Shown: positions 1 to 64,000 of the stretch, piece by piece
Position numbering within the stretch: position 1 is the first letter of the stretch
How the letters are laid out: every line of letters begins with the position of its first letter
Source: Alphaproteobacteria bacterium
GTDB lineage: Bacteria; Pseudomonadota; Alphaproteobacteria; JAAXGF01
NCBI GenBank assembly: GCA_963555825.3
Contig: CAUVXB020000001.1
Span: forward strand, 1,664,001-1,728,000
DNA: 64,000 nucleotides
Direction of reading: 5' to 3'
Translations under genes and position numbers: made by a program
Notes under the pieces: generated by a model
What the model was told of the DNA's origin: nothing
The model's input: the letters and a program-made list of their open reading frames with translations, nothing else
Databases searched by the model: none

Positions 1-411
1 CTCCATGGGGCTTGCGAGGCTGTATGCCTCGACCTCCGCCGGTGCGGCGCGGGGGCTGGCCTTGCGGATGGATCACGGCTCCCAGTATCTGTCGGACCAC
101 TTCACCAACCAGATCAAGTTCTGGGGCATCCAGCCGTCCTACGCCTTCGTCGAACAGCCCCAGACCAACGGCGTCGCCGAGAGGTTCAATCGCACGCTCA
201 AGGAACAGATCATCCATGGCCGCATCTACCGCAACATCGCGGAGCTGCGGAACGCCGTCCGCGGGTTCGTCGAACAGTACAATGCCCAGTGGATCGTGGA
301 GAAGAACGGCTACCTGAGCCCCGCTCAAGCTCGTCAGGCGTGGCACACCGCGATGTCACTCAGGCCCGCCGCATGAGACAAACTTGTGTCCAAGGAACCG
401 GGTGCGATACA
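1..411 (+). mobile_element. 3' part of two-ORF IS3/IS481-like element (copy 1, truncated by window edge)
   Basis: Identical to the 3' end of 58850-60269; rve integrase C-terminus (DHGSQY...NGVAERFNRTLK); right end ...CCGGGTGCGATACA at 411. Confidence 0.93.
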
Positions 412-675
412 GCTCTGATGAACTCGGCAATCGCAACCGGCTCCGAGATCACCGTGCCTTCAGAGACGATCTCGCCACTGCTATCGACCACGCAGATCGC
501 GTTCAGGCGGCTTACGCGGCCTTCGGCCACGGTCCGCCCTCACCCTTGAGCGACACATCCATTCCAACATTCGGTTCCATAGCTGCTCTCCTGCTCTTTC
601 GTTGCACTCGGACCGGCCCATGCCGGTCGTTGCTACATTAAGGAGAGCAGTGCCCGATCCCCGAGTTACGCCATG
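412..675 (-). pseudogene. 5' remnant of a related IS110/IS1111 element (left end and start of transposase, ATG at 580)
   Basis: Reverse complement closely matches 825-~1035; degenerate, with an ~44 nt hairpin insertion at ~500-543; cut by the IS3/IS481-like element. Confidence 0.85.
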
Positions 676-826
676 TGTAAGAACGCCGGCAAATCCCACT
701 AACAGGAGAGTGTTCGGTCAATTCTTCGAAGGTGTCCTCTGATAAGATATTGATTTTGTTGAGTTTAGAAATTCGAGAATTCAGAGAAAATCGTGCCGAT
801 AGCGCTCGGGGGCGGTTTTTACACAT
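674..826. mobile_element. MITE-like, AT-rich ~150 bp unit with inverted ends, interrupted by IS110 at both ends
   Basis: TGTGTAAGAACGCC (674-687) versus GGCGGTTTTTTACACA (811-826); right end reconstitutes to GTTTTTTACACAGCCT after removing the IS110. Confidence 0.65.
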
Positions 827-917
827 GGCGTAACTCGGGGATCGGGCACTGCTCTCCTTAATGTAGCAACGACCGGCATGGGCCGGGCGAGCACACTGAA
901 AGAGCAGGAGAGCAGCT

Positions 918-1949
918 ATGGAACTGTATGTTGGAATGGATGTATCGCTCAAGGAGACCTCGATCTGCGTGGTCGATGACAACGGCGAGATCGTGTCCGA
1001 GGGCGTGGTGATCTCGGAGCCGGCGGCAATCGCGGCGTATATCAGGACAACGGCGCCGCACGCAAAGCGCATCGGTCTGGAGACCGGTCCGACGACGACC
1101 TGGCTGTGGCATGAGCTCAGGGCGCTCGGCTTGCCGGTGATCTGCATCGATGCGCGTCATGCCAAGGCGGCGCTGTCGATGCAGATCAACAAGAGCGACC
1201 GGAACGATGCCGCCGGGATCGCGCGGATCATGCAGTGCGGTTGGTACAAGGAGGTCCAAGTCAAGAGCGTGGCGTGCCACGAGATACGGGCCGTCCTGAA
1301 CAGCCGGGCCCAGTTGGTCAAGATCAAGCGTGATCTCGAGAACCAGATCCGTGGCTTGCTCAAGAACCTCGGCCTCGTCATCGGCAAGGCGGGCGGCAAT
1401 GTCTTCCGTCGCCGGGTCGAAGAGCTGCTTGGCGGGCAGGGTCTTTTGTCGGAGGCCGTTCGGCCCCTTCTGGAAGTCCGCGAGAAGGTCGGCCGAGAGA
1501 TCGCCGCGCTCTATCGCAAGCTGCTGGGCCTGGCGCGGAACGACGAGGACAGCAGACGTTCCATGACGGTTCCAGGCATCGGGCCGATCACCGCCTTGGC
1601 CTTCCACTCGGCGATCGACGAGCCGAGCCGCTTCCGACGTTCCCGGAGTGTCGGCGCGTACATCGGGCTGACGCCGCGCCGCCATGCTTCCGGCGAGGTC
1701 GATTGGACGGGGCGGATCTCCAAATGCGGCGATCGAATGCTCAGGACCTACCTCTTCGAGGCGGCCGGCGTGCTGCTCACCCGGGTGCCGCGATGGTGCG
1801 CGCTCAAGGCCTGGGGTCACAGGTTGTGGAAACGCATCGGCTTCAAGAAGGCCAAGATCGCCGTGGCACGGAAGCTGGCGGTCATCCTCCATCGCATGTG
1901 GCGTGATGGAACGGACTTCATCTGGTCAACCAAGGAGGCGGCCGCATAG
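918..1949 (+). CDS. IS110-family DEDD recombinase/transposase (343 aa)
   Basis: YVGMDVS, GLETG, KSDRNDA (DEDD RuvC-like); TVPGIG, GLTP...SG, ISKCGD, AVARKL; RBS GGAG upstream. Confidence 0.96.
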   Translation: MELYVGMDVSLKETSICVVDDNGEIVSEGVVISEPAAIAAYIRTTAPHAKRIGLETGPTTTWLWHELRALGLPVICIDARHAKAALSMQINKSDRNDAAGIARIMQCGWYKEVQVKSVACHEIRAVLNSRAQLVKIKRDLENQIRGLLKNLGLVIGKAGGNVFRRRVEELLGGQGLLSEAVRPLLEVREKVGREIAALYRKLLGLARNDEDSRRSMTVPGIGPITALAFHSAIDEPSRFRRSRSVGAYIGLTPRRHASGEVDWTGRISKCGDRMLRTYLFEAAGVLLTRVPRWCALKAWGHRLWKRIGFKKAKIAVARKLAVILHRMWRDGTDFIWSTKEAAA

Positions 1950-1954
1950 GGAAA

Positions 1955-2160
1955 CAACGTCCAAGCATTCCGCGAGAGCGGAACCGATGTCCCTGTCGGG
2001 ACGGCGGCGTCGGCGAGATCGATCCAGGCTTTGCGATGCCTCACCGAGGCAAGCGCGCTTCACACATTGATCCGCCAACGTCCTCCAACGCCATCATGCG
2101 GAGGGCCGAGCCCCTACCGCGGAGAGAACAGTGAACCCGGCAGGTACGTCACGGAGAGCT
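1955..2160 (+). ncRNA. Putative bridge/seek RNA of the IS110 element
   Basis: Two stem-flanked internal loops carry CCAGGCT (2024-2030) and TTCACACA (2059-2066), matching the target flanks, and ACGCCAT (2088-2094) and AGAGAACA (2123-2130), matching the element ends; RNA boundaries approximate. Confidence 0.8.
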
Positions 2161-2163
2161 TGA

Positions 2164-2209
2164 CAACCAACCCCCGAGTTAGAGAACAACCAACCCCCGA
2201 GTTAGAGAA
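2164..2209 (+). repeat. Perfect 23-bp tandem duplication of the IS110 right end
   Basis: CAACCAACCCCCGAGTTAGAGAA twice, overlapped at its start by TTGACA (2160-2165). Confidence 0.95.
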
Positions 2210-2213
2210 CAGC

Positions 2214-3398
2214 CTAGTGTCCTGATCGATAAATTGATATGATTATGTCTCTATTTGTTTTTAGGAGGCGCGATTGATGGCGAGAGTGGCGGTGACGATC
2301 TCTTTGAGCGATGACGAGCGCGCCGAATTGGAGGCGCTGTCTCGTCGTCGCAAGACGTCGCAGGGGCTTGCGCGGCGGGCTCGGATCGTCTTGGCGGCGG
2401 CGGAAGGGTTGGAGAACAAGGAGATCGCCGTTCGTCTCGAGGCGAGCGCGGACACCGTGGGCAAGTGGCGTCGCCGCTATGCGGCGGAGGGCCTCGACGG
2501 TCTGTACGACGAACCCCGCCCCGGCGCGCCGCGTCAAATCGGCGATGACGCCATCGCGGAAGCGGTCCGGCTGACGCTGGAAGAGACGCCGCCGGACGCG
2601 ACCCATTGGAGCCTTCGCTCGATGGCGCGGGCGAGCGGCCACGCGCCCTCGACCATTCATCGCATCTGGCGGGCCTTCGGCTTGCAGCCGCATCGCTCGG
2701 AGACCTTCAAGCTGTCGAGCGATCCCTTCTTCGTGGAGAAGGTCCGCGACATCGTCGGTCTGTATTTGGCGCCGCCGGATCGTGCCCTGGTTCTCTGTGT
2801 CGACGAAAAGAGCCAGATCCAGGCCCTGGACCGTTCCCAGCCCCTCTTGCCGATGCGCCCCGGGCAGGCGGAGCGGCGCAGCCACGACTACAAGCGCCAC
2901 GGCACGACCTCTCTCTTCGCGGCCCTCGACATCGCCACGGGAGAGATCATCGGCAAATGTTTCCCGCGCCATCGGGCCCGAGAGTTCCGCAAATTCCTCG
3001 ACCTCGTCGAGGCGAACGTCCCTGCTGATCTCGACATCCACATCGTCATGGACAACTACGGGACCCACAAGACCAAGGCGATCCGCGACTGGTTCGCCAA
3101 ACGGCCGCGCTGGCAGGCCCATTTCACACCCACCAGCGCCTCCTGGCTGAACCAGGTCGAGCGCTGGTTCGGGCTGCTGACCGACAAGCAGATCAGGCGC
3201 GGCGTCCATCGCTCCACCAAGGAGTTGGAGCGCACCATCCTCGACTACATCGACACGACAAACCAGAACCCCAAACCCTTCAAATGGACCAAATCCGCCG
3301 ATGACATCCTCGGCGCCATCCAGCGCTTCTGCCTCCGAACAATCGAAATCGCTGAACAGCAGGCGAAAATCATGCGAACTTCGGAATCGGGACACTAG
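2214..3398 (+). mobile_element. IS630-family element, type A, copy 1; transposase CDS 2274-3398 (374 aa)
   Basis: HTH plus DEKS...DNY...LNQVE DDE; CTAG at both ends; TIR TGTCCTGAT/TCGGGACA; stop codon lies in the terminal CTAG. Confidence 0.95.
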
Positions 3399-3700
3399 AC
3401 CCAGAGCGGAGTAACGGTAGGGCGACATGATTAAAAATGGCGACAGCACAGAGACCCGCTCAAGTGCCGCGCGCGTGTCTATGGAATTCATCGCCCGCAT
3501 GGTCGAGCGTCATCGCCCGCCAAGGCTGCGGATGGGGATTCGGTTGATGAATGGCATGCCGATTGCGAGGGCAGGAGCACGATTCCGGATTGAATGCGCC
3601 AAGGCGGACAACCACCCCTCGCGCGGGGGTGGCGAGTAGGACGAGCCTTTTACCGCCTTCTACTACGTCGATTGTGCCGGCGGTGTGATCGGCGCAAAGA

Positions 3701-3735
3701 GAAGCCCGCGCCGAGGTAGGCTAGGCGCGGGCTTC
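3701..3735 (-). terminator. Probable intrinsic terminator downstream of the XRE gene
   Basis: 12-bp stem GAAGCCCGCGCC/GGCGCGGGCTTC followed on the minus strand by TCTTT. Confidence 0.5.
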
Positions 3736-3858
3736 CCTGCCGCGCGGCCCATGGCTTCCAAACATGACCACGCGGCGGTGACAGGATAGCAGACGCCGAC
3801 GTCGATATTTGACTTTCTCGCTTGGCACAACGCCTCTATGGGCGTGTCCCGAATAGCG

Positions 3859-4443
3859 TCAGCGATCCGCCAACTTCTCAGCAGCGCCCGGATAGCCCAC
3901 GGCCGCCAGCGCCTCTAAATCAGCCTTGCTCTTTCGGCCTCTCTTTTTCAGCACGGCTAACGCCACCTTGCCGACCTTCGTGCGGCCATCAATCTTGGTC
4001 CTATCAAACTCTATTGCTTGAACCGGCGGTGCCCGCCGGCGGCCCGCAACCGATGACTGACCCAACTTGGCGGCAGCCTGGGTGAGCTTACGGATACTGT
4101 CCCTCACGGCGGGATCGGAAATAGCGTAGTAGGCCCGCACGAGTTCCAGCGTCTCGCGCTTGGTCAATTGTTCGTCACGCGGTGGTGCATTCTTGCCCGG
4201 TTCCATCCCTTCATAGAAATATGTCACGGGCACGCCGAATAGCTGAGCCAGCTCATATAGCCGACTCGCGCTAATGCGATTGTGGCCCCTCTCATATTTC
4301 TGCAATTGCTGGAATGTAAGGCCCAGCTTTTCGGCAACCGCCGTCTGACTCATACCTTCCAAGGTGCGGCGTTCTCGTGCTCTGCGTCCGACGAGCACGT
4401 CCACCGGATGCGGACCATCCTTCGCAACTGTACGTCGCGTCAT
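3859..4443 (-). CDS. XRE-family helix-turn-helix transcriptional regulator
   Basis: HPVDVLVGRR...MSQTAVAEKLGLTFQQLQKYERGHNRISASRL, typical of alphaproteobacterial HTH_3; C-terminal ~65 aa may be read-through. Confidence 0.88.
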   Translation of the reverse strand: MTRRTVAKDGPHPVDVLVGRRARERRTLEGMSQTAVAEKLGLTFQQLQKYERGHNRISASRLYELAQLFGVPVTYFYEGMEPGKNAPPRDEQLTKRETLELVRAYYAISDPAVRDSIRKLTQAAAKLGQSSVAGRRRAPPVQAIEFDRTKIDGRTKVGKVALAVLKKRGRKSKADLEALAAVGYPGAAEKLADR

Positions 4444-4545
4444 GCTACTTCCCCCAAAAGAACAACCAGTCTATACCACGTAATACCGCCGGCTGTATCG
4501 AAAGGAAAGGCCTGTGTGCAAGAGATACTCGCCAGGCCCATGAAT

Positions 4546-4842
4546 TCAGCGGGCCACGAGCAGATTGGTGATTTGGCTCAGCGCCCCCTCTATCTTCAGC
4601 TGTGCGCGTTCGTCGTCTGACGCGCGACGCTGGGTGAACGAGCCGTCCATGTTCCGGGTGATCGTCGCGAAATCGCCGGGCGGGCCGGCGAAGGTGCCGC
4701 CGGCGGTCTGGCTCAGGAACACCGTCAGCGGCTGGAACGCCGACGTCGAGCTGGTGCCGACCTCCGGATCGGGCGCGGTTACAGCAATTTGGTTTGTCAC
4801 GCGTATCACGCGGTCTGTGAAGTGCTTCACATTTGTGGACAT
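4546..4842 (-). CDS. Hypothetical protein (98 aa)
   Basis: ATG ORF, plausible codon usage, co-oriented with the XRE gene. Confidence 0.45.
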   Translation of the reverse strand: MSTNVKHFTDRVIRVTNQIAVTAPDPEVGTSSTSAFQPLTVFLSQTAGGTFAGPPGDFATITRNMDGSFTQRRASDDERAQLKIEGALSQITNLLVAR

Positions 4843-7800
4843 TTGATCGCGCGTGACTCACCCTGGGATAGAGCGCGCCGTGTATCGGGGTAAGAGATCT
4901 GCTCAACCAACAGCAGCGCCACCGATACGTTCGGACGATGCCATCGGATCGGCTTGGGCAGCGTTTGCCTGAAGGGTGAGTCTCTGGTTTAGGTTGCGCA
5001 TGCGCCGGCGAAGCCGAATACTGGGAGTTTCGGGGTCATCTTGTTTCGAAGTCGTGGCCCCGCCATCGAGCGATTGCTCCGTGTTTTTTCACGCTTTCGT
5101 GAGATGGGGGGCCGCAGGCGCGTATTACAATTGAGGCGCTGCCTATGCTGTGGGGGCTAGGGCGGAGAACAACTCAGTGTCGAGGAGGACACACGGTGCT
5201 GTTGGGGACGGGGTGGATGACCGGCGCCGGTCACCCGCGGCAGCGACCGTACGCGACCAGGGTCACGCGCCGTATTCGGTAGTAGACAATCCGTTCGAGC
5301 CGTTCGACGGTGAGCGGAAATTCGCCTCCGTGTTGTTCGCCGATATCGTCAAGTCGTCCGCCATGGTCTCGGGTCGCGATCCCGAACAGGCGAACGATTT
5401 GCTCATGCCTGTCCTGCAGTTGTTGATCAATTCGGCTCACCAGTTTGGCGGCACTGTCACCCTGGTCCTCGGCGACGGGATCATGGTCGTGTTCGGCGCG
5501 CCAATCGCGCAATAAGACCACGCGATCCGGGCGTGTCTCGCGGCCGACGGGATGCAGAATGCCATCCGCCTGGCCTTCGGTGCGGGGCCGCCGCCGGCGG
5601 GTCCGCCGATCGCGATTCGGGTCGGGCTCAATTCGGGCGAGGTCGTGATACAGACCGTCGAGAACGACCTGTCGGCCGAGTATCGGGTCGCCGGCGAGAC
5701 CATGTACATCGCCGCGCGCATGGAGAAGGCGGCCGGGCCCGGCGTAACGCTGCTATCCGAGGAAACCTTGAAGCTGGCCGCGCGTTGGGTCGAGGCCAGC
5801 CGGGCCGGGCGCTTCGCGTTGACCGCGGGCGCGCGCAGAGTGACCGCCTTCGAGCTCGAACGCGTCACGCGCGACAAGACCGTCTTGCGCCACGCGTTGC
5901 CGCCGCGGATGGACGTCTTCGTCGGCCGGGACGACGACATCGAGTTCATGCACGACGTCCTGCGAAGCGTCGAGAACGGAGACGGCAAGGCGTTGGTCGT
6001 CACGGGCGAGGCCGGCGTCGGCAAGTCTCGGCTGGTTCATGAGTTTCTCCGATCCGGCCGCGCCGACCAACACCACGTAATCGAATGTGCGCTGTTGCCG
6101 GCCGGCCTCGTGCAACCGCTGGAGCCGCTGACCCGCATCGTCGGCAGTCTGATGGCCATCGAGCCGGACGCGACGGCCGCAACGATCTCGGCCAAGGCGT
6201 CGAGGCTTCTGGATTCGCTGGACATCGCCGACGACATTGCCGTGCCGGCCGTCCTCGGTATTTTCGACGTTCCGCACGGTTCGCCGTCGTGGTTGGCTTT
6301 GGATCCACCCGAGCGGCTCGGCGCCATGATCGACACGGCGACCCGGATCATCCTCGCGGCGAGCCGCCTGAGGCCGGTCGTCATCGTATTCGATGACTTT
6401 CATTGGGCCGACTCGGAGACGCGGCTGCTCGCCGAGGAGCTGGCCAGCCGTCTGGCGTCGTCACGGGTCCTGCTGGCCATCACCTCGCGCAGGCCTCACG
6501 GCGAGGACCATATCGATTGGCCGGGCGCGATCGAACACCGGTTGGGCCGTTTGACGGCGCGGCAGAGCGCCGAGCTGTTACAATCCCTGCTCGGCGACGC
6601 CGCCGATCTGGACGATCTGAAGGAGCTGTTGGTCAAGACCACCCAAGGCATTCCCTTCTTCATCGAAGAGTGCGTCCGGACGCTGGTCGAGACCGGAGCG
6701 TTGCGCGGCGCCGAGGGCGCCTATCGCCCGCAGGTTCCGATCGAGAGCCTGCAGATGCCGCTGAGCGTCCACGCCGTGCTGGCGGCGCGCATCGACTCGC
6801 TGCCGCGGGTCGATCGGTCCGTGCTGCTGTCCGCCTCGGTCGTCGGCCAGAATTTCGACGTCGGCCTGCTCCGCGACATCACCGACTTATCGGCCGAGGA
6901 ACTGATCGTTCGGCTCGATCGCTTGCGGGCCGCGGGGTTCGTTCAAAACACCAGTATCCTACCCAACCTCGAGTACAGCTTTGGGCACGCGCTGATCCAC
7001 GACGTCGCGTACCGCACCCTACTGAAGCGCCAACGGCGCGCCCTGCACGGCCGGCTCGTCGGCGCGATCAGGAAGCGCCGCACCGAGCAGCTCTCGGGCA
7101 AGATCGAGCTGCTCGCTTACCACGCGTACCGCGCCGAAGCGTGGCCCCAGGCGGCCGTCTACGGCCGCATGGCCGGCCAGAAGGCACAGTCGAAATCACG
7201 CAATCGGGAAGCGGCCGATTTCTTCGACAAAGCACTTCAGGCGTTGGACCAGCTTCCCCGAACGCGGAAGAACACGGAACGTTCGATCGACACTCGGCTC
7301 GAGCTGGCCCAGTCGCGCTTCCCGCTTGGAAAGAAAGATCAGGTTCATTTCGACCTCGTTGAAGCGGAGAATTTGGCCAAGGGTCTAGGTGACCACACCG
7401 GCTCGCAGAGATCTCATCAAGCAGGACTCTCTATCACTGGATAAATTGCGACCTTCAAGAAGCGGTTCGTACGGCCGAAAGCGCTCTCGATATCGCAGGC
7501 AGGCTCGACGACGTCGAACTCCACGTCTCGACCGCCGTGCGGCTAGGTGCGCTACTGGTGGACGTCGGTGATTATGAGCGGGCCTGCCAATTACTTGAGA
7601 TCGCTATTAGAAAAATTCCTGACGATGCGATTGACAATCGCTTTGGATTGCTTGCTGCCGCATCGGTTGCCTGTCGAGCGACATTGGCGCGGAGTTTAGG
7701 GGAGCTTGGCCGATTCGACGAGGCCATTCAGGTTGGCGACGAAGCCATAAGGATCGCTGATGAAGTCGGACATGCATTCAGTCAATTATATGCTCTTATG

Positions 7801-8082
7801 CATGCTGCCGCCGTTCTTCTGATCAAAGGGGGCTTTGAACAGAGCCTACCCCTCTTGGAGCGGAGCCTCGAACTGTGTGAATCGACGCGATCGAAACTCC
7901 TCGTTCCACAAGTAGCCAGTTCCTTGGGCTATGCCTATGTGCGAACAGACCAAGTTTCGCGAGGGCTTGCGCTCATGGAGGAAGCGGCGACAAGAGCCGA
8001 CAGACAACGTGATTTCGGCACGCACTGCCGACAGTTTTTGCGGTTGGCTGAGGCATACCTTTCAGCTGGACAGACAGATAAA

Positions 8083-9724
8083 CCCGCATTTCCCAAGTAT
8101 CGTCGATATTCAGTGCGGCGAGAAGGCGATTCTGCTATAAGAATCATGAAGTTGTAGCATACATGGAGCGGCGGATATGGCACACCCGATGGGTGAATCG
8201 AAACCGGGGTGCCTTCGGGTCGTTTTTGACCGTCGATTGAAGCTTGAATTCCACGGTTCCAAGATCACCTCTGATGCCGGGTTGCTCGCCTACCGGGAGC
8301 TTGACGATGCCCTCGGCCTGACTGAGATGGCCGAGGGTGTTTTCCAGGATAGCCGTACCGGCAAGAACGGATGGCACGGCATGACGGGTCAGTTTCGCCA
8401 GTCCGTTTTCGGGCGCCTTGGCGGCTATGACGATGTGAACGACGCCGACCGTCTGGGACGCGATCCCGCCATGCGCTGGATTGTTGGCGGCAAGGCCATC
8501 GAAAGACAGGCCGCTTCCACCAGCCAGATGGGACGCTTCGAGACGGAGCTATTGGCCACCGACGAGAACGTTGAAGCCTTGGTCGACATGAACGGGGTGT
8601 GGATCGACAAGGTTCATGACCGCCATCCGCCGAAGATGATCATTCTCGACATGGACAGCAGCGTCAGCCCGACCCATGGCGAACAAGAGGGAACAGCGTA
8701 CAATGGTCACTTCGGCTGTACCTGCTAGCATCCGCTATTCCTGTTCAACCAGTTCGGCGACTTGGAGAGATGTTCCCTGCGCCCCGGTAATGTTCACAGT
8801 GCCGACGGATGGCGGAATGTTCTGGAGCCGGTGGTGATGCGCTATAAGGAAAGGAAGGTGCGGCTGTATTTTCGTGGCGATGCCGCCTTCGCCTCACCGG
8901 AGATATACGAATATCTCGAAGCCGAGGGATTACTCTACGTCATCCGCCTCAAAGCGAACGCGATTCTCCAGCGGAACATTGCCCATCTGCTTACGCGACC
9001 TGTCGGTCGCCCGCCCGACCATGTTCGCCGTTTCCACGCCAGCTTCAGCTATCAGGCCGGATCGTGGAACAAGAAGCGCCGTGTCGTGGCCAAAGTGGAG
9101 TGGCACCCCGGCGAGCTGGTTCCTCGCGTCGGTTTCATCGTCACTAATCTGTCGCGCCCTACCAAGCGGGTGGTGGCGTTCTATAATCACCGTGGCACGG
9201 CGGAGCAGCACATCAAGGAAGGCAAGAACGCCATCAACTGGACCCGTCTGTCATGTCGCAAGTTCCGCAACAATGCCGTTCGGCTCCAGCTTCACGCCCT
9301 GGCCTACAATCTGGGCAACTTCATGAGGACACTGGCTTTGCCGAAGGAGGTGGAGCACTGGTCGATGACGACGTTGCGCGACAAGCTGGTGAAGATCGGG
9401 GCCAAGGTTGTCCGACATGGCCGCTACGTTACGTTCCAATTGGCTGAGGTGGCGGTGCCGAGGGACCTGTTCCGGAAAATCCTGAGCTTGATTGATGATC
9501 TGCGACGAAGACCCGCTCCGGCGTAGGCCGAGGGAATCGACGGCGAGGAGAAAGCGACAGGAGAGGTGTGTCTGGATGGCGAGAAAAATGACCGAGTGGC
9601 CTTCCAAGCGCGGGCCGATTACCAAAATCATGCCATCGGATGGCTGCATAGGGGATACAGTTCCCTTGGCGGTGGGAAAGTGGTACGATTTCCACGAATT
9701 TGGATGGTATATGGGGAATGTCGG
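8083..9724 (+). mobile_element. IS1380-family element, copy with premature TAG (CDS pieces 8177-8728 and 8729-9526)
   Basis: ITSDAG, DMDSS, RGDAAF, RGTAEQHIKEGK motifs; TIR CCCGCATTTCCCA/TGGGGAATGTCGG; 5-bp TSD ATAAA. Confidence 0.93.
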
Positions 9725-10089
9725 ATAAAGCAATCGGCTGTGCGTCGAGCGCTTTGGAATCAGCCAAACAGAATGGTGAAAAGGGCCACGAGGCGTGGGC
9801 GCTGTGGACTCTGGGAGAAATCCATACCAACGCAATCGAAGCTCTCGACCCCCTAGCCGAAAGGTGCGTCCGGGAAGCACAAACAATCGCTGTCGCCCGT
9901 CATATGGTCCCGCTGGCCGCCCATTGCCAAATGAGTCTCGGCAAGATTTTCGGACGCCAAGGGGCGTCGAAATCTGCTCGAAGCGAGCTTGACGCCGCGA
10001 TTTCATGTTACCGCAAGCTCGGCATGGGTTACTGGCTCGAGCTTGCGGAAGCCGAGGCGAAGAGAAAAGAGCCGGCCGGGCTACTTAGA

Positions 10090-13000
10090 GAGCCTATAGC
10101 TGAATCTTGACGGGGCGGTAAAAAGTTCCTGCCGATGGCGTGCTTGTACAGGTCTTTGCGGTTCGGTGAAGAATATTTGCCTGTCTCCGCGTTGCTGGTG
10201 GATAAAACCTGATATTACCTATCCTTGGCTTCTCCTTGGCTTCGTTTTTTATGGTGCGATTGCCGCGCAGCGTCGGATATTGAGGCCGAGGGCACGCAGA
10301 TTGACCACGTAGCGCATGGCCGGCATGCCGCGAATGCGTAGGTGAGCCAGGTTCATCTGGTACTTTAATCGCGACATGGTCGCTTCTATGCCGGCCCGCC
10401 ATCTGTAGACGTCGCGGAAGGCATCGCTTTGTTCATAAAGCCGGCGCTTTTGGTTGGCAGCCCTGGCCGGGGTATATTGAAAGCGGGAAAATTGGCCGTC
10501 ACGCTTGGCCGCCTGCACGGGACATCGCAGTATATCGGGACATTTTTGGCAGATGGAGAGGTCGAAACGGGCCTGCAGCTTGGCTTTGGCGAGCGAGGCT
10601 GAAACCGGTTCGACGTTATTGGGACAGCGCAAGACCAAGCCTTCTTCGTTGAGAGTGAAATCCTCCAACGTCAACCGTCCCGAGACGGCGCCTTTCGGCG
10701 GTCGTGCGGGCGCCACGAGATTGATGTTCTGTTCGCGCGTCAGAGCCATGTTGTCACTGGAACCGTAATGTGAATCACCCAGCATCACCGCCGGCGTCAG
10801 CGCGCGCTCGCTCAGATCATCCAGCGCATCGGCCAAGCGATGGCCGTCATGCACCGTCATCTTGTGGACCTCCACGTGGGTGATGAGGTCCGGTGTCGCG
10901 GCAACCGCCTCGTTACTGACATCTTCACAATAGGTTTCGACGATCTGCGCCATGTATCCTTGACCCTTGTGCGCGTTGTAGCTCGCGTCCGGGTCGGCCG
11001 GATTGCCGACGGTATCGCACGGCACATCCTTTGGATCTCGAATCGCGGCGCGCGTTGCGTCACGATCGCCACACTCATCATCAACGATCTCGAACTGATC
11101 GCGCAGAACCCTCTCCAGGATCGCAAAACTGAAAAGCTTTGCCGCCGCCGTGTCACGGAATTGCAGCACCAGGGCTAGGAGATACTGACCCGCTTCGCCG
11201 AGGCGCCGTTTTGAAACACTCGGCGCCGTATTCGCGAACGCGCCATTACCCTCGCGATCGACATAGCGGCGGATCACCTCCTTGCTGATCTGCTCGTGCA
11301 GACCGGGATGATATCGCTCAAGCTCACGGGCAAACTTCGAGATGCTCTCAACAACGATACCAAGTCGTGTCAGCGCCCGCATTGCCGAACGAAGGGCCGT
11401 CGAATCCATGCGTTGGTGGCTGGTATCGACAGAGAACCCCTGCACCAGCCGATCCGTCAAACACCGGAACAGCAATTCATCGAGACCTTGTTCGATAAAC
11501 AGACGGCGATAGTTGCGCAGGGTTTTCTCACAGAAATAGCTGTCCGCTTCGCTGCGCACGTCCAAGGCATAGTGCCACGCCATATTGAAGGCCAGGGCCT
11601 CGACGGTCTCTGCATCGCTCAGATCGTGCAGCTGCTGCAAAAGCAAGACCCCGATGACAACGTGTAGATCCTTCGATGGTCGGCCCATGCGTTCATCAAG
11701 GTGACGGCAAAGATCGTCAACCGGAAGTTCGACAAGCAGATGGTTCCGAAAAACCCCGGCCCAGGATTGCTCCATCAGGCGCCGACGTTTGTCCCCGAAA
11801 TCGGACCAGCGATCAAACAATTCCCCGGTCCGTCGGTCGCGTAAAGTAAACATGCACAATTATAACCCAGCCGACTCTCATGAGGAATCGACTTTTTACC
11901 AGCGTCGAATCTTGGTGATGGAGAATGAAGGCGGCGTATCCTGGCGTTGATGAAGACGCCAATTTTCCGAAGAAAGGGATACGCCATGAAAGACGATACA
12001 GTTGTTGCGTTGCGCCAGCCAGAGTCATTTTCCGACGATCCGCTGACGGAGATATTGCGCGCCGGCGCCCGGCAGTTGCTTGGCCAGGCGATTGAAGCGG
12101 AAGTTGCCGCCCATATTGAAGCCCATGCCGATTTGACCGACGCTTCGGGCCGGCGCCGTATTGTCCGTCACGGGCACATGCCGGAACGCGAGGTTCAGAC
12201 CGGGATCGGAGCTGTGACGGTGAAGCGGCCAAGAGTGCGAGACCGAGATCCACAGGCCACGGGCGGGCGCATCCGTTTCACGTCATCGATCCTGCCGCCT
12301 TATCTCAGGCGCGCCAAGTCGGTCGAGGCGCTTCTGCCCTGGCTTTATCTGAAGGGCATCTCCAGCGGCGACTTTTCGGAGGCCCTGGCGGCGCTGCTGG
12401 GACCGGACGCGCCGGGCCTGACGGCCAGCACCATTGGCCGGCTGAAAGCGGTCTGGTGGGACGAATACGAAGCCTGGCAAAAGCGCGACCTTTCGGCTCG
12501 GCGCTACGTCTATTTTTGGGCCGACGGGGTCTACTTCTCGCCTCGCATGGACCATGACAAACAGTGTGTTCTGGTGATCATCGGCGCCGACGCCATGGGC
12601 AACAAGGACATCGTCGGCATGGTCGACGGTTATCGAGAGAGCGCGCAAAGCTGGAAGGAACTGCTGCTTGATCTCAAGCGCCGGGGCTTGGAGACCGGCC
12701 CCGAGTTGGCCGTCGGCGACGGCGCCTTGGGCTTCTGGAAGGCGCTACGCGAGGTTTACGGAGAGACCAGGGTGCAGCGTTGCTGGGTCCACAAGACCGC
12801 CAACGTGCTCAACCAGATGCCCAAATCCCTGCAGGCCAAAGCCAAGGGCCATCTGCACGACATCTGGATGGCCGAGACTAGGGCCGACGCCGAAGCCGCC
12901 TTCGACTTCTTCATCGCAGCCTACGGCGCAAAATACCACAAGGCCGCAGAGCGCCTGGTCAAGGACCGTGAACGCCTGCTGAGCTTCTACGACTTCCCGG

Positions 13001-13273
13001 CCGAGCACTGGAAGCACATCCGCACCACCAACCCCATCGAAAGCACCTTCGCCACGGTGCGCCTGAGGACCGTGAAGACCAAGGGGTGCCTGAGCCGCAA
13101 GACGGCGCTCGCCATGGCCTTCAAACTGATCTTGAGTGCCAGGCGGAAATGGCGGAAGCTGGACGGATCAAATCAACTCGCCGAACTCGTCGAAGGAGTG
13201 CCGTTCAAGGACGGAATCAAGATAACCAAACACGCCGCCTGATAGCTCCGTCACCAACTTTCGGACATAGCTC
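10090..13273 (+). mobile_element. IS256-family element, type A, copy 1; transposase 11986-13242; left TIR split by an IS1182-like element
   Basis: Mutator DDE motifs (WADG, GDGALG, QRCWVHK, RTTNPIES); ends GAGC(C)TATAG.../...CATAGCTC; 9-bp TSD CTACTTAGA. Confidence 0.93.
10109..11906 (-). mobile_element. IS1182/IS5-like element, copy 1; transposase 10249-11859 (536 aa)
   Basis: DUF772-like N-terminus (GRPS...LQQLHDLSD), DDE core, CxxC...C, YRWRAGIEATMSRLK; TIR GACGGGGCGGTAAAAAGT; TSD GAATCTT. Confidence 0.88.
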
Positions 13274-13389
13274 CTACTTAGATTGCCGTAAGCAGTAGGC
13301 ACACCGAGCGACAACGCACCATTCTGGATAGTGCTCGCAGGTGGTTGGATTTTTTTGACGAACCTGTAGCGTTCGGCACGTCTGTGAGC

Positions 13390-13491
13390 GAGCTATAACC
13401 GAATCTTGTGTACGGCGTTGAAATGAAGGCGGCGTATCCTGGTGATTGTTGATGTCACCACTTGAGCTAAGCCAAGGAAGGATACGCCATG
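13390..13491 (+). mobile_element. Orphan left end of IS256 type B (unoccupied GAATCTT site), truncated at its ATG by IS21
   Basis: Identical to 45038-45055 joined to 46864-46947. Confidence 0.9.
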
Positions 13492-13682
13492 TGTCAATGG
13501 CGGAGCAAAAAGGGACCACCTCGGCGGTGTAAGAAGGGACCGCTTGGCGGCTGCGGGCTTGTCCCCGTAGTCCACGGGAGGGCCCCGCGCGCGACGCGGC
13601 GTGCCCTCAACAGGCTGACGCGGCGGCGCGCGCGGGAGGGACCTGTGGGCCCACGGGGTCAAGCGTGGGCTGGGTGGTCGGT

Positions 13683-14447
13683 TCAGTTAGCAGTCGGGGT
13701 TTGACGCCTGCGGCTCTGGTTGAGCCTGTAGCTGTCACCGTTCATCTCGAGGATGTTGACGTGGTGGGTGAGGCGATCGAGGAGCGCGCCGGTGAGGCGC
13801 TCGGAGCCGAACACCTCGGTCCATTCGTCGAAGGGCAGATTGGTGGTGACCAGGGTCGAGCCCCGCTCGTAGCGTTGGCTGAACACCTCGAACAACAGCT
13901 CGGCGCCGGTCTTCGACAGCGGCACGAAGCCGAGTTCGTCGACGATCAGAAGCTTGTAGGTGGCGAGCTTCTTCTGGAACCTCAGCAGCTGCTTGTCATC
14001 GCGGGCCTCGATGAGTTCGTGGACCAGCGCGGCGGCGGTGATGAAGCCGACCGAGAGGCCCTTCTGGCAGGCCGCCAGGCCGAGACCGAGGGCGATGTGG
14101 GTCTTGCCGGTCCCACTGTTGCCGAGCGCGATGAGGTTCTCGCGGCGCTCGATGTACTCGCAGCGGGCCAGCTCCAGGACCAGCGCCTTGTTGAGCGAGG
14201 GGATGACCTTGAAGTCGAAGCTGTCGAGGCTCTTGACCACGGGGAAGCGCGCCGCCTTGATGCGCCGCTCGACCATGCGGCGCTCGCGGTCGATCAGCTC
14301 GAGCTCGGCGAGTCTCAACAGGTAGCGGACGTGATCGACGCCTTCCGAGGCGCACTGCCGGGCGATCTTGTCGTACTCGCGCAGGAAGGTCGGCAGCTTC
14401 AGCGTCTTGAGGTGGTGGGCGAGCAGCACTTGCGGTGTGTCGGTCAT
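13683..14447 (-). CDS. istB: IS21 helper ATPase
   Basis: GNSGTGKT, LLIVDELG, LLDRLTHH; ATGA overlap with istA. Confidence 0.95.
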   Translation of the reverse strand: MTDTPQVLLAHHLKTLKLPTFLREYDKIARQCASEGVDHVRYLLRLAELELIDRERRMVERRIKAARFPVVKSLDSFDFKVIPSLNKALVLELARCEYIERRENLIALGNSGTGKTHIALGLGLAACQKGLSVGFITAAALVHELIEARDDKQLLRFQKKLATYKLLIVDELGFVPLSKTGAELLFEVFSQRYERGSTLVTTNLPFDEWTEVFGSERLTGALLDRLTHHVNILEMNGDSYRLNQSRRRQTPTAN

Positions 14448-17283
14448 GCGCCGAGCCCCGACAGCAGGCTCATGTACGACTTGGCGGACGTCATCGCGAC
14501 CCGGGCGCGCGGCAGATACGGATAGACGTCGAGGTTGAGCCTGGGCGGCCGCCGCTCGATGCGGCACAGTACCAGGTGCTTCACCGCATCAAAGCCGATT
14601 GCGCCGAGCCGCAGGGCGTCGCCGACCGCACCCTCGACCTCCTCGAGCCGGAAGGTCTCCAGTAGACGGAGCACCTGGACGTACTCGCGCTTGCCTGCCT
14701 TGCCCATACGAGCTTCGAGGAGCCGCCGCAGAGTGATGAAGGCCTCGGGCAGGTCCCAGCCCGCCAATGGCGCGGCCTGGTCGAGGGCGCCGATCTTCTG
14801 CTCGATCAAGGGCAGGTAATGCAGCGGGTCGAAGATCAGGTCCTCGCTGTCGTAGGACCGGCGGTGCCGGGCGATCACCTCGGCCCCGCAGCTGATCACC
14901 ACCTCATCGACGTAGCCCCGGATGAGCACCTCACGGTGGCCGTAGGCCACGGGCACGGAATAGTCGTTGCTGCGGTAACGCACCAGCGACAGCGAACTCG
15001 CCCGTCCAGGGCGCTTATCGCAGGCATCATAGGGAGCAGGCGGCAATGGCAAGAGAACTTGACGATCCCGCTCGAGACGCTCGCCGATGGTCTCCTTGTG
15101 GCCCCGCAGCCGCGCCGCCTGGCGCCGGCGGCACTGTTCGGCGAGAGCATCGTTGAGGGCCGCGAAGCTCTCGGCACGCGGGACGGGGACCAGGAAGTTC
15201 CGCCGGATGAAGCCGACCAGTCCCTCGACCTTGCCCTTGTCGTTGCCCTTGCCCGGCCGGCCGAACCTGTCCTCGAACAGATAGTGGGACTGAAGCTCCG
15301 TGAAGACGCGCGTTCGCTGCCGCTTCCCATCGCCCAGGATCCGGGCAACCGCCAGCTTGGTGTTGTCGTACAGGATGGATCGGGGGACGCCGCCGAAGAA
15401 GGCAAACGCCGCGTTGTGGCCATCGCAGAATGCTTCGGTCGTCTCCGCCGGATAGGCCGCAACAAAGCAACCATCACTGTGGGGAAGGTCGAAGGCAAGG
15501 AAGTGGATCTTCCGTAACGCGCCGCCGATCACCGCCATCGCTTCGCCGAAGTCCGCCTGGGCGTGACCGGGGGAATGGGAGAGTGGCACGAACACTGAGG
15601 TGGTCCCAGAAAATCGGACAGGGAGCTAAGGTGTATTCCACCGGATAACGGAGGAATACGAGATGACGAATCGACGCCGGTTTACGGCGGAATTCAAGGC
15701 CCGGGTGGCGCTGGAAGCGCTGCGGGGCGACAAGACGATCCAGCAGATCGCGGCCAAGCACAAGGTGCATCCGAACCAGGTGAGCGCCTGGAAGCGCCAG
15801 GCGGTGGACGGTCTGGGCGAAGTGTTTTCGAACGGCGCCAACCGCGCTTGCCGGGATCATGAATCCGAGGTCCGCGACCTTCACGCCAAGATCGGCGAGC
15901 TGACGGTGGAACGGGATTTTTTAGCCAGAGGGCTCAAGCGATGAGCCGGGGGGAGCGCAAGGCGATGATCACACGCGACGCCCCCGAGCTGAGCTTGAGC
16001 CGTCAATGCCGCCTGCTTTCGATCGGCCGGTCCTCGTTCTATTATGCGCCCAGGGGGGAGAGCCCTTCGAGTCTGGCGCTGATGCGTCGGATCGACGAGT
16101 TGTTCATGAAGTACCCGTTCTACGGCAGCCGCCAGATGGTCCGCCAGTTGCGGCGGGACGGCGTTTGCGTCGGCCGTCACCGGGTTCGCAGGTTGATGCG
16201 ATTGATAGGCCTGGAGGCGATCTATCAGGCGCCGAGAACCAGCGTGCCGCATCCCATGCACCGGATTTATCCTTATCTTCTCAAAGGGATGGCTATCGAC
16301 CAGCCCAATCGGGTCTGGTGCGCCGACATCACCTATATCCCCGTCCAGCGTGGCTTTCTGTACCTGGTAGCGATCATGGACTGGGCGACGCGCCACGTTT
16401 TATCCTGGCGGCTGTCGAACACCATGGACGCTGGATTCTGCGCCGAGGCCTTGGGCGACGCGCTGGCCCGCTACGGCCAGCCGGAGATATTCAATACGGA
16501 TCAGGGCAGCCAGTTCACCAGCCTCGACTTCACCGGCGTGCTCAAGAACGCGAGCATCCGCATCTCCATGGACGGTCGGGGCCGCTGCATGGACAACATC
16601 TTCATCGAGCGCCTGTGGCGGTCTCTCAAGTATGAGGCGGTCTACCTACACGAGCTCACCGACGGCTTCCACGCCGAACGGGTCATCGGCGAGTGGATCG
16701 GCTTCTACAACACCGAGCGGCCCCATTCGTCCCTCGACGGTCAAACGCCGGCCGAGGCCTACGGGGCCGGTCAACCTGTGGATATGATGGACAAGGCTCG
16801 CGCCTTGCCCACATCCCCACAGGCTCAACAACAGCAACAGGATGTGATAAAAAGGATTTTGGCAGCATGATCAAACAACGGAATACACCTTAACCGCGCT
16901 GCCAAACTGTCCAACAAAGTGGGACCACCTCACACCTCACGCGACCGAAGCCCCTGCTCACGAACGTAGTCCTTCACGATGGTGTAGCCGCCCGTGAAAC
17001 CGTACTCGTCCCGGAGGCGGTCGAAGATGCGCTTCGCAGTGTGCCGTTGCTTGCGGTGGCTGGTCCGATCGTCTTCCAAGATCCGATCGATGATTCCCGT
17101 GAACGGACCCAGCTTTGGCCGCCTCGGCGGCGCGCTTCGGCGATACCCTGGCGGCACCGAGAACGACAGCATCTTACGGACCGTCTTGCGGTCTACACCA
17201 AACACCCGCGAGGCCTCGCGGGTGCTCATCCCCTCGACATGACACGCCCGCCGAACCCGTGCGTACAACTCCACCCGATACAT
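14444..17283 (-). pseudogene. istA: IS21 transposase split by IS3 (5' part 16933-17283, 3' part 14444-15595)
   Basis: MYRVELYARVRRAC...; AQADFG, LYDN, KGKVE motifs. Confidence 0.92.
15596..16932 (+). mobile_element. IS3-family element, intact copy (orfA 15663-15944, orfB 15941-16870)
   Basis: TIR TGAGGTGGTCCC; 3-bp TSD CAC; WCADITY, TDQGSQF, IERLWRSLKYE; T6 run before the ATGA overlap. Confidence 0.95.
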
Positions 17284-17404
17284 CCCCCCCGCCTTCCAGT
17301 CAGAGCAACCCTGACAGAAGGCTATACGCGGTCCCATTTTGGTCCGCCGCAGCCGGATCGACCGGCCGCTTCAGTGGGGGATTATTGCTCTGCCGTTCTC
17401 AGGT

Positions 17405-17525
17405 AACCGGACATCAAGGGTCGCCATTGGGAGATCCGCGCAGCCGTGGTCCGCTTTCGAGCGGAAAGCGGACGTTGCGGCGTGGCGCGCCTAATGTCTC
17501 CTCATAGCCAGCAGCGGGCATTGCG
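17405..17525. repeat. Palindromic GTCCGCTTT...AAAGCGGAC / CGGACAT-type dispersed repeat cluster
   Basis: Hairpin GTCCGCTTT-N7-AAAGCGGAC near 17449-17473; similar CGGACAT words at ~48551 and ~50225. Confidence 0.45.
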
Positions 17526-17653
17526 CGCAGACAAATTTGATGATTCAGAAAATCGCAAAGCGCGCTGTCGTCGTGCAGCACAAATCAGCGACGATCAGTT
17601 TCCCACAGCTACACCAATCATGAAGAGTGAGGTGGTCCCACTTTGTTGGACAG

Positions 17654-19073
17654 TGTATCGCACCCGGTTCCTTGGACACAAGTTTGTCTCATGCGGCGGG
17701 CCTGAGTGACATCGCGGTGTGCCACGCCTGACGAGCTTGAGCGGGGCTCAGGTAGCCGTTCTTCTCCACGATCCACTGGGCATTGTACTGTTCGACGAAC
17801 CCGCGGACGGCGTTCCGCAGCTCCGCGATGTTGCGGTAGATGCGGCCATGGATGATCTGTTCCTTGAGCGTGCGATTGAACCTCTCGGCGACGCCGTTGG
17901 TCTGGGGCTGTTCGACGAAGGCGTAGGACGGCTGGATGCCCCAGAACTTGATCTGGTTGGTGAAGTGGTCCGACAGATACTGGGAGCCGTGATCCATCCG
18001 CAAGGCCAGCCCCCGCGCCGCACCGGCGGAGGTCGAGGCATACAGCCTCGCAAGCCCCATGGAGATCGGCTGAAGGGCGGCGAAGCGGTCGCCTCGCTTG
18101 CACACATGCCAGCCGACGCACTCGGCGTTCCAATGCTCGATGGCGGTGAATATCCAGCCCCAGCCGTCGTCCACCGTGAACACCCGAACGCCGTCCGTGC
18201 CCCACATGAGGTTGGGGGCATGGGTGATGATCTCACCGACATGGGGATTTCCGCCACGGCGGCGGCAGCGATGGGGCGAGAGCAGGTTGTTCTCGCGCAT
18301 CACCCGGAGCCCCCGCTTGCGGGAAACACGGATGCCACGACAGACCCGAAGCCGAGCCCAGACCTTGCGGTGTCCCTCGCCCTCCCAGGGGGATGCCTCC
18401 AGGTCGGCCTCGATGGCCACCAGCAGAGCCTCGTCCGAGATCGAGGGCTTCGGTCCCCGGCGCTTTGCTGGTGGGCGCTCAGCGGTGGCCTGCTGCCGGG
18501 ATTTCATGGCGTAGAACGAGGAACGGGCAAAACCCCAGGCCGCACAGACCCGCTGGAGGCCGTAGGCCAAACCCGTGCCGGGAGAGGTGGCGGCACTCAT
18601 CGCCGCGACCTCCGCCGCCCCAAAGGGCCGGACGTCTCCGTCTTGGCCTCCAGCAGTTCCACCTGCATGATCAACTCCCCGATCCGCTTCATGGCGATGT
18701 CCAGTTCCGCCTTCACCGGATCGCCCTTGCGTTCCTTGAGCGAGGCATCGATCCCGGCGATCGCCTTCTCACGCCACTGCTCGAGCCGGAAAATCTCCAC
18801 GCCCAACTGCCGCGACAAAAGTTCCACCGGCTCGCCACGCAAAAGCCGCAGGGCAACCTCACGCTTGCGCGTCACCGTCCACCGCTGGCCAAGTCCCAGC
18901 GGGCCTGCCGGCGAAACCTGGCCCGGGGAAAACGTGGACGAGCCAAGCTCGCCCTCGTTTACCACAGGCCCATCAACAGCAACTTTGTTCTCAAAATTGT
19001 CGGTCATGTTCCGGTCCTCCTTGGACACTTCGATTAAGCCAATTCTGTGTCCAAGGAAATCGGGTCCGACTCA
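17654..19073 (-). mobile_element. Two-ORF IS3/IS481-like element (orfA 18597-19028, orfB 17689-18600) inserted in the IS3 TIR
   Basis: 1420 bp; ends TGAGTCGGACCCGATTTCCTTGGACACA / TGTATCGCACCCGGTTCCTTGGACACA; 15-bp TSD CACTTTGTTGGACAG. Confidence 0.92.
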
Positions 19074-19507
19074 CACTTTGTTGGACAGTTTGGCAGCGCG
19101 GTTAAGGTGTATTCCGTTGTTTGATCATGCTGCCAAAATCCTTTTTATACATCCTGTTGCTGTTGTTGAGCCTGTGGGGATGTGGGCAAGGCGCGAGCCT
19201 TGTCCATCATATCCACAGGTTGACCGGCCCCGTAGGCCTCGGCCGGCGTTTGACCGTCGAGGGACGAATGGGGCCGCTCGGTGTTGTAGAAGCCGATCCA
19301 CTCGCCGATGACCCGTTCGGCGTGGAAGCCGTCGGTGAGCTCGTGTAGGTAGACCGCCTCATACTTGAGAGACCGCCACAGGCGCTCGATGAAGATGTTG
19401 TCCATGCAGCGGCCCCGACCGTCCATGGAGATGCGGATGCTCGCGTTCTTGAGCACGCCGGTGAAGTCGAGGCTGGTGAACTGGCTGCCCTGATCCGTAT
19501 TGAATGT

Positions 19508-21408
19508 CGGGCTGTCCTAGCTAAGGGCGTTTCTGTCTCAAAATAATCCATGTCTTCAATTGGTTAAGCAGTTCTCGGTGGTCACCTCCGTTGAACCGCC
19601 ATTCGCACTCCTTGAGGAACAGGTGAAAGCTCTGTTTCGGGACGCCATTGAAGCGCCGTAAATGCCGCTTCGCCTGGTTCCAGAAGTTCTCGATCCCGTT
19701 GATATGGCTCCGCTCGTCGACGAACCGCTCCGAGTGATTGATCCGAACATGGTGGAAGTCCGAAACGTCCAGGGCATCATAGCTCGAAAAGCCGTCCGTA
19801 TAGACGATGCTGTCAGGCCGGATCATACGCTCCATAATCGGCATCAACGTGGCAGTCCGGGCATTGGGAATCATCGCCGTGTAGACCTTCCCACCTCGCT
19901 TCAAAAGCCCGAAAACCGGGACTTTTCCGCCAGCGCCTCGACCCCGCTTGCCTTTGCGGCGGCCGCCAAAATAACTCTCATCAACCTCGATCTCTCCGGC
20001 AAAAGGCGAGGCCTTCTCCATTTCCTCGGCAATCACCTTGCGAAGCCGAGTATAAAACGAGGCCGCCGTGTTCCGGTGGACGCCAACCAGTTCGGCTGCT
20101 GCCCGAGCCGTCGTACCCGCAACGAAGTGCTCAATCAGACGACCGCGCTCCAATCACTGAGCCGGCTTTTCCTCTCGTACATCCCGCCATCCTAGCCTAA
20201 GCATGCCGCTTAGCTAGTGTCCCGATTCCGAAGTTCGCATGATTTTCGCCTGCTGTTCAGCGATTTCGATTGTTCGGAGGCAGAAGCGCTGGATGGCGCC
20301 GAGGATGTCATCGGCGGATTTGGTCCATTTGAAGGGTTTGGGGTTCTGGTTTGTCGTGTCGATGTAGTCGAGGATGGTGCGCTCCAACTCCTTGGTGGAG
20401 CGATGGACGCCGCGCCTGATCTGCTTGTCGGTCAGCAGCCCGAACCAGCGCTCGACCTGGTTCAGCCAGGAGGCGCTGGTGGGTGTGAAATGGGCCTGCC
20501 AGCGCGGCCGTTTGGCGAACCAGTCGCGGATCGCCTTGGTCTTGTGGGTCCCGTAGTTGTCCATGACGATGTGGATGTCGAGATCAGCAGGGACGTTCGC
20601 CTCGACGAGGTCGAGGAATTTGCGGAACTCTCGGGCCCGATGGCGCGGCGAAACATTTGCCGATGATCTCTCCCGTGGCGATGTCGAGGGCCGCGAAGAG
20701 AGAGGTCGTGCCGTGGCGCTTGTAGTCGTGGCTGCGCCGCTCCGCCTGCCCGGGGCGCATCGGCAAGAGGGGCTGGGAACGGTCCAGGGCCTGGATCTGG
20801 CTCTTTTCGTCGACACAGAGAACCAGGGCACGATCCGGCGGCGCCAAATACAGACCGACGATGTCGCGGACCTTCTCCACGAAGAAGGGATCGCTCGACA
20901 GCTTGAAGGTCTCCGAGCGATGCGGCTGCAAGCCGAAGGCCCGCCAGATGCGATGAATGGTCGAGGGCGCGTGGCCGCTCGCCCGCGCCATCGAGCGAAG
21001 GCTCCAATGGGTCGCGTCCGGCGGCGTCTCTTCCAGCGTCAGCCGGACCGCTTCCGCGATGGCGTCATCGCCGATTTGACGCGGCGCGCCGGGGCGGGGT
21101 TCGTCGTACAGACCGTCGAGGCCCTCCGCCGCATAGCGGCGACGCCACTTGCCCACGGTGTCCGCGCTCGCCTCGAGACGAACGGCGATCTCCTTGTTCT
21201 CCAACCCTTCCGCCGCCGCCAAGACGATCCGAGCCCGCCGCGCAAGCCCCTGCGACGTCTTGCGACGACGAGACAGCGCCTCCAATTCGGCGCGCTCGTC
21301 ATCGCTCAAAGAGATCGTCACCGCCACTCTCGCCATCAATCGCGCCTCCTAAAAACAAATAGAGACATAATCATATCAATTTATCGATCAGGACACTAGG
21401 ACAGCCCC
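19508..21408 (-). mobile_element. IS1595-family (IS1016-like) element; transposase 19521-20182 with a 5' frameshift; one TIR split by IS630
   Basis: EVDESYFGG, YTD, HINGIENFW; TIR GGGCTGTCCTAGCTAAG; 8-bp TSD TTGAATGT/TTGAATAT. Confidence 0.88.
20214..21399 (-). mobile_element. IS630 type A, copy 2 (1-nt insertion frameshift near 20648)
   Basis: Otherwise identical to 2214-3398; CTAG at both ends. Confidence 0.93.
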
Positions 21409-22142
21409 TTGAATATCTCCGGCTGGCCGTAGCGGGCCAGCGCGTCGCCCAAGGCCTCGGCGCAGAATCCAGCGTCCATGGTGTTCGACAGCCGCCAGGA
21501 TAAAACGTGGCGCGTCGCCCAGTCCATGATCGCTACCAGGTACAGAAAGCCACGCTGGACGGGGATATAGGTGATGTCGGCGCACCAGACCCGATTGGGC
21601 TGGTCGATAGCCATCCCTTTGAGAAGATAAGGATAAATCCGGTGCATGGGATGCGGCACGCTGGTTCTCGGCGCCTGATAGATCGCCTCCAGGCCTATCA
21701 ATCGCATCAACCTGCGAACCCGGTGACGGCCGACGCAAACGCCGTCCCGCCGCAACTGGCGGACCATCTGGCGGCTGCCGTAGAACGGGTACTTCATGAA
21801 CAACTCGTCGATCCGACGCATCAGCGCCAGACTCGAAGGGCTCTCCCCCCTGGGCGCATAATAGAACGAGGACCGGCCGATCGAAAGCAGGCGGCATTGA
21901 CGGCTCAAGCTCAGCTCGGGGGCGTCGCGTGTGATCATCGCCTTGCGCTCCCCCCGGCTCATCGCTTGAGCCCTCTGGCTAAAAAATCCCGTTCCACCGT
22001 CAGCTCGCCGATCTTGGCGTGAAGGTCGCGGACCTCGGATTCATGATCCCGGCAAGCGCGGTTGGCGCCGTTCGAAAACACTTCGCCCAGACCGTCCACC
22101 GCCTGGCGCTTCCAGGCGCTCACCTGGTTCGGATGCACCTTG

Positions 22143-25100
22143 GAGCTATAGCTGAATCTTGACGGGGCGGTAAAAAGTTGTTGGCCGATGGCGTGCTTGT
22201 ACAGGTCTTTGCGGTTCGGTGAAGAATATTTGCCTGTCTCCGCGTTGCTGGTGGATAAAACCTGATATTACCTACCCTTGGCTTCTCCTTGGCTTCGTTT
22301 TTTATGGTGCGATTGCCGCGCAGCGTCGGATATTGAGGCCGAGGGCACGCAGATTGACCACGTAGCGCATGGCCGGCATGCCGCGAATGCGTAGGTGAGC
22401 CAGGTTCATCTGGTACTTTAATCGCGACATGGTCGCTTCTATGCCGGCCCGCCATCTGTAGACGTCGCGGAAGGCATCGCTTTGTTCATAAAGCCGGCGC
22501 TTTTGGTTGGCAGCCCTGGCCGGGGTATATTGAAAGCGGGAAAATTGGCCGTCACGCTTGGCCGCCTGCACGGGACATCGCAGTATATCGGGACATTTTT
22601 GGCAGATGGAGAGGTCGAAACGGGCCTGCAGCTTGGCTTTGGCGAGCGAGGCTGAAACCGGTTCGACGTTATTGGGACAGCGCAAGACCAAGCCTTCTTC
22701 GTTGAGAGTGAAATCCTCCAACGTCAACCGTCCCGAGACGGCGCCTTTCGGCGGTCGTGCGGGCGCCACGAGATTGATGTTCTGTTCGCGCGTCAGAGCC
22801 ATGTTGTCACTGGAACCGTAATGTGAATCACCCAGCATCACCGCCGGCGTCAGCGCGCGCTCGCTCAGATCATCCAGCGCATCGGCTAAGCGATGGCCGT
22901 CATGCACCGTCATCTTGTGGACCTCCACGTGGGTGATGAGGTCCGGTGTCGCGGCAACCGCCTCGTTACTGACATCTTCACAATAGGTTTCGACGATCTG
23001 CGCCATGTATCCTTGACCCTTGTGCGCGTTGTAGCTCGCGTCCGGGTCGGCCGGATTGCCGACGGTATCGCACGGCACATCCTTTGGATCTCGAATCGCG
23101 GCGCGCGTTGCGTCACGATCGCCATACTCATCATCAACGATCTCGAACTGATCGCGCAGAACCCTCTCCAGGATCGCAAAACTGAAAAGCTTTGCCGCCG
23201 CCGTGTCACGGAATTGCAGCACCAGGGCTAGGAGATACTGACCCGCTTCGCCGAGGCGCCGTTTTGAAACACTCGGCGCCGTATTCGCGAACGCGCCATT
23301 ACCCTCGCGATCGACATAGCGGCGGATCACCTCCTTGCTGATCTGCTCGTGCAGACCGGGATGATATCGCTCAAGCTCACGGGCAAACTTCGAGATGCTC
23401 TCAACAACGATACCAAGTCGTGTCAGCGCCCGCATTGCCGAACGAAGGGCCGTCGAATCCATGCGTTGGTGGCTGGTATCGACAGAGAACCCCTGCACCA
23501 GCCGATCCGTCAAACACCGGAACAGCAATTCATCGAGACCTTGTTCGATAAACAGACGGCGATAGTTGCGCAGGGTTTTCTCACAGAAATAGCTGTCCGC
23601 TTCGCTGCGCACGTCCAAGGCATAGTGCCACGCCATATTGAAGGCCAGGGCCTCGACGGTCTCTGCATCGCTCAGATCGTGCAGCTGCTGCAAAAGCAAG
23701 ACCCCGATGACAACGTGTAGATCCTTCGATGGTCGGCCCATGCGTTCATCAAGGTGACGGCAAAGATCGTCAACCGGAAGTTCGACAAGCAGATGGTTCC
23801 GAAAAACCCCGGCCCAGGATTGCTCCATCAGGCGCCGACGTTTGTCCCCGAAATCGGACCAGCGATCAAACAATTCCCCAGTCCGTCGGTCGCGTAAAGT
23901 AAACATGCACAATTATAATCCAGCCGACTCTCATGAGGAATCGACTTTTTACCGCCCCGTCGAATCTTGGTGATGGAGAATGAAGGCGGCGTATCCTGGC
24001 GTTGATGAAGACGCCAATTTTCCGAAGAAAGGGATACGCCATGAAAGACGATACAGTTGTTGCGTTGCGCCAGCCAGAGTCATTTTCCGACGATCCGCTG
24101 ACGGAGATATTGCGCGCCGGCGCCCGGCAGTTGCTTGGCCAGGCGATTGAAGCGGAAGTTGCCGCCCATATTGAAGCCCATGCCGATTTGACCGACGCTT
24201 CGGGCCGGCGCCGTATTGTCCGTCACGGGCACATGCCGGAACGCGAGGTTCAGACCGGGATCGGAGCTGTGACGGTGAAGCGGCCAAGAGTGCGAGACCG
24301 AGATCCACAGGCCACGGGCGGGCGCATCCGTTTCACGTCATCGATCCTGCCGCCTTATCTCAGGCGCGCCAAGTCGGTCGAGGCGCTTCTGCCCTGGCTT
24401 TATCTGAAGGGCATCTCCAGCGGCGACTTTTCGGAGGCCCTGGCGGCGCTGCTGGGACCGGACGCGCCGGGCCTGACGGCCAGCACCATTGGCCGGCTGA
24501 AAGCGGTCTGGTGGGACGAATACGAAGCCTGGCAAAAGCGCGACCTTTCGGCTCGGCGCTACGTCTATTTTTGGGCCGACGGGGTCTACTTCTCGCCTCG
24601 CATGGACCATGACAAACAGTGTGTTCTGGTGATCATCGGCGCCGACGCCATGGGCAACAAGGACATCGTCGGCATGGTCGACGGTTATCGAGAGAGCGCG
24701 CAAAGCTGGAAGGAACTGCTGCTTGATCTCAAGCGCCGGGGCTTGGAGACCGGCCCCGAGTTGGCCGTCGGCGACGGCGCCTTGGGCTTCTGGAAGGCGC
24801 TACGCGAGGTTTACGGAGAGACCAGGGTGCAGCGTTGCTGGGTCCACAAGACCGCCAACGTGCTCAACCAGATGCCCAAATCCCTGCAGGCCAAAGCCAA
24901 GGGCCATCTGCACGACATCTGGATGGCCGAGACTAGGGCCGACGCCGAAGCCGCCTTCGACTTCTTCATCGCAGCCTACGGCGCAAAATACCACAAGGCC
25001 GCAGAGCGCCTGGTCAAGGACCGTGAACGCCTGCTGAGCTTCTACGACTTCCCGGCCGAGCACTGGAAGCACATCCGCACCACCAACCCCATCGAAAGCA

Positions 25101-25328
25101 CCTTCGCCACGGTGCGCCTGAGGACCGTGAAGACCAAGGGGTGCCTGAGCCGCAAGACGGCGCTCGCCATGGCCTTCAAACTGATCTTGAGTGCCAGGCG
25201 GAAATGGCGGAAGCTGGACGGATCAAATCAACTCGCCGAACTCGTCGAAGGAGTGCCGTTCAAGGACGGAATCAAGATAACCAAACACGCCGCCTGATAG
25301 CTCCGTCACCAACTTTCGGACATAGCTC
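22143..25328 (+). mobile_element. IS256 type A, copy 2; transposase 24041-25297; left TIR split by the IS1182-like element
   Basis: 9-bp TSD TGCACCTTG; transposase identical to copy 1. Confidence 0.94.
22161..23961 (-). mobile_element. IS1182-like element, copy 2; transposase 22302-23912
   Basis: 1801 bp; perfect TIR GACGGGGCGGTAAAAAGT; TSD GAATCTT. Confidence 0.9.
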
Positions 25329-26237
25329 TGCACCTTGTGCTTGGCCGCGATCTGCTGGATCGTCTTGTCGCCCCGCAGCGCTTCCAGCGCCACCCGGGCC
25401 TTGAATTCCGCCGTAAACCGGCGTCGATTCGTCATCTCGTATTCCTCCGTTATCCGGTGGAATACACCTTAGCTCCCTGTCCGATTTTCTGGGACCACCT
25501 CAGAGAACTGTATAGTCTTGCTTGTTGCAGCCTTCGACTGGGGGCATCGGGCCTCCTGGCGTAACTGGAAATGCAGTCATCTGCGCGTTGGCTGGCGAAC
25601 ACGAACCATCACTCGTCGTCGATGTATAGCGCGCGGAGCGGCATCGCAAATGCGTCACATCATAAAGCGTCGCGCCATCGTCAAGCTCCCAGTGCTGAGC
25701 ACCATCCTCGTCTGCGGGATGAATGGTCAGCACGCTCACCACCTCGCGGTTACCTGTGACGACGTATTTACCGGCGGGGACCGAGAAGTCTGGCGGCTCC
25801 ATGATCAAGCCGTTTTCCTCCAGCCACCAATCTGTGCTGTCGAATTTCCATTGTGCCGGGGCGACTCCACCTGCGGCCTTCAATTGCTCATAGTTGGCCA
25901 GCCGCACCCCCCGCGGACCCGGATCCAGACGCCACAGACCCCACAATTGTGCGCCACTCCCGGAGGTCGCACCCGGATCACCCAACGCCGCGATGAACTG
26001 CGTCGGAATGCGCCGGAACGCCGTCGGATCATCGTCTAGAGCGTGAGCCGATTGCTCCAAGGCTGCCATCACCATCAGAAACCCCATCGCCAAAAGTGCG
26101 CTGCTCTTCAGGCGCTGCGTTTTGCGCTTGGGTGCCAACACTGTACCGTCAATGCTTGGTCAAGGTGAACATTGCCGGAAGTTCCGTTAGTTGCGATCAT
26201 GTCCGCTTGCGAATGGAATGCAGACCTTGCGGCATTA

Positions 26238-27412
26238 TACCAGTGAGCGCCTGAATTGACTCTCGGGATATTCATTGATGGCGGATGATGGCGGATTGTG
26301 ATTCTATGGTCTCCCACCAGATGTGGGGGATGTCATGGGATCAGCACTCAAGATACGGGATGATTTGACGCCTTTGGAGCTTCGGCGCTGGGCTCGCGTG
26401 GAATCGTACGGTCGAGCGGCGGCGCGGGCCTATGGGATCGCGAATGCTTTGGAGGAGATGCCCCGGGCTGATGCCGCGCGGCTTGCGGGGATGGATCGCC
26501 AAACGCTTCGCGACGCGGTTGTTCGTTACAATGCAAAGGGATTGGAGGGGCTTCACGACCGTCCAAAGGGCTACTCGCCGCGGCGGCTGACGGCAGACGA
26601 GGAAGCGGCGCTGGCGGCGGTCATCATCGCCGGGCCGGAGCCTGAGCGCGACGGGGTTTGCGCCTGGACCCGGGCCGATCTGTGCCGCTGGCTGGAGGAG
26701 CGCTTCGCCAAGACCTACCACCCCTCGAGCATGACCCGGGTTCTACGGCGGATGGGATTTTCCCGCCAGAAGGCGCGCCCGAGCCACCCGCGAAGGGACG
26801 CCGAAGCGCAGGAGCGCTTCAAAAAAGGGGGCTTCGCGACATCCTGAAGGCGACCGCCGCGGCGCATCCCGACAAGCGCCTACAGCTGTGGTTTCAGGAT
26901 GAAGCGCGCGTCGGCAACAAGGGCCGGGTGTGTCACCGGTGGTGGCGCAGGGGCGAGCGTGCCCCCGGGACGCGTCAAATCGGCTACCAGTGGGCCTACA
27001 TCTTCTCCGCCGTGCGCCCGGACACCGGCGACGACGTCACCCTGGTGATGCCGAGCGTCAACGCCAAGGTCATGGACCTGTTTCTCGCACACTTCGCCGA
27101 TACCCTGGACCAGGATGCGCACGCCGTCATGATGTGCGACGGCGCCGGTTGGCACGACGAGCGCGCCCTCACCGTCCCCGACAACGTCACCTTGGCGCTG
27201 TTGCCGCCTTACAGTCCCGAACTCAACCCCGTCGAGCGGGTTTGGCTCTACCTACGCGAACGCTTCCTATCGCTCCGCGTCCTCGACGACACCGAGGCCA
27301 TCATCGACGCCTGTTGCCAAGCATGGATCGACCTCATCGCAGAACCGGATCGTATGCGAACCCTCTGCGCCTATCCATGGATCATGAAGGTGATTTCATA
27401 GGCTCACTGGTA
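26238..27412 (+). mobile_element. IS630-family element, type B (orfA 26335-26847, orfB to 27401, -1 frameshift)
   Basis: TIR TACCAGTGAGC; AAAAAAGGGGG slippery run at 26821; QDEAR, CDGAGWH, LPPYSPELNPVE. Confidence 0.9.
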
Positions 27413-27453
27413 TTAGACGCCTGACGTCAGGTGATAGCCATTATTCCAGTGCG

Positions 27454-30213
27454 TGAGTCGGACCCGATTTCCTTGGACACAGAATTGGCTTAATCGAAGT
27501 GTCCAAGGAGGACCGGAACATGACCGACAATTTTGAGAACAAAGTTGCTGTTGATGGGCCTGTGGTAAACGAGGGCGAGCTTGGCTCGTCCACGTTTTCC
27601 CCGGGCCAGGTTTCGCCGGCAGGCCCGCTGGGACTTGGCCAGCGGTGGACGGTGACGCGCAAGCGTGAGGTTGCCCTGCGGCTTTTGCGTGGCGAGCCGG
27701 TGGAACTTTTGTCGCGGCAGTTGGGCGTGGAGATTTTCCGGCTCGAGCAGTGGCGTGAGAAGGCGATCGCCGGGATCGATGCCTCGCTCAAGGAACGCAA
27801 GGGCGATCCGGTGAAGGCGGAACTGGACATCGCCATGAAGCGGATCGGGGAGTTGATCATGCAGGTGGAACTGCTGGAGGCCAAGACGGAGACGTCCGGC
27901 CCTTTGGGGCGGCGGAGGTCGCGGCGATGAGTGCCGCCACCTCTCCCGGCACGGGTTTGGCCTACGGCCTCCAGCGGGTCTGTGCGGCCTGGGGTTTTGC
28001 CCGTTCCTCGTTCTACGCCATGAAATCCCGGCAGCAGGCCACCGCTGAGCGCCCACCAGCAAAGCGCCGGGGACCGAAGCCCTCGATCTCGGACGAGGCT
28101 CTGCTGGTGGCCATCGAGGCCGACCTGGAGGCATCCCCCTGGGAGGGCGAGGGACACCGCAAGGTCTGGGCTCGGCTTCGGGTCTGTCGTGGCATCCGTG
28201 TTTCCCGCAAGCGGGGGCTCCGGGTGATGCGCGAGAACAACCTGCTCTCGCCCCATCGCTGCCGCCGCCGTGGCGGAAATCCCCATGTCGGTGAGATCAT
28301 CACCCATGCCCCCAACCTCATGTGGGGCACGGACGGCGTTCGGGTGTTCACGGTGGACGACGGCTGGGGCTGGATATTCACCGCCATCGAGCATTGGAAC
28401 GCCGAGTGCGTCGGCTGGCATGTGTGCAAGCGAGGCGACCGCTTCGCCGCCCTTCAGCCGATCTCCATGGGGCTTGCGAGGCTGTATGCCTCGACCTCCG
28501 CCGGTGCGGCGCGGGGGCTGGCCTTGCGGATGGATCACGGCTCCCAGTATCTGTCGGACCACTTCACCAACCAGATCAAGTTCTGGGGCATCCAGCCGTC
28601 CTACGCCTTCGTCGAACAGCCCCAGACCAACGGCGTCGCCGAGAGGTTTGAGGTGGTCCCAGAAAATCGGACAGGGAGCTAAGGTGTATTCCACCGGATA
28701 ACGGAGGAATACGAGATGACGAATCGACGCCGGTTTACGGCGGAATTCAAGGCCCGGGTGGCGCTGGAAGCGCTGCGGGGCGACAAGACGATCCAGCAGA
28801 TCGCGGCCAAGCACAAGGTGCATCCGAACCAGGTGAGCGCCTGGAAGCGCCAGGCGGTGGACGGTCTGGGCGAAGTGTTTTCGAACGGCGCCAACCGCGC
28901 TTGCCGGGATCATGAATCCGAGGTCCGCGACCTTCACGCCAAGATCGGCGAGCTGACGGTGGAACGGGATTTTTTAGCCAGAGGGCTCAAGCGATGAGCC
29001 GGGGGGAGCGCAAGGCGATGATCACACGCGACGCCCCCGAGCTGAGCTTGAGCCGTCAATGCCGCCTGCTTTCGATCGGCCGGTCCTCGTTCTATTATGC
29101 GCCCAGGGGGGAGAGCCCTTCGAGTCTGGCGCTGATGCGTCGGATCGACGAGTTGTTCATGAAGTACCCGTTCTACGGCAGCCGCCAGATGGTCCGCCAG
29201 TTGCGGCGGGACGGCGTTTGCGTCGGCCGTCACCGGGTTCGCAGGTTGATGCGATTGATAGGCCTGGAGGCGATCTATCAGGCGCCGAGAACCAGCGTGC
29301 CGCATCCCATGCACCGGATTTATCCTTATCTTCTCAAAGGGATGGCTATCGACCAGCCCAATCGGGTCTGGTGCGCCGACATCACCTATATCCCCGTCCA
29401 GCGTGGCTTTCTGTACCTGGTAGCGATCATGGACTGGGCGACGCGCCACGTTTTATCCTGGCGGCTGTCGAACACCATGGACGCTGGATTCTGCGCCGAG
29501 GCCTTGGGCGACGCGCTGGCCCGCTACGGCCAGCCGGAGATATTCAATACGGATCAGGGCAGCCAGTTCACCAGCCTCGACTTCACCGGCGTGCTCAAGA
29601 ACGCGAGCATCCGCATCTCCATGGACGGTCGGGGCCGCTGCATGGACAACATCTTCATCGAGCGCCTGTGGCGGTCTCTCAAGTATGAGGCGGTCTACCT
29701 ACACGAGCTCACCGACGGCTTCCACGCCGAACGGGTCATCGGCGAGTGGATCGGCTTCTACAACACCGAGCGGCCCCATTCGTCCCTCGACGGTCAAACG
29801 CCGGCCGAGGCCTACGGGGCCGGTCAACCTGTGGATATGATGGACAAGGCTCGCGCCTTGCCCACATCCCCACAGGCTCAACAACAGCAACAGGATGTGA
29901 TAAAAAGGATTTTGGCAGCATGATCAAACAACGGAATACACCTTAACCGCGCTGCCAAACTGTCCAACAAAGTGGGACCACCTCAGTTCAATCGCACGCT
30001 CAAGGAACAGATCATCCATGGCCGCATCTACCGCAACATCGCGGAGCTGCGGAACGCCGTCCGCGGGTTCGTCGAACAGTACAATGCCCAGTGGATCGTG
30101 GAGAAGAACGGCTACCTGAGCCCCGCTCAAGCTCGTCAGGCGTGGCACACCGCGATGTCACTCAGGCCCGCCGCATGAGACAAACTTGTGTCCAAGGAAC
30201 CGGGTGCGATACA
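27454..30213 (+). mobile_element. Two-ORF IS3/IS481-like element with nested IS3
   Basis: 14-bp TSD ATTATTCCAGTGCG; orfB split at 28648. Confidence 0.92.
28649..29985 (+). mobile_element. IS3 element, intact copy (orfA 28716-28997, orfB 28994-29923)
   Basis: Identical to 15596-16932; TSD GTT. Confidence 0.95.
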
Positions 30214-30214
30214 A

Positions 30215-30607
30215 TTATTCCAGTGCGGTGCAATCGATCTCGCATTTGAACCCGCCCACCAGAGGCGAGAGGATTGTGCGGCGTGCCGGGAAGTTGTCGG
30301 GAAAGAACTCGCGGTACACCTTGTTCAGGCCCTCGAAGTCTGCCTTATCCGCAAGGAAGATGTTGACGCGGACCACCTTTTCCAAGGATGAGCCGGCGAG
30401 TTCCAGTACTTGGCGCAGGTTGTCGAGCGTGCGGCGGACCTGATCCTCGATCGGACCGAGCACGGCCTCGCCGGTTTCCGGATCGAGCGGCACGTAGCCG
30501 CCCGTGAAGATGAACCCGTTGGCCCGCACCGCGGCCGACACCGGTGCCTTCATGAACTTGCCGAGGTCGAGTAGCTCGGGCGTCTCAATTATTTCCTTTG
30601 CTGCCAT
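30215..30607 (-). CDS. RidA/YjgF/Rid-family protein
   Basis: AVRANGFIFTGG, GSSLEKVVRVNIFL, FPAR, EIDCTA; RBS AGGAGG. Confidence 0.9.
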   Translation of the reverse strand: MAAKEIIETPELLDLGKFMKAPVSAAVRANGFIFTGGYVPLDPETGEAVLGPIEDQVRRTLDNLRQVLELAGSSLEKVVRVNIFLADKADFEGLNKVYREFFPDNFPARRTILSPLVGGFKCEIDCTALE

Positions 30608-30812
30608 TTGGTCCTCCTTGGCTCGATTGTTTCAAGAGCGGGACGCGGCCCCGAGGGAAGGCGCGCCACGCCCGTTTCTTATTGGTTATGGGTGGCATTT
30701 AGGGAAGGTGCCCTACCGTACCAGTCTACGCCCGCGCTCGCCCGGAGTCGCCAATAGTGCTACGGTCGCGGGCAACAGGGGGGAGCCACCTGGGGAATCC
30801 CGGATTAGCGTC

Positions 30813-31367
30813 ATGCGAGTCATCCATACCATTGTCGCTCTCGTGCTGTTCCTCCTGCCGGCCCTGCCGGCGGCGGCCGATCAGAACGATCCCCGCCTCG
30901 ACGGCCTGTTCGAGCAGCTGCGCGAGGCCCCGGACCCGGTGACGGCCCAAGGCATCGAGGCCCAGATCTGGGGCCTCTGGACCACGCATGAGGACGAGGC
31001 AATCAACGGCCTGATGGAGCGGGGGCTGTTCGCCATGGGGCGGCGCGATTACCTGGAGGCTCTGGAGGTCTTCGAGGTCATGGTCGTCCAGGCGCCAAGC
31101 TTTGCCGAGGGTTGGAACAAGCGGGCGACGGTCCATTGGCGGCTGGGCAACCACCAGGACTCGCTGGCGGACATCGCGCGCACGCTGGCGCTCGAGCCGC
31201 GCCATTTCGGCGCCCTGTCGGGGCGTGGCCTCGTCTACACCGAATTGGAGGAGTGGGACATGGCCCTCGATTCCTTCGAGGCGGCGCTGGCGGTCAATCC
31301 CACCATGCGGGGGGCGCGGGCCAACGCCGAGGCCATCCGTCACCTGTTGCAGAACCGCGAAATCTGA
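30813..31367 (+). CDS. Secreted tetratricopeptide-repeat protein
   Basis: Signal peptide (ALPAAA-DQND); AEGWNKRA, LEPRHFGALSGRG TPR motifs. Confidence 0.88.
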   Translation: MRVIHTIVALVLFLLPALPAAADQNDPRLDGLFEQLREAPDPVTAQGIEAQIWGLWTTHEDEAINGLMERGLFAMGRRDYLEALEVFEVMVVQAPSFAEGWNKRATVHWRLGNHQDSLADIARTLALEPRHFGALSGRGLVYTELEEWDMALDSFEAALAVNPTMRGARANAEAIRHLLQNREI

Positions 31368-31472
31368 TCCCAAGCGCGATCCACACCATCGGTCATTTTC
31401 AATCTTAAATGATCTGACGACGGATAGTCTCGCCGCTGGCGAGCGCGACGGCCGAACAGGATCAGGATTAAA

Positions 31473-34400
31473 CCCGCATTCCCCAAGTGACCGATCCATC
31501 TGATGCGGTTTCCGTCTGATTCCTGTATAAGAATCAGTGGATTAGATCAGACGGAGGGTGGGTCGAATGCGGAACCTGGAGGGTGAGTCGGATCGGGGGC
31601 TTCTGCGGGCGTTTTTCGACCGAAGACTGAAGTTCGAGTTCCACGGTTCGCGGATCACGTCAGACGCTGGTCTGCTCGCCTATCGTGAACTGGACGAAGC
31701 CCTCGGCCTGACCACGCTGGCCGGTGACGTTATTGCTGACAGCCGGACCGGCAAGAACGGTTGGCACGGCATCATCGGTCTCCTTCGCCAATCCGTCTAT
31801 GGTCGTCTCGCCGGGTACGAGGACGTGAACGACGCCGACCGGCTGGGGCGCGATCCTGCGATGCGGTGGATCGTCGGCGGCAGGGCTGTCGAGCGCGGCG
31901 GCGCATCGACCAGCCAGATGGGCCGGTTCGAGAGGGTGTGGGTCTGGTATGGAAAATCTAAGTCATTGATTTAGTGCGTTTTTTGTGTCGAGACGAACGG
32001 CCGAAATCGGCTATTCGTGACAATGGGCCGCTCCAAGGCAGGATTTTGTTACGACGGCAGGGTCGAGCAGGGGAAGGTGGGAACGCTCCGCACCGCCAGA
32101 AGCGGTACGATGCCGTGTCTCGAAACCCAACATCGGGAGCATTCCCATGGCAGTATCCCCGCCTCCGGCGCCTTCGTCCATCGATCTTTCCGGCCTGCCT
32201 CCTCGGGTCGTCGAGGCGGCCGCCCGGGTGCTCGCACTGTGTCGCGAGGAGCTTCGTTCCGAGCCGCGCCCCGAGGCGCCCGAGGAGGTCGAGTTGCGGG
32301 TGCGTGAGGCCACGAACGAGTTCGCTCGCGATGTCATGGGCGCCGTCATCGAGAACCGGGACGATGGCGCTTCCCGGATCGAGCGGGACGGGCAGAGCTG
32401 GTTCCGGGTCGCGGTGACGCCGAAGACGATCATGACCTCGCTCGGTCCGGTGACCTACCGGCGAGCGCGTTACCGCAGCGGCGCGAGCGGGGCATCGCCG
32501 GTGCCGGTCGACGAGAGCCTGGGCCTCGTCGACGATTACCTGACGCGGCCGGCGGCCGAGCTCGGTCTGCTGATGATGGGTCACTGCACGGCCCGGGAAG
32601 CGGCGGCGTTCTTTGCGAAGACCGGCGCCATGACGCCGTCGGTGAGCACCCTGCAGCGCCTGACCCTGAGCATGCACGAATGCTGGGAGAGCCTCGGCCC
32701 GGAGACGCTGGGCAGCATCCGTGAGGCCGAGGGCATACCGCAGGACGCGACCACCGCCTCGGTCTCCCTCGACGGCGTCATGGTGCCGCTGAGACCCGGC
32801 GAGGACGGTCGCGCCAAGGCCTCCTGGCGCGAGGCTGCCTGCGGCACGGTCTCCTTCCACGACGCCGAGGGCAAGCGCCTGAAGACCCTCTATCTCGGCC
32901 GCATGCCGGAGAGCGGCAAGCTCACGCTGAAGGCGCAGCTTGCAAGCGAAGTCGCACACATCAGGCGAGCACGCCCCGAGATCGGGATCGTCGCTATCGC
33001 CGATGGCGCCGCCGACAACTGGACCTTCCTGGAGACCCTGTCGCCCGAAACCGAGGTGATCGACTTCTGGCATGCTTGCGAACATCTGCAAACCGCGTCC
33101 GACCATGCCGTGGCGCCCGGCTGGTTCGAGAAGTACCGCGAGATCCTCCGTCACGATCCCCGTGGCGTCGCCAAGGTGATCCGGGCGCTGCGCCACCTTC
33201 GCGATGCCGCCGCTGCGCCGGACCGGGCCGAGACCGAGCGGGAACTCGCCTTCTTCCGCAAGCATCGCCATCGCATGCGCTACCACGCCCTGAAGGAAGA
33301 GGGCATCGCCATCGGCTCAGGCGTGGTCGAAGCTGCCAACAAGACCCTGGTGACACAGCGCATGAAGCGCTCCGGCATGCGCTGGCGGATCGTCGGCGGA
33401 CAGGCTGTTCTGACCTTCCGCGCCCTGATCAAATCCGGCCGCTTCGAGCGGGCATGGAAGGCCCTGATCAGCGCAACCGACACACCGGCCAACGACAACA
33501 TCAGTCCACGTGCAGCAGCCATGGCAATCGCTGCCTGAACTCAACGAACCAAGCCGCAGACATCACTGCCATGCGAGACTCGCACCCGTTCGAGACGGAG
33601 TTACTCGCCACCAATGACAACCTCGCCGCGCTCGCTGACCTTTTGGGCATCTGGATCGACCAGGTTAACGAGCGCAAGCCGCCGAAGATTATCGTGCTCG
33701 ACATGGACAGCTCCGTCAGCCCGACCTACGGTGACCAGGAGGGCACGGCCTACAACGGTCACTTCGGCTGCACGTGCTATCACCCGCTGTTCGTGTTCAA
33801 CCAGTTCGGCGATCTGGAGCGTTGCGCCCTGCGTCCGGGCAACGTGCACAGCGCCCATGAATGGCGCGATGTGTTGGACCCGGTGGTCGCTCGATACCGG
33901 AACAAGACACTCCGGCGTTATTTCCGTGGGGACGCCGCCTTCGCCTCGCCCGAGGTTTATGAGTTTCTGGAAGCGGAAGGCTTCAAGTACGCCATCCGGC
34001 TTCCGGCCAACAAGGTGCTGCACGACAGCATCGCGCACCTGCTCAAGCGCCCCGTCGGTCGGCCGCCGAAGGAAGTTCGTCGGTATTACGCGAACTTCAG
34101 CTATCGGGCCGGTAGCTGGACGGAGCCCCGCCGGGTCGTCGCCAAGGTGGAGTGGCACTCAGGGGAACTGTATCCCCGCGTCGGCCTTGATCGGTTTCAC
34201 CGCTCAAGCGTCACCAACCTGAGCCGTCCTGCCGAGCGGGTTGTTGCGTTCTACAATCAGCGCGGCACTGCCGAGCAATGGATCAAGGAAGGCAAGAACG
34301 CCATCAAGTGGACGCGGCTGTCATGCCGTTCGTTACGCAACAATGCCGTCCGGCTCCAGCTGCATGCACTCGCCTATAACCTCGGCAACTTCATGCGTAC

Positions 34401-34794
34401 CCTGGCGTTGCCCGATGCCGTGGAGCAATGGTCGCTGACGACGCTGAGGGAGAAGCTGGTCAAGATCGGTGCGAAAGTTGTCAGCCATGGCCGGTACGTC
34501 ACATTTCAATTGGCCGAGGTTGCAGTCCCAAGAAGCTTGTCCCAGAAAATCTTGAGCCTGATTGATGATCTACGACGAAGACCCGCTCCGGCGTAGGCCG
34601 AGGGAATCGACGGCAAGGAGATTGCGACACGAGAGGTGTGTCTGGATGGCAAGAGAAACGACCAAATGGCCTTCCACGCGCTGGCCGATTACCAAAATCA
34701 TGTCATCGGATCGCTGCAATGGGAACAGAGTTCCCTTGGAGATGGGGCCGTGGTACGATTTCCGCGAATTTGGATGTCATCTGGGGAATGTCGG
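31473..34794 (+). mobile_element. IS1380-family element (divergent isoform) interrupted by ISKra4
   Basis: CCCGCATTCCCCA...TGGGGAATGTCGG; transposase pieces ~31558-31933 and 33588-34596. Confidence 0.9.
31934..33587 (+). mobile_element. ISKra4-family element; transposase 32147-33538 (463 aa)
   Basis: SLDG, ADGAADNW, IDFWHA, IGSGVVEAA, RMKRSGMRW; ends GGGTG.../...CACCC; 8-bp TSD GTTCGAGA. Confidence 0.9.
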
Positions 34795-34858
34795 ATAAAA
34801 TTGTTGAACGCGCAATCGACTTGCGGCTTTCATGTTGGGCGTTTGGAGGGCATTCACC

Positions 34859-36214
34859 ATGAAACCTGGATTGGCTGGCAATTTCCGGGGGTATCGGCAG
34901 GCCCAGCCTGCCGGCATCGACGAGGAACTCGCCCGCGTCGGACCGGGCACCCCGTGCGGTGAGTATCTGCGCTGCTTCTGGCACCCGGTCTTCATCACCA
35001 GCGAGCTCGACGATCTGCCAAAGGCGATCAAGATTCTCGGCGAGGAGCTGGTGCTGTTTCGCTATGGCGGCGGCGACGGGATCGGCCTGGTTCACAAATT
35101 CTGCCCGCACCGGCGCGCGTCACTCGAATTCGGCCGCTGCGAAGATCGTGGTATCCGTTGCTGCTATCATGGCTGGCTGTTCGCGCCGGACGGCGAAATC
35201 CTCGAGACGCCCGCTGAATTCTTGGATTCAAGAACCGCCATGCAGCTCCGCAAGGGCATTCGTCTGGGCGCCTATCCGGTGATCGAATACAACGGCCTGG
35301 TCTTCGCCTATATGGGGGCGCCGGAACGAATGCCGGACTTCCCGATCTATGATGCCTTCGAGATGGCGGACATCACCCGGCGTCCCTACAAGGCGTCCTA
35401 TGCCTGTAACTGGGTTCAGGTGCTCGACGCCATCATGGACCCGGCCCACACCACTTTCCTGCACAGCAAGAATAGCCGCCTGCAGTTCTCCGAAGGCATG
35501 TCGAGCATCGGCGAGCTCAAATTCTACGAGCGCCACGACAACCACTTGCTGGGCTCGTCCACGCGCCGGGTCGGTGACAATGCCTGGGTGCGGCTGAACG
35601 AACTGATCCTGCCCAACTTCACCCAGGCGGGCGCGGCCTACGCCGCCGACGGCACCAAGCCGCGCTACTTCGGCCGTTCCGCCTTCACCCGCTGGGTGGT
35701 GCCGGTGGATGACGAAAACGCCATCGCCTATGCCTGGGGCAATTTCGGCGAGCGCGGCGATCCTCACGAATACAACAGCAAGGAAGGCTGCGAACTGATC
35801 GAACAGGGCGAAATTATGGATCGCTCGCCCGAGGAAAGGCAGCGTCACCCGGGGGATTGCGAAGCCGTCGAGGGCATGGGCGCCATTTCCACCCAGAAGG
35901 GCGAAAATCTCATGCCGACCGACCGTGGCGTTGCCCTCTACCGCCGCACCATCCGCCGCCACATCCGTGAACTGGCCGACGGCAAGCAGCCGCCGCAGCC
36001 ACGCGCGCCCGAGGGCGGCTCGGTGCGCACCTATGGCCAGGATACGATCCTCCGCCTGCCGCCCATGGAGGGCGAAGACGACCGGGCCTACCTCATGAAG
36101 ATCGGCGCCGCGGTCATGGATATGGAGTTCGAATACGAGCGCCATGGCGATGCCGAGCGGGATGCGGCGATCATCGAGAACTTGATCGAAATCGAAGCCA
36201 ACGGCATCGCCTGA
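34859..36214 (+). CDS. Rieske non-heme iron oxygenase alpha subunit (phthalate/vanillate-oxygenase-like)
   Basis: CPHRRASL...CCYHGW Rieske motif; D..H...H iron ligands (MDPAHTTFLH). Confidence 0.9.
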   Translation: MKPGLAGNFRGYRQAQPAGIDEELARVGPGTPCGEYLRCFWHPVFITSELDDLPKAIKILGEELVLFRYGGGDGIGLVHKFCPHRRASLEFGRCEDRGIRCCYHGWLFAPDGEILETPAEFLDSRTAMQLRKGIRLGAYPVIEYNGLVFAYMGAPERMPDFPIYDAFEMADITRRPYKASYACNWVQVLDAIMDPAHTTFLHSKNSRLQFSEGMSSIGELKFYERHDNHLLGSSTRRVGDNAWVRLNELILPNFTQAGAAYAADGTKPRYFGRSAFTRWVVPVDDENAIAYAWGNFGERGDPHEYNSKEGCELIEQGEIMDRSPEERQRHPGDCEAVEGMGAISTQKGENLMPTDRGVALYRRTIRRHIRELADGKQPPQPRAPEGGSVRTYGQDTILRLPPMEGEDDRAYLMKIGAAVMDMEFEYERHGDAERDAAIIENLIEIEANGIA

Positions 36215-37230
36215 TGGCGATAAAGGTCCACATCAAGAACAACCGCTGGGCGGAAGGCTCGTTCCCAAATACGCCGGAAGGCGAAGAGGTCTTCACCATC
36301 ACCCGGGGGCGGTTCGAGAGCGCCGTCGCGGAATTTCCCGATATCGCCGACGCCATCGAAGTCTTCATCGATTGGGACAGCGAGAATTTCGCCGCATCGA
36401 TGAAGGACGCCGAGGTTCTGCTGACCTGGAACCTGCCGACCGAAGATCTCGGCGACGTGGCCCCGAAGCTGAAATGGATTCACTGCATCGGCGCCGGCGT
36501 CGAACATCTGCTGCCGATGGACTGGCTGCCCGAAGGCGTCGTGCTGACCAACAACAAGGGCGTGCACGCCGCCAAAGCCGGCGAATTCGGCCTGATGAGC
36601 ATACTGATGCTCCATTCCCATATGCCGACTATCGTCACCAACCAGCGCGATCGGGTCTATGATTCGCTCTATGCCTCGCCGATTGCCGGCAAGACCCTGG
36701 TGGTCATCGGCACCGGCACGCTGGGCGGTTCGGTGGCCAAGAAGCTGCAGGGACTCGGGGTTCACGTCATTGGCGTCAACCGGCACGGCAAGCCGGTCGA
36801 TGGCTGCGATGAGATCGTCACCAGCGGCCAACTGGAAGAGGTTCTGCCGCGCGCCGATTATCTGCTGTGCGCAACCCCGGACACGCCGGATACACGCGGG
36901 CTGCTCGGCCGCCGCCAGCTAGACCTGATGAAAACGCGCGCCGGCCTGGTGAACATCGGCCGCCAATCGATCGTCGACTATGATGCCCTGTGCGACAAGC
37001 TTGAAGAGGGCAGCCTGGCGGGCGCAATTGTCGATGTGTTCGACGCCGAACCGATCGCCGCCTCATCTCGGCTCTGGAACACCAGGAACCTGATCATCAC
37101 GCCCCACGTCTCGGCCGATGACGGCGATGCCTATGTGCCGATGACGATCGACTTGTTCCTGCGCAACATGGCGCTTCATCTGGCCGGCAAACCGCTGCTC
37201 AATCCGGTGCGCCCGGAACTGGGATATTAG
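36214..37230 (+). CDS. D-2-hydroxyacid dehydrogenase family protein
   Basis: GTGTLG, VNIGR, DVFDAEP, ITPHVS; TGATG coupling to the Rieske gene. Confidence 0.9.
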   Translation: MAIKVHIKNNRWAEGSFPNTPEGEEVFTITRGRFESAVAEFPDIADAIEVFIDWDSENFAASMKDAEVLLTWNLPTEDLGDVAPKLKWIHCIGAGVEHLLPMDWLPEGVVLTNNKGVHAAKAGEFGLMSILMLHSHMPTIVTNQRDRVYDSLYASPIAGKTLVVIGTGTLGGSVAKKLQGLGVHVIGVNRHGKPVDGCDEIVTSGQLEEVLPRADYLLCATPDTPDTRGLLGRRQLDLMKTRAGLVNIGRQSIVDYDALCDKLEEGSLAGAIVDVFDAEPIAASSRLWNTRNLIITPHVSADDGDAYVPMTIDLFLRNMALHLAGKPLLNPVRPELGY

Positions 37231-37419
37231 CCGTGTGATGGCGAAGCAGGGCAATACCGGTTGATAAAGGGTAACTACCCAGGTACCCCGCTCCTGACCG
37301 CGAGAGGATGATGTAGGTGGTCGCCGGGGCCGGGTTTCCGCCGCCGCGTCGTTGATCGTCTCTTGACTCCATAGAATCGGGCGTCTATGGGTTGCGCTCT
37401 CGTGTGACGGGAGCGGCGC

Positions 37420-38085
37420 GTGGGATATTTCGGGTCGAAGGCGACGAGCGGTCTGTGCCAGGCGCTGATTGCGCTGATGCCGCCGCACAGCGTTTACATC
37501 GAGAGCCACCTGGGGGGCGGTGCGCTGATGAAGCGCAAGCCAACGGGCGTGCGCTCGATCGGCATCGACCGCGATGCGCAGGCGCTCGAGGCCTTTGCCT
37601 GTGACTACCCGGTCGAGTTGGTGCATGGCTGTGCCCATGCCTTTTTGGCCTCGTTCCCGTTTCTGGGCCCGGAGCTGGTCTACAGCGATCCCCCCTATCT
37701 GCACGCGACCCGCCGTTCGGCACGGCGCTATCGCTTCGACTACGAGGAGGTCGACCATGTCGCGCTCCTGGACCTGCTCAAGGATCTGCCCTGCCAGGTG
37801 ATGGTCTCGGGCCATCCCTCGGCGCTCTATGACGAGATGCTGGCGGGCTGGCGCAGTCTGGCGCTGCAGGTGACGACCCAGGCCCAGGTGCGGACCGAGG
37901 TCGTGTGGTTCAACTTCGCGCCCGACCGGGTGCATTGGGCGAGCTACGCAGGCCGGAACTTCACCGACCGCCAGCGCATCAAGCGTAAGGCGGCCAACTG
38001 GGGCCGGCGTTACAAGGCCTTGCCGGCGGGCGAACGCCTCGCGGTGCTGGCCGCCATGATGGCCGTCGATGCCGAGGACCCGTGA
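37420..38085 (+). CDS. Dam-like N6-adenine DNA methyltransferase (221 aa)
   Basis: YFGSK, ESHLGGG (SAM-binding), DPPY catalytic motif. Confidence 0.85.
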   Translation: MGYFGSKATSGLCQALIALMPPHSVYIESHLGGGALMKRKPTGVRSIGIDRDAQALEAFACDYPVELVHGCAHAFLASFPFLGPELVYSDPPYLHATRRSARRYRFDYEEVDHVALLDLLKDLPCQVMVSGHPSALYDEMLAGWRSLALQVTTQAQVRTEVVWFNFAPDRVHWASYAGRNFTDRQRIKRKAANWGRRYKALPAGERLAVLAAMMAVDAEDP

Positions 38086-39620
38086 CGCTGTCGCGCTGGC
38101 ACGAGGACCTCGCCGCCCATGACGAGGCCTTCGCGTGCCTGCAAGATCTTCTTGACCCCTCATCCTTCGCAACCACAGTCGTCAAGGCCTTCCGGGAATG
38201 GGGCCAGGGGCTGTTGCGCCTGGCCACGGCGCTCGTCCGGGAGAATGCCGCGCTCGAGCGGGAGAACGCGACCCTGCGGGACCGCATCGCCGAGCTCGAG
38301 CGGAGCGCGGCGCTTGACAGCACCACCAGCAGCAAGCCGCCCGCCAGCGACGGCCTGCGCAAGAAGAGCGGAACCCAGAGGCGCACCCGAAGCCAGCGCG
38401 GCAAGTCCGGCAGGCCAAGCGGCGGCCAGCCGGGCCACAAGGGAACGACGCTGGCGCGGACCGAGAGCCCGGACCATGTTGTGGATCATGACCCCTCCGC
38501 CTGTTCGGGCTGCGGCGCACCGCTGTCGGACGCCGACCGTCACCGCGCGCCCGTCTGTCGACAGGTCTTCGATGTGCCCGAGCCACGCCCCCTGGAGGTC
38601 ACCGAACACCGCGCCCATCGCTGCCTCTGCGGCGCCTGCGCCACCGTGACAGGAGCCGTCTTCCCGGACGGCGTGACCGCCCCGGTCCAGTACGGGCCAC
38701 GCATCACCGCCTGGGTGAGCTACCTGCTGTACGCCCAGTTCGTTCCCGAGAAGCGCTTGGCCGAACTCATGAGCGACCTCTTCGCAGTGTCCATCTCCAC
38801 AGCCACGATCACCGCCATGGGCCGGCGAACCGCCAGGCGCTTCGAGCCCTTCCTCGCCCATGTCGCAGACGTGATCCGCACAGCGGTCCCGGTCAAGCAC
38901 CTCGACGAAACCGGCCTGCGGATCGCCGCCCGTACCCGCTGGCTCCACGTGCTGTGCACCCCATTCCTGACCGTCCTGCGCATCGGCGCGGGACGCGGCG
39001 ATGTCGAAAAGGACCTCGAAGGCATCCTCATCCATGACGATTACGCCGCCTACTTCACCCTCAAGGGCGTGCGCCACGGCGCCTGCAACGCCCATCACCT
39101 GCGCGAACTCCAGGCCCTGATCGACATCGAGAAGGAAGACTGGGCAAAGAGCATGCACCGCCTCCTTGAGCGCGCACACAGGGCTACCCGCTTCTCCCGT
39201 GAGAACGGCCGCGACGTGCCCGCCTCCCTGGTGGCCCGGATCTCGCGGGCCTGGGCCCGCATCCTCGACCACGCCATCGCCTTCCACGAGGCGCAGCCGC
39301 CGCTCCGGACCGGCAAGCGCGGACGAAAGAAACGCCGCATCGGTCATAACCTCGCGCTCCGCCTCCGCAAGCACAAGGAGGGATGCCTGCGATTCCTCAC
39401 CGACCCGCGCACGCCGTTTACGAACAATGAGGCCGAACGTGACCTCCGAATGGCCAAGCTGCGCCAGAAGATCTCCGGTGGCTTCCGCTCCGAGAGGGGT
39501 GCCTACAACTTCGCCAGAATGCGTGCCGTCATCGCCACCGCCCGAAAGCAAGGCTGGAACGTCCTCCAGACCCTGGTGCATCCCGATCCGATGCAACTAA
39601 TCCCCCAACTGCGCCTCTGA
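38082..39620 (+). CDS. IS66 transposase (TnpC-like, 512 aa)
   Basis: Coiled coil, SSKPPASD, GGQPGH, zinc finger, HLDETG, CNAHHLREL, TNNEAERDLR. Confidence 0.93.
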   Translation: MTLSRWHEDLAAHDEAFACLQDLLDPSSFATTVVKAFREWGQGLLRLATALVRENAALERENATLRDRIAELERSAALDSTTSSKPPASDGLRKKSGTQRRTRSQRGKSGRPSGGQPGHKGTTLARTESPDHVVDHDPSACSGCGAPLSDADRHRAPVCRQVFDVPEPRPLEVTEHRAHRCLCGACATVTGAVFPDGVTAPVQYGPRITAWVSYLLYAQFVPEKRLAELMSDLFAVSISTATITAMGRRTARRFEPFLAHVADVIRTAVPVKHLDETGLRIAARTRWLHVLCTPFLTVLRIGAGRGDVEKDLEGILIHDDYAAYFTLKGVRHGACNAHHLRELQALIDIEKEDWAKSMHRLLERAHRATRFSRENGRDVPASLVARISRAWARILDHAIAFHEAQPPLRTGKRGRKKRRIGHNLALRLRKHKEGCLRFLTDPRTPFTNNEAERDLRMAKLRQKISGGFRSERGAYNFARMRAVIATARKQGWNVLQTLVHPDPMQLIPQLRL

Positions 39621-39713
39621 GAACACCGGCACCGCTACCAGCCCGGACCCCCACGATCCCTCACATACAAACGCTCGGGCCAATCAGACCTGGGTAGTTA
39701 CAAATAGAAAAAA

Positions 39714-42700
39714 TTATTTGATCGTTTTCTCGATGAACCCGAGTGTATTGGCGTTCTCGATCAAGGTTCGTACTTTCGCGCGATCCAGACCGGATGGAAC
39801 TTCGGCGTCGATCTCGAGTTTTAGGGTAACCTCGCTGCCGGGAAGGGTCGTGAGTTGCTCGACAACGGCCTCGACGATTTGATGGATATCCCGCGCCGGC
39901 CGGTCCGACGAAACCATGACAGTGCCAATGAACCGGGTCGGTTTCGTTTCGGTTTCCCGGCCGTTATCCACCACGCCAACATCATCTTCCGGTGTCTTCG
40001 TGCCACCCGAAGAAGGCGAACCGTCGTTTAGGTCTCCAGAGAGACCCGCGGCGGCGGGCGGTGCGCTTCGGCGATATCCGGTCTCACAATGAGACTTTCG
40101 TTGCCGATGACCACCTGGACGTTCGCCGCGTTATCTATAGTAAGACCTTGGTAGGTTCGAGCGGTCTCGTCCCAGCTTTCGGCGTAGGCGAATGGCCCCG
40201 GCAGCATGCCCCCGATGGCCGAGGCGACGGTCCTGACAAGCACCGAGCGGTCCTTCAGCCGCGGCAGGTAGGTATAGCGGTCGAGATATTCCCTGAGATC
40301 CTGCAGGGACAGATGGTCCTTACCGTTCCATATGTACCTCTGGAGTTCTCGATCCAGTCTCGCCGGACCGAGGTCGGGCAGAAGGCCTTCCTCGTCGACG
40401 AGCCTTTTGCTCGCTCGTCCAAGAAGGCCGTCGCGGGCTGGCACCTTACCCGATGTCCACGCAACATCCGCCTCCGCGCCTTCTTGCGTCGGATATAGAA
40501 GGTAGCACCAAGCCTCTTTGAGGCGCGTTCGCACGGTCTCGTTCGCCTCAGCTAGCTTTGCCTTCGCAAGCGCGCTATCGCTTTGGGTCAGGTTGAGACG
40601 TTCCGTTTCGCGAACGATCCCGTCCCAGGCCAAGACCCCGCGCATGGCCTCCTTGAGGTTGTCGAGTTGCCGCGTCTCGGCGGCGAGAAACACCAGCACA
40701 TTGCGATAGACGCGCGGCGTGCCTCCCCGTTGCATCAAAATATCTTTGGCCACCGTCATCGCCTCGGACCCGTCGCGGCCGTTATGGGAATGCGCGATAC
40801 CGAGCACGATGGCGCGCACTCCGCCCGCTTCATCCGGCACGTCTGCAGAGCTTCCAGGCGCCACCTGCACGGCGTCGAAGCGGCCGCGGTCACCGAGCCC
40901 GTTGATATAGGCCGCCAACAACTTGTCGATCTCCACCAGAACAAGCGCTTCCTCGACCTGTTCGGCCCGGTCGGCAGCGACACGGTTGAGGCTCGCCGAC
41001 ATGGAGTACCAATAGCGGCCGAGATCGCCGTGCATGAACCTGGCCCGGTTGCCGAGCCGCCTCAGCGCGTCGCCGAAGACCGCCGGCTTCTCGCCCGGCT
41101 GCACGACGCCCAGATTGATCTGCTTGTCGTCGAGGCCTCTATTCTCTTGCTGGTGCGTCGGGGCCGTGCCCATGAAGATGGCGCGGGCAACCCGCCGGGT
41201 CGCGGAGTATCGGTTCAGATTGGGGGCCGACTGATCGATTTTGTAGGGGATCGACTCCGGGCCGTCGACATCGCCAGCGATGATCGATTGCCAACTCACC
41301 TCGAGATAGTGAAGCAACTCCGATTCTACGCGCGCCGAACCGACCGCTACGCTCCCCGGCATGATCATCACCGAGGGATCGTTGTTCATCCACAGTTCGT
41401 GAATGGCTTGGGCCATCAGCCGCAGCACGCCGCGCGTGCGTTGAAATCGCTCCAGTGAGCCCCAGCCCGTATAGAGCTGATCGAAGAGTTCCGGATGGAT
41501 GGGGTAAGCTTTCTCAAGTTTGCGCCGGTAATCTTCATCGGCCGAGCCGCGAGGAAACTCGTTTGCGTTTTCTCGATAGAGCTTGGCGAACTGCTTCAGC
41601 GTGTTGTCCCGGTGGTGAAACTTGTCGCCGGGAATGTCCTTGAACAGCCGCCGGCGGACGATTTCGTAGCTCTCTTCCTGCGATGCCGGCCGCCAGGACG
41701 ACTCGACCCGGGAGAAGGTCTGCTTGAGCCTGACCAGCGCTTCCTGTCCGCCGTCTCCGCCGACCTCGATCTGCGAAGCCGGAAGCGCCGCCACAAGTAG
41801 CGTTCCGGGACTGGTCTTGACCGCCTCCGTCAAGGACTGAACGAAGCTCAAGTTGGCGTCGAAGGAGCCGGACGGCAGGCCATCGACCTTGTATATCTGG
41901 CGTAGATAGGCCACCCACTCGTCGATCAGGATCAGGCACGGCGAGCATTTCCTGAAAATTTCCTCCAGGAGGTTCGACCCAGGCGCGATACCCTTGGCGT
42001 CGTTCTCGGCGATCATGTCGAAGGCGTCCGCGCCGCCCAGTTGCCAGGCCATCTCGCCCCAGGTCGTGCGAAATTCGCGGCCGCCTTCCTGGGCGTTGAC
42101 GTCCTGCGGGCCGCGCCATGTGCCGACCACAACCGCGCGGTTGATATGTTGCGGTACCGCCGCGCCGTGCTCCGACAGAAGCTGGTCGAGGCCGGGCAAA
42201 TCCCGCGCCGGCGTTCCGCCGGCCATATGATAAAGCGCCAGCATGGAGTGGGTCTTGCCGCCGCCAAAATTGGTCTGAAGCTCGACCACCGGATCGCCGC
42301 CCGCGTCGGAGAGTCTCTTGGCGGCGCCGACCAGAAGCGCGCCGAGGCCGTCGGTGAGGTAGGTGCGGCCAAAGAACTCCCGCGGATCGCCGTATTCCGA
42401 AGGCGCGCTGCCGGCATGGACCTTGCCGAGATCGGCGGCGAACTCCGCCTGCAGGAACTCGCCGGTCGCAACGTCCTGGTGTGGCTCGACGACCTCGCGC
42501 CACGGCAGCAACCCTCCAGCCGCATCGACAGAAATCTCTGAGCGGCTGGTCTTGCGGCGCTCCTCGTTGCGCTGAAGCTCGGTGAACTTGGTGCGCAGGA
42601 TCGTGTCACGCATCTTGCCGAGTTGTTCGGCGGGTGCGCCGGCGCCGATCGCTTGCATCAGGCGCCGCATGGAATCCAACGCGCGTTCGGCATCGTCATA

Positions 42701-43009
42701 GGTAAACGTCTCGTTATGCGAGAGCTTGTTACGGATATCGACCAGTTCGTTCACGATCGAGCGTTCGGCGCGCCCCAGCACGGCCTTGAAGGCGTCCGTC
42801 CAGAACCGGTCCATCGCGTTGAGCAGTGCGGCCTGATCCCAAGCAATATTTCCGTTGGAATCGGGCTTCAGACCGTTCACCCGCTCAGCCGTCGCGACCT
42901 GCCAGTGTCCGGTCAGCGCGCTTTCCAGGCGTTTTTCGACAAAGGGAATCAGCGCGTCGGGCAGGATCTCCATGCCCTCGAAAACATGTTGGCGCGTGCT
43001 CTTGGCCAT
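39714..43009 (-). pseudogene. DUF499 AAA+ ATPase with Swt1-like HEPN N-terminus; frameshifted near 40030
   Basis: RNKLSH HEPN-like motif; PWREVVEPHQDV...EFAADL; QTNFGGGKTH; LIDE; C-terminal domain in a separate frame at 39714-39974. Confidence 0.85.
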
Positions 43010-43022
43010 GCGCTACATCTCC

Positions 43023-44100
43023 TTATAGGTCCAACGCGCCTTGCCTGTCGCCACGTGTGTCGTGGAGTGCCGCCGCCTGGCGGGTCAGTTCCGGCCATAC
43101 CGCGATCAGGCCGTTATAGGCTGCCGCCTCGCCGGCGTCCCGCCTCTTGTTGGCGCAGATGTCGTAAAGGCAATAAGCCAGGTCCTTGGCTGCATCCGCA
43201 TGCCCGCCGCCGATCTTCCGGAGAAGCAGCCCCGCCGCCTGCTCACCGCCCTGCTCCAGCTCGCGGATCAGATGCTGACAGCATTCCCACACGGTCAGGT
43301 GGGTGTCGTCCGCTGGATCCCAGCCGGCGTCGATCTCGTCGCGCTTGAGGATGCGCACCTTGCCGGCGGCGCTGTCCACGATCCCGGCATGCTTCACGCT
43401 GTCGACCGAGATACCGCGCGCCGTGGCAATGCTGTTCGCGGTGCCGTAGTCCCCCGCGGCCAAGCCGTTCTGCTCGAACCAGGTGATGGCGAAGCGGGTA
43501 TCGGCGTCGAATTCGCCCTGGATACCGCCCAGATACTCGTCGAGTTCGCGGTTGATGAGCTGCAACGCGGTCTTCACGGTCATCGGGCTGTCGTCGGCTT
43601 CCAGCACGGCTTTGCAGCGGCTGAAGACGCCCATGCCCGGGCCGATGGCCGATTGCGGCATGTCGGCTGGGGAAATGTTGGCTTTTTGAAGTTCCTCAAT
43701 GGCCGGGGGTAGTTCTCGTTTGAGGGCTCCGATAAACTCGGCGCGGCTGATGGTCTCGGCGCTGTCTTCCTTCTTGCGGCAGACCAGGACGACCGAGTTG
43801 GCGAGGGCGTTGGTCCCCGAGGCAATTGTGCGGGCTGCTCTTTCCGTCCGAACCGGCCAAGTGCCTACGACAGCATAGCCCGAGGAGATAACCGCTTGAA
43901 GGAATGTCGCCCAACCTGTCGAGCTGATTCCCTCTTGTTCAATCTCGCTTTGTTTGAAGGCATAATAGATGGTCGCGGGATAGTCGCTCGCCGATTGTTT
44001 GGCGAGCTGAGATATCGCGTCTGTCATCCCAGAGAGAAAAAAGCTTCCGCCGACACTCTTCCGCCATGCCGATATGGTGTGGCGACAAGCTCTTCGGCCG
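43023..44100 (-). pseudogene. C-terminal part of a DUF1156 adenine-specific DNA methylase, truncated by IS256
   Basis: TIYYAFKQ, TGWATFL, TWPVRTE, NALANS, QSAIGPGMGVFS; 1-nt frameshift in a T run near 44040. Confidence 0.82.
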
Positions 44101-45037
44101 GCGATGTCCCTATCTCTGTTGAAATTCGTGGGGCAGGCGTCGCTGGTTGATGATGCTATGCTGCCTTCATGATGGTTTCAATGGCACTGTCGGCCAGAGC
44201 CTTTCTCAAGTGTTCCTGGAGAGCATTTCGGAGGATGGGCAGCTGGCGATAGGCCTTGAGGCGACGGAAGGTTTTCTGGGCCTCCAGCAGGCCGGCGGCG
44301 GTCCATCTGAGCGCCATCTCGGCGTGTCTCCAGCGTTTGACGTTGCGGGTGACCTGGCGCACCGTGCCGAGCGCGTTCTCGACGATGTTGGTGCAGGCGA
44401 GCGAGCGCCGGAGTTCGTGCGGCAGGCCGAGGCGGATGACGGTGAGGATCTCCTCCAGCCCCTCCAGGATGCTGCCCGAGACGCCCGGTTCCTCATGCTC
44501 CAGACGCCGGACCAGGTTGCGCAAGAGCCGCTCGGCCTTGTTTGCGTCGTCCTGGTCCCAGGCCTGACGGAGCGCCTTCTTGACGCTCGCGTGCAAATGT
44601 TGGGGCAGGCGCTCGATGATGTTACGGCCCTTGTGGACCTGGCAGCGCTGGATGGCGGCGGCCACACCGAAGGTGTTTCGGATCGCTTTGCTGAGTGCCT
44701 TCGCGCCATCGACGATGAACAGCCGCGGCAGTGTCGGATCGAGCCCCCTGGCGAGGAGATTGTCGATCAAGGCCTGGACGACGACCGTGTTCTCCGTCGC
44801 CCCCTCGACCACGGCCAGGACATGCTTGTCGCCGTTGCCATCGACGCCGATCGCCGCCATCAGGACATGGTCGCCGACATGCAGACCGTCGATCTGGATG
44901 ACTAGCAGGTCGAGTTCCGAGATATCCGAGGCGAGCCAGGCCTTCATCTTCTTGCGTGACAGCGCCACAAAGCGCCGGGAAACGGCCGACTTCGAGGTGC
45001 CGTCGCCACGCGCTTTCGCCAGGTCGCCCTCGGGCAG
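44101..45037 (-). mobile_element. IS256-family type C, 3' fragment (ORF 44156-44968)
   Basis: IDG, VDGAKAL, QRCQVHK, CTNIVEN; truncated by IS256 type B. Confidence 0.85.
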
Positions 45038-48000
45038 GAGCTATAACCGAATCTTGACGGGGCGGTAAAAAGTTGTTGGCCGATGGCGTGCTTGTACAGG
45101 TCTTTGCGGTTCGGTGAAGAATATTTGCCTGTCTCCGCGTTGCTGGTGGATAAAACCTGATATTACCTACCCTTGGCTTCTCCTTGGCTTCGTTTTTTAT
45201 GGTGCGATTGCCGCGCAGCGTCGGATATTGAGGCCGAGGGCACGCAGATTGACCACGTAGCGCATGGCCGGCATGCCGCGAATGCGTAGGTGAGCCAGGT
45301 TCATCTGGTACTTTAATCGCGACATGGTCGCTTCTATGCCGGCCCGCCATCTGTAGACGTTGCGGAAGGCATCGCTTTGTTCATAAAGCCGGCGCTTTTG
45401 GTTGGCAGCCCTGGCCGGGGTATATTGAAAGCGGGAAAATTGGCCGTCACGCTTGGCCGCCTGCACGGGACATCGCAGTATATCGGGACATTTTTGGCAG
45501 ATGGAGAGGTCGAAACGGGCCTGCAGCTTGGCTTTGGCGAGCGAGGCTGAAACCGGTTCGACGTTATTGGGACAGCGCAAGACCAAGCCTTCTTCGTTGA
45601 GAGTGAAATCCTCCAACGTCAACCGTCCCGAGACGGCGCCTTTCGGCGGTCGTGCGGGCGCCACGAGATTGATGTTCTGTTCGCGCGTCAGAGCCATGTT
45701 GTCACTGGAACCGTAATGTGAATCACCCAGCATCACCGCCGGCGTCAGCGCGCGCTCGCTCAGATCATCCAGCGCATCGGCTAAGCGATGGCCGTCATGC
45801 ACCGTCATCTTGTGGACCTCCACGTGGGTGATGAGGTCCGGTGTCGCGGCAACCGCCTCGTTACTGACATCTTCACAATAGGTTTCGACGATCTGCGCCA
45901 TGTATCCTTGACCCTTGTGCGCGTTGTAGCTCGCGTCCGGGTCGGCCGGATTGCCGACGGTATCGCACGGCACATCCTTTGGATCTCGAATCGCGGCGCG
46001 CGTTGCGTCACGATCGCCATACTCATCATCAACGATCTCGAACTGATCGCGCAGAACCCTCTCCAGGATCGCAAAACTGGAAAGCTTTGCCGCCGCCGTG
46101 TCACGGAATTGCAGCACCAGGGCTAGGAGATACTGACCCGCTTCGCCGAGGCGCCGTTTTGAAACACTCGGCGCCGTATTCGCGAACGCGCCATTACCCT
46201 CGCGATCGACATAGCGGCGGATCACCTCCTTGCTGATCTGCTCGTGCAGACCGGGATGATATCGCTCAAGCTCACGGGCAAACTTCGAGATGCTCTCAAC
46301 AACGATACCAAGTCGTGTCAGCGCCCGCATTGCCGAACGAAGGGCCGTCGAATCCATGCGTTGGTGGCTGGTATCGACAGAGAACCCCTGCACCAGCCGA
46401 TCCGTCAAACACCGGAACAGCAATTCATCGAGACCTTGTTCGATAAACAGACGGCGATAGTTGCGCAGGGTTTTCTCACAGAAATAGCTGTCCGCTTCGC
46501 TGCGCACGTCCAAGGCATAGTGCCACGCCATATTGAAGGCCAGGGCCTCGACGGTCTCTGCATCGCTCAGATCGTGCAGCTGCTGCAAAAGCAAGACCCC
46601 GATGACAACGTGTAGATCCTTCGATGGTCGGCCCATGCGTTCATCAAGGTGACGGCAAAGATCGTCAACCGGAAGTTCGACAAGCAGATGGTTCCGAAAA
46701 ACCCCGGCCCAGGATTGCTCCATCAGGCGCCGACGTTTGTCCCCGAAATCGGACCAGCGATCAAACAATTCCCCAGTCCGTCGGTCGCGTAAAGTAAACA
46801 TGCACAATTATAATCCAGCCGACTCTCATGAGGAATCGACTTTTTACCGCCCCGTCGAATCTTGTGTACGGCGTTGAAATGAAGGCGGCGTATCCTGGTG
46901 ATTGTTGATGTCACCACTTGAGCTAAGCCAAGGAAGGATACGCCATGAAAGAGAATACCGTTGTTGCTTTTCAAAACCCATCTGATTTTCAGAAAGATCC
47001 GTTGACGGAAGTCCTACAAGCTGGAGCTCGCGAGTTGTTGGCCCAAGCCGTTGAGGCCGAGGTCTCCGTGTTTTTGGGTAGCCATGCGGCGCTTGTTGAC
47101 GCCGCCGGCCGCCGCCGGGTTGTCCGCAATGGATATCTGCCGGAACGCTTCATCCAGACCGGGATCGGCCCGGTGAGCGTGCGCCAACCCCGTGTGCGGG
47201 ACCGGGGGGACGGCGCCATCCGCTTCACGTCGGCGATCCTGCCGCGCTATCTGCGCCGCGCCAAGAGCCTGGAAGACCTTTTGCCATGGCTGTATCTGAA
47301 GGGCATTTCCACCGGCGACTTCGGGGAAGCCTTGGCGGCGCTCCTGGGGAGCTCCGCGCCGGGGCTTTCGGCCTCCACGATCACCCGGCTGAAAGAGGTC
47401 TGGGGGGTTGAGGCGGAGCGCTGGCAACGGCGCGACCTCACGGCCAAGCGCTACGTCTATTTCTGGGTGGACGGCATCTATTTCAGCGCCCGCATGGAGG
47501 AAGAGAAGCAGTGCATCCTGGTGATCGTCGGGGCCACGGACAAGGGACAGAAGGAACTGATCGCCATCGCCGACGGCTATCGCGAAAGTGAGCAGTCCTG
47601 GCTCGAAGTTCTGCTCGATCTCAAGCGGCGCGGCCTTGAAATGGGTCCGCAACTGGCGCTCGGCGACGGCGCGCTCGGCTTCTGGAAGGCGCTCCGCCAA
47701 GTCTACCCAGGCGCCCGCGAGCAACGCTGCTGGGTTCACAAGACGGGCAACGTCTTGAACAAGCTGCCCAAGGGTCTGCAAAAGAAAGCCAAGGGGCGCC
47801 TGCAAGACATCTGGATGGCCGAAACCAGGAAGGATGCCGAGAGCGCCTTCGACTTCTTCCTGGAAGCCTACGGGCCGAAGTACGACAAGGCCGCGGCCTG
47901 CCTGGCCAAGGACCGCGACGTCCTGCTGACGTTCTACGACTTCCCCGCCGAGCACTGGAAGCATGTACGCACGACCAACCCCATCGAGAGCACGTTCGCC

Positions 48001-48220
48001 ACGGTTCGTCTGCGCACCTACCGGACCAAGGGCTGCCTGTCGCGCAAGACGGCGATGGCCATGGTCTTCAAACTATGCCAGTGCGCTCAGAGAAAATGGA
48101 GAAAACTCGATGGATCGAACCATCTCGCCGAGATCATTCGCGGCGTCAAATTCGTAGATGGAGAACGCCAGGATCGCGCCGCCGCATGATCAGCCCATAC
48201 ACAACTTTTGACAATAGCTC
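45038..48220 (+). mobile_element. IS256 type B; transposase 46945-48189; left TIR split by the IS1182-like element
   Basis: Ends GAGCTATAACC.../...ACAATAGCTC; no TSD. Confidence 0.92.
45056..46856 (-). mobile_element. IS1182-like element, copy 3; transposase 45197-46807
   Basis: 1801 bp; same TIR; TSD GAATCTT. Confidence 0.9.
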
Positions 48221-48545
48221 AGGAAGCTGCCGACCGAGCTCTACAAGTCCCTGACCTGGGACCGGGGCAAGGAACTCGCGGACCATCGCCGGTTCAGCCT
48301 GGCGACCGACATCGATGTCTACTTCTGTGATCCGCAAAGCCCATGGCAACGGGGTTCCAATGAGAACACTAATGGCCTGCTCAGACAGTACTTCCCCAAA
48401 GGCACCGACGTGTCGGTATACTCGCAGGCTCATCTGAACAAAGTGGCGCGTCAGCTCAACGAACGGCCACGCAAAACCTTGGGGTTTGAAACACCGGCAG
48501 AGAGATTCAACGCTTGTGTTGCATCGACCGGTTGAGGCGGCAGCC
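48221..48545 (+). pseudogene. IS30-family transposase, 3' fragment
   Basis: [13 protein letters not shown]...[29 protein letters not shown] read from the sequence. Confidence 0.88.
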
Positions 48546-48785
48546 ATAACCGGACATTCGAGGCCAATGCGCCATGTGCCCTCTGACAGCGCCATTAGAC
48601 TCGCCCAACGAGCTTCCGTAGACTGCTATCAACACCTCATTCGGGTCAGGGCGCGCGCCTTCGCCTGGGCGTCGTCCAGTCACAGGGGCTTGGCGCGCAA
48701 ATTGTGGCGCCCAGTCTCAGCCTGACGGCGGCCCGGCGACGCCCTACCATTATCATCGTCCGAACCCATCGAAAGCTGGTACTCC

Positions 48786-50177
48786 ATGAACGTCGTTCTC
48801 GTTTCCACCTACGATCTCGGCCATCAGCCATTCGGCCTGGCCTCGCCGGCAGCTTGGCTGCGGGCCGAGGGGCACGAATTGACCTGCCTCGACCTCTCGG
48901 TCGAGATGCCCGACGAGGCTGCGATGCGCGCGGCAGGCATGGTGGCGTTCTACCTGCCGATGCATACCGCGACCCGCTTGGCAGCCCCAGTCATCGAGCG
49001 CGTCCGCAGCCTAAACCCAGACGCGATGCTGTGTGCGTATGGGCTCTACGCTCCGGTCAACGAAGCGTACCTGCGGCGTCTCGGCATCGACCACGTCATC
49101 GGTGGCGAATTCGAGACGCCGCTCGTCGAGATCGCTCGCGAAACTAAAGCCTGCGGACCACCGAGCCGAACCCGCCCGACGGTCACGCTGGAGAAGCAGC
49201 GGTTCCGCATCCCCGACCGGGCTGGCCTGCCAAGCCTCGCCGTCTACGCCGACCTGACATTGCCCGACGGGCCGAAGCGCGTCGTCGGCTACACCGAGGC
49301 GAGCCGCGGCTGCAAACACCTGTGCCGCCACTGCCCGGTGGTGCCGGTCTACGGCGGGCGCTTCTTTGTGGTGCAGCGCGACGTGGTGCTCGCCGACATT
49401 GCCCATCAGGTCAAGGCGGGCGCAGAGCACATCACCTTTGGCGATCCTGACTTCTTCAACGGTCCCGGCCATGCGCGCGCCGTTGTCGAGGCGCTGCACA
49501 GAGAATTTCCGGGGCTCACCTACGACGTCACGATCAAGGTCGAGCATCTGCTCAAGCACGCCGACGCGCTGCCCGCGCTGCGCGACACCGGCTGTCTATT
49601 CGTCACCTCAGCGATCGAGTCGCTCGATGACCACGTACTCGTGACCCTGGAGAAGGGGCATACGCGCGAGGATGTGTTCGCCGTAGTCGAGTTGTGCCGG
49701 GCGGAAGGGCTGACGCTGGTGCCAACGTTCGTCGCGTTCAGCCCTTGGCTGACGCTCGAGGCCTACGAGGACCTGCTTGAGACCATCGCCCGCCTCGGCC
49801 TCGTCGAGGCCGTCGGGCCGGTGCAGCTCGCCATCCGGCTGCTCATCCCGGAGGGCTCGCGCTTGCTCGAGCTCGATGAGATGCGCGGCATGGTCGGGCC
49901 CTTCGACGAGGAGAGATTGTGTTATCCGTGGCGCCACTCCGATCCGCGCGTGGACGCCCTGCAGCGCGACGTCGAGGATATCGTCCAGGAGGCGATCGAG
50001 GTGGGCACGTCACGCGCCGCGATCTTCGTCCGGATCTGGGAGAGGCTGCAGGCGGCGTTCGACAGGCGGGCCCGGCCGGCGCCGGACATCGCCCCAGGGA
50101 CGGGCGCGGTCCCGCAGATCAGCGAGCCTTGGTACTGCTGCGCCGAGCCAACGCCGCGACAGCAGCACGCCGTTTGA
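48786..50177 (+). CDS. CUAEP/CCAEP-tail radical SAM protein with B12-binding-like N-terminus
   Basis: ASRGCKHLCRHC (CxxxCxxC); C-terminal EPWYCCAEP. Confidence 0.85.
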   Translation: MNVVLVSTYDLGHQPFGLASPAAWLRAEGHELTCLDLSVEMPDEAAMRAAGMVAFYLPMHTATRLAAPVIERVRSLNPDAMLCAYGLYAPVNEAYLRRLGIDHVIGGEFETPLVEIARETKACGPPSRTRPTVTLEKQRFRIPDRAGLPSLAVYADLTLPDGPKRVVGYTEASRGCKHLCRHCPVVPVYGGRFFVVQRDVVLADIAHQVKAGAEHITFGDPDFFNGPGHARAVVEALHREFPGLTYDVTIKVEHLLKHADALPALRDTGCLFVTSAIESLDDHVLVTLEKGHTREDVFAVVELCRAEGLTLVPTFVAFSPWLTLEAYEDLLETIARLGLVEAVGPVQLAIRLLIPEGSRLLELDEMRGMVGPFDEERLCYPWRHSDPRVDALQRDVEDIVQEAIEVGTSRAAIFVRIWERLQAAFDRRARPAPDIAPGTGAVPQISEPWYCCAEPTPRQQHAV

Positions 50178-50257
50178 CGTCGGTAGGGCGCCCAGAATCA
50201 TGGAAGCCTGCTTCGGGTTACCTCCGGACATAAAGCCACGTCGCTCCCGCTGCCGCC

Positions 50258-50810
50258 TGTGTGGATGGCTCCCGCGTTGCAAGGACTTTTTTCGGCGTAG
50301 CGACCTAGTCAGGTACAGTCTTGTGTCCGGCCTGTTGATGCGGTTTTGTTGAACCGCTGGCCCTGATGGTATCCGTGGATCGGGTCCCTATCTGCTTAGC
50401 GGGCTCGAACACCCAGGACATTCGTCGGGTTGTCCGCTTAGCGGGCTCGAACACCCAGGACATTGGTCGGGTTGTCCCGATCCCCGGTCTGACCGGTTCG
50501 CCATCACGTCTCGTCGTCCTTGCAATCGTCGAAAGCGTTGTGCCTTCGAGCGATCAATTGGTCATGCGGTCTCCTCAGTTGCGGGTCGGTGAGCGCGGTA
50601 GGCCTCGCCACGGGTCATGATGACCCAGGCGATCCGCGCGGCCTTGTTGGCCCCAATTGGTAAGGTCATGGCCACGGCGACCAGCTTGTTGGGCTTGCTT
50701 ACCAGCAAGTTGGTGATCCAGGGGTGAACCTCGGGCTTGCGCCGTGCCGATTGAAGCTGTGATGTCATGCCGATCACCAGCAGACGGCGAAGACAACGGC
50801 GACGCCGCCA
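50258..50810 (-). mobile_element. IS110/IS1111 remnant: transposase C-terminus (50562-~50795) plus 3' non-coding end
   Basis: LRRLLVIG...VAVAM..ANKAARIAW; right end GGGAGCCATCCACACA on the minus strand. Confidence 0.8.
50394..50477. repeat. 42-bp tandem duplication (1 mismatch) inside the IS110 remnant's non-coding end
   Basis: GCTTAGCGGGCTCGAACACCCAGGACATT(C/G)GTCGGGTTGTCC twice. Confidence 0.95.
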
Positions 50811-51458
50811 CCTTAGCCCGCATTTCCCAAGTATCGTCGATATTCAGTGCGGCGAGAAGGCGATTCTGCTATAAGAATCATGAAGTTGTAGCATACATGG
50901 AGCGGCGGATATGGCACACCCGATGGGTGAATCGAAACCGGGGTGCCTTCGGGTCGTTTTTGACCGTCGATTGAAGCTTGAATTCCACGGTTCCAAGATC
51001 ACCTCTGATGCCGGGTTGCTCGCCTACCGGGAGCTTGACGATGCCCTCGGCCTGACTGAGATGGCCGAGGGTGTTTTCCAGGATAGCCGTACCGGCAAGA
51101 ACGGATGGCACGGCATGACGGGTCAGTTTCGCCAGTCCGTTTTCGGGCGCCTTGGCGGCTATGACGATGTGAACGACGCCGACCGTCTGGGACGCGATCC
51201 CGCCATGCGCTGGATTGTTGGCGGCAAGGCCATCGAAAGACAGGCCGCTTCCACCAGCCAGATGGGACGCTTCGAGACGGAGCTATTGGCCACCGACGAG
51301 AACGTTGAAGCCTTGGTCGACATGAACGGGGTGTGGATCGACAAGGTTCATGACCGCCATCCGCCGAAGATGATCATTCTCGACATGGACAGCAGCGTCA
51401 GCCCGACCCATGGCGAACAAGAGGGAACAGCGTACAATGGTCACTTCGGCTGTACCTG

Positions 51459-52643
51459 CTAGTGTCCTGATCGATAAATTGATATGATTATGTCTCTATT
51501 TGTTTTTAGGAGGCGCGATTGATGGCGAGAGTGGCGGTGACGATCTCTTTGAGCGATGACGAGCGCGCCGAATTGGAGGCGCTGTCTCGTCGTCGCAAGA
51601 CGTCGCAGGGGCTTGCGCGGCGGGCTCGGATCGTCTTGGCGGCGGCGGAAGGGTTGGAGAACAAGGAGATCGCCGTTCGTCTCGAGGCGAGCGCGGACAC
51701 CGTGGGCAAGTGGCGTCGCCGCTATGCGGCGGAGGGCCTCGACGGTCTGTACGACGAACCCCGCCCCGGCGCGCCGCGTCAAATCGGCGATGACGCCATC
51801 GCGGAAGCGGTCCGGCTGACGCTGGAAGAGACGCCGCCGGACGCGACCCATTGGAGCCTTCGCTCGATGGCGCGGGCGAGCGGCCACGCGCCCTCGACCA
51901 TTCATCGCATCTGGCGGGCCTTCGGCTTGCAGCCGCATCGCTCGGAGACCTTCAAGCTGTCGAGCGATCCCTTCTTCGTGGAGAAGGTCCGCGACATCGT
52001 CGGTCTGTATTTGGCGCCGCCGGATCGTGCCCTGGTTCTCTGTGTCGACGAAAAGAGCCAGATCCAGGCCCTGGACCGTTCCCAGCCCCTCTTGCCGATG
52101 CGCCCCGGGCAGGCGGAGCGGCGCAGCCACGACTACAAGCGCCACGGCACGACCTCTCTCTTCGCGGCCCTCGACATCGCCACGGGAGAGATCATCGGCA
52201 AATGTTTCCCGCGCCATCGGGCCCGAGAGTTCCGCAAATTCCTCGACCTCGTCGAGGCGAACGTCCCTGCTGATCTCGACATCCACATCGTCATGGACAA
52301 CTACGGGACCCACAAGACCAAGGCGATCCGCGACTGGTTCGCCAAACGGCCGCGCTGGCAGGCCCATTTCACACCCACCAGCGCCTCCTGGCTGAACCAG
52401 GTCGAGCGCTGGTTCGGGCTGCTGACCGACAAGCAGATCAGGCGCGGCGTCCATCGCTCCACCAAGGAGTTGGAGCGCACCATCCTCGACTACATCGACA
52501 CGACAAACCAGAACCCCAAACCCTTCAAATGGACCAAATCCGCCGATGACATCCTCGGCGCCATCCAGCGCTTCTGCCTCCGAACAATCGAAATCGCTGA
52601 ACAGCAGGCGAAAATCATGCGAACTTCGGAATCGGGACACTAG
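51459..52643 (+). mobile_element. IS630 type A, copy 3; CDS 51519-52643
   Basis: Identical to 2214-3398; inserted at CTAG. Confidence 0.95.
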
Positions 52644-53546
52644 CATCCGCTATTCCTGTTCAACCAGTTCGGCGACTTGGAGAGATGTTCCCTGCGCCCC
52701 GGTAATGTTCACAGTGCCGACGGATGGCGGAATGTTCTGGAGCCGGTGGTGATGCGCTATAAGGAAAGGAAGGTGCGGCTGTATTTTCGTGGCGATGCCG
52801 CCTTCGCCTCACCGGAGATATACGAATATCTCGAAGCCGAGGGATTACTCTACGTCATCCGCCTCAAAGCGAACGCGATTCTCCAGCGGAACATTGCCCA
52901 TCTGCTTACGCGACCTGTCGGTCGCCCGCCCGACCATGTTCGCCGTTTCCACGCCAGCTTCAGCTATCAGGCCGGATCGTGGAACAAGAAGCGCCGTGTC
53001 GTGGCCAAAGTGGAGTGGCACCCCGGCGAGCTGGTTCCTCGCGTCGGTTTCATCGTCACTAATCTGTCGCGCCCTACCAAGCGGGTGGTGGCGTTCTATA
53101 ATCACCGTGGCACGGCGGAGCAGCACATCAAGGAAGGCAAGAACGCCATCAACTGGACCCGTCTGTCATGTCGCAAGTTCCGCAACAATGCCGTTCGGCT
53201 CCAGCTTCACGCCCTGGCCTACAATCTGGGCAACTTCATGAGGACACTGGCTTTGCCGAAGGAGGTGGAGCACTGGTCGATGACGACGTTGCGCGACAAG
53301 CTGGTGAAGATCGGGGCCAAGGTTGTCCGACATGGCCGCTACGTTACGTTCCAATTGGCTGAGGTGGCGGTGCCGAGGGACCTGTTCCGGAAAATCCTGA
53401 GCTTGATTGATGATCTGCGACGAAGACCCGCTCCGGCGTAGGCCGAGGGAATCGACGGCGAGGAGAAAGCGACAGGAGAGGTGTGTCTGGATGGCGAGAA
53501 AAATGACCGAGTGGCCTTCCAAGCGCGGGCCGATTACCAAAATCAT

Positions 53547-54241
53547 GGGGCTTACAAAGAAGGGTTGACGGCTGGATCGAATTCCGCCGGTGCTTATGCC
53601 TGCTACTTGACGGGCTTCCTTAGTAGGGACACGGTGCGGGGATGTGGAAATCACCCGCTTTTGTCTTCGCCTTCGCAGGGGTTGTGCTCTTGGTGTCTCT
53701 CCCTGAGGTCCCCTCGCAAATTCGTGCATTGGCGGAGGCTCTGGGCGTGACCGGCGCAGAGTGGCATTGGTGGAACTATGCAGGGGTTCTGCTTGCCCTA
53801 TTCCTCATGCTGCTTTCGTCTTATCCGGCGTGGAAGTGGGTAACCAAGAACGCCAGAATCAGGATTGAGCCGCCACCGTCGCCTCGTGACATCATCCTCC
53901 TCATTACAATAGCCGTCGCGTTTGTGGGGATCGTTGCCCTGTTTCTGACAACCGACTGGTCTAAGCCCATCTACGTGTGGAAACATCCTAAATTGACCTT
54001 AGACGAGCAAATTCAGGTGAAGGCGAAATGTCGGATCGTCGCGTATGACGCGATCGGTGCGGGCCGAGGTGGTCTTAGGGACCCTACTTCCGTAGCCCGA
54101 AGCAATTACGTGAGGGATTGCCTGACCATCAAGGGATTCACATTTATAGAAATCCGAGAAAGCGACGGCCAATCATGAAACCGATCCTCGACCCCAAGCG
54201 CGACCTTGTGCTGGAAATGTCAACCCTTCTTTGTAAGCCCC
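53547..54241. mobile_element. Non-autonomous IS1595-type cassette (no transposase)
   Basis: Perfect 23-bp TIR GGGGCTTACAAAGAAGGGTTGAC; 8-bp TSD AAAATCAT; absent from the sibling IS1380 at ~9630. Confidence 0.9.
53642..54178 (+). CDS. Hypothetical membrane protein (178 aa), cassette passenger
   Basis: Three hydrophobic segments; C-terminal C...C-LTIKGF motif. Confidence 0.7.
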   Translation: MWKSPAFVFAFAGVVLLVSLPEVPSQIRALAEALGVTGAEWHWWNYAGVLLALFLMLLSSYPAWKWVTKNARIRIEPPPSPRDIILLITIAVAFVGIVALFLTTDWSKPIYVWKHPKLTLDEQIQVKAKCRIVAYDAIGAGRGGLRDPTSVARSNYVRDCLTIKGFTFIEIRESDGQS

Positions 54242-54465
54242 AAAATCATGCCATCGGATGGCTGCATAGGGGATACAGTTCCCTTGGCGGTGGGAAAGTG
54301 GTACGATTTCCACGAATTTGGATGGTATATGGGGAATGTCGGCTTAGTGTAACCACGCCGGGCTCCTCCCCCCGGCTAGTCTGTGCTACCGTCGGCCCAA
54401 CCCGAGGGGATCATCCACGATATGTCGGATGACGATGAATCGGAATTCAGAATAAGGAGGACATC

Positions 54466-55965
54466 ATGACCAAGCTGGGCATGTTCATTGCAGTGGCCGT
54501 CATCGCGGCCCTGCCGATAACCCTGGCCAATGCGCAAAGCGGGACATTCCGCCAATCCCACGACGTGGGGTTTGGCGAGGACGTTATAGACGTCGACCCG
54601 GCTTCCGGGGGTCGCTTTTGGCAAGTCACCGAGAAGACGATGAGCCGCCTCGTTCGGCCAGGCGAGAGTGGCAAACCGGAGCCAAATCTGGCGACGGAGT
54701 GGTCGTCAAGCGACGACGCGACCGAATGGATCTTCAAGTTGCGTGACGGAGTCAAATTCCACGATGGGTCCGACTTCGACTCGGGCGACGTGGTTTATAC
54801 GTTTGAACACGTCAGAGACCCCGAATTCGATTCGGCGGCCGCGTCGGTCTTCGGGATGGTAGACACGTTCGAGGCGGTTGACCGGTTGACCGTCAAGATG
54901 ACGCTCTCGGCGCCGTACGCGGATCTCCCGTTGCAGCTGATGGATTATCGGATCCGGATGATCCCGGAAGGTTCGGCGGACACCATCGCAACGACGGGAA
55001 TCGGAACCGGGCCGTTTATTCTGGTAACGCTCGATCCTGGAGGGACAACCGTTCTGAAGGCGAATCCCGACTATTGGGAGGGGCCGCCGGGTGTCGCCAC
55101 TATTGAGATCATCGGCATTCCGGATACCCAGGCGCGCGTGCAAGCGTTGCTCGCCGGCCAAATCGACATGCTTGGCTACGGTGATCTGTCGGGACAGCAG
55201 TTGGCGCTCTTCGAGAACAACTCGAAGTTCAAGGTGGAGAGCGTGCCCACGGGTGATTGGCAGGGCATCGTCTTCCGCACCGACGTGGAACCTTACACCG
55301 ACGCCCGCGTCCGCAAGGCGCTGCGCATAGCAACCGACCGTGCGGCCATGGTCGACCTTGTTCTCGGCCCCGGCGGCGGCGTCGTCACCTGTGATCATCC
55401 GGTGTGGTCGGGCGATCAATATCGCGCGCCGTTCGATTGCCCGCAGCAGATCGACGAGGCCAAGCGGCTGCTCGCCGAAGCCGGCTATCCCGACGGCATA
55501 GAAATCGACGTCACCACCAGCGATCTAAGAGCCACCTGGATCGATATTGTGCAAGTCTACCAGCAACAGGTCGCGCAGGCCGGCATCAAGGTCAACCTGG
55601 TGAAGGCCCCGGCGGACGGATATTGGTCGGAAGTCTGGATGAAGGAAGCAGCCGTGACCACGAGCTGGGGGCAGCGGCCCGCCGATCAGATTCTAAACGA
55701 AGACTACCGCGGCGGCGCGACCTGGAACGAAACCTACTGGAACCGTGCCGATTTCGACGGTTTGCTGGACCAGGCGCGGGAGGAGCTCGACTTCGACAAA
55801 CGTAAGGCTCTGTACCATCGACTACAGCAGATACTTTACGAGGAGGGCGGATCGTTCATCCCCTTCCACATCAACCAGGCCGTTGCCGCGACTGCCAGAG
55901 TTTCGGGCCTGCAGGCAGTGTTTGCAGACGCCATCCGCTACCACCTCGTAAATGTGAGCGACTAA
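54466..55965 (+). CDS. Peptide/nickel ABC transporter substrate-binding protein (family 5)
   Basis: Signal peptide; LATEW...FKLRDGVKFHDG; GTGPF; RBS AAGGAGG. Confidence 0.93.
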   Translation: MTKLGMFIAVAVIAALPITLANAQSGTFRQSHDVGFGEDVIDVDPASGGRFWQVTEKTMSRLVRPGESGKPEPNLATEWSSSDDATEWIFKLRDGVKFHDGSDFDSGDVVYTFEHVRDPEFDSAAASVFGMVDTFEAVDRLTVKMTLSAPYADLPLQLMDYRIRMIPEGSADTIATTGIGTGPFILVTLDPGGTTVLKANPDYWEGPPGVATIEIIGIPDTQARVQALLAGQIDMLGYGDLSGQQLALFENNSKFKVESVPTGDWQGIVFRTDVEPYTDARVRKALRIATDRAAMVDLVLGPGGGVVTCDHPVWSGDQYRAPFDCPQQIDEAKRLLAEAGYPDGIEIDVTTSDLRATWIDIVQVYQQQVAQAGIKVNLVKAPADGYWSEVWMKEAAVTTSWGQRPADQILNEDYRGGATWNETYWNRADFDGLLDQAREELDFDKRKALYHRLQQILYEEGGSFIPFHINQAVAATARVSGLQAVFADAIRYHLVNVSD

Positions 55966-56570
55966 CCGACGGGAGCGATGCTTAAAGAAGACCAAACCAT
56001 GTGAAGTCCACGTCGATCTTTGGTCCGGGCTCGGGCGGCTGGATGCAAGGCGAGAGCCCTGTGAAGGGTCAGCCGCCCGAGCCTGGGTGAACATCTGCTG
56101 GGGATGTTGCCGGAAACCGAGGCGGAGTCGCTGGCTCATTGCCTCGTGGGTGACAGCGTGCAGAGAAGCATCCACGGCCCCCTGCTCGGAACGAATCATC
56201 GGACTCTTCGCTAACGGGGCGCCTCCAGAGCACCGTACTTCCCACGCTTTTCGAATCGCTGAGACAGCGCCCCGCCTTAGGAGCACTTGGCGCGTTCGAT
56301 AGACAGCTTGAGGAGGACAAGATGAAGATCGTCAGCTACAACATTCGTTTTGGATTGGGCACCGACCACCGAATTGATCTCAAGCGCATCGCCGAAACGG
56401 TGTGCGACGCTGACATCATCGGCCTACAGGAGGTCGAGCGGTTTTGGAAACGGGGCGGCATGCTTGACCAGCCGGACATTATCGGCGGTCATTTGAAGGA
56501 TAGATACTGGGTCTATTGTCCCGCGTTCGACATGGACGCGAGCGAACGCCAAGACAACGGCAGCATTATC

Positions 56571-58211
56571 CCGACATTCCCCAGATGCCCTTCAAATTCA
56601 TGGAAATCATACCACCGTTCCACCACCAAGGGAACGGCATCCCTTCCGCAGCCATCCGATGGCTTGATTCTGGAGATTGGTCCTCGTCCGGAAGGCCATT
56701 ACCCGGATTTTCCGCCATTCAGACAGACCCCTCCTGTCGTTTTCACCTGGCCATCGATTTTCCCGGCCTACACCGGAACGGGTCTTCGTCGTAGATCATC
56801 GATCAGACTCAGGATATTCCGGAACAGTTCCCTCGGCACCGCGACCTCGGCCAATTGGAACGTGACGTAGCGGCCATGGCTGACCACCTTGGCGCCGATC
56901 TTGACCAGCTTCTCCCGTAGCGTGGTCAGCGACCAGTGCTCGATCTCCTTCGGCAAGGCCAGCATCCGCATGAAGTTGGCGAGATTGTAGGCCAGGGCAT
57001 GAAGCTGGAGCCGGACAGCATTGTCGCGGAACTTGCGGCACGACAATCGCGTCCATTTGATCGCGTTCTTGCCTTCCTTGATGTATTGCTCCGCCTTGCC
57101 CCGCTGATTGTAGAACCAAGTCACCCGCTCGGCGGAACGGGACAAGTTGGTGAGGATGAAGCCGACACGGGGAACCAGTTCACCGGGATGCCATTCAACC
57201 TTGGCCACGACACGACGCTTTCTGTCCCAACTTCCAGCCCGGTAGCTGAAGCTGGCGTAATAGCGCCGCACATGGTTGGGCGGACGACCGACGGGGCGGG
57301 TCAGCAGGTGGGCAATGCTTTCCTGAAGAATTTGGTTCTTCGGCAACCGGATCGCGTAGAGAAAACCCTCACTTTCCAGGAACTCGTAGATGTCCGGTGC
57401 GGCAAAGGCGGCGTCCCCTCGGAAGTAGCGGCGCAGGTTCCGTTCCCGATAACGCTCAACGACCGGTTCCAGAACCTCACGCCAACCGTCGGCACTGTGG
57501 ACATTGCCGGGGCGAAGGGAACACCGCTCCAGATCGCCGAACTGGTTGAACAGGAATAGTGGATGGTAGCAGGTGCAGCCGAAGTGACCATTGTACGCCG
57601 CTCCCTCTTGTTCGCCATGGGTCGGGCTGACGCTTGAGTCCATGTCGAGGATGATCATCTTCGGTGGGCGGCGGTCATGAACCTTGTCGATCCACGCCCC
57701 GTTCATCCCAGCCAGGACTTCGATGTTCGCATCGGTCGCCAGAAGCTCCGTCTCGAACCGCCCCATCTGGCTGGTGGACGCGGCCTGTCTGTCCACGGCC
57801 TTGCCACCAACAATCCACCGCATGGCGGGATCACGTCCGAGACGGTCGGCGTCGTTTACGTCCTCATAACCACCAAGGCGACCAAACACCGACTGACGGA
57901 ACTGCCCCGTCATGCCGTGCCATCCGTTCTTGCCGGTACGGCTGTCCTGAAAAATATCCCCGGCAACCTCGGTCAGGCCAAGGGCATCATCAAGCTCCCG
58001 ATAGACCAGCAACCCGCCGTCGGAAGTGATCTGGGAGCCGTGAAATTCGAGCTTCAGGCGGCGGTCGAAATCGACCCGAAGGCCGTCCCGTTTCGATTCA
58101 CCCATCGGGTGTGCCATGCAAACCACTCCATCAACGCCTCAACATATTGATTCTTATAGCAGAATCTCCATCTCAGGGCATCGAATATCGAGTTCACTTG
58201 GGAAATGGGGG
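56571..58211 (-). mobile_element. IS1380-family element with intact transposase (56768-58117)
   Basis: Full ORF with CTCYHP uninterrupted; 5-bp TSD TTATC. Confidence 0.93.
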
Positions 58212-58849
58212 TTATCAACAGACGCCGGCAATTCGGACCCATGGTGCTTTCCCGCTGGCCGATTCTCGCGTCTCGCCTCATCGTGTTTCCAAAACTGGGA
58301 ACGCTGAAGCACTTCAATATGGACACTGGCGGAATCGAATGTGTGGTCGACGCGCCCTCGGGGCCTATGAGGATCTATTCGATCCATCTTTCTGCGGCCT
58401 CCCCCCGCGATCGGCTGCTGCAAATCGACTACCTGCTCGCATGGCACCGGCACGCGTGGTCGAACGGGGGCGCCTGGACGGGCAGCAAGATTATCGACAT
58501 CATGGACGGGTACGAGGACTTCTTCTGTTTCGAGTGGTCCGACGGCAAGCCCCAGCCACCGATGCCCGACGCAACAATCGTGATGGGTGATTTCAACAGC
58601 GAGCCCGAAAGCGAGGAATTTCAGCGGATGGTTGGCACCTTTCACCCGCTCTACGGTCACGTAGATCATTTGGACGGCTTCGTCGATAGCTGGACGGTCG
58701 CGGGAGAGCGGTCTGGCGATGACGACTGCATCACCTGGTGGCCCGATCCGCCAGGCCGCTCCCCCGGCCATGGTCTGAGGCTGGATTATTGCTTTGTCAG
58801 TCCTGATTTGGGGCACACGGTCAAGCGTGCATGGGTCGACAGTTCTGTG

Positions 58850-60269
58850 TGAGTCGGACCCGATTTCCTTGGACACAGAATTGGCTTAATCGAAGTGTCC
58901 AAGGAGGACCGGAACATGACCGACAATTTTGAGAACAAAGTTGCTGTTGATGGGCCTGTGGTAAACGAGGGCGAGCTTGGCTCGTCCACGTTTTCCCCGG
59001 GCCAGGTTTCGCCGGCAGGCCCGCTGGGACTTGGCCAGCGGTGGACGGTGACGCGCAAGCGTGAGGTTGCCCTGCGGCTTTTGCGTGGCGAGCCGGTGGA
59101 ACTTTTGTCGCGGCAGTTGGGCGTGGAGATTTTCCGGCTCGAGCAGTGGCGTGAGAAGGCGATCGCCGGGATCGATGCCTCGCTCAAGGAACGCAAGGGC
59201 GATCCGGTGAAGGCGGAACTGGACATCGCCATGAAGCGGATCGGGGAGTTGATCATGCAGGTGGAACTGCTGGAGGCCAAGACGGAGACGTCCGGCCCTT
59301 TGGGGCGGCGGAGGTCGCGGCGATGAGTGCCGCCACCTCTCCCGGCACGGGTTTGGCCTACGGCCTCCAGCGGGTCTGTGCGGCCTGGGGTTTTGCCCGT
59401 TCCTCGTTCTACGCCATGAAATCCCGGCAGCAGGCCACCGCTGAGCGCCCACCAGCAAAGCGCCGGGGACCGAAGCCCTCGATCTCGGACGAGGCTCTGC
59501 TGGTGGCCATCGAGGCCGACCTGGAGGCATCCCCCTGGGAGGGCGAGGGACACCGCAAGGTCTGGGCTCGGCTTCGGGTCTGTCGTGGCATCCGTGTTTC
59601 CCGCAAGCGGGGGCTCCGGGTGATGCGCGAGAACAACCTGCTCTCGCCCCATCGCTGCCGCCGCCGTGGCGGAAATCCCCATGTCGGTGAGATCATCACC
59701 CATGCCCCCAACCTCATGTGGGGCACGGACGGCGTTCGGGTGTTCACGGTGGACGACGGCTGGGGCTGGATATTCACCGCCATCGAGCATTGGAACGCCG
59801 AGTGCGTCGGCTGGCATGTGTGCAAGCGAGGCGACCGCTTCGCCGCCCTTCAGCCGATCTCCATGGGGCTTGCGAGGCTGTATGCCTCGACCTCCGCCGG
59901 TGCGGCGCGGGGGCTGGCCTTGCGGATGGATCACGGCTCCCAGTATCTGTCGGACCACTTCACCAACCAGATCAAGTTCTGGGGCATCCAGCCGTCCTAC
60001 GCCTTCGTCGAACAGCCCCAGACCAACGGCGTCGCCGAGAGGTTCAATCGCACGCTCAAGGAACAGATCATCCATGGCCGCATCTACCGCAACATCGCGG
60101 AGCTGCGGAACGCCGTCCGCGGGTTCGTCGAACAGTACAATGCCCAGTGGATCGTGGAGAAGAACGGCTACCTGAGCCCCGCTCAAGCTCGTCAGGCGTG
60201 GCACACCGCGATGTCACTCAGGCCCGCCGCATGAGACAAACTTGTGTCCAAGGAACCGGGTGCGATACA
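58850..60269 (+). mobile_element. Two-ORF IS3/IS481-like element, intact (orfA 58895-59326, orfB 59323-60234)
   Basis: 1420 bp; 15-bp TSD GTCGACAGTTCTGTG. Confidence 0.93.
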
Positions 60270-60568
60270 GTCGACAGTTCTGTGGAAGGCTCGGATCATC
60301 GGCCTTACTGGGTTGAACTGGATCTGTAGATCGTTCGAGGTTAGCGTCCAATGCTTTCATATCTTCGAGCATCGTCGACTGGTCTACCGGGCAACCGGAT
60401 CGTCCAAGATATGACCCGCAGGTCGTCAAAGCCCGGCAGGCCGTCAAATCAAACGGTTTGCCGGCGCGAAATCTGCGTTCGGTCAGAGCAAAAGTACGCT
60501 CGGACAGATACTGGGGCCACTAAGTGCGCGCCCGGCCCGACAGCCGCAAGCCGTGAACAGGGGTCCAA

Positions 60569-61519
60569 ATGGTTAGGCTAATTGCTCGCAGGTTGGCACT
60601 CGGCATTTTGACGATCGTGCTTGTCTCGGGCATTATCTTCGTGGGTGTCGAGCTGCTGCCCGGCGATTCCTGCACCGCCTATCTCGGGCGGGCGGCCCAG
60701 GGAACGAGGCTGGAGAATTGTCGCCGGGATTTTGGGCTCGAACGTCCCGCCCTGACACGCTATGTCGAATGGGTCCTCGGCGCGGTCCAAGGCGATTTCG
60801 GCGTCTCCCTCAAGCGCAAGACGCCGATTTCCGAAACCGTTGGCACGCGTTTCCGCAATACGGTCGTCCTCGGCGTTACCGCGTCGTTGGTCGGCGTTCC
60901 CCTTGCTATCCTGCTTGGAATTTTCGCGGCCCTGTGGCGAGATCGCCCTCCCGATCTGTGGGTATCCACCACGGCGATCTTCGCCATGACGATCCCGGAG
61001 TTTGTGACCTCCACGGTTTTAATCTTGATCTTCAGCGTCTGGCTCGGATGGCTCCCCGGAATCGTAACGACACCACCCGACGCGCCGCTATTTGAGTTCC
61101 TGTCGGACATCATACTACCGATCATCGCGCTCGCCCTTGTCATGACGGCGCACATATTGCGCATGGTCCGCACCAGCGTGATCGACGTGATGGCAAGCGA
61201 CTACGTCCAGATGGCGCAACTGAAGGGTGTTCCCTACTGGCAGATAGTGTTCAGGCACGTACTGCCGAACGCCCTGTTGCCGACGATCAACCTTGTCGCC
61301 TTGACAATTGCATGGCTGTTGGGGGGCACCGTCGTCATCGAGGTGGTGTTCAACTATCCCGGACTCGGTCGATTGATGATCCAAGCCATATACTTCCGTG
61401 ACCTCGTGACGGTGCAGGCGATCGCCCTGATCCTGGCGACCCTATACGTCGGCCTGAACCTCTTCGCCGACTTGTTGACTCTTGTGGCAAATCCAAGGCT
61501 TAGGACAATGAAAACCTAG
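60569..61519 (+). CDS. Peptide ABC transporter permease (DppB/OppB-like)
   Basis: Multiple TM segments; DYVQMAQLKG (EAA loop); EVVFNYPGLG. Confidence 0.92.
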   Translation: MVRLIARRLALGILTIVLVSGIIFVGVELLPGDSCTAYLGRAAQGTRLENCRRDFGLERPALTRYVEWVLGAVQGDFGVSLKRKTPISETVGTRFRNTVVLGVTASLVGVPLAILLGIFAALWRDRPPDLWVSTTAIFAMTIPEFVTSTVLILIFSVWLGWLPGIVTTPPDAPLFEFLSDIILPIIALALVMTAHILRMVRTSVIDVMASDYVQMAQLKGVPYWQIVFRHVLPNALLPTINLVALTIAWLLGGTVVIEVVFNYPGLGRLMIQAIYFRDLVTVQAIALILATLYVGLNLFADLLTLVANPRLRTMKT

Positions 61520-61524
61520 CGACC

Positions 61525-62421
61525 ATGACAGTGACGACAAACATAGAGCCCGTCAAACCGAAGAGTGTGTTCGTCAGGTTGCTGACTGTCCTGTTGGCGG
61601 TGGTCTCTCGGCCTTCTGGCCTCGTGGGTCTCATTCTCGTGGCTTTCCACATCGTCCTGGCGATCGTGTCGCCGGCGATCGCGCCGTACGATTTCAAGGA
61701 GATCAGCGCTCAGCTCATCCTCGATGAGCCCTCCTCCGAGCACTGGTTTGGCACTGATAACCTTGGACGCGACGTCTTCACGCGCACCCTGCTCGGGGGT
61801 AGACAGGCGTTACTCGTGACATCCATTTCCACGGTCCTCGCCATTGCCTGGGGTGGATTGTTGGGCGTTCTGCTGGGCCTCGTCGGCGGGCGGCTCGACG
61901 AGCTCCTGATGCGTCTCGTCGATGCCTTTCTCTCCCTGCCATGGATCCTGGTCTTACTCTTAATCGTTGTCATGGTCGGTTTCAGCCCCGGCGTGCTGAT
62001 TCTCACCCTGGGATTCTTCTACGGCATCCCGGTGATACGGATGGCGCGCGCGGCGACGCATGATGTGGTGGCCCTCGACTTCGTGACGGCTGCCCGAGCG
62101 CGAGGCGAGAGCCGGTCCACGATTGTCGTGCGCGAGCTCTTGCCCAACGTGCTCGACGTCCTGCTGGTCGAAGGCGCCATGCGTTGGTCATGGATGTTGC
62201 TGGCGTTCAGTTCGCTGTCGTTTCTCGGGTTCGGCGTCACTCCGCCCACGCCGGATTGGGGCCTGATGATTTCCGATGCGCGAAGCATCATGTCGTACGC
62301 GCCGTGGACGGCGCTGGCCCCCGTCGTTGCGCTCAGCTCGCTGATTATCGGGATCAACTTGAGCGCCGACGCGCTCGCCAAGGCCTTGGGTATCGATCGA
62401 GCCCAAAAGGCGCCGGTCTAG
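61525..62421 (+). CDS. Peptide ABC transporter permease (DppC/OppC-like)
   Basis: HWFGTDNLGRD; LSFLGFG...PDWG. Confidence 0.92.
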   Translation: MTVTTNIEPVKPKSVFVRLLTVLLAVVSRPSGLVGLILVAFHIVLAIVSPAIAPYDFKEISAQLILDEPSSEHWFGTDNLGRDVFTRTLLGGRQALLVTSISTVLAIAWGGLLGVLLGLVGGRLDELLMRLVDAFLSLPWILVLLLIVVMVGFSPGVLILTLGFFYGIPVIRMARAATHDVVALDFVTAARARGESRSTIVVRELLPNVLDVLLVEGAMRWSWMLLAFSSLSFLGFGVTPPTPDWGLMISDARSIMSYAPWTALAPVVALSSLIIGINLSADALAKALGIDRAQKAPV

Positions 62422-62429
62422 AGTCCGCG

Positions 62430-64000
62430 ATGGACGATCCACTGGTCGAAGTGGAAAACCTCTGTGTTGGCTTTACCAGCCAGGCGGAGGTCACGCTGCC
62501 GATCCTGCGGAACATCGATCTGACGTTCGGCAAGGGCGAGACGGTTGGACTGGTTGGGGAGTCGGGCTGCGGCAAGAGCACCCTGGCTCTGGCCATGATG
62601 GGCTACCTGAAACCCGGTCTGCGCGTGTTGGAAGGCGAATCCCTATTTCGGGGGCGCAATGTGTTCGACATGGACGAGAGTGCTCTCGAAGGCATTCGCG
62701 GCGGCGATCTCGCCCTGATTCCACAGAATGCCGGCCAGTCGTTGACGCCGACTTCGAGGATCGGCCGGCAGATCGACGAGGCGGTGAAACTGCACACCAG
62801 GCTGGCAATAGAGCAGCGGCGTGAACGCGTTATCGAATTGTTGCTGCAGGTGCGGTTGCCCCAACCGGAGGACATGCTGAAGCGCTATCCCCACGAGCTC
62901 TCGGGCGGTCAGCAACAGCGCGTCGCCATCGCCATGGCGTTGGCGGGCGAGCCCAAGGTTCTGTTGCTCGACGAGCCGACGACCGGCCTCGACGTGACCA
63001 CTCAAGCCCACATCCTCGAGTTGTTGCGCGATTTGGCGGCCGAGACCGGGACTGCGATGGTCTATGTCAGCCATGACCTGGGCGCCATTGCGCGGGTCAG
63101 CGACCGTATCGCCGTCATGTATGCCGGGGAACTCGTTCTCGAGGGTCCAGCGCGCCGGGTGTTGAAGCAGCCCGCGCATCCCTATGCCCGCGGGCTGCTC
63201 ATGTCGATTCCCAGGTTGAAGGAGGCGGTTGTGCCCGCCTCGATGCCGGGACGGCCTCCGCCTCCCGGCGGGGCTGGCCAGGGATGCGGCTTTGCCGACC
63301 GCTGTCCCATGGCGGAGCAACGCTGCCGGGACGAAAGACCGGCGCTGGAACCCACCGCCGTCCATGAAATTGTGCGCTGCCATTTCCACGAACGGGTCGA
63401 GCAACTCCCACCACCGGAACCGCCGAAACGGCCCGACCGATCGAGCCTGGACGAAACGGACAGCATCCTTCGACTCGATAACGTGTCTATCAGCTATGCC
63501 AAGCCCGGCATCGTTGACCAGATTCTGGGCCGGCAACCCGATGTGACGCCAACCATCGACAAGATCGATTTGACAATTCGCCGAGGGGAGACCGTCGGGC
63601 TGGTGGGCGAATCCGGAAGCGGCAAGTCGACGATCCTTCGGGCCATTGCCGGCCTATTGCCGCTGCGCGACGGAACCATCACCTATGATGGAACGAATAG
63701 TCTCAATGCGCCGGTCGATGAGCGGGCGAAGGATCTCCTGAGACGGGTTCAGCTCATCTTCCAAAACCCGGATGCGTCCCTCAATCCGCGTCATACGGTG
63801 GCCGAAATCCTGGCGCTGCCGCTGCGGCTCTATTTCGGTCTTAATGGTGACGAGTTGCACGCGCGCAGCGTCTCGCTGTTGGATCAGGTGCGCTTGCGCG
63901 CAGACTATCTCGAGCGCCTGCCGAGCCAGTTGTCCGGCGGCGAGAAGCAGCGTGTCGCCGTGGCCCGGGCCTTCGCCGCCGAGCCCGAACTGGTGCTGTG
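62430..64000 (+). CDS. Fused double-domain peptide ABC transporter ATPase (DppD/F-like), runs off the window
   Basis: Read directly from DNA: GESGCGKS, LSGGQQQR, LLDEPT, then GESGSGKS and LSGGEKQR. Confidence 0.92.
   Translation, partial: MDDPLVEVENLCVGFTSQAEVTLPILRNIDLTFGKGETVGLVGESGCGKSTLALAMMGYLKPGLRVLEGESLFRGRNVFDMDESALEGIRGGDLALIPQNAGQSLTPTSRIGRQIDEAVKLHTRLAIEQRRERVIELLLQVRLPQPEDMLKRYPHELSGGQQQRVAIAMALAGEPKVLLLDEPTTGLDVTTQAHILELLRDLAAETGTAMVYVSHDLGAIARVSDRIAVMYAGELVLEGPARRVLKQPAHPYARGLLMSIPRLKEAVVPASMPGRPPPPGGAGQGCGFADRCPMAEQRCRDERPALEPTAVHEIVRCHFHERVEQLPPPEPPKRPDRSSLDETDSILRLDNVSISYAKPGIVDQILGRQPDVTPTIDKIDLTIRRGETVGLVGESGSGKSTILRAIAGLLPLRDGTITYDGTNSLNAPVDERAKDLLRRVQLIFQNPDASLNPRHTVAEILALPLRLYFGLNGDELHARSVSLLDQVRLRADYLERLPSQLSGGEKQRVAVARAFAAEPELVL

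Follow-up and report, generated by a model that had tools for sequence, protein, structure and literature searches.

An IS1111-group insertion sequence with predicted RNA guides against the terminal inverted repeats shared by an IS1182-family element and its MITE

Introduction

Insertion sequences of the IS1111 group, as characterized in the relevant sections of PMC11187229 and PMC11208160, carry a GL-P----SG motif in the recombinase, subterminal inverted repeats and a longer 3' non-coding end. According to the part of PMC11187229 on guide order, the segment of an IS1111 seekRNA that matches the top strand lies 5' of the segment that matches the bottom strand. For ISEc11, the same source describes a short seekRNA of 82 nt as sufficient for movement and, in the passages concerned, target matches only; a donor loop may therefore be dispensable in the IS1111 group. 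The elements treated there, ISEc11, ISKpn4, ISPst6 and ISPa11 (Siddiquee et al. 2024, PMC11187229), resemble the one described here, within the features that the account covers, in a recombinase of 330–350 aa with a GL-P----S(t)G motif, in subterminal inverted repeats, in a long non-coding region 3' of the gene, in guide order and in natural re-direction through guide replacement between relatives. The present element differs in its target, the terminal repeat of an IS1182-family element, and in its ends, and is known from sequence alone.

The bridge RNA of IS621, in the architecture outlined by Durrant et al. 2024 (PMC11208160) and Hiraizumi et al. 2024 (PMC11208158), likewise has two internal loops with two guides each, directed at opposite strands around a short core, and in both systems the enzyme is a serine/DEDD recombinase with an alignable C-terminal domain. 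In those outlines IS621 has its RNA 5' of the gene, with the opposite guide order and a CT core, whereas our element has a 3' RNA region and a shared ACA in which the exchange falls on the C or after it; its donor loop is also weakly closed and its left guide often contains a mismatch.

We analyzed a stretch of 64,000 nucleotides from an Alphaproteobacteria bacterium (contig CAUVXB020000001.1; hereafter the window). Positions 824–2188 are a 1.36-kb insertion sequence of the IS1111 group (IS110 family), of which the genome has six copies. It is a new member of the known RNA-guided IS110/IS1111 type; ordinary, yet unusually clear. We propose, with a probability of roughly 0.85, that it is an RNA-guided element aimed at IS1182/MITE terminal repeats, with a second loop that probably holds the joined ends.

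Results

Family and boundaries of the element

Family membership is established by domain matches: the recombinase has an N-terminal DEDD RuvC-like domain (PF01548, residues 5–150, E 1.7e-16) and a C-terminal Tnp domain (PF02371, E 1.8e-22) with the GL-P----S(t)G motif, matches NF033542, "IS110 family RNA-guided transposase", with 252 bits against a cut-off of 140, and aligns through its C-terminal part to the IS621 recombinase (8wt6, E 3e-9), GLTPRRHASG standing opposite GLTPRRYESG. The IS110 assignment made in an initial annotation of the window was thereby borne out and narrowed to the IS1111 group. Among 8,000 scored proteins, 7,936 are related to the recombinase at E 1e-30 or better. Plasmid and protein searches gave no ISfinder-type name for the element, and the best plasmid match (69–72% DNA identity, Bradyrhizobium plasmids) is annotated just "IS110 family transposase". 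The same annotation called the element intact, which is true of the recombinase reading frame of the window copy but not of three of the six copies, where the frame is shifted. The non-coding sequence measures 92 nt 5' of the gene (826–917) versus 239 nt 3' of it (1950–2188).

Both boundaries had to be moved. The left CA had been placed at 825–826, which read AT, and lies one base earlier (Table 1). The right boundary had been drawn at a CA at 2210–2211 and so takes in a 23-bp tandem repeat, since 2189–2211 repeats 2166–2188; the true end is 2188, as judged by the five other genomic copies, whose right end is at 2187–2188, and by contigs from three public runs (X15, X16 and X18) that depart from the window sequence exactly at 2188. 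The subterminal inverted repeats of 10 bp, each with a 5-nt extension, are within the IS1111-group range of 7–17 bp, and 70 of 80 homologue loci could be parsed with the same layout of extension and subterminal repeat. No circle junction and no starts or ends were seen in Logan contigs of public runs, contigs being the only material searched.

Table 1. Features of the element and its flanks, in window coordinates.
Feature	Position	Strand	Description
MITE body derived from IS1182-family element, left flank of IS	675–823	.	target in both MITE terminal repeats
ACA common to target and IS ends, left junction	823–825	+	left CA at 824–825
Left end	826–840	+	5-nt extension TGGCG 826–830; subterminal inverted repeat TAACTCGGGG 831–840
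Recombinase gene	918–1949	+	343 aa; DEDD RuvC-like domain and Tnp domain; motif GLTPRRHASG
Two 5' hairpins of RNA region	1968–1983 and 1988–2003	+	predicted fold; 1988–2003 99.1% paired, 56 sequences
Target-binding loop module	2006–2082	+	consensus fold, pair counts, guide–flank covariation
Target loop, outer stem	2006–2009/2079–2082	+	
Target loop, closing stem	2012–2015 + 2017–2021 / 2068–2076	+	GGCG(A)GATC(G)
Target loop, 5' guide	2021–2030 (up to 10 nt)	+	complementary to top strand of right flank
Target loop, inner stem	2032–2035/2054–2057	+	inner hairpin 2037–2051, TGCCTC/GAGGCA
Target loop, 3' guide	2058–2066	+	identical to left flank plus ACA
Putative donor-binding loop	2084–2134	+	2-bp closing 2084–2085/2133–2134; inner stem 2097–2104/2113–2121
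Donor loop, 5' strand ACGCCAT	2088–2094	+	complement of left end ATGGCGT
Donor loop, 3' strand AGAGAACA	2123–2130	+	identical to right end
TTGACA, candidate junction promoter	2160–2165	+	near-invariant in homologues; 18 nt before end GAACA
Right end	2172–2188	+	subterminal inverted repeat CCCCGAGTTA 2172–2181; extension GAGAA 2182–2186; overlapping ACA 2186–2188
23-bp tandem repeat of 2166–2188 (second right-end copy)	2189–2211	+	missing from five other copies
Rest of target right flank, GCCTA	2212–2216	.	interrupted by IS630-family element; resumes at 3396, TA then GACCCAGAGCGG
IS630-family element	2217–3395		inserted in target CTAG; TA at 2215–2216 and 3396–3397

On the left side, the same flank is found at four copies, with at least 60 bp upstream of 824 in common, and this shared sequence could be taken as part of a longer element. 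Such an extension is contradicted by three observations and is very improbable: (i) the flank is a MITE that also occurs without the IS, uninterrupted in locus L098 and as empty ends in the genome, (ii) two copies are flanked by the other MITE end and (iii) homologues in other genomes also end at ..ACATGG.

The junctions have only ACA in common, there is no target duplication, and all six copies are in one target motif. Right-junction variants GAGAAC-C/G in 8 of the 70 parsed homologue loci put the crossover at the C of the shared ACA or immediately after it; the CA core named in the initial annotation is present at the junctions and is one of two registers compatible with the data.

The target

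The element's target is a terminal inverted repeat that belongs to an IS1182-family IS (451 bits for the full-length element) and to its ~175-bp miniature derivative, a MITE, which gives an identity to the other element whose terminal repeat had been suspected as the target. All six genomic copies have identical guides and lie inside MITE terminal repeats; insertion of other copies in unrelated targets was checked as an objection, and the other five were found in the same target. At up to four mismatches, the target motif has 66 matches in the genome, empty target sites among them. The right flank, earlier read as ..GCCTAG, has been altered in the window by the IS630-family insertion; four other copies have GCCTGGACCC, which matches CCAGGCT at 7/7, and one has GTCTGGACCC. 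Against most of its own targets, the 3' target guide of the window matches at 7/8. An IS1182-family transposase gene adjoins the left flank in 4 of 10 homologue loci that were sampled, representing four different guide classes. We do not claim the +2 base of the right flank as a discriminator of MITE versus IS1182 ends, because one of the six copies sits in GTCTGG instead of GCCTGG.

Guide matches, covariation and RNA fold

The four guide strings previously read were all recovered: CCAGGCT (2024–2030), TTCACACA (2059–2066), ACGCCAT and the copy of the right end; the first is part of a longer guide that reaches back to 2021. Their order agrees with the IS1111 seekRNA order as given in the pertinent part of PMC11187229. 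Each match of guide quality arises in 25–110 of 5000 dinucleotide shuffles of 1950–2160 (0.5–2.2%), and all four together in 0/5000. These single-string frequencies, and the shortness of the strings, are all that favors coincidental guide-like strings in an element whose target choice depends on the protein or on fortuitous local similarity. This explanation is contradicted by the joint shuffle result, by the conserved RNA fold and by the covariation of guides with flanks over 23 guide pairs, and we give it almost no weight.

The covariation, a check already suggested in the initial annotation, was evaluated over 57 homologue rows (4 dropped for indels). Guides match their own flanks at 7.86/9 and 7.12/10, versus 6.31 and 5.41 when permuted, and 0/10,000 permutations reach the observed values; both target guides follow their flanks, and this relationship is established. 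The 23 distinct target-guide pairs include TTGCAACA with AAAATCGG and TTTCGACA with AGCATCGA. A variant contig from run X16 has T>C at 2023, so that its guide matches the other MITE end, GCCTGGGTC. Reprogrammability of the guides is seen as natural variation, and beyond such variants the guides would be predicted to be reprogrammable.

The fold of the RNA region is established by its conservation: across 56 distinct homologue sequences, pairing at the 33 pairs of the consensus amounts to 99.4%, versus 37–51% with the partners slid. Five pairs change on both sides, a number reached by 0/500 shuffles; in the closing stem, pair 2018:2071 switches between AU (33) and UA (19). The hairpin at 1968–1983 was excluded from the counts, since clades differ in alignment register there. 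The inner hairpin of the first loop was confirmed as TGCCTC/GAGGCA. Of the closure by GATCGAT/ATTGATC attributed to this loop, the strings exist (2017–2023 and 2066–2072), but the conserved closing stem is the one in Table 1. A scan of 500–2600 against Rfam 15 at E ≤10 gave no bridge-RNA family, only chance-level matches.

A scan of 700–2300 called no promoter in the linear sequence and one terminator-like site, inside the gene. The TTGACA before the right end is a candidate junction promoter, in which GAACA would gain its final T only in the circle junction; T211–A214 of the first sequence in this region are invariant alignment columns in homologues. RNA-library contigs cover 1859–2188, a coverage that is not proof of transcription and whose depth cannot rank the parts of the element.

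Proposed mechanism and role of the second loop

We infer that RNA from the 3' non-coding region is produced, is bound by the DEDD/serine recombinase and guides it. In the first loop, the 5' segment would pair with the top strand right of the insertion point, and the 3' segment with the bottom strand across the left flank and the shared ACA. Both target guides would thereby direct the element to TTTTTAC-ACA-GCCTGGACC, the terminal inverted repeat of the IS1182-family element and the MITE, and recombination at the shared ACA would lead to insertion without target duplication. The second loop, whose 5' strand has a complement of the left end and whose 3' strand repeats the right end, is probably where an excised circle has its joined ends held.

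The donor-loop role is less secure than that of the target loop. Both loops are in the same register, as earlier proposed: the donor 7-mer and 8-mer matches are registered like the target guides and flank an inner stem that is conserved and covarying. In 61/61 rows the right-end guide agrees with the right end, without mismatch, up to and including AAC. Eight distant plasmid-borne loci extend this comparison, seven of which were screened for ends (L106 excluded). Parsing by the same rule gave ends for L102 and L103 and, roughly, for L100 and L105, with nothing interpretable for ends in L099, L101 and L104. In L102 the right-end guide has changed together with the end, both reading AGACAAC; in L103 the joint change is at the core base, and in L100 and L105 the guide follows the end in part.

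The left-end guide matches the left end at 7/7 in the window copy, but is constant (A(C/T)GCCAT) among homologues whose left ends differ (TGGCG, TGGGG, TGGGA, TGGAG, TGGTG, TGGCA), and most homologues are therefore 6/7 with a G:G mismatch. Compensating changes occur in two types only (the L029 type and L063) and are absent in L020, L078 and L085. Thus, of the earlier claim that the second loop matches both ends, the strings and the right-end guide stand, and the left-end guide is without covariation.

This constancy, together with a consensus closing stem of just 2 bp, would suit an element in which the first loop alone is an RNA guide, in the strict seekRNA sense, and the ends are recognized by the protein via the subterminal repeats; the second loop would then be either a DNA-level repeat of the end inside the element, to which the protein binds, or a structural component of the RNA. 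Movement of ISEc11 with its 82-nt seekRNA, in the experiments covered in PMC11187229 where donor flanks had to match the target, points the same way. Against it stand the registered end matches around the covarying stem, the joint change of right-end segment and right end in L102, partial in L103 and L100/L105, the joint occurrence of the four matches in 0/5000 shuffles, and the placement of donor-binding nucleotides in the multi-loops of IS1111 bridge RNAs in the portion of Durrant et al. (PMC11208160) that treats them. On balance we consider recognition of the ends by the protein alone unlikely, and favor a second loop that binds the donor.

Discussion

The recombinase and RNA scaffold are near-constant across a large close family, and the two target guides vary in step with the insertion site. 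The family is a natural series from which rules of IS1111-type targeting can be read, i.e., guide length (right ≤10 nt), mismatch tolerance and crossover position; known principles are unchanged by the element. A single IS lineage specialized on IS1182 terminal repeats is a parasite of a parasite, of the kind known for IS4321 and IS5075. These IS1111-family members, on which Partridge and Hall reportedly wrote in 2003, are said to insert into the terminal inverted repeats that Tn21-family transposons carry. Both systems target terminal repeats of another family, theirs Tn21-family and ours IS1182-family and MITE, but in our element the guide variants keep pace, across genomes, with variants of the repeat.

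Four of the six genomic copies and 1 of 69 homologue loci have nested 3' duplications with the right end as anchor; their inner breakpoints are variable and lie at AC, and one copy has three guide-RNA modules. Extra modules after the right end with copies of end sequences, sometimes in tandem, are also described for ISPpu9 in the sections of PMC12288879 on this element, where, however, the module constitutes a separate small-RNA gene that has end boxes of its own, whereas the repeats found here consist of the 3' part of the element itself in nested copies. As a tentative and rather doubtful explanation, the duplications may record a one-ended or half-site reaction of an RNA-guided recombinase. 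The right end would be joined to a nearby AC-containing pseudo-site within a resident copy, and such sites would include the DNA encoding the 3' target guide, by construction a perfect half-target. If this is true, bridge RNAs would carry an inherent risk of self-targeting, and tandem arrays of guide-RNA modules would have a natural route of origin.

Three solo 3' fragments (C2:2842351-2842537, C1:346345-346465 and C2:840560-840645) were considered as independently moved RNA modules. For the first two this was rejected, because both are what is left of a diverged relative that has an insertion of ~48 nt.

Element boundaries and recombinase

The source genome (G000; 6.04 Mb in two contigs, C1 and C2) carries six full copies of the insertion sequence (IS), and in five of them the element ends at the equivalent of window position 2188. 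Contigs from three public sequencing runs depart from the window sequence exactly at this position and continue into GCCTGG... flanks, and positions 2189–2211 are a repeat of 2166–2188. The right boundary at 2210–2211 proposed in the initial annotation therefore belongs to the second of two tandem right-end copies, and its left CA lies at 824–825, positions 825–826 reading AT; all other strings that it quoted were found where it had placed them. Both IS ends have subterminal inverted repeats of 10 bp, each with an extension of 5 nt.

An open frame at 918–1949 encodes a 343-aa protein in which a domain search identified DEDD_Tnp_IS110 and Transposase_20, and which scores 252 bits on the curated ‘IS110 family RNA-guided transposase’ model, above its cut-off of 140. 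The C-terminal half can be aligned to the IS621 and ISCro4 recombinases of known structure, where GLTPRRHASG pairs with GLTPRRYESG, the IS621 segment containing the catalytic serine S241. The frame is whole in the window copy and frameshifted in three of the six genomic copies, by a 34-bp insertion at 963 (one copy) or a 2-bp deletion at 1263–1264 (two copies), with the RNA region unchanged in all three. The 2-bp deletion is also present in a contig of public run X15.

The group description in PMC11208160 gives IS1111 elements a short left end, a long right end that holds the RNA, and long subterminal repeats, and that in PMC11187229 a 330–350-aa recombinase, the signature GL-P----S(t)G and a downstream non-coding region. 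We assign the IS to the IS1111 rather than the IS110 group because its subterminal repeats and its non-coding ends (92 nt at the 5′ side versus 239 nt at the 3′ side) are the separating features. We regard it as a new and well-behaved IS1111 element rather than as a system of a new kind.

Features of the IS, its RNA and neighboring elements (window coordinates unless prefixed by a contig of G000)
Feature	Position	Remarks
Left end	826–840	TGGCG + TAACTCGGGG
Right end	2172–2186	CCCCGAGTTA + GAGAA
5′ hairpins of RNA	1968–1983, 1988–2003	consensus fold
Outer stem	2006–2009 with 2079–2082	consensus fold
Loop 1 closing stem	2012–2015 and 2017–2021 with 2068–2076	A2016 bulged
Loop 1 strands	2022–2031, 2058–2067	flank inner stem and hairpin 2032–2057
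Second loop strands	2086–2096, 2122–2132	flank inner stem 2097–2104 with 2113–2121
Second-loop closure	2084–2085 with 2133–2134	two consensus pairs only
Nested 3′ repeat	2189–2211	23 bp
Nested 3′ repeat	C1:936502–936629	128 bp
Nested 3′ repeats	C2:1372475–1372885	two further 207-bp units, each a complete RNA module
Nested 3′ repeat	C1:345593–346228	636 bp
Frameshifted copy	C1:935107–936504	
Frameshifted copy	C2:2016856–2018220	
Frameshifted copy	C2:3487052–3488416	
Truncated relative	415–674 (− strand)	about 260 bp from the left side of a diverged IS relative, 74% identical
IS630-family element	2217–3395	NF033545, 280 bits; 374-aa transposase at 2274–3398

Conserved fold of the 3′ RNA

The initial annotation had described a bridge-RNA-type IS with readable guides; the finding is real and this interpretation essentially right, with the RNA as a putative product of the 3′ region. 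We collected 80 homologous loci (69–90% protein identity, mostly from alphaproteobacterial genomes), 70 of which could be parsed for ends by the same rule, and aligned 56 distinct 3′ regions to obtain a consensus fold. Counted over its 33-pair structure, 99.4% of cells are paired, compared to 37–51% when the partners are slid. Two-sided changes occur in five pairs, a result reached by none of 500 shuffles, and at 2018:2071, a pair of the stem that closes loop 1, A-U (33 sequences) alternates with U-A (19 sequences). One of the two pairs closing the second loop also covaries (CG 22, UG 18, UA 15); this weak closure fits a remark in PMC11208160 that the donor-binding nucleotides of IS1111 elements often lie within a multi-loop. 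A second, diverged element of IS1111 type has left remnants at C2:2842351–2842537 and C1:346345–346465, and its RNA region has an extra hairpin-like insertion of ~48 nt after the second 5′ hairpin.

Target guides

Guide columns were compared with each element’s own flanks in 61 distinct aligned rows. The 3′ target guide is identical to the left flank and the adjoining ACA, with examples at 9/9 (TCTTCAACA, TCTGCAACA, TTATCAACA) and 8/8 (TTTCGACA). The 5′ guide, once reverse-complemented, agrees with as many as 10 nt of the right flank, and does so at 10/10 in the homologous loci L018 (AGCCAAGACC) and L023 (AGCCAGGGTC); in L071, AACC replaces AGCC in guide and flank alike. There are 23 distinct guide pairs. 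In a permutation test on 57 rows (L063, L078, L088 and L095 were left out for indels), the mean own-flank matches were 7.86/9 and 7.12/10 versus 6.31 and 5.41 with permuted flanks, and neither observed value was reached in 10,000 permutations. Both target guides thus track their flanks in homologues, the covariation that had been proposed as a check.

Guide segments do not differ among the six genomic copies. The window guides, GATCCAGGCT and CTTCACACA, score 9/10 against AGCCTGGACC, the usual right flank, and 7/8 against TTTACACA; exact TTCACACA is found at one genomic copy. Each of the four guide matches recurred in 0.5–2.2% of 5000 dinucleotide shuffles of 1950–2160, and all four jointly in none. 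The guide order, top-strand match first, is that described in PMC11187229 for seekRNAs of the IS1111 group, and the reverse of that in IS621. We conclude that loop 1 is the target loop.

Probable donor guides

In the second loop, AGAGAAC equals the right end in all rows, the right end being invariant within that set. Eight more distant, plasmid-borne relatives were fetched, of which seven were screened for ends and two parsed. L102 has AGACAAC in right end and guide alike; L103, where the shared dinucleotide is GA, has G there in its 3′ target guide as well as in its right-end guide; and L100 and L105 show AAAGGACC versus AAAGGGCC (by eye). These relatives support a putative right-donor guide. 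The left-donor guide matches 7/7 in the window, as it does in five further rows, from the window element’s TGGCG-ended relatives. Most homologues retain ACGCCAT but have TGGGG as the left end, resulting in a G:G mismatch. Since changes are compensatory in two types (L029-type, L063) but not in three (L020, L078, L085), we grade the second loop below the target loop, as a probable donor loop.

The plasmid relatives (L099–L106) occur in Paracoccus, Microvirga, Acidiphilium and Agrobacterium, and adjoin IS3, IS6, IS5 or ISL3 transposase genes. A left flank starting GGGGTCAA.. is common to L100 and L105 and resembles a transposon terminal repeat.

Insertion into terminal repeats of another element

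The left flank ..TT(T/C)T(T/C)AC-ACA is common to all six copies and the truncated relative, and the right flank is GCCTGGACCC in four copies, GTCTGGACCC in one and GCCTAG in the window copy. The motif TTTTTACACAGCCTGGACCC has 66 matches genome-wide at ≤4 mismatches, which are the terminal inverted repeats of two elements: a ~1.7-kb element encoding a 487-aa IS1182-family transposase (451 bits), and a MITE of ~175 bp with the same ends, read in L098. All six copies sit within MITE ends (one end type holds four of them, the second two) and share one motif, which bears out the earlier proposal that the target is another element’s terminal repeat. A 60-bp left flank common to four copies was considered as part of the IS and rejected, as it is MITE sequence. 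A contig of metatranscriptome run X16 covering 1992–2088 represents a variant with three substitutions (T>C at 2023, C>T at 2044, C>A at 2058), of which that at 2023 would fit the 5′ target guide to the other MITE end type, GCCTGGGTC.

The window MITE is occupied at both ends, by this IS copy in one and by the truncated relative in the opposite terminal repeat (junction TTCTTAC-ACA-TGGCG). The relative is cut off beside an IS3-family remnant (rve-domain frame 2–376). The odd right flank of the window copy is explained by the IS630-family element, which sits in a CTAG within the MITE end, 4 bp beyond the duplicated IS right end. Its ends, GTGTCC../..GGGACAC, are flanked by TA (2215–2216 and 3396–3397), with GACCCAGAGCGG following on the right, and the original site therefore read GCCTAGACCC.

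To sample targets more widely, one open frame beside the left flank was tested in each of 10 of the 70 parsed loci, chosen across guide classes. Four are IS1182-family transposase frames (L058, L089, L017 and L083, with four different guide pairs), and one each encodes an IS3-family transposase, a group II intron reverse transcriptase and a sulfatase-like protein; the other three of the ten frames gave no family match. The whole lineage seems to be specialised on IS1182-type terminal repeats, its guides following the repeat variants. IS4321/IS5075 reportedly also insert into terminal repeats of another transposon.

Crossover register

ACA is common to target and IS ends, and a CA core and an AC core are therefore indistinguishable in cognate sites. 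The usual right-junction ACA is absent in 8 of 70 homologue loci (GAGAAC-C/-G in seven, GAGTAAC in L039), the first guide base in L094 follows junction G, and in a good many rows the right-end guide ends in C, not A; together these place the exchange at or just after C. The CA register of the initial annotation is favored by L103, and the other register by L102.

Nested 3′ repeats and a candidate junction promoter

In four of the six copies, a nested repeat of the element’s own 3′ part directly follows the right end, and the copy with two further units has three RNA modules in tandem. At all of these junctions ..GAGAAC is joined to an internal site after AC, the shared bases being AC, GAAC, ACA and ACA; one internal site is the DNA encoding the 3′ target guide, necessarily a perfect half-target. 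Among homologues, 1 of 69 loci has such a duplication (L063, shared AAC). The right boundary is always the IS end, which makes an event driven by the recombinase likelier than random slippage. The repeats could possibly stem from a circle inserting into a resident copy, with homologous collapse afterwards, or from unequal exchange between sister copies. The modules that PMC12288879 describes after the right end of ISPpu9, sometimes in tandem, are a loose parallel.

TTGACA at 2160–2165 is near-invariant in the 56 homologue sequences and lies outside the folded RNA, 18 nt before the terminal GAACA. The circle junction would extend GAACA to GAACAT, making TTGACA a candidate −35 element for a promoter that would be complete nowhere else. 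Junction promoters have been described for the IS family, and TTGACA with GAACAT may possibly be one.

Follow-up and report, generated by a model that had tools for sequence, protein, structure and literature searches.

What brings one insertion sequence to the same place inside another, again and again? The window (the whole stretch of 64,000 nucleotides analysed here) poses this question with three copies of an IS1182-like element, two inserted in IS256-A and one in IS256-B. All three begin with GACGGGGCGGTA and have GAATCTT on both flanks, and the order is the same at each: an IS256 tip of 11-12 nt, GAATCTT, the element, GAATCTT, and the IS256 interior. A preliminary description placed the copies at 10109-11906, 22161-23961 and 45056-46856, coordinates that are exact, and named these two hosts correctly; it called the element a site-specific parasite of IS256 left ends.

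Nested elements in the window and their families

The features of the window are as follows.

10090..10108, forward strand: IS256-A left inverted repeat, outer 12 nt (one extra C), and first GAATCTT
10109..11906, reverse strand: IS1182-like element copy 1, 1798 bp, left end intact, right inverted repeat damaged
10249-11859, reverse strand: copy 1 transposase ORF
11907..13273, forward strand: IS256-A remainder, with second GAATCTT, transposase at 11947-13242 and right end closing at 13273
10090-13273, composite: 9-bp repeat CTACTTAGA on both sides
13390..13491, forward strand: IS256-B left end, empty, GAGCTATAACC GAATCTT GTGTACGG, the pre-insertion allele
22143..22160, forward strand: IS256-A left tip, 11 nt, and GAATCTT
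22161..23961, reverse strand: IS1182-like element copy 2, 1801 bp, perfect 18-bp inverted ends
22302-23912, reverse strand: copy 2 transposase ORF, 536 aa
23962..25328, forward strand: IS256-A remainder, transposase at 24002-25297
22143-25328, composite: 9-bp repeat TGCACCTTG on both sides
45038..45055, forward strand: IS256-B left tip (GAGCTATAACC) and GAATCTT
45056..46856, reverse strand: IS1182-like element copy 3, 1801 bp
45197-46807, reverse strand: copy 3 transposase ORF
46857..48220, forward strand: IS256-B remainder, ORF 46945-48189; right end GAGCTATTGTC AAAAGTT empty

The element is 1801 bp long, with perfect 18-bp inverted ends, a 7-bp target duplication and one ORF for a 536-aa DDE transposase, which takes up everything except non-coding ends of 49 nt and 141 nt. 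Copy 1 is an exception: its right inverted repeat ends in TACCAGCGTC rather than the normal TACCGCCCCGTC. The IS256-A tip beside it, at 10090, has an additional C and reads GAGCCTATAGCT, where the preliminary description gave GAGCTATAGCT. The empty IS256-B end at 13390 does represent the pre-insertion allele, as had been proposed, and this IS256-B copy diverges from the family sequence just past its ATG. No 9-bp repeat was found at the flanks of the third composite (45038-48220).

Members of the IS1182 family are roughly 1.3-2.0 kb in length and carry, along with the DDE residues, a Y-x2-R-x3-E signature close to the C terminus. The top NCBIfam family for the transposase is NF033551 (transpos_IS1182), matched over residues 42-533 with 172.2 bits, a score that does not reach the curated cut-off of 270; Pfam DUF772 (N-terminal), DDE_Tnp_1 and DDE_Tnp_1_6 all score above their own cut-offs. 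The signature is present: D152, D289, D338, D362, R488 and E492 are invariant in 56 transposase sequences and Y485 is nearly so (90% or more), the four aspartates being candidates for the catalytic ones. The single ORF, the inverted ends and the length also agree with the family and, judged by its sequence, the element is an insertion sequence of IS5/IS1182 type that is predicted to be autonomous. IS256 elements measure about 1.3-1.5 kb, their inverted ends are imperfect and their duplications are 8-9 bp long; the hosts agree with this in size and ends and in the 9-bp repeats around two of the three window composites. The IS256-A protein scores 310 bits with NCBIfam NF033543 (cut-off 150) and 199.9 bits with Pfam PF00872 (cut-off 21); the IS256-B protein is at about 70% identity by tblastn, and IS256-B is 1375 bp. 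The assignment in the preliminary description of both host transposases to IS256, and of the 536-aa ORF to an IS1182-like element, is borne out.

Several known routes to a fixed target can be set aside. An RNA-guided system of the IS110/IS1111 type does not fit the DDE Pfam domains or non-coding ends of this size, which have no Rfam match and no GAGCTAT-like motif that would indicate a guide RNA, and a separate target selector of the Tn7 or Tn5053 type does not fit an element in which the transposase ORF leaves only 49 + 141 nt. Structure prediction, which had been suggested as a way to a target-recognition domain, gave a confident AlphaFold model (pLDDT 93.3) in which no such domain can be named: Foldseek against the PDB found no match that reached E 0.001 (Tn5 transposase came closest, at E 1.3e-3), and comparison window by window along the protein with relatives 28-43% identical revealed the same architecture and no clade-specific inserted segment.

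Insertion position across the genome and among relatives

Counted over all 6.04 Mb of the genome, there are 76 element ends, of which 73 (left 38/39, right 35/37) adjoin a terminus of IS256-A or IS256-B, each at the identical position. The duplicated 7 bp are bases 12-18 of the IS256 inverted repeat, and intact IS256 ends carry the 7-mer in single copy. The flanks of other copies had been named beforehand as the evidence on which the claim of site specificity would stand or fall, and it survived; the restriction to left ends did not. In IS256-B, insertions occupy 14 of 41 left-end sites and 10 of 39 right-end sites; in IS256-A they occupy 9-10 of 15 left-end sites and, at the right end (GAGCTATGTCC GAAAGTT GGTGACGG), 0 of 16 (Fisher P 7e-5 against the A left end). 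Divergence from the IS256 transposase, described as constant, holds for the three window copies; genome-wide, 19 interior junctions have their orientation and 15 the opposite one (binomial P 0.61). The single clearly non-IS256 site in this genome, GAACTATATCC followed by GATCATC, lies beside an ordinary gene and fits the motif described below. The genome is dense in insertion sequences, and the element was not found with this query in 12 same-family genomes searched.

Both orientations occur at the A left, B left and B right ends, and haplotypes (18 informative sites, 27 full copies) are common to different host types. Because of these six host-end by orientation combinations and shared haplotypes, many independent insertion events are required, well in keeping with the minimum of two deduced earlier, and the same junctions recur in many other genomes. 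Single-nucleotide differences in IS256-A were uninformative for separating occupied from empty lineages, the bodies being identical, yet the elements resident in them carry several haplotypes.

Could a few original insertions have been copied, either by transposition of IS256::element composites or by gene conversion between IS256 copies? Copying would fit the three copies with G10A, all in the B left end in a single orientation, the enrichment in the A left end of copies with C at alignment column 305, and the 9-bp IS256 duplications retained by composites, which unit transposition would also yield. As a general account it is highly improbable given the six combinations, identical haplotypes in different host ends and varied haplotypes in identical IS256-A bodies; moreover, the tip-side homology is only 18 bp, many unrelated IS256 species and genomes show insertion at this very position, and the genome considered in the next section has insertions in the absence of IS256. 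We give just as little credence to weakly specific insertion followed by selection purging every copy outside harmless IS256 ends. Such ends would be neutral landing sites in a genome this rich in insertion sequences; the offset is, however, fixed to one base in about 40 sites, beyond the reach of selection, and in the IS256-free genome copies persist at many ordinary chromosomal sites.

The habit is conserved among relatives. Transposases 50-99% identical were collected from 135 other loci in genomes and metagenomes, 121 of them evaluable, junctions in public runs being those bridged by assembled contigs; the assemblies are labelled Alphaproteobacteria, Planctomycetota and Solirubrobacterales, with identity down to about 50%, and a single record in the plasmid collection, an unannotated Microvirga plasmid, holds a relative. 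Under strict criteria, 87 of the 121 have at least one end with an IS256 tip or interior junction. At 83 ends a tip with a score of at least 6 out of 7 lies at exactly -18 (chance 0.13% per end), and another 38 ends adjoin IS256 interiors; an IS256-family transposase adjoins the element in 15 of the 77 loci checked.

Target sequence in an IS256-free genome

Genome G041 holds 31 full copies of the element at 98-99% DNA identity and no detectable IS256-family transposase (0 matches to Pfam PF00872 and 0 with the IS256-A protein). Its insertion sites, many of them ordinary chromosomal sites, follow a degenerate motif, GAG-N8-RANNNTY. Among 64 distinct ends, GAG occupies -18 to -16 in 16 (background 0.97%, P 2e-18); 57 have A at -6, 61 have T at -2 and 43 have C at -8. 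Half-sites scoring 5 or more number 31 of 62, against 4.3% by chance, and six of the 31 sites are without any such half-site. A matrix trained on these sites was scanned over the present genome with the training genome's near-uniform composition as background, since this genome's own GC-rich background inflated AT-rich sites. All 54 positions scoring 22 or more are intact IS256-B ends (54/54), and at 20 or more IS256 ends make up 70 of 77 positions.

Sites without IS256 thus carry the motif, and the matrix built from them ranks IS256-B ends at the top, which supports targeting by DNA sequence, with the IS256 transpososome unnecessary. Of the two cues offered in the preliminary description, the IS256 end sequence stands and the IS256 transpososome does not. 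A purely additive sequence model falls short of explaining all target choices, because the unused IS256-A right end (20.6) outscores the used IS256-A left end (19.4) and because non-IS256 positions with scores of at least 18 number 39, whereas a single site of this kind is used. These same two observations would fit a rival account in which the IS256 transposase or its end complex guided target choice, through protein-protein contact or a bent-DNA cue, and the sequence were a proxy. That explanation is unlikely in view of the 31 G041 copies, which share the motif with no PF00872 match in the genome, the prediction of IS256 ends here by a matrix trained there, the one motif-like non-IS256 site used in this genome, and a Rhizobiaceae-labelled assembly in which relatives lie at GAG-N8 sites without IS256 sequence.

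Recognition of DNA structure (a hairpin or cruciform) rather than sequence has been proposed for IS1272, a member of the IS1182 family, whose targets are inverted-repeat structures in the account of PMC5678879, which also credits to Siguier et al. the finding that some IS1182-family members target palindromes. The sites here are partly palindromic around the 7-bp duplication; their arms in IS256 ends, however, agree at only about 4 positions in 11, which is not enough to form a stem. As far as that account describes it, IS1272 targets share no sequence and its new insertions make no duplication, whereas the element here is the opposite in both respects, with conserved bases (GAG, TAT, C, RA, TY) and always a clean 7-bp duplication. 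We therefore regard structural recognition as very unlikely.

Our preferred reading, to which we assign a probability of about 80%, is that the IS1182-like transposase picks its target by DNA sequence, through a site of about 29 bp that IS256 ends match. The preferred site would be an imperfect palindrome with core C-RANNNTY-G, the central 7 bp becoming the duplication, and half-sites resembling GAGYTATAnnC would lie 11 bp out on each side. Inverted-repeat positions 1-29 of one widespread IS256 group, with tips GAG[C/A/T]TAT, appear to be a near-ideal match, with a strong half-site in the tip and a weaker one in the interior. In genomes with IS256 elements of this group, nearly all insertions would fall between bases 11 and 19 of the IS256 end, whichever their orientation; in genomes without them, weaker look-alike sites would be used. 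A symmetric transposase multimer may read the two half-sites. Insertion would probably immobilise the host IS256 by splitting off its outer 18 bp, and the habit may be kept because IS256 ends offer a harmless, multi-copy landing site. The word parasite is to that extent an interpretation, presupposing harm to IS256 mobility.

A more ambitious reading, which we put forward tentatively and think doubtful, sees every member of the clade as a hyperparasite dedicated to the IS256 family, reading the roughly 29-bp functional-end site and immobilising each host by severing its outer 18 bp; when both ends are hit, recombination would remove the IS256 body and leave tip-element-tip structures. Such structures, IS256 tip - element - IS256 tip, are many in other genomes. 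With flanks read by eye, the outer 9-bp repeat is present in 1 of 13 (Microvirga, ATGGAGTGG), so a simple internal deletion is rejected as the origin of most of them. Some might be moved by IS256 transposase.

Relation to known systems and significance

DDE insertion sequences are mostly loose in target choice, and the known cases of precise targeting at the end of another mobile element come mainly from the RNA-guided IS110/IS1111 families. In those families, IS4321/IS5075 and IS1383 insert in the inverted repeats of Tn21-family transposons or IS1384. They resemble the present element as insertion sequences specialised on one position in another mobile element's terminal repeat; as far as published accounts describe them, they use a DEDD recombinase with a guide RNA (seekRNA or bridge RNA) and make no duplication, whereas the element here has a DDE transposase, no sign of an RNA, 7-bp duplications and both orientations. 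IS30, whose targets are a 24-bp consensus or the ends of IS30 itself, is likewise a DDE system preferring a long, roughly palindromic consensus, but it belongs to another family, and the best natural sites here are the ends of a different family. The IS1182 family itself is the nearest relation, as the top NCBIfam family, with DUF772, DDE_Tnp_1 and DDE_Tnp_1_6, a single ORF, inverted ends and about 1.8 kb; the element differs in scoring 172 bits against the cut-off of 270, and in its constant 7-bp duplication and the conserved sequence that it reads. For ISPse1 of Paracoccus, a 4-bp repeat is given in PMC3281130.

Other parallels are more distant. An IS1202 subgroup targeting XerCD sites is also a DDE subgroup with a specific, recurrent landing site; in the available account (bioRxiv 10.1101/2022.12.17.520857) it abuts the xrs site, whereas the present element inserts within its motif, and family and target differ. 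REP-targeting insertion sequences, as PMC1525189 describes them, similarly use a repeated, harmless genomic sequence, theirs being a host repeat and the target here another transposable element's functional end. Full-text searches of the literature found no published pairing of IS1182 with IS256.

The DDE transposase described here is a protein-only system in which no additional domain was detected, yet within a site of about 29 bp it hits a single base position. It is a tractable case in which to study the reading of long targets by transposases. For annotation, nested IS256/IS1182-like composites are to be expected as common in such genomes. The element is also a natural example of an insertion-sequence family that lives on another and may disable it; if the hyperparasite reading is true, one insertion-sequence family would limit another, and a DDE transposase alone would recognise a long, specific site.

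Copies of the element in the window

The three copies of the IS1182-like element that had been placed in the window by the preliminary description were recovered at exactly the same coordinates. The following features are referred to below.

Features of the window
5552-7444, plus strand: 630-aa AAA_16 protein with a weak cyclase match
10109-11906: element copy 1, 1798 bp; right end damaged, host tip with one extra C
14444-15595: ORFs with rve and Mu-transposase C-terminal domains
15941-16870: IS3-type rve/HTH_21 ORF
22161-23961: element copy 2, 1801 bp; ORF on minus strand
40028-43009, minus strand: 993-aa protein with Swt1-like HEPN and DUF499 domains
45056-46856: element copy 3, 1801 bp; ORF on minus strand

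The 18-bp inverted ends of copies 2 and 3 are perfect (GACGGGGCGGTAAAAAGT), and each copy has a single 536-aa ORF bordered by 49 and 141 nt of non-coding sequence; these terminal stretches lack a GAGCTAT-like motif, and the element has no Rfam match. The 536-aa protein contains the Pfam domains DUF772, DDE_Tnp_1 and DDE_Tnp_1_6, and among NCBIfam families it matches IS1182 best, but the score of 172 bits is below the cut-off of 270 and the element is thus named "IS1182-like". The hosts encode transposases of the IS256 family (310 bits; cut-off 150).

All three copies have GAATCTT on both sides, with an 11–12 nt IS256 tip (the outer nucleotides of its inverted repeat) outside and the remaining IS256 inside. 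The composites at 10090-13273 and 22143-25328, which involve the host IS256-A, are still bordered beyond the IS256 ends by 9-bp direct repeats; unlike both of these, the third (45038-48220) has no such repeat outside the ends of its distinct host, IS256-B (CTCGGGCAG versus AGGAAGCTG), which suggests a rearrangement. An unoccupied IS256-B left end is present at 13390. This IS256-B copy diverges from the family sequence directly after the ATG, and the rve/Mu-type and IS3-type ORFs lie within the following 3 kb (13489-16900), indicating further nesting of mobile elements.

In the IS256 leader at 11925-11990 (and also at 13425-13491), GGCGTATCC and the complementary GGATACGCC enclose roughly 35 nt and end at the transposase ATG; the pair is a possible hairpin that could mask the start codon. 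The 993-aa and 630-aa proteins are situated among the insertion sequences and may be defence-related.

Insertion sites across the genome

The genome holding the window (G000) is assembled as 6.04 Mb in two contigs, C1 and C2, and contains 27 full-length copies, as judged by an end-to-end criterion, together with fragments. All element ends were collected by BLAST, and a junction with IS256-A or IS256-B at one identical base was seen for 38 of 39 left and 35 of 37 right ends, in agreement with the earlier view of a site-specific resident of IS256 ends. One non-IS256 site accounts for two of the exceptional ends (GAACTATATCC/GATCATC, adjoining an ordinary amidohydrolase-like ORF), and the second exception is an 89%-identical fragment adjoining a GAGCTATACCC tip. 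An apparent third host proved to be the IS256-B right end, the two end types pairing 1338 bp apart.

Occupancy of IS256 ends in G000
IS256-A left end: 9/15 occupied; a tenth site lies ~1.1 kb from a truncated copy
IS256-A right end: 0/16 occupied; in the window at 13273 and 25328
IS256-B left end: 14/41 occupied
IS256-B right end: 10/39 occupied

The proposed restriction to left ends does not hold, given the occupied IS256-B right ends, and neither does a fixed orientation divergent from the IS256 transposase: both orientations are seen at every used end (19 versus 15; P 0.61). Four IS256-B elements hold the element at both ends, and reciprocal nesting, with IS256-B inserted into the element, also occurs. 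Copies at C2:2831924-2835100 and C1:863130-866356 are split by ~1.4 kb of DNA; in the former the interrupting DNA has IS256-B ends, and the element coordinates overlap by 9 bp.

The six combinations of end and orientation require at least six separate insertion events. Haplotypes were assigned to the 27 full copies from 18 informative sites, and a given haplotype recurs in differing host ends and orientations. The IS256-A bodies are mutually identical and their resident elements are of several haplotypes, which argues against a composite spreading as a unit. There is a residual correlation with context (the three occurrences of the G10A variant share one context, and C at column 305 is found mostly in IS256-A), and a few copies may have spread in this way. 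Flanks are mismatched at two copies, a sign of recombination between copies.

Target sequence and the limits of a sequence model

An Amylibacter-labelled genome of ~4.0 Mb (G041; loci L033-L053, L066, L097, L107-L117) has 31 full element copies with 98–99% DNA identity. It gave no matches to Pfam PF00872, for which three sister assemblies gave 41, 9 and 5 and control genomes responded, and none with the IS256-A protein. Bases were counted outward from 64 distinct element ends and proved to be non-random.

Base preferences flanking element ends in G041
Position -1: T or C, 59/64
Position -2: T, 61/64
Position -6: A, 57/64
Position -7: purine, 55/64
Position -8: C, 43/64
Position -18: G, 39/64
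Positions -18 to -16: GAG, 16/64 (background 0.97%, P 2e-18)

The core is C-RANNNTY-G, palindromic because both flanks of each site were counted, and the half-sites resemble GAGYTATA. A score of at least 5 is attained by 31 of 62 half-sites (4.3% by chance) and by the best half-site at 25 of 31 sites; the weaker half-site has a mean of 3.13 versus 2.24. Matching 7-bp repeats are kept by only 13 of the 31 copies. In the remaining 18 the flanks are unrelated, which implies that recombination between copies, or intramolecular transposition between them, is frequent.

A matrix built from these IS256-free sites was scanned over G000. All 54 positions scoring at least 22 are intact IS256-B ends, and IS256 ends constitute 70 of 77 positions at a threshold of 20 and 76 of 115 at 18. 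No other single result argues as strongly for a reading of the DNA sequence itself, and the suggestion that the enzyme recognises the IS256 end sequence is upheld.

The matrix scores the IS256-A right end (20.6) above the left (19.4), yet occupancy is 0/16 versus 9–10/15 (P 7e-5, computed for 10/15); elsewhere, elements with 98–99% identity do insert into right ends closely resembling it (L059, L051). Moreover, 39 non-IS256 positions in G000 score at least 18, and just one such site is occupied. Either recognition is non-additive or there is another contribution, for which wider sequence context, IS256 transposase binding and history are candidates.

The predicted transposase structure is confident (pLDDT 93.3, pTM 0.91), with weak resemblance to Tn5 transposase (E 1.3e-3). 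Among 56 sequences D152, D289, D338, D362, R488, E492 and cysteines 412, 437, 440 and 446 are invariant, and Y485 is nearly so. The target-recognition domain sought by structure prediction did not emerge: comparison with relatives revealed no clade-specific insertion, and target specificity must therefore reside in substitutions.

Relatives and possible transposition intermediates

The element was not found in 12 same-family genomes searched with this query. Scanning a single genome for each species yielded 76 loci, and a metagenome scan 80 more at 50–90% identity. We examined 135 loci outside G000 and G041, with 239 pattern-matched ends, some of which are probably false matches.

Classification of 239 pattern-matched ends
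Tip at least 6/7 against GAGCTAT at exactly -18 (chance 0.13% per end): 83
Perfect tip shifted by 1–2 nt: 5
Against IS256-type interior: 38
Against another element end: 12
Tip score 5/7: 13
Other: 64
Too short for evaluation: 24

At least one strict IS256-type junction is present at 87 of 121 evaluable loci; many of the remaining 34 show tip variants, for instance GGAGTATTGTC, or interiors missed by the crude rule. The association extends to homologues in other genomes. An IS256-family transposase adjoins the element at 15 of 77 loci checked. The habit reaches assemblies labelled Planctomycetota, Phycisphaeraceae and Solirubrobacterales, and is not seen in two relatives at 37% identity whose flanks could be read.

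The per-species scan included transposases 97–99% identical, which occur in long-read assemblies titled Amylibacter, Rhodospirillales, Paracoccaceae and unclassified Alphaproteobacteria, labels differing in order (L031-L063, L066-L067, L077, L090, L097; public metagenome runs X1-X20), and sponge, seawater and sediment runs from 17 studies hold most of the window's words. This points to recent horizontal spread.

Many relatives have IS256 tips on both sides. Inward-pointing tips without an IS256 body are seen at L062, L065, L068, L074, L082, L088, L098, L101, L123, L137, L139, L149, L168 and L169; at L088, which is carried by a Microvirga plasmid, the tips are flanked externally by a 9-bp repeat (ATGGAGTGG), and none was seen by eye at twelve other such loci. 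The reverse arrangement, with IS256 interiors on both sides, is found at L064, L120, L125, L190 and L197.

At six loci (L043:644-4252, L067:1164-4770, L102, L127, L152 and L154) a left end and a right end are separated by 7 bp, all six head-to-tail (P 0.03). Two of the six, in long-read assemblies, are full tandem dimers, and in a contig of run X6 (window 22159/23964) the right end is joined to the left across GAAAGTT. These arrangements suggest circular or dimeric intermediates whose spacer would equal the target duplication in length.

In PMC5678879, IS1272 is described as targeting inverted-repeat structures, the abstract reports no duplication for newly inserted copies, and palindrome targeting by some IS1182-family members is noted, citing Siguier et al. 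Full-text searches revealed no publication in which an element of the IS1182 type targets the ends of IS256, although ISfinder or TnPedia may hold such an entry. The original observation is confirmed and generalised, its interpretation being right in substance and wrong in detail, and the finding is of real interest for students of transposition.
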